Shown here piece by piece: positions 1 to 24,150 of a stretch of DNA of 24,150 nt. Every line of letters begins with the position of its first letter. Position 1 is the stretch's first letter. A model generated the notes under the pieces. That model searched no databases. It worked only from the letters and a program-made list of their open reading frames with translations, and was not told the origin of the DNA. The position numbers and the translations under genes are program-made. Source of the DNA: Octopus sinensis (Eukaryota); NCBI RefSeq assembly GCF_006345805.1, contig NW_021836475.1, forward strand, positions 1-24,150, given 5' to 3'.

Positions 1-990
1 CACCCCTTGGGCATCTCCAAATTACCAATCCACTGACTTCTTTACCACTGCAGATCTAAAATCAGAGGCGGCGACGATAGTTACATCGATATAGAGGAAG
101 ACGATGTAATAAAGGCTATAGATGAAATGAAAACAACTCAGCTACTGGCCCCGATGGATTCCCGGCAATCCTCCTAAAAAGCATGTAAGAGAGTCCTAGC
201 AAGACCACTGCAGTTTCCTCTTTCAAGCTTCCTTGCAGCTGGCAAACTTCCAAGAAAACTGAAGGAAGGTAAAAATATGCCCATTCATAAAGGAGGTAGC
301 AGAGCGGAGGCCAAGAACTACAGACCTATCTCTCTGACCTCACACATCAGCAAGGACATGGAACGAATATTCAGAAGGAACTGATCACCTTCCTTGAAGA
401 AAATGACTTGTGCTGCCTGACACCCAACATGGTTTCCGACCAGGGAGAAGCTGTTTAACTCAGCTCCTACAACACTATGACTGGGTGCTGAAACGGCTGC
501 TCAACTACTCAAATGTGGAAGTGATATATCTCGACTTTGCAAAGGCCTTTGATAAAGTCGATCATGGAATGATATGTCACAACCTGCGTAATCTCAGCAT
601 AGTTGGTAAACTGGGAGAATGGCTTCATGACTTTCTGAAAGATAGAAGTCAGGTGGTAGTAGCCAATGGGGCCACTTCCATTAACACGCAAAAAGTTTCA
701 CAGGCAATACAGAACCCTGAGGACACTAAACGCCTGCAATGTGAGCTGGACAAAATATACAAGTGGGCTGAAAAGAATAGCATGCAGTTCAATGCTGAAA
801 GTTTCAAGCTTTATGCTATCAGCATGCAAAACTAAATGCAATACCCAATGAATACACTGGACCCGGAGGAATTGCAATCCCAGAGGCACAATCAGTGCGT
901 GACCTGGGTATTTACATGAGTGATGACGCAACCTTTCGTGTACATGTTGCTAAATTGGCAATGAAATGTAGACGACTGGCCGGATGGATT
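1..990 (+). mobile_element. Decayed non-LTR retrotransposon (CR1/L2-type LINE) ORF2 fragment, reverse transcriptase region
   Basis: Frameshifted translation gives GPDGFPAILL, PIHKGGSRAEAKNYRPISLTSH, then ORF 410-835 QHGFRPGRSCLTQLL...IYLDFAKAFDKVDHG...WAEKNSMQFNAE, and later VRDLGIYMS. These are typical LINE RT motifs. The element runs off the left edge and stops at ~990, where a different repeat begins. Confidence 0.9.
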
Positions 991-1057
991 ATATTATAAA
1001 AGGCAGATTTCATCTGCCTCCCAAACCGTTTGTTTATTATACAAATCTACAATATAG

Positions 1058-1564
1058 AATTTCTTCAATTAGAATTTACCTATCATTTTTACGAGTAGAA
1101 TACATCGGGTCGTGGCAGGTACAGTTTTTCCTATTTCACCCCCAATTAAGCAAAAATTAGAGAAAACTAACTATTTAACAATTTTTCTCTTTCAGTTCAT
1201 GTGATTCACTAATACCTTTACACTTTCTCCTCCTTTCTCTTTGCAAGTGTGCATCGATTAAAGTGAAAGTATTCATATAAAAGGATGACATGCTTCACTC
1301 ATGCTAACAACCATAATTTCTCCTACTTTCTCTTGCAAGTGTACCTTAACCACTACTCAAAATAAAAACAACACAAACACACCAACAGAAACAATAAATA
1401 CATAACGATTTACTCCTCACACAATTTCTTCAATTACAGTTTACCTATGATTTTTCAAAGTACTTCCATTCGGTCATGGCATACAAAATTTCTTTCAATT
1501 TGACCCTCAATTAAGAAAAAATTCGAGAAAACTCAATATTTTAACATCTCACTCTTTCACTTCA
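1058..1564. repeat. Imperfect direct duplication of ~140 bp (1058-1199 vs 1423-1564)
   Basis: Both copies read AATTTCTTCAATTA..TTTACCTAT.ATTTTT...CAATTAAG.AAAAATT.GAGAAAACT...CTCTTTCA.TTCA. Confidence 0.8.
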
Positions 1565-1644
1565 AGCCTTTTCTCTGCCTATTACCCCCACTTCCTCTTT
1601 ACACACATAGACATGCAAATATATAAATAAAATTGTAAGCTAAC

Positions 1645-1746
1645 GTGTGTGTGTGTGTGTGCGTGTGTGTGAGTGTGTGTGTGCGTGTGTGTCTGTGTGT
1701 GAGGGTGCCTCTGTGTGTGTGTGTGACTGTGTATGTGTGTGTGTGT
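1645..1746. repeat. (TG)n microsatellite
   Basis: Directly visible interrupted TG run. Confidence 0.95.
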
Positions 1747-1995
1747 GACAGGGATGACCCATTCAGACTGGTCATCCTTTTTGCTAGAAGAAGATCACCT
1801 ATGCTACACCACTAGTTTTCAGTTCATATTAATCAAATTAATATTCACAACAAGAAGGACTATTCATTATATACATCAGTTCCACACATTTACTCTGGTT
1901 CCATTTCGGACAACTGCACAACAAACATTGCCATTTCACACATGTATGTAAACAAATTCCTTTCTTAAAAATTTCAATTCATTTTCTTTTCAATT

Positions 1996-2349
1996 CATAC
2001 AAAGTTATTTAGGAACGAATAAGATATCTAAAGTATATCCAAGTAGCAGAGAGATCGCCCAAAAGTGATATAGATATTTAAATGTATTTATATATTCATC
2101 TATACACACATGTATGTATAATGTGTGTGTGTATATATTTCCATAGAGGTAACCATTCACTCCATACAAAGTTTTTTAGGACGAAATAAGATCTAAAGTT
2201 ATCTCTAAGAAGCAGAAAGATCGCCCAAAGTGTATATAGATATTTAATGTATTATATATTCATCTATACACACATGTATGTAGAATGTGTGTGTATATAT
2301 TTCCATAGAGGTAACCATTCACATCCATACAAGTTTTTTAGGACGAAAA
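1996..2349. repeat. Tandem repeat, ~165-bp unit, about 2.2 copies
   Basis: Units start at ~1996, ~2163 and ~2325 (CATACAA.GTT.TTTAGGA...GATCGCCCAAA...CCATAGAGGTAACCATTCAC). The third copy is cut off by the Helitron at 2350. Confidence 0.9.
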
Positions 2350-3515
2350 TCTTTATATATAAAAGAAAGGTTGTGTGTCTGTCTACTCCGATTTTGATTC
2401 CTAATACTCCCACATTTTGCGATGCAGTTTAACCAAAACCGGGTATCTTATAGTCGTGATTCATATCGAGCCCTTCTGGGTATTAGCGCGCGTCTACAAT
2501 GAGTCTACGATTTTACAAATAATTTACCATCATTTTAATGCATATTTTTTTAAATAAAGGGAAGTAACTCTCAAACTTCACACCAATATGCGTGCTCATA
2601 TGCGACGTAATATCACATCAGCAGCATTTCCTCACACCCTCCTTGCACTTGGCAAAGGCAAAATACCAGGGGATGAAAATGGTAATATTGCCATTGATTC
2701 CATTTGTATCATTGTTAAGACGCCTTCTGATCTCAGAGATGCAGTGTTCCCAGATCTACAAGCTAATTATCAGAATATGGATTGGATTGGCCAAAAGGCT
2801 ATACTGGCCCCGAGGAATAAAACTGTTCACCATATTAATGATGAAATGCTAAAACTCATTCCTGGGGAAGTCTATGTATATCAGTCTATCGATACAACTC
2901 CTGACCCAGAGGACGTCATCAACTATCCAATAGAGGTACTCAATTCCTTTGAGCACCCCGGACTACCACCACACATTCTCAAACTTAAAGTTGGTGCCCC
3001 TATAATGCTCATCAGAAATTTGGTGATTCTTTATTACCCACTAGGGGCGACACAGAGGGGGACACCAAGAGACATGGGGACATAGAACATTATAATTAAA
3101 ATTTATGAAAAATGAATTGTTAAGTGAAAGAAAATGATAATATGAAAGCGATACTAACGGCCCCGTTCGTTAGCATCACTTACCTGTCCTTTATTTTTCA
3201 TCGTCACTTGAATGTTCTTTGCCAATACGAATAAATTCCATATCCATTCTTACTCCGAAATACTCATCCATATTTTCCACGAATTCATCGCTCATTCTTA
3301 TATCTTTCACCTCCCAATTCTCCCTTTCACACCTCACCATAAACTCATCTAGGTTCCCCCAAAACAATGCAATGGCACACGTTTGATCGTTAAGTCCTTA
3401 TCTCCCAGCGTAAACTTATATCAATATTTGCCTGAATAATCATCATAATTCAGTGCAATCATTAACAGTACTTTCAAGCAATTCAGCCCCGAGCAACGCC
3501 GGGCAATTCTGCTAG
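2350..3515 (+). mobile_element. Internally deleted Helitron (rolling-circle transposon)
   Basis: 5' end A|TCTTTATATATAAAAG (TC at 2350-2351). 3' GC-rich hairpin CCCG-AGCAACGC-CGGG (3488-3503) followed by CTAG|T (3512-3515), i.e. inserted at an AT site with no TSD. Contains a Pif1 helicase fragment. Confidence 0.8.
2570..3022 (+). pseudogene. Helitron RepHel Pif1-family helicase fragment
   Basis: LKLHTNMRA...KAILAPRNKTVHHIN...YQSID...YPIEVLNSFEHPGLPPHILKLKVGAPIMLIRNL matches the Pif1/Helitron helicase 2B-domain region (ORF 2588-3085). Similarity ends after RNL. Confidence 0.9.
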
Positions 3516-3571
3516 TATATATATATACATATACATATATATATACATATATATACATATATATACATATA

Positions 3572-3602
<31 letters not shown>

Positions 3603-3677
3603 GTATATATATACATATATATACATATATATGTATATATATACATATATATATACATATACATATATATACATATA
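3516..3677. repeat. (TA)n/(TATACA)n microsatellite
   Basis: Directly visible; produces the spurious YI-rich ORFs. Confidence 0.95.
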
Positions 3678-4532
3678 AGGTTAATCCAAACGGGAAAACA
3701 GAAAAAACAACAACACGTGGAACAATTACAGTATTATTATTATTAGGCGCTCAGGAAAATGGAAGACGTTTCGAGCGGAGCTCTTCGTCGGAAACATAAG
3801 AGAAGGAAGAAAGAAGAAAGAAAGATCCCGATGTGGGCTAAAGAGGGAAAAAAAACGCGACTGGTGTTTACGAAGTACACATGCTGAAAGACCGGAAGTT
3901 TTGGAAAACAAGGGCAAAGTAGGTTTTTAAAGCCAAAAGAGTGGAGACAGGAAGGTTGGTAACAAAAAATGATGTGTATGTATGTGTGAGTGTGTGCGTG
4001 TGCATGTGTGTATGTGTGTGTGAGGCGAGATAAAAAAACAAAAAATATATGTATATGTTAGTGCGTGCGTCTGTATGTAAGTGTGTTTGGTAGGGCGAAC
4101 AGTAGTTGACATAGCAAGTCTCAAGTGAGTGGTCAGTGGTAAAAAAAGGAGGAAGGAGGGAAGAAGGGAAGGAGGGAAAGGGTGGGGGCGTATGTAATGT
4201 GCCAGTGTGTGTGTTGAGTGGTAGTGTGTGTGTGTCCAGTGTGCGTAGTTGTATGTATGGCAAGTAAATTTGACGTGTGTGTAAGTGTAATGTATATGTA
4301 TATGCAAATGTGTGTGAGTGGGTGTGTGTATGTGTGTGCGTGTGTGTATGCAAAAGTGTGTGTGTGAGTGGGTGTGTGTATGTGTGTGCGTGTGTGTACA
4401 AAAAAGGGGGGGGGTATTAAGGGAAAAAACTGCAGCTGAGGGAAAGATGGAAGAGTGGTCCCGCGGCGACAGGCGTGGGAGAACCCAAAGACACGCGCCA
4501 GCCCCAGATACGAACAGGAGAAATAGTCGGTA
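3678..4532 (-). repeat. Interspersed repeat flanked by (TA)n, containing TG tracts and a degenerate hammerhead-like core; probably Penelope-like derived
   Basis: Bounded by TA microsatellites on both sides. The minus strand at 3791-3765 reads CCGACGA-A-GAGC-TCC-GCTC-GAAA-CG-TC. Family assignment is inference. Confidence 0.4.
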
Positions 4533-4545
4533 CATATATATATAC

Positions 4546-4597
<52 letters not shown>

Positions 4598-4679
4598 ATA
4601 CATATACATATATATACACATATACATATATATACACATATACATATATATACACATATACATATATATACACATATAC

Positions 4680-4724
<45 letters not shown>

Positions 4725-4735
4725 TATTATATATA
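4533..4735. repeat. (TA)n/(CATATA)n microsatellite
   Basis: Directly visible. Confidence 0.95.
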
Positions 4736-4803
4736 CCTGCATGAAATAATATATCATGAAAATGATATTGATATGGGAAACAAATCAGAAACCAACAATT
4801 TAC

Positions 4804-4870
4804 CTCCATTCTTCGAACAACATCCATTCCTTCAATTACTTTTCCAAATACTACATGTTTATTGTCCAAC
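4804..4870 (-). CDS. PPIE: PPIE/CYP33 internal exon, 67 bp: (W)[22 protein letters not shown]
   Basis: Acceptor CTACAG|G, donor GAG|GTAAAT. Completes the TG|G Trp codon from the previous exon. Cyclophilin WLDxKHVVFG motif. Confidence 0.93.
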
Positions 4871-5127
4871 CTGTAGATATTAAAAATCATTATTAAATAG
4901 GGAAATCAATTGAAAGTTATTTTGAAAAATATTCTTCATGTATAAAATTTTAATGTTGTACTTTGTCATCCTCAATGAAACAGTCCTGTGATCATTGTCT
5001 TTTTATTTAAACAGAGTGAATCGAGCTGGATTATCAAAGCATATTATCTAATAACTAGATCCAATATATGCAATCTGAAACAGATTTAACGTCATTCTGC
5101 CAACGTCTAGAAGCTCTTTCAATAGTT

Positions 5128-5280
5128 CATCATCATTTAACATCTACTACTCATGCTGGCTGGGTTGGTGTCTGCTTTGACGTGGTTTCTACTGGTGGAT
5201 GCCAACCACTTTACAGCATATACTAGGTACATTTTTCATGCTGCCAGCACCAGTGAGGTTGCTATGTGGCTCACAAGACT
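5128..5280 (-). mobile_element. Decayed RTE 3'UTR-type/SINE-like repeat fragment
   Basis: CATCATCATTTAACATC...CATGCTGGC...GTTTCTAC..GTGGATGCC is the reverse complement of the tail of the elements at 16430-16760 and 18205-19063. Confidence 0.6.
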
Positions 5281-6087
5281 ATAAAACCTAGGTGAGTGGT
5301 GGGGTACCACTTATGTGAGGAGATAAGAGCTTTAAGTATGGAAGTGGGTTGGATAGGCTTTTGCAGAGGAACTGAATGGTTACTCACCAATAAGAGAGAG
5401 AGTGAGAATGATCTGTAGGAGCTGCAAATCCAAGAGGCTTCTCAAGGTATAATGTGAATAGAAGTGTGTTGGGACAGTGGAACTTGGAGTGGAGGAGTTG
5501 GTGGTGATGAGGAGTAGACAACAACTTTAAAGCATGTAGGATTGACAGGTGGATATAGGAAGTGATGGATGATCAATGGTGCACAAGTTGGGGAAGGTAG
5601 AGGGTTGTAGAAAACTGGGGGAAAGCAGCAAGATCGTGGAAGTAATGGTGATGCAGTTTACAGGAAGGACAAGGGTGAGATGACATGGTTGAATTGACCA
5701 CAAAATTGGGTAAGTGTTGTGTATGTGAAGAGATAATTTGGTGGTTCAGTTGAGGAAGAGACATTGATGGATGAAAAACAGGTAACAAATGAGATGTTTC
5801 CTGTTAGCAAGAAAAATAAGATGGTCTCAGTTGGGTAGGGGTGACAGTGAGAGACATGATGGGAGAGAGGATATTCGAAAGAGTTTGGGTTAGGTACCCA
5901 TTCGTGCATACACATGCATATAGTGCTTCCAGGAGTTAATTTTGCAGAGGTAAGTGGGTCTTCTTAAGAGTCTCATACTGCCAGACATCATAGTCTTTTG
6001 TCCTCTCATGTTAACATATTTGCTACAATGTATAACTCTTCACAGGAATGGTGGCAAGTTGGTAGCTTTTACTCTCTATTCTAACTT

Positions 6088-6290
6088 TAATCCTTTGCTA
6101 TCAACCCATCTGACACTACTTCCTATAATGAAGTGATCAAAATAAACTTTCCATCAAAATTCTGTGTTAGTTCATGTTCCAAACATCAGCTTATAAAAAC
6201 AAAGGCAATCATCACAGGATTAAATACTTCTAGAATCATTTTATTTTCATTTCTTCAAAATTGCTAAGTACCTCTAAAACAATAGGGTTA
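6088..6290. mobile_element. Decayed copy of the TTAA-flanked MITE family
   Basis: Shares TTAA.CCTTT..., GTGATC.AAAT.AA...TTCCATCAAAATT..TGTT..TT.ATGTTCCAAACA.CA.CTT with the copies at 10400, 10701 and 16017. Confidence 0.55.
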
Positions 6291-6438
6291 GTTGACAAGT
6301 ACAACAGATAGTTTACAACAAAAGTATTTAGTTATTCATGTGAAGAGGAGTAAAACCTCTGGTGTAACATTCTCTTGTTCAATCATAACTAGCTGCACTG
6401 TGTAATGGCTCAGTATGAGTCTTATGTAATGGTTATGT

Positions 6439-6865
6439 ATGAGATTGGGCTGAAAAGTTCATAGGCTGCTTATGAAAGAGTGATGCAAGAGCTGTGAAAT
6501 CTTCCATACATTAATTTCCAATTTTCGTATTAATAGCTGCATTGTTTCTTTCCAGGTAAATTAACATCTAACTGCCCAAAGAAGGCTTCAAAAGTAACTA
6601 ATAACAGCTTCTCTTGAAAATCAACAAAATTTGGCATTGTGCTGTTATCAGGTACTTGCTGAAAAAGGGCTAGCATCCAAAATCATTCATGCTGACATGG
6701 CTGCTACATTAGGGGATGTCACACCAGCTTTATCAACAGTGCAAAATTGAACACTGAATTTAGATAGGAAAGGTAGAGTCTTGAAGATAACCCAAGATCT
6801 GAAGGTCCTGCAACTGCCACCACCAAGAAAAATGTTATGTTCACCATATGGTGATGGATAATAGG
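6439..6865 (+). mobile_element. Truncated mariner element (left TIR plus N-terminal HTH region, decayed)
   Basis: Begins TATGAG.TTGGGCTGAAAAGTTCATAGGCTG (mariner-like TIR). Disrupted translation KIWHCAVIRYLLKKGL...IHADMAATLGDVTPALSTVQ...SLEDNPRSEGPATATT resembles the N-terminus of the transposase at 13773. Confidence 0.75.
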
Positions 6866-7312
6866 TCATGTGATGCAGATGGATGTCAACAGTTCCATAA
6901 AGAAGAGCTAATCACTCAAAGTGGATGGAACTCATGTAAGAGGCACACCCAGGAAGACATGGTATGAAGTACTGAAGGACAACTTCAGGACAGTGAACCT
7001 TTCAAAAGAGACAACAAAAGACTGAGTTATCTGGTGCTTTGCTGTGCTCAAGACCTGTCCTCCATAGAAGAAGTGTTAAAACCTACTCTCCCTGAAGAAG
7101 ATAATTGGCTTGTACTTGTACTATGTAAAAAGCACTCGTGCTGGTGCCATGTTAAAATCACGCAGCACACACTGTAAAGTGGTTGATGTTAGGAAGGGCA
7201 TCCAGCTATATAAATTAAGCCAAATCAGACTGGAACCTGGTGCAACTCTCCAGTTTGCCAGGTCTGGTCAAACCATCCAACCCATGCTAGCATAAAAAAA
7301 ATAGATGTTAAA
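6866..7312 (+). mobile_element. RTE-type LINE 3' fragment (ORF C-terminus plus 3'UTR)
   Basis: GHVMQMD...RGTPRKTWYEVLKDNFR, followed by GTTAGGAAGGGCATCCAGCT...CAAACCATCCAACCCATGCTAGCAT, the same 3'UTR as in 18205-19063. Confidence 0.7.
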
Positions 7313-8169
7313 TGAATTTAAGTCCTACCAGGATTGACAAAATAAATCCCAATCGATAAGTCATGGGATCAATCTAATTCTACTCTCCTCTAGTCTGTGT
7401 AGCTTTCTATCTGCATTAAAAGTCATTATTACCAAGTCTTTGTTATTAAAGTGTTATTACAAATCTTTGTTATCTAGTCTTTGTTACCAAAGACTGGGTA
7501 TTTAGATTTGCTTGTGCCATTTTGCTAGCATTAACATCTGTTGAGAATGCTACCTTCACCTAACTTTAAATGAAGTAAGGTTATGGAATATGAAAATATA
7601 AGAAGTAACATACTAGCTGTATAACTTCATACAAGCATGTTACATATAATACACCATACTGGCTATATATCATTACAGTCGAAATTAGTTATATAGCAAT
7701 ACATATCATACATTCATGATATATAAAACTCAGTATAGCAAAAATCACTGAACACTCCTTTGAAACCATTTTTAAACAAACACAGGAGTAGCTGCAAGAT
7801 AAAATGATTCATTTCAATTTGGTTACATTCTAAGAACAAATCTCATTGAAAAAAAGTTGTATTTCATCCCTCAGAGACAAGTATAAAATAAGTACCAGTC
7901 ATGTACTGGAGTCTGACTAAATTGGTTTCATCCATCAAATTTGTGACCTTTATCTAGTATCAAAGGTCATCATTAGACTATCAAGAGGATTTGTCTGTTA
8001 TTAATTGTGAATGATAATAAGTCTGTTATTAATTGTGAAAGGATGATATTAAAATGACACAGAACATGAACATTAGTGTTTATCACTCTACATCAACAAA
8101 GCAGCAGGTATAAAGTATAATTAGAGATATTACCAGAATAATTTGTATGTCATGTTTCATTTGTAGCAT

Positions 8170-8350
8170 AGATATCAACTTGTGTGTTATTGATACACAT
8201 CAATGGATATTAACTTGTTGCTGAAGTCAACAAGTATATTATTGATATATATACCAATAGATATCAATTTGCGTGTCATTGATAGATATCAACTTCTATG
8301 TTATTAATACAAATAGATATGAATTTGTATGTTATTGATACATACCAATC
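8170..8350. repeat. Degenerate ~30-35-bp minisatellite abutting the exon donor
   Basis: Recurrent GATATCAACTTGT.TGTTATTGATA(CA)..CAAT units, about 5 copies. Confidence 0.7.
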
Positions 8351-8421
8351 AGTTTTTTCTGTGCAAATGAAAAACTGTGAACCATTGGTGTTGGGTCCAC
8401 TGTTAGCCATTGATAATGTAC
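8346..8421 (-). CDS. PPIE: PPIE/CYP33 internal exon, 76 bp: (G)[24 protein letters not shown](W)
   Basis: Acceptor CCTTGCAG|GT, donor TG|GTATGT. Cyclophilin [16 protein letters not shown] motif. Not in the ORF track; read manually. Confidence 0.95.
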
Positions 8422-8627
8422 CTGCAAGGAAGATGTTTCTAAATTTAGCTATAATTCTAATTAAATTTTATAAACATTATTTGCGTAGTTCAATTTTTTT
8501 AATTAAAATTGAAATTTGTAATAATACTCAACTGTTGAGTAAGGTGACTAACTGAATATGAAGCTATCAAGAAAGGTTATTATAGTTGTTGTTGTTAATA
8601 TCATTATTATTAATATTATAATTATTG

Positions 8628-8842
8628 AGGTGGAAAACTGGCAGAATCATCAGCATGCCAGGAAAAATGCTTAGAGGTATTTCATCTGTTTTTATGTTCT
8701 GAATTCAAATTCCACCGAGGTTGATTTTGCCTTTCATTCTCTCAGGGTAAAAAAAAAAGTACCAGCTGAGCACTGGGGTTGATTTAATCAACTTTGTCCC
8801 TCTCCTGAAATTTCTGTCTTTGTGCCAAAATCTGAAACCATT
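8628..8842 (+). mobile_element. tRNA-derived SINE copy
   Basis: Head GGTGGAAAACTGGCAGAATC (A-box-like) and GAATTCAAATTCC (B-box-like). Core TTTGCCTTTCATTC...AAGTACCAG...CACTGGGGTTGAT, tail GTGCCAAAATCTGAAACC. A second copy lies at 9168. Confidence 0.75.
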
Positions 8843-9160
8843 ATTACCTCCGCCTTAGCAAAGGCAGACATATTGTTTTCAGTCGTGTTTGTTTGTTTGT
8901 GCATGGATAAAATATCTCAAGAACTACTGGATGGATTCCGATGAAAATTTCAGGGATATTTGGCCTTGTGACTGGCACAATCTGATTAGATTTGGGGATT
9001 GATCCAGTACCAGACAAGGATTCTGGATTATTTTCCCATTTTTTTAATTTTTGAGAGCGGTCAGGTTCATTTGCAGTATTCTTGTTTGTGAGAACTGTTG
9101 AGTTTATTTCAGATATTCTCATTTCAAAAATCATTTCTGGCTCTGGCTAATCATTGAGAG
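8843..9160 (+). mobile_element. Non-autonomous Helitron/Helentron (HINE/DINE-like) fragment
   Basis: TATTACCTCCGCCTT-AGCA-AAGGC hairpin, then (GTTT)n, then AACTACTGGATGGATTCCGATGAAAATTTCAGG, a layout typical of these elements. Family call is from recollection. Confidence 0.55.
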
Positions 9161-9167
9161 AATGTTA

Positions 9168-9384
9168 GGGTGGCAAACTGACAGCAGTGCTAGCATGTTG
9201 GACAAAATGCTTAGTAGCATTTCTTCTAACACTATGTTTTGAGTTCAAATGCTGCTGAGGTCAATTTTGCCTTTCATCCAAACAAGATCAGTAAAATAAT
9301 GTATCAGTCAAGTACTGGGGTCACTGTAATTGACTAACCCATTCCAACTAAAACTGCTGGCCTTGTTCCAAAATTTGAAACCAT
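9168..9384 (+). mobile_element. tRNA-derived SINE copy (same family as 8628-8842)
   Basis: GGGTGGCAAACTGACAG...AAATGCTTAG...GAGTTCAAAT...TTTTGCCTTTCATCC...TACTGGGGTCA...CCAAAATTTGAAACC. A more decayed copy follows at ~9405-9540. Confidence 0.75.
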
Positions 9385-10154
9385 TATAACATTATAATTA
9401 TTAGGGTTGTGATGTATTGAATTATGCTCCCTTTCATTCTTAGTTCAAACCCTGCTAATGTCAACTTTGCCTTTTATACTACCAAGCACATAAAACAAGT
9501 TTTGGGATTGATCTAACTATATTCTTTACCCCAAATTAACTACACTCTCAACACAATTCTCTCACTGTATCAAGAATAGAAATCATCATAGTTATTTTTC
9601 CTCTCAGGGGACATCTGCAGTCCACTCAGTCAGTATTTATCTCCAATTTTACATGATTAAGTCTATGAAAGACAACCTCCTTTAAAATTATCTCAATCTG
9701 TCACAAATTAACTTTCCTCCAAAAGAAAGGAACAAATCTCAGAACTGCAATCACTGAAGAATTACATCACATTTTTTACTGACAGTCAAAGGAAGGAACA
9801 GCAGAAGCCATGACTCCTTTCGGGGCCTCTGGGAGAGTAAAAAGAGATTATATTCAAATCAGAGAATTGACTTAAATGTTTGCAATAGAATGAACTCTGC
9901 AAAAGGTATCCAATGTGGAACTATATCAGGTAGTTAGGTATAGATATTCTATGCGTCAGCCAGTGACACATGATATTGCCCATAGTAGGGTATGAACCAC
10001 TATCCAGTTGATAAATTGTCCAGCACTTCTATCAACTTATGCTGGCATAAGAAACACATCGACAAATAATTGTTAGTTTTTCAAATAAGTTAAATTTCCC
10101 TTAGCTGATAAAGAAAACACAGCTAAAACAAAATGGCAGGCTATTTCCACTTAC

Positions 10155-10260
10155 CAGCTCCTGTATGTTTTAAGACAAAATTTTCATCATCAAATTTATT
10201 TCCATAAATTGATTTTCCTCCTGTTCCATTGTGCCTCGTAAAGTCACCCCCTTGACACAT
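10155..10260 (-). CDS. PPIE: PPIE/CYP33 internal exon, 106 bp: [35 protein letters not shown](G)
   Basis: Non-canonical acceptor GTAC|ATG (AC), donor G|GTAAGT. Cyclophilin QGGDFT..NGTGG.SIYG motif. Confidence 0.95.
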
Positions 10261-10399
10261 GTACTTCAGAGTTAAGAACAAATATAATGTAGAGATACAA
10301 ATCCTTAACATTGTTTGCAAAAAAAGACCACTTTTCACTTTATAAATCATTTTCATTATTCATTGTTATCAGTGTAACAGCTTTTAAAATAAAAATATT

Positions 10400-10588
10400 T
10401 TAACCCTTTTCCTACCTATCTGCCAGAGACTTTTCCGGGTTCTGACACAAACTTTCTGTTTCACAGTGATCTAAATTTTTTCCTGTTAATTTGTTCCAAA
10501 TTTGTTCATGAAGACAGTTATTTTACCTAATTCTTTATTATTTTCAAAATTTATTGAAACAATGGTAATATAGTAACAAAAAGATTAA
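10400..10588. mobile_element. TTAA-flanked MITE (piggyBac-like termini), copy 1 in the U12 intron
   Basis: Starts TTAACCCTTTT, ends GTAACAAAAAGATTAA. Body similar to 10701-10927 and 16017-16247. Confidence 0.6.
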
Positions 10589-10700
10589 ACATGCTTTTAG
10601 AGTAAAAACTATATATATTTTCATTAAACAAAATACAGAATTAACTTAGAAAAGAGGTATGTTTCTCTTCTTAATTTAATTACTATAAAAAAATAATATA

Positions 10701-10927
10701 TGAACACTTTTGAAATCACTCCACCTGAAAATGCCTCTGATTCTATGATATACACTTCCACTTTTAAAGTGACCTAAATTAAAATCATCTATCAAAATTT
10801 CAGGTTACATAATGTTCTGAACACCAACTTAATAGTGAAGTTATTTTACTAAATCTTTCATTATTTCTGATATCAACTGAAGCAGAGGCAGAGCATTTCA
10901 ATGGTAGGATGGTAACAAAAAGGTTAA
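10701..10927. mobile_element. TTAA-flanked MITE, copy 2 in the U12 intron
   Basis: Ends GGTAACAAAAAGGTTAA. Shares GTGA.CTAAATT, ATCAAAATTTCA.GTT, AACACCAACTTAATA and TTATTTTACTAAAT with the other copies. Confidence 0.6.
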
Positions 10928-11213
10928 TTGTTAGGCTTATCAAATGGTATTCCTTTGTGAATGTTGATTCTATCTATTTGTTCTGATTTACATCATTAAA
11001 GGGTGCATAATTAAAAGACATTTAAGCCTCCCATTTATTTTGATACAATATATGTAAGATTATTCTAAAAATATGAATAGATCCACACAAATTAACAACA
11101 TTTTGCAACTAGATTATTTTCCTAATGCTAAACAAACATTCTATCTTTAATGATGTAAAATAACTCTAGAAATTGACTTGGAAAATAGTTTCACTCAGTT
11201 TTGATTAGGATAT

Positions 11214-11293
11214 AAACTGTGGAATGATTCGATGCAATGTGCTTCCTTTATAACCAAAGCCTCTGTCATGGGTACAAAGGCAACGAAAATTCT
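11214..11293 (-). CDS. PPIE: PPIE/CYP33 internal exon, 80 bp: (E)[26 protein letters not shown]
   Basis: Acceptor TTTGCAG|AG, U12 donor TTT|[28 protein letters not shown] is characteristic of cyclophilin E. Confidence 0.95.
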
Positions 11294-11929
11294 CTGCAAA
11301 GAAATATATGGTATACATTAACATTTTCACTATCATCAACATCATAATCACATAATTAACATTCATTTTTATACTGTCTTGAACAGATTCACAATTAAAC
11401 ATACTTTAGTCTTTTACTACTTCCAATCACCAAACTATTCCCTTGCTGGAGTTTTAGATTATCATATTCAGAGTCTTAGATTATTATATTGAGCTTCACC
11501 CTGCTTATTTCAGTCTGGTACAGATTTTTTTCTTTTTCAATTTATATTTTATGAAATTACTGAACGTTCACTTTTTGATACAATACAATATGGCAACTGT
11601 AATCAGACATACACACAATGATGATGTGCATATTTCGGTGTGTATGTGTATATGTACTGCTATATTCACTATTATTTTTCCCCCGTACTTTCATATTCTC
11701 ATCTCCCCATCACTCGTTATCTTCCAGCCCATCTTAAAGTTTAGTGTAAGAGACTACAGTGACCAACTGTGTCCCATAGTCTTTACCTTTATCCTCCCCT
11801 CCTCTACTGCCAGTCAAGTACTCCAATCACTCTCCACCTCACCCATTCCTCTTGTCATCATTATTACTCATGTCTCACTCTACAAAGAAGTTGGCAAGTG
11901 AGCTGACACATAGGTGGTGAGATCCCTTT

Positions 11930-12222
11930 CAAAATGTTGAGGACATGGCTACCTTTCTAGTGCTGGTGCCACAAAAAACACTCAGACCCTTTAATTTTAT
12001 TAAGGACAACACTTTCCTAGTGCTGATGCTATGGAAAAAGTACACATTATAAAATCGTTGATGTTTAGATGGGCATCCAGCCATAGAAACCATAATCAAA
12101 ACTGAAACAGATGCAAGATGCAATCCACTGACCCATTTAGCTGAGCAGGACCATGAAATAACTGGTGACTTTGAATGTGAAAACCTATCCAACCAATATC
12201 AGCAAGGAAAGCAGACATAATC
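11930..12222 (+). mobile_element. Decayed RTE 3'UTR-type repeat
   Basis: Contains GTGCTGGTGCCAC.AAAAA.CAC, GGGCATCCAGCCATAGAAACC and AAACCTATCCAACC...GGAAAGCAGACAT. Confidence 0.55.
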
Positions 12223-12690
12223 CAGCAGAAGCACCAATATCCATTATATCAGTGTAGTAATGCCTCCTACATAAAAGGACCATCCACCATACTAGTGTAG
12301 TGTTGTCTCCTACAAAAATGTCCCCCATATCAGTAATGTCTCCTTCATCAAAATGCCAATGTTGTTGATGTTCAACCATTATTATTGAAATTATTAATAA
12401 ATAACTTTAAAGTATTTCAGTTTACATCCTTGTGAAATCAATAAAACACATGCCAAATGTACATCATGCTGTAATTTGTTCAGTCAAATCCATCTTCTCA
12501 TTAAAATTTTCTTCATCAAAAGAAATAATACACTAAATACAAAATATGAAGCTTCTCTTTTCCCTGATGTTTAAACTCCCTCCTTGTCACTTTCTATGTA
12601 AAAAATTTGTTTTGTCACTTATTTTAGGACAAATTTTAACTTATTTTTGTGATAATTACTTTTTTTTCAATGAAATCTTTCAATAATAAA

Positions 12691-13305
12691 GTCCATAAAG
12701 TCATGGTGGGATTTCAAAGCTATTTATTGATGTAACTTGCAACACTATACATTTCCTATCCATGTTGAATAAGTGATCAACTAATGAAGTTTATAGAGTT
12801 TAGTGCAATTCAATGTGGCTACCATTTGTTGCCCTACACATACCTCATTGATACTCCAGTTGGTTGAGTGTAGAAAAAACGCGAGATGCACACGCAGCTA
12901 GTTACATGACAGTGACAAGATTGATGTTATGCCCAGCTGATGCAGCAGTCAAGACATGGACAGAGCAAAGGAGAGCTCAATGCATTCTTTGGCTTGTAAA
13001 ATTTGAATTAGTGACACATGTTTGTTACGAATATTGTTGCATGTTAAAGGAAGAGCCAACACATGTGTAATGCTCCTATTAATAGTATTGAGTACATAAA
13101 GGAGAGAATCAGTGATGCTGTTCAATCTGTTACACTTGATGTTCTTTGTTGTAGGTTGCAAGAACTGGAGTATGGATAAGATGTGTGTAGGTCAACAAAT
13201 AGAATCCATAGCAAAACTTTATTAGTCTCTCATTCAATGGATATGAAATGTGTAGTGTTACAAGATACATCAATAGTTTTGAAATCCTATCATGACTTTA
13301 TGGAC
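12691..13305 (+). mobile_element. Internally deleted Tc1/mariner-superfamily element with ~85-bp TIRs
   Basis: Left GTCCATAAAGTCATGGTGGGATTTCAAAGCTATT...TATCCATGTTGAAT is the inverse of right ATTCAATGGATATG...GAAATCCTATCATGACTTTATGGAC. Remnants WTEQRRAQCILWL..F (DUF4817-like N-terminus) and LQELEYG*DVCRSTN (C-terminus); the DDE core is missing. Confidence 0.8.
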
Positions 13306-13309
13306 ACAA

Positions 13310-13482
13310 TCATCATCATCATCATTTAGCATCCGATTTCCATGTTAGCATGGGTTAGATGGTTTGAGTGGAACTGGTAACCCAGGGAGCTGCACATGGC
13401 CCCAGTCTATTTGGTTAGTTTCTACAGCTGGGTGCCCTTCCTAATGCCAACCGCTACAGAGTGTAGTGGGTGCCTTTTATGT
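13310..13482 (-). mobile_element. RTE 3'UTR-type/SINE-like repeat, reverse orientation
   Basis: (CAT)n TTTAGCATCCG.TTTCCATG.TAGCATGGGTT...GTTTCTACAGCTGG.TGCCCTTCCTAATGCCAACC...GTGTAGTGGGTGCCTTTTA. Confidence 0.7.
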
Positions 13483-13593
13483 GTCATGACTACAATTTCA
13501 CTTGACTTGACACATTTTCTCAAGCACACTATTTTTGTCACTGCTATTATCCTCAAATTTCATAATTCAGAAACATACTTAACATCGCTTCTA

Positions 13594-14874
13594 CGAGGGG
13601 TGTATGAAAAGTTTTGAGCCTAACTTAGAAACAGGGCTGCTAGGAAACTGAAACAATTTTTTCTGGTAAGTACAGTCTTTTCGGAGTATTTTTGCTCATT
13701 TTCATGATTCTGATATTTTAATTTTTTTTGTTTCAGATTTTTGAATAAACAAGTGTCGAGGTTACATGGAAAATGGGGAAAACTGAGTAACGTACTGTCA
13801 TAAAGTACCTTCATTTGAAAGGCATGACTCCATCAGACATCCATGAAGATAAAGTGAGAACCGTAACAGACAATGCTCCTTCATATGCAACAGTCAAACG
13901 ATGGGTAAATGAATTCCAGTGTGTTAGGGAGAGTGTGGAAGATGATCCCACACCAGGGAGACCTCCAACTGCAACCACCGAGGACAACATTGACCTTGCT
14001 CTTGGTATGATAATGCAAGATCGTCAAATATCATGTCGTCAGATAGCCGAGAGACTGGGCATCTCAACTTGAAAGAGTAAATAACATTGTGACAAAAGAA
14101 CTTGGGTTCTCAAAGGTTTCTGCAAGGTGGGTCCCTTGCCTTTTGACTCCTGAACAGAAATGCACCAGATGCACTTTGTCCACGAGCAATCAGTTGTTTG
14201 AAGAGAATTTTCTTGCTCGTTTCATAGGATGGACAAAAGTTGGGTTCATCACTACCAGCCTGAAACCAAAGAACAATCAAAGCAGTAGAAGCACTCATCT
14301 TTACCTACCCCCAAAGAAGGCCAGGGTCATTCCTTCAGCTGGCAAGGTCATGGCGTCCGTTTTTTGGGATTCTCAAGTTGTCTTGCTGATCAATTAACTT
14401 GAAAGGGTCACACAGTGACGGGGCTGTATTATTGTCGGCTACTAAAATGCCTCCGAGAAGCAATCAAAGAAAAAAGACCGGCAATGCTCACCAGAAGAGT
14501 CCTTTTTCATCACGACAATGCTCCAACCGACACCTCAGTGGTTGCCATGGCAACAATTCATGATTGTGGACACAAACTTGTTCCCCATCCACCTTATTCG
14601 CCAGACTTAGCCCCCTCTGACTTTCATCTATTCCCAAAAATGAAAAAAAGCCCTGGATGGACGCCATTCTGCCAGTGACAATGAGGTCATAGACGCTGTA
14701 GGAAGTTTTTAGAGTCTCAAACAAAAGAGTTCCTCCACGCCAGGATAATGGCACTTCAACACTGCTGGAGAAAGTGTTCAGCCATCGAGGGGGACTATGT
14801 TGAAAAATAAATCATCAGAAGTCTTGTACTATATTTTGTTTTTTTGAGGCTCAAGACTTTTTATACACCCCTAG
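13594..14874 (+). mobile_element. Full-length mariner DNA transposon (1281 bp), decayed
   Basis: 28-bp TIRs (13594-13621 CGAGGGGTGTATGAAAAGTTTTGAGCCT and 14847-14874, 25/28 identical). TA target duplication at 13592-93 and 14875-76. Confidence 0.95.
13773..14810 (+). pseudogene. Mariner transposase pseudogene (DD34D type)
   Basis: MGKTE*RTVIKYLHLKG...GRPPT...SARWVPCLLT...GKVMASVFWDS...HHDNAP...HPPYSPDLAPSDFHLF...GDYVEK*. Split by stops and frameshifts over ORFs 13815, 14089 and 14415. Confidence 0.92.
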
Positions 14875-15597
14875 TAGCAACAGAAGAGAGTTATTCCAAA
14901 ATTGATTAAGGTGCTATAAACAACAGCCAAATAGCCTTCATTTCACACCTTTCTGTTTAAGAAGAAAAAAGATCACATTTGTTAATGTAGTACTGCATAG
15001 ACTAAACTTAAAGAAAAGGATGGGGTAGCCATGATTAGGACAAATTTGATTATAGAGATATGTTTTGATTAGAGATGCTTGACCTTCAGACTAAACAACA
15101 CAATTTTGATTTTGTTTCTGTTCTTAAATACATCCTTCATTTACTTAACTCTTTTGATATAAATCCTGTCTTTATATAACTGTGTAGACTTAAGATAAAT
15201 CCATGATCCTTTGTTCAATAAATCAACCACCAACACTCTCTAACATTTCATTCATTCAACATGAATGCATAAAGTAAGAGAGTTTAAACAGCTTCACTTC
15301 AGTCTAAAAATAGCTGAAATAGTGGTCTAATGAAAACAGACAACGGAATTTGGGTAAACAGGCTTCACATGTTGGTCATCATCATCATCATTGTTTACTG
15401 TTCAATACTTTCAGACCATTCTCCACCATCATTAATATATATATAGGTAAAATATAGGGTAGGGAATTTTGTTTAGAAATTTCACTACCAGTGGCCTAGC
15501 ATGTATAAAAAGCTAATAGACAACATATGAAAAATTATAATATATAATAATGAGACACATGCTATTCTGTCTCTAAATTATATGTTAATGTTTTGGC

Positions 15598-15672
15598 ATA
15601 GCCACTGATGAGAACTCTGCCTAGTAAATTATTTTATTTGCTAATTAGAGTTTGAAACCTAAGTATGGCTGT
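15598..15672 (+). ncRNA. Minimal type I hammerhead ribozyme motif
   Basis: Stem I ATAGCCA(15598-604)/TGGCTGT(15666-72); CTGATGA 15605-11; stem II GAACTCT(15612-18)/AGAGTTT(15647-53) with an inner helix TAGTAAAT/ATTTGCTA; GAAA 15654-57; stem III C-CTAA-G; cleavage triplet GTA 15663-65. Confidence 0.75.
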
Positions 15673-16016
15673 AAAAATACAAAGTTTTTATTTTTCATTC
15701 CTTTCAAAATTGCTCTTAAATATGGCTTTGGTCATTTTGACTGCTTCTTAAGGTAAAAGAAAGTGAGTATTAGAGAAAATACAAGCTAAGGATTGGAAAA
15801 AGTGATGAACAAGGGTATTCATCATATAGCTTTATATATTTATAAATATGGCACCCATATTTATAAATATATGCAGCCACTCCTGCACCTATGGTGACAG
15901 AGAGCTGAAGGTGCCAGCCAAGAGTGTCCATGAAACAGCAAAAGCATGGCACAGTCCATGCTGCAAAGTCCTACTTGTTCATGGGTGATGTCTGGTTGTT
16001 CTGTTTAATATTTTTG

Positions 16017-16247
16017 TTAATGTCTTTTAATATCAACTCATCTGAGACACCAACTCTCATATCTATGATTCAAATTCCTTATTTCAACCTGATCCAAATT
16101 ACAAACTTTCATCAAAACTTTATGTGAATTTATATTGCAAACACTAACTTAATAATGATAATTATTTTATTAAATTCTTTACCATTTTCAAAGTTAATCA
16201 AGCTAAAGTAATGCATTTCGACAGAAATTTGTTAACAGAAGGGTTAA
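16017..16247. mobile_element. TTAA-flanked MITE copy
   Basis: Ends GTTAACAGAAGGGTTAA. Body similar to the copies at 10400 and 10701. Confidence 0.6.
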
Positions 16248-16419
16248 GCTCCATTTGGCGGAACCATATGTAACATTTTAATAATCTTTTTCTGGTTTCA
16301 ATTTGTTGAACATAAATCTGTTGGATCAGAACATCAAAAACTACTACAGCAAAAATAACATTTGAATAACACATATGTGTGTGTGTGTGTATGTATATAT
16401 ATATATATATATGTATCGA

Positions 16420-16762
16420 TCAACATCAATGGAAATTGTAGCTGTGATACCAGTGCCGGTGGCACGTAAGAGAACTATCCGAACGTGGCCATTGCCAGCA
16501 CTGCCCTGACTGTCCTCCGTGCCGGTGGCACGTAAAAAGCACCATCCGATCATGGCCGTTTGCCGGCCTCGTCTGGCACCTGTGCAGGTGACACGTAAAA
16601 AGCACCCACTACACTCACGGAGTGGTTGGCGTTAGGAAGGGCATCCAGCCGTAGAAACACTGCCAGATCAGACTGGGCCTGGTGCAGCCTTCTGGCATCC
16701 CAGACCCCAGTTGAACCGTCCAACCCATGCCAGCATGGAAAGCGGACGTTTAAACGAACGAC
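16420..16762 (+). mobile_element. RTE 3'UTR-derived element with ~2.4 copies of a ~65-bp unit
   Basis: GTGCCGGTGGCACGTAA.A units, then AGCACCCACTACACTC.CGGAGTGGTTGGCGTTAGGAAGGGCATCCAGC...CCAACCCATGCCAGCATGGAAAGCGGACGTT. CpGs are retained, so this copy is relatively young. A decayed inverted copy follows at ~16780-16880. Confidence 0.8.
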
Positions 16763-17389
16763 GAATACAAGGAACATGTTTTAACAGCCACTATTCCATG
16801 CTTGCATAGATTGGATGGAATTTACTGAGGTAGACTGTATACAGCTGGATGCTCTTCCTGTCACCAACCCTCACCTACATCTTCACATCACCAACCTATG
16901 AAGCATGTTAACCCAAATCCCACTGACTGTGGGACCATTAAGTCACCTCAGTGACTAGAACTTGTGGCTTCTCATTTAAAAATTAAGCGTATTCCCATAG
17001 ATTGAGAAAAAGTATGAAAAAAAAACAGGGAGAAAGTGAAGGAGAGAGAAGATACATTTATTTACTAGTATAAGCATTGCTGTATGATTAAAAAATTTCC
17101 TTCCCAACCATGTGGTTTTTGGTTCAGTCCCACCAAAGCAAGTTGCATACATATATGTATAAACATCACCATCATACAAGTATTGTTGTTCATTTGAAAT
17201 TTTCATGAAGCAACTCTGGCCATCATGTTGTTTGTGTAGCCATATGACGAGGAGAAATATTACTTTGGTGGGTCAGTGACAGGAAGAGCATTGGCCATAG
17301 AAAATCTGCCTCAAAAAATTCCATCTGACCCATTACTAGAAAACTATACGTAACAACATCAATGATGAATGAAAATAGAGATGTGTTAC

Positions 17390-17519
17390 CTGCAGTTTTG
17401 GGAACGACATCAGCTCGGAGCTCCATCACTATACGACCAATATTCTTGGTACCAATCCGGATGTCAAAGAAGACTTGTGGATTAACTTTGGGTTTTTTCT
17501 TCACTGGTTCGTCATTCGT
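17390..17519 (-). CDS. PPIE: PPIE/CYP33 internal exon, 130 bp: [43 protein letters not shown](E)
   Basis: Acceptor ATTTTAG|ACG, donor G|GTAACA. Start of the cyclophilin domain (NPQV.FDI.IG...GRI...LR.DVVP.TAENF), preceded by a basic KKKPK stretch. Confidence 0.93.
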
Positions 17520-18204
17520 CTAAAATACAGAGTTTTGTTTTAATTAGTCATTGATTGATATTTCCAAAAAAATAAAACAGCTTTTGTTTTTTTAAAGGCT
17601 TTTATAAAACCCAGGAAAATTATAGCTGGACATTTTATTATAACGTCTATGTGGATATTATGGTTACCAGTGATTGGTTAGTGTTGTACTGGTGGTTGTA
17701 TGGTGGTCATTGTTGCAATCATTAACTGTAACTGTCATTACAAGGTCAATCATTGTGTTACTGGTTGATACTTCACAGTTATCCTTGTGGTCATTGTCAT
17801 GCTCACTGTTTTGTCATAGTAGTTGTGTGATCTTCCTTGTTGTTGTTGTTACTTAACTCTAGGTATGTCATGATCAAGTAGACCTAAGATCAAAAATGTT
17901 TTACCCATAAGAAACCCATCATTTTTCTATAACTACACCACCAACATTAGTTCTTTAAGATGGTAGTGTGGTGGTAATGTGAAATTTGAAGAAAAACTTG
18001 GTTGCTACATTTAGCAAGACTGGCTAGTATGAAGTGGTTCCCTGAATCTTAGTTTTGGTTGATGTATGGTAGTCATCATAATGGTCACAATCATTAAGGT
18101 GTTGGTCATCTTTGAGGTTGCAGTGGTCAGCAGAGTGGTTGTGGTCATCATAATAGATATGGTGTTGTGTAGCCATTAATATGTAGTTTGGTGATTTAGT
18201 GAAA

Positions 18205-19063
18205 ATAGATCAGCTGTGTGAAAAAGTGTCACACCCCAGCAGTAAAGGGAACCTGTGGAAGAGGTAGACCCAGGAAGACCTGGGATGAGATGGTGAAGCG
18301 TGACCTTTGAACGTTAGGCCTCACGGAGGCAATGATAAGTGACTGAGACCTTTGAAGATATGCTATGCTTGAGAAGACCCGGCAATCCAAGTGAGACTGT
18401 AACTGTGGCCTATACACGTGCAGCATAACTGGCTCATCTAAGAGTACCCTTCAATCATTGGGCAATAAACTGCGCTTGCGAAGACCTATTGAATCAAGTG
18501 AAGCCATTGTCCTGGATGATGATAGTACCACCTAATTTCCACCTGTGCCAGTGGCACATTAAAAGCACCAGCCGAGCATAGTTGATGCCAGTGCCGTCTG
18601 ACTGGACCTGTGCCAGTGGCATGTCAAAAGTATCATTTGAGCATTGTCAATGCCAGTGCTGGCTGACTGGTCCTGTGCTGGTGGCACATAAAAACACCAT
18701 TCGAGCGTGGTTGATGCTAGTGCCAGCTCACTGGTCCCATGCCGGAGGCATGTAAAAAGCACCATTCGAGCATGATCATTGCCAGTGCCACCTGACTGGC
18801 TCCCATGCCAGTGGCATGTAAAAAGCATCATTCAAGCGTGGTCGATGCCAGGACCGCCTGATGTTCCCTATGCCGTTGACACGTAAAAAGCACCCACTAC
18901 ATTCTCAGAGTGGTTGACATTAGGAAGGGCATCCAGCTGTAGAAACTCTGCCAGATCAAATTGGAGCCTGGTGCAGCCTTCTGGCTAACCAGCCCTCAGT
19001 CAAACCATCCAACCCATGCCAACATGGAAAGCGGACATTAAAAGACGATGATGATGATGATGA
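18205..19063 (+). mobile_element. 5'-truncated RTE-type LINE: ORF C-terminus, 3'UTR with tandem array, (GAT)n tail
   Basis: CVKKCHT..VKGTCGRGRPRKTWDEMVKRDL*TLGLTEAM (RTE C-terminal motif). Tandem ~65-bp units at 18542-18890. Tail GACGATGATGATGATGATGAT. Confidence 0.85.
18542..18895 (+). repeat. Tandem array, ~65-bp unit x ~5.4
   Basis: Units start at ~18542, 18607, 18672, 18736, 18802 and 18867: CC.GTGCC.GTGGCA.GTAAAAAGCACCATTCGAGC.TGGT.GATGCCAGTGCC..CTGACTGG. Confidence 0.9.
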
Positions 19064-19150
19064 TATCATATCCTACCCTTATCCAATAATGGTTAGCTCA
19101 TTATTATTAATGTCTATCATTAAAGTTATAGGGTCTGTTCTTTAACTTAC

Positions 19151-19257
19151 CGAGTCTGTTTTCACAGATGTCTGTTCTGTGTCGTCATCCACAGTCTCAT
19201 CTGATTTTGCTACAGTTTCACCAGCATGCTCTCGTAACCAGTTGTCATCAGACCAAA
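19151..19257 (-). CDS. PPIE: PPIE/CYP33 internal exon, 107 bp: (V)WSDDNWLREHAGETVAKSDETVDDDTEQTSVKTDS
   Basis: Acceptor TTACTTCAG|TT, donor TCG|GTAAGT. WSDDxWL is the helix that follows the RRM in CYP33, which identifies the gene as PPIE rather than PPIA/PPIF. In frame with the next exon. Not in the ORF track. Confidence 0.9.
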
Positions 19258-19344
19258 CTGAAGTAAGAATACACAAAATTTCATACAACAGTAAAATTAT
19301 TAAACTTTCAAATCTATTTTTTTTTTAAATGAATGGAATATGTA

Positions 19345-19948
19345 GAAGAGAGAGACCCAAAATTACATAGGATAAAGTAGGAATGATTGATATCAAGATG
19401 CTGAGCCTCACAGAAGTGATGACAAGGGACTGTGCTCAAGAAGACCTGCCAATTACAGCAAAAATGATATCCTAAAAACACAGTCTATGCTTGCCCGTGC
19501 GTGTCCACATCCTTGTTATGTATGGGTTAGCTCTGGTATCCCATCATTATCACCTTATCTTCTTCCCAACAACTTTCACCCACTCTTATATAATGCAAGG
19601 AAGCTATTATCTTCTCTGTAGTGTGAGACCTGCATTTTTCTCAGTCATACTTTAGCCTCCAAACAGCTAGCATAAAAGCCATTTCTCCCCTCTTAAATAC
19701 TTTCCCACTTAGTTGAGGGGACATTTTCCTTTTCTTGTTCTTATCATATCTTGCAGGTTACTTGGTGACCTAACTAGTACTAGTAGCATATAAAAAAAGC
19801 ACCTAGTACACACTGTAAAGTTCTTGGTATTACAAGTGGCATCCAGCTGTAGAAACAACGTCAGAGCTGACATTGAAGCTTGATGCAGCCCTGCAACTCA
19901 CCAAATTCCGTCAGACCATCCAACCTATGCCAACATGGCATGATGATT
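19345..19948 (+). mobile_element. Highly decayed RTE-type 3' fragment
   Basis: AGAAGAGAGAGACCCAAAATTACATAGGATAAAG (decayed GRP.KTW.E), GGCATCCAGCTGTAGAAAC, CCATCCAACCTATGCCAACATGG and a GATGAT tail. Confidence 0.55.
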
Positions 19949-20212
19949 TACAACACACACAGCATATTATACGTCTCACTAAGGAAATACAAGGAACCTT
20001 ACAGAGACAAATGGTATGCTGCAAATACCAAAATGTAATGATATAGAAATAAGTGAAATGGCAAATAAAAAATGAGGTACTTTTCTGAAAAGTCACCAGA
20101 GAAAATACATCTGCATCTACAAAGCATAGCAACTGTTTGTACAACATCTCACTTGCAAGGCACTGGTGATTGATGAGTTGAAATGATTGTAGTGGTTCTG
20201 AATAAAGAATCT

Positions 20213-20356
20213 CATCATCATCATTTAACATCCGTTTTCCATGCTGGCATGGGCTGGATAGTTTGATAAGGGCTGGCTATGCAGAAGACTGCACCAGCCT
20301 TCACTGTCTGTTTTGGCAGGGTTTTTATGGCTGGATGCCCTTCCTAACACCAACTC
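20213..20356 (-). mobile_element. RTE 3'UTR-type repeat, reverse orientation
   Basis: CATCATCATCATTTAACATCCGTTTTCCATGCTGGCATGGG...GGCTGGATGCCCTTCCTAACACCAAC, the reverse complement of ~18910-19060. Confidence 0.8.
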
Positions 20357-20431
20357 CTTCATGTAAATTATATTTTCTTTCTCTCATATTTTTTATAAAC
20401 TGTATGGACACAGGAATTCCTGACATAAATC

Positions 20432-21265
20432 CATTCAATTCAATTCAATTTCAATTTTTATTGGCTCAAAAAGCAAAAGCAAGGCCATGTAGGAGGACAG
20501 GGAGTTATGTACAAGGAGGGTGATCATACAAAGAGTTCAGGCCATTTCTGGTCAAGAGAGACTTTGAACCGAGCGGTCTTCGGCATCTTCATTATGTTGT
20601 CCGGCAGCTTATTCCACGGATCCGCAACCCGGACAGAGAAAGCCGCTCTCCTTCGATTGAGATGAAATCGTCGTAGATAGAGCTTTTCGGAGTGACCCTG
20701 CAGCCCACGCTCTGGAGCAGGAGTGAAGAAAAGCTCTTTCGAGAGGTTACACTTTCCACTTATGATGTTGTGAGCGAGAATGAGATCAGCACGGCAGCGG
20801 CGTTTTTCTGGAGAATAAAGGTCGAGCTTCTTCAGCCTTTCTTCATAAGACAAATGCTTGAGACCAAGAACCATGCAGGTAAACAGCTTCTGGACTCTTT
20901 CGAGATGATGTATGTCTTTGAGGAGATAAGGAGAAGCTTGAATCCCATACTCCAACATGGATCTCACCAGCGTGACATAGAGTGGTAGGAATATGGCTGC
21001 TGTGAGCATTCCGAATGACCATCGAATCAAAAACAGAACTCTGCATGCTTTGTTGACAGCATGGACGCATTGGGCCAAAGGCAAAAAGGAAGAATCCACC
21101 AAGATACCCAGGTCCTTTACTTGGTTGGTCTTCTCCAGCAGCAGACGACCCGGCTCGAAATCAAGTTGAGTTGCAGGAGAGGAGCCATCAGGCAGATGAC
21201 AGCACTTTGACACGTTCAGACACAGGTCCCATTCATTTGACCATCTCCAAACTTGGTGGAGGCCT
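20432..21265 (-). mobile_element. 5'-truncated CR1/L2-type LINE 3' end with (TTGAA)n tail
   Basis: QVWRWSNEWDLCLNVSKC...KDLGILVD...LYVTLVRSMLEY...LERVQ...LSYEERL..LDLYS.E.RR.RADLI...FSVRV...WNKLP (ORF 20524-21213). Short 3'UTR, then AATAAAAATTGAAATTGAATTGAATTGAA. Confidence 0.9.
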
Positions 21266-21787
21266 GGCCGTGTTCTGCCCTTACCTTCGAAACACGCATT
21301 GAGTCGAAACAGAGGCAGCTGATGAAGGGGAATTTTTCCTTGTATTGTTTGTCCTGTACTCTGTTTTTTCGTTGTTAAAAAAAGTCTGTTTCCTTGTTTG
21401 ATTTTATGTTTTCGTTTCTAGTTGTGTTCTACGTTTATTTGTGGTGTCCTGTACTCATATATATATATATGCATGTATATATACATATAGATGTAAGTAT
21501 GTACATATATGTATGTATATATGCATATGTTTTATTTATTATATTGTTATTATATGACTGAACGCACGCGTTGTGTGTGTGTGTGTATGTGGATATGTAT
21601 TTATATTTATATATTTATTGACAGTACACGATGGTTTTCTCATCCACATTTATGTATGTATGCTTGTGTATATGCGAATGGATGCAAACATATATTTATA
21701 TGTATTCCATTAGATGTAAGTTGGCGTTGTTCATCGTATACTTTTCCATTTAAGTATGCATAGCTGTGTATGTATGTATCAATGCAA

Positions 21788-22580
21788 TTCGAAAGTGTAA
21801 AATAAGATAGAAGATATAGTTGTTTCATTTACGTAATGCGTAACTTTATATGTGAGTATAAATCACTTCGTAAGTGTAAAATACGATCGAAGATATAGTT
21901 GTCCGTTTTTTGTAAATACCTATCCAAGTTTTATAAATGAATGGACTTTTATTTAACAATTTATTTAGTTAAGATAAACTATTATGATCTATCTAACTAA
22001 TAATCTGACCCCATATTGTTTTCAAACAGGCCTAACGGATGTGTTTAAACGAATTAGCCAATTAGAAATAGATCATGAATTAAAGTGACCGCTCCCTAAC
22101 CGCAAACATATTTTTAAATATTTAATATGCATAAGTTAAATAGCCAATGATTTAAATGACCGCTCCCTGGCCCCCAATATATTTTTAAATATTTAATATG
22201 CATAAACATAAGCATAAACTTTTGGACTAAATTCAGCTTTGACATGGAGTTTAAAGTTGCTACTTTGGTTTTTAAAATGGAATTTTTAGAATACGTGGAT
22301 GTATTAATTTTAATATGCATATAACGTAAACGTAAACATTGCGAATTAAGCTCAGATTAGACATAAAGTTTAGATTTACTTTCTGGATTCTATAGTTGGA
22401 ATTGTTTGCATAATGTGGATGTATTAAATAATATCTAGATAAATTCAATATGCATATAACAGAGACAAAGACATTGTGGACCTAACCCAGCTTAGGCATT
22501 TAGTTTGGATTTACTATTTTGGATTCTAAAATTGAATTTGTTCGTGTTATGTGGATGCGTTAAGTAATATCTAGATTATG
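21788..22580. repeat. Nested short direct duplications
   Basis: TTCG.AAGTGTAAAATA.GAT.GAAGATATAGTTGT x2 (~21788, ~21867); GACCGCTCCCT...TATTTTTAAATATTTAATATGCATAA x2 (~22087, ~22158); ~115-130-bp unit TACT.T.TGG.TT.TA.A.T.GAATT...GTGGATG..TTAA x3 (~22250-22575). Confidence 0.7.
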
Positions 22581-22999
22581 TTTGTCTGATTAATACACTC
22601 ACCCGCAAATATTTTGTTTGTGCATATATATATATATATATATATGTGTATGTGTGAATATTTATATTTCAAACCTTGTATCGTGAATTTTTGTTATGTT
22701 TGTAAACATGAATATAGTATGTATGATCTGTTGAGGATTATCGTTAAAGCAATAATACTGTTGGTACTGTTAAACGTGGTAGTCTATATACATTAGAATG
22801 TATTTACTTTACTATATGACGCATGATGTACCCAATGTAATGTAATATATTGTTCAATGATGTTCTTTGATGAATTTTGTGCATGTGAATAGTATGTACG
22901 ATTTTCTTATGTATATGTATATATATATATATATATATATAAAATATTATTGGTGAATTGAAGAAATGGAGCTGAACGAAGATTGAACAGAAATCGTTT

Positions 23000-23092
23000 T
23001 ATTTCATTCTACACGTGTTTCGAAAGGCACAATTTTCCAAAATCCGATTGAATAATGAGACCATATTGTGTCTTTCTCTTCAGGAAGAAATA
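23000..23092 (-). ncRNA. Minimal type I hammerhead ribozyme motif with palindromic stem III
   Basis: Minus strand: TATTTCTTC-CTGAAGA-GAAAGACACAAT-(31 nt)-ATTGTGCCTTTC-GAAA-CACGTG-TA-GAATGAAATA. Stem I has 9 bp with one bulge, stem II 11/12 bp, the core is intact and the cleavage triplet is GUA. Confidence 0.85.
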
Positions 23093-23537
23093 GGAAATCC
23101 GTTGGAAAAAACAAAAACAAAAACAGAACAGAGGCGGAGCAAAACAAATCGAACTAGGCTCCTAAGAGCCCATGGCAAAGAGTTTTGCTATGTTGTTGTT
23201 GTTGTTTTTGTCTCATTTGGTCTAAAGTCGTATGACAACCACCATTATATATATTTTGTTTATTCATTACTGTTTTCAATTTCGTTTTCGTCTCTTGTAT
23301 TCACATCCGTCTTGTGCATTCACATTCCTGTCTTCTACCAAGAAATCTAATGCTTACAGCTTAGTTTTTTTTCTTGGGGCTGGCCGAGTTGGAGCAAATA
23401 TCAGATTTGAACAGCCGAAATTTGCTATGATGATTCGGTGTCTGACTGAAGATTGAAGGCTTCGAATGATTTGTCTGTGTTCCGTGTTCGTCCCTTCCTG
23501 TATTTCACGTTCATTATATATAAAAACATTCATTCTT

Positions 23538-23599
23538 ATATATATATATATATAATATATATATGTGTATATATATATATGTATATATATATATAATAT

Positions 23600-23637
<38 letters not shown>

Positions 23638-23820
23638 GTATATATATATATATATGTTATATATATGTTATATATATGTATATGTATATATATTGTAATA
23701 TATATATGTATATATATTATATATAATGTATATATATATGTATATATATATATATGTATATTATATATATTGTATATATATATATATGTATATGTATATA
23801 TATATATGTTATATATATGT
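23538..23820. repeat. (TA)n-type microsatellite
   Basis: Directly visible. Shorter runs also occur at ~21458-21525 and ~22908-22941. Confidence 0.95.
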
Positions 23821-24150
23821 AATAATGAAGGGTGAAATTAATTAATTTGGAATAATTATCAATTACACCAAGTAGTCTTCGGCATGTAAAAGCCTCATTC
23901 GAGGAAAATTTAAGTATACTAAGCAATAAAGGGTTTAGCAACGAATTGCCTTACCTATACCGATTTAGAAATAGCAGTCAAAGAGTTATAGCTATTTCTT
24001 CTACTAAAAAGGGAGATCTCAGTAAAAACAGCAATTGGAAGGCAGACACAAACAGGTAAGAGGGAATGAATTGACGGCAATCTATCATACATTTTTAAGT
24101 TATCTACGGACGTACGTAGATTGAATTCGGTGATACTAGTTGCGGATTCT

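What the first reader, a model, noticed from the sequence alone, without database searches (positions are those of the whole stretch)
10261..11213. Rare AT-AC minor-spliceosome intron splitting the active site of a spliceosomal cyclophilin
Seen: donor ATATCCTA, branch site TTCTTAAC 10 nt before a terminal AC, and no pyrimidine tract between them. Removal gives the conserved HRIIPQF|MCQGGD. The nearest GT-AG alternative (CA|GTTTAT ... AAG|TAC) shifts the frame. If the intron is retained the reading is ATA TCC TAA, a stop after two codons. Established: U12 introns are well under 1% of introns, AT-AC is the rarer subtype, they often splice slowly, and PPIE/CYP33 is a spliceosome-associated protein. 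The junction lies between the residues equivalent to CypA F60 and M61. Inference: this could be a rate-limiting switch between full-length CYP33 and an NMD-targeted or RRM-only product. Gene predictors are likely to mis-model it. I do not know whether orthologues share the intron.
Basis: partly seen in the sequence, partly recalled or inferred. Interest (0 to 1): 0.72.

Follow-up and report, generated by a model that had tools for sequence, protein, structure and literature searches.

The report
Octopus minor intron with switched ends
A rare AT-AC intron in the octopus gene for the splicing factor PPIE is cut out exactly at those ends in sequence assemblies; the same intron sits at the same codon, but with GT-AG ends, in DNA that groups with insects and clams, so octopuses likely flipped its ends against the usually assumed direction, while a regulatory role is untested.

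Summary
The intron is real. Contigs from 4 of 4 RNA-like runs (four studies) skip exactly 953 bases at the AT..AC ends, and two more runs confirm both ends in unspliced sequence. The gene is octopus PPIE/CYP33, the junction is CypA F60|M61, and U11, U12, U4atac and U6atac genes are in the genome. Some group with insects, clams, a brachiopod and a crinoid. Three control minor introns in this genome start GT. So this is an old U12 intron whose AT-AC form is likely a derived GT-AG to AT-AC switch, the reverse of the textbook direction; its donor also has an off-consensus A at +8. One octopus annotation is split at this intron. The rate-limiting-switch idea could not be tested.

The parts
10261..11213 (-). 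U12-type AT-AC intron, 953 nt, phase 0, between codons for CypA-equivalent F60 and M61
11206..11213 (-). U12 5' splice site ATATCCTA; +8 is A where 46 of 46 orthologous donors have T
11205..11207 (-). In-frame TAA reached after two codons if the intron is retained
   Evidence: ends the annotated record P0121
10271..10278 (-). U12 branch-point motif TTCTTAAC, complementary to the genome's U12 snRNA with one G-U pair (pairing register recalled)
10261..10262 (-). Terminal AC acceptor
10264..10265 (-). AG three bases upstream of the AC; with the AT donor it would add one Tyr in frame; use not seen
   Evidence: sequence; no such joint among those listed (110 joints not shown)
11214..11293 (-). PPIE exon upstream of the intron (80 nt; carries R55 and F60 equivalents)
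10155..10260 (-). PPIE exon downstream of the intron (106 nt; carries M61 and Q63 equivalents)
19151..19257 (-). PPIE linker exon (107 nt), predicted
17390..17519 (-). PPIE exon, start of cyclophilin domain (130 nt), predicted; 100% identical to an Octopus record
8346..8421 (-). PPIE exon (76 nt); its GT-AG junction to the 106-nt exon is seen in 4 of 4 runs
4804..4870 (-). PPIE exon (67 nt), predicted; last exon of the gene found in the window

Best explanation
This is an old intron of the PPIE gene that is cut out at its AT-AC ends, likely by the minor (U12) spliceosome, and whose ends likely changed from GT-AG to AT-AC on the line leading to Octopus. Shown: the junction, the U12 signals, the four minor snRNA genes, the same position and GT-AG ends in other animals. 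Inferred: U11/U6atac pair with +4..+7 of the donor and U12 with the branch site; the switch went by two point changes (G+1 to A, G-1 to C) through an AT-AG or GT-AC intermediate; removal is constitutive but somewhat slow, as for the class in general, perhaps more so because of the A at +8; unspliced molecules would mostly be destroyed in the nucleus rather than translated.
For: Junction in 4 of 4 RNA-like runs. Both ends intact in X18 and X19. U11, U12, U6atac, U4atac over Rfam cut-off on chromosome-scale contigs. 46 of 51 pattern hits are cyclophilin exons and 46 of 46 start GTATCCTT although the pattern allowed A or G; 30 of 30 with a downstream exon end AG; 31 sequence clusters; 21 of 46 also hold RRM or PPIE-linker exons. 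Tree placement: L017 inside heterodont bivalves (100), L030 with ant and bee (100), L020/L034/L053 in insects (97-98), L032/L051/L054 with a brachiopod (86), L025 with a crinoid (83). An AT-AC ancestor needs at least 3-4 separate conversions, a GT-AG ancestor one. 3 of 3 clear control minor donors in G000 (two Derlins, VPS35) are GT. 0 of 9 other cyclophilin loci of G000 have an intron here.
Against: No cephalopod DNA outside close relatives was seen, so the switch is undated and rests on parsimony. No AT-AC orthologue was found, but the sample is biased: about half of the loci fall in or near one unassigned clade, and no locus could be assigned to a non-bilaterian (one search failed to place L023). 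The literature holds AT-AC to GT-AG to be the usual direction (PMC2831892, PMC3291851; passages), mixed termini are disfavoured (PMC3584512; passages), and insects such as the honey bee lack the AT-AC-specific factor DROL1/TXNL4B (10.1101/2020.10.19.345900; passages), which could drive repeated conversion to GT-AG. Deep nodes of the tree are weak and do not recover animal phylogeny. U12 dependence was not tested experimentally. The 5 hits dropped as non-cyclophilin all had AT at +1 (no match to PPIE).
Confidence: 0.77

Rival explanations
1. Regulated switch: the weak AT-AC intron limits PPIE output, and its retention changes with tissue or stress, tying a major-spliceosome subunit to minor-spliceosome activity.
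For: Intron kept as U12-type across several phyla. Donor off-consensus at +8. Contigs running from the upstream exon into the intron exist in X1, X5, X6. [quoted passage not shown] PPIE belongs to the intron-binding complex (PMC10208982, passages); another subunit, CCDC16/ZNF830, has an AT-AC intron in Drosophila (PMC3291851 supplement).
Against: No level or tissue data. PPIE is absent from a human minor-intron table that lists DERL2 and VPS35, and a second PPIE in G000 lacks the intron, so it is dispensable in some lineages. A pan-eukaryote survey argues that neutral processes explain much of minor-intron evolution (PMC10639083, title and passages).
Confidence: 0.15
2. AT-AC is the ancestral state, kept in Octopus, and the other lineages converted to GT-AG independently.
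For: AT-AC to GT-AG is the direction proposed in print. Loss of TXNL4B/DROL1 in some insects could favour conversion. No non-bilaterian outgroup was assigned.
Against: 0 of 46 orthologous loci are AT, including a bivalve mollusc. Subtype mixing is uncommon: 36 of nearly 1000 U12DB clusters, none among 71 insect introns, so 3-4 parallel conversions at one site are improbable unless the bias is several hundred-fold (inference).
Confidence: 0.12
3. The AT-AC ends are processed by the major spliceosome (U2-type AT-AC), or the true ends are AT-AT shifted by two bases.
For: The joint has 2 letters of ambiguity. U2-type AT-AC introns exist.
Against: U2-type AT-AC introns have G at +5; this one has C, a U12 branch site at U12 spacing and no pyrimidine tract. 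Only the AT..AC register starts at the U12 donor and matches the orthologous position.
Confidence: 0.02

Closest known systems
U12-type (minor) spliceosomal introns, AT-AC subtype (Turunen et al. 2013, PMC3584512; passages seen)
   Same: RTATCCT donor, TYCTTAAC branch site 11-13 nt from the 3' end, no pyrimidine tract, one minor intron among U2 introns, host gene in RNA processing.
   Different: A at +8 instead of T; phase 0, which is under-represented in the class (PMC7367187, passages).
U12 subtype switches (Lin et al. 2010, PMC2831892; Sheth et al. 2006, PMC1557818; passages seen)
   Same: Orthologous introns at one codon with both GT-AG and AT-AC ends; 36 such clusters in U12DB; AT-AG introns proposed as intermediates.
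   Different: The polarised example seen there (fish Syntaxin-6) and the model go AT-AC to GT-AG; here parsimony points the other way. A search for 'GT-AG to AT-AC' with 'U12' gave one paper, where the phrase is a ratio.
PPIE / CYP33 / cyclophilin E (human chain 5mqf_o and 26 further entries)
   Same: RRM + linker + cyclophilin domain; best solved match, E 1e-110; intron-binding-complex subunit.
   Different: Human PPIE is not listed among minor-intron genes in PMC4667643 supplement file 5; that it has no intron at this codon is recalled, not checked.
Automated catalogues (intronIC / 'Where the minor things are', PMC10639083)
   Same: Octopus sinensis and O. bimaculoides were among the genomes scanned, and their protein records join F|M correctly, so the intron is probably a row there.
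   Different: I could not see the per-intron tables; no text or supplement searched names PPIE.

Membership tests
U12-type intron | 5' splice site RTATCCT(T) at the exon end | tested here: met
   ATATCCT matches +1..+7; +8 is A, off consensus
U12-type intron | Branch site like TCCTTAAC about 11-13 nt from the 3' end | tested here: met
   TTCTTAAC at 10278-10271; its adenosines are 13 and 12 nt from the end
U12-type intron | No polypyrimidine tract | tested here: met
   10 nt between motif and end, mixed bases
U12-type intron | Removed at those ends in transcripts | tested here: met
   953-base skip in 4 of 4 runs; RNA status of the runs is a guess of the tool, 2 letters of ambiguity
U12-type intron | Minor spliceosome present in the organism | tested here: met
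   U11, U12, U6atac, U4atac matches over cut-off in G000; expression not tested
U12-type intron | Splicing depends on U11/U12/U6atac | not testable with these tools
   needs knock-down or lariat mapping
U2-type AT-AC intron | G at +5 and U2-type 3' end | tested here: not met
   C at +5, no pyrimidine tract (criterion)
PPIE/CYP33 orthologue | RRM N-terminal to a cyclophilin domain, with the PPIE linker | tested here: met
   linker exon in window; an RRM exon on G000:C7 (94% to P0004); related records carry PF00076 + PF00160; physical join of RRM exon and window not shown
U12 subtype switch | Orthologous intron, same codon and phase, other subtype | tested here: met
   46 of 46 GT donors, 30 of 30 AG acceptors at F|M
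U12 subtype switch | Direction GT-AG to AT-AC fixed by outgroups | tested here: inconclusive
   bivalve, insect, brachiopod-like and crinoid-like loci are GT-AG; no nautilus, squid, gastropod, chiton or assigned non-bilaterian DNA seen
Rate-limiting / regulated minor intron | Retention above flanking U2 introns and changing with condition | tested here: inconclusive
   contigs only, runs chosen for holding the intron

The most novel reading that the evidence does not exclude
Octopods reversed an ancient GT-AG minor intron to AT-AC and weakened its donor (+8 A), which put PPIE, a subunit of the intron-binding complex, under the AT-AC-specific factor TXNL4B/DROL1 and made this intron a tunable brake by which minor-spliceosome activity sets the supply of a shared splicing factor.
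Probability: 0.12. Interest if true: 0.65.

Novelty: new member of a known kind. Interest (0 to 1): 0.37.

Why it matters
As a class member it is ordinary. Its value is evolutionary: a polarised GT-AG to AT-AC switch contradicts the usual one-way path (AT-AC to GT-AG to U2-type), needs a disfavoured mixed-end intermediate, and gives a natural pair of the same intron in both subtypes for testing what the terminal bases do (for example TXNL4B dependence). It also shows an old invertebrate minor intron in a splicing-factor gene that human-centred lists miss, and explains why one octopus annotation breaks PPIE in two.

Tried and rejected
Retention level: no holder is on record as RNA and all runs were contigs. 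In one search intron contigs had depth 5.74, 9.88, 4.83, 5.04 beside spliced contigs at 157.9, 102.3, 34.6, 85.5; the tool states that contig depth cannot rank parts of a gene and the runs were found by holding this intron, and in X1 the flanking U2 introns also had contigs at depth 2-6, so I draw nothing from this. X2 showed intron contigs but no exon or joint, and X21 nothing specific; not used. GT-AG alternatives within 60 nt were enumerated and none restores the conserved stretch. A genome-wide shift to AT-AC in this animal was tested on four genes and not seen (3 clear GT donors; SRP68 gave no clear site and was not counted). Placing the L018/L023/L049 clade by a protein search failed. 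A search for the second half of the RRM in G000 hit only C8697. The idea that the AG at -3 is the old acceptor was set aside: it lies 7 nt from the branch motif, against 11-13 in 24 of 30 orthologues. Literature searches that named no PPIE minor intron: (listings), supplements (one file of PMC4066798 not searchable). Per-species intron tables of the large surveys were not among the files held, so prior cataloguing cannot be excluded. No fold or complex prediction was run; it would not bear on the question.

Full report
1. Observation. On the minus strand, 11213..10261 is a 953-nt intron that begins ATATCCTA and ends with TTCTTAAC followed by 10 bases, the last two AC. Its removal joins an 80-nt and a 106-nt exon in phase 0 and gives HRIIPQF|MCQGGD. 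The five other exon ends that I modelled in the window have GT donors and all other acceptors are AG. In the window RTATCCT occurs 4 times and TYCTTRAC twice in 48,300 strand positions, so their joint placement is far beyond chance (post hoc). No GT/GC-AG pair within 60 nt of the ends restores the conserved stretch.

2. Splicing. Of 24 runs listed (none on record as RNA, all contigs) I laid 8. In 4 of 4 runs (four studies, three organism labels) a contig joins 10258 to 11212 and skips 953 bases; two letters fit on either side, and the right-most cut is AT..AC on the minus strand. The next GT-AG junction is seen in the same runs. X18 covers 10130-10558 and 11205-11330 with no other letter; X19 covers 10221-10383 with none and 11119-11330 with five, the four listed lying 19-52 nt inside the intron. 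An assembly error is excluded. X2 and X21 gave no joint.

3. The gene. The 43-residue exon at 17519 is 100% identical to an Octopus bimaculoides record and 85% to an Argonauta RRM-cyclophilin; the cluster holds O. sinensis and O. vulgaris records. The best solved relative is human PPIE. Offsets in that call put the junction at CypA F60|M61, with R55 upstream and Q63 and the rest of the pocket downstream. The window is a whole contig; an RRM exon lies on G000:C7. Of 9 cephalopod records aligned, 7 join F to M correctly; two O. vulgaris records are split at this intron, one ending I-S-stop and one starting in the intron's last bases. So the predicted mis-modelling happens, but in one annotation of five species. 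Whether Argonauta and the cuttlefish have the intron, and with which ends, was not seen.

4. Machinery. U11 (5 matches), U12 (3 over cut-off), U6atac (43) and U4atac (1 over cut-off) are in G000, the best on chromosome-scale contigs. From the sequences printed, the branch motif pairs with U12 with one G-U pair; the donor pairs with U11 and the U6atac box at +4..+7 but not at +8 (register recalled).

5. Orthologues. I scanned metagenome contigs for the exon end followed by RTATCCT, which admits both subtypes: 51 loci. Five (L007, L009, L013, L029, L037; all A at +1) are not cyclophilins and have no match to PPIE; they were dropped. The other 46 all read GTATCCTT. In 30 of 46 the next exon is on the contig, and all 30 end AG directly before M-x-Q-G-G; 24 of the 30 have a branch motif 11-13 nt from the end. 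They form 31 clusters, and 21 of 46 also hold RRM or PPIE-linker exons. A tree of 18 of the 46 loci with 41 named proteins places L017 within heterodont clams (support 100), L030 with ant and bee (100), L020/L034/L053 in insects (97-98), L032/L051/L054 with Lingula (86) and L025 with a crinoid (83); two further clades are unassigned, and deep nodes are weak (one search did not place L023). None of 9 other cyclophilin loci in G000 has an intron at this codon, so it is specific to PPIE. PPIE is absent from a human minor-intron gene table that lists DERL2 and VPS35 (PMC4667643, supplement search only).

6. Direction. With GT-AG in a bivalve, in brachiopod-like, insect and probably echinoderm DNA, one GT-AG to AT-AC change on the octopus line explains the data; an AT-AC ancestor needs at least three or four conversions. 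Subtype mixing is uncommon: 36 of nearly 1000 U12DB clusters (PMC2831892, passages) and none in 71 insect introns (PMC3291851, passages and supplement part 1 of 2; PPIE is not in that list as far as seen). I put the derived reading at about 0.85 (inference). The change is local: three control minor donors in G000 are GT, as listed for Derlin-2 and the VPS35-type gene in bees (the identity of CG5625 with VPS35 is recalled). Against it: print favours the other direction, mixed ends are disfavoured (PMC3584512, passages) though AT-AG introns exist (PMC1557818, passages and tables), and honey bee lacks DROL1/TXNL4B, which Arabidopsis needs only for AT-AC introns and which octopus has (10.1101/2020.10.19.345900, passages; supplements not seen).

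7. Mechanism. Shown: boundaries, signals, snRNA genes, conservation. Inferred: removal by the minor spliceosome; two point changes via a mixed-end stage; slow but constitutive splicing. Human U12 introns are about 2-fold more retained and are exosome targets (PMC4066798, abstract), so retained molecules would likely decay in the nucleus; any that escape carry a stop upstream of several junctions and would be NMD candidates (established rule, recalled). A truncated RRM-linker-half-domain protein is possible but unseen. The regulatory reading is attractive because PPIE is an intron-binding-complex subunit (PMC10208982, passages) and the donor is off consensus, but contigs cannot measure retention and the intron is missing in some lineages. 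I give it 0.15.

8. Novelty. The class and subtype switching are known. Octopus genomes were scanned by intronIC (PMC10639083, passages and supplement search), so the intron is probably catalogued, unseen by me. I found no text on a PPIE minor intron and none on a polarised GT-AG to AT-AC switch; subscription papers such as Burge 1998 were not searchable. PMC7367187, PMC11347168 and PMC6259924 were seen as passages. Earlier scan notes hold nothing on this intron; one describes a comparable AT-AC intron in octopus PFDN4. Verdict: real, new member of a known kind, with one uncommon evolutionary feature. Interest 0.37.

Noticed in passing
G000, 43 places (e.g. L066 = C19:20092690-20092805, L067 = C2:207086679-207086794): 43 matches to U6atac over the Rfam cut-off among 46 candidates scored. 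The two best are identical over 113 nt, carry the AAGGAGA box, and share no flank: likely dispersed retrocopies of a minor snRNA.
   Followed up: partly
L004 = G000:C8697, about 16430-17560 (-): A second, divergent PPIE with introns of about 26 nt and no intron at F|M; likely DNA of a tiny-intron contaminant such as a dicyemid parasite (organism inferred from recall; an earlier scan note says the same of other contigs).
   Followed up: partly
G000:C7:88652461-88652592 (L057): RRM exon 2 of this PPIE lies on a chromosome-scale contig, apart from the window; other RRM exons and the last exon were not found, so the gene is split in the assembly. Record P0123 reads this exon in the wrong frame.
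   Followed up: partly
Records P0121 and P0124 (Octopus vulgaris): PPIE is annotated as two proteins, one ending at the intron's stop and one starting in the intron's 3' end; they also show that this species has the same ends.
   Followed up: yes
window 10261-10266 (-): Tandem acceptor AAG-TAC; use of the AG would insert one Tyr between F60 and M61 equivalents. Intron contigs of X1 and X5 both stop at 10266-10267, unexplained.
   Followed up: partly
L023, L039, L040: Orthologous introns with a perfect U12 donor but no good branch motif at U12 spacing (best match 21-28 nt away): possible U12-to-U2 conversion intermediates.
   Followed up: no
G000:C1:87272698 (+), C1:91133121 (-), C1:107710575 (+): GT-type U12 donors at exon ends in two Derlin genes and VPS35; the Derlin-2-like intron has a clear branch site and AG.
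   Followed up: yes
window 178-996 (+), 2558-3082 (+), 14047-14607 (+), 20524-21207: Decayed mobile elements inside PPIE introns or flanks: reverse-transcriptase fragments (LINE-like), a Pif1/Helitron-like helicase fragment and a mariner-like transposase fragment, judged by eye from the six-frame translation, names recalled.
   Followed up: no
window 18542-18894 and 1989-2348: Tandem arrays of a 65-nt unit (5.4 copies) and a 162-nt unit (2.2 copies).
   Followed up: no
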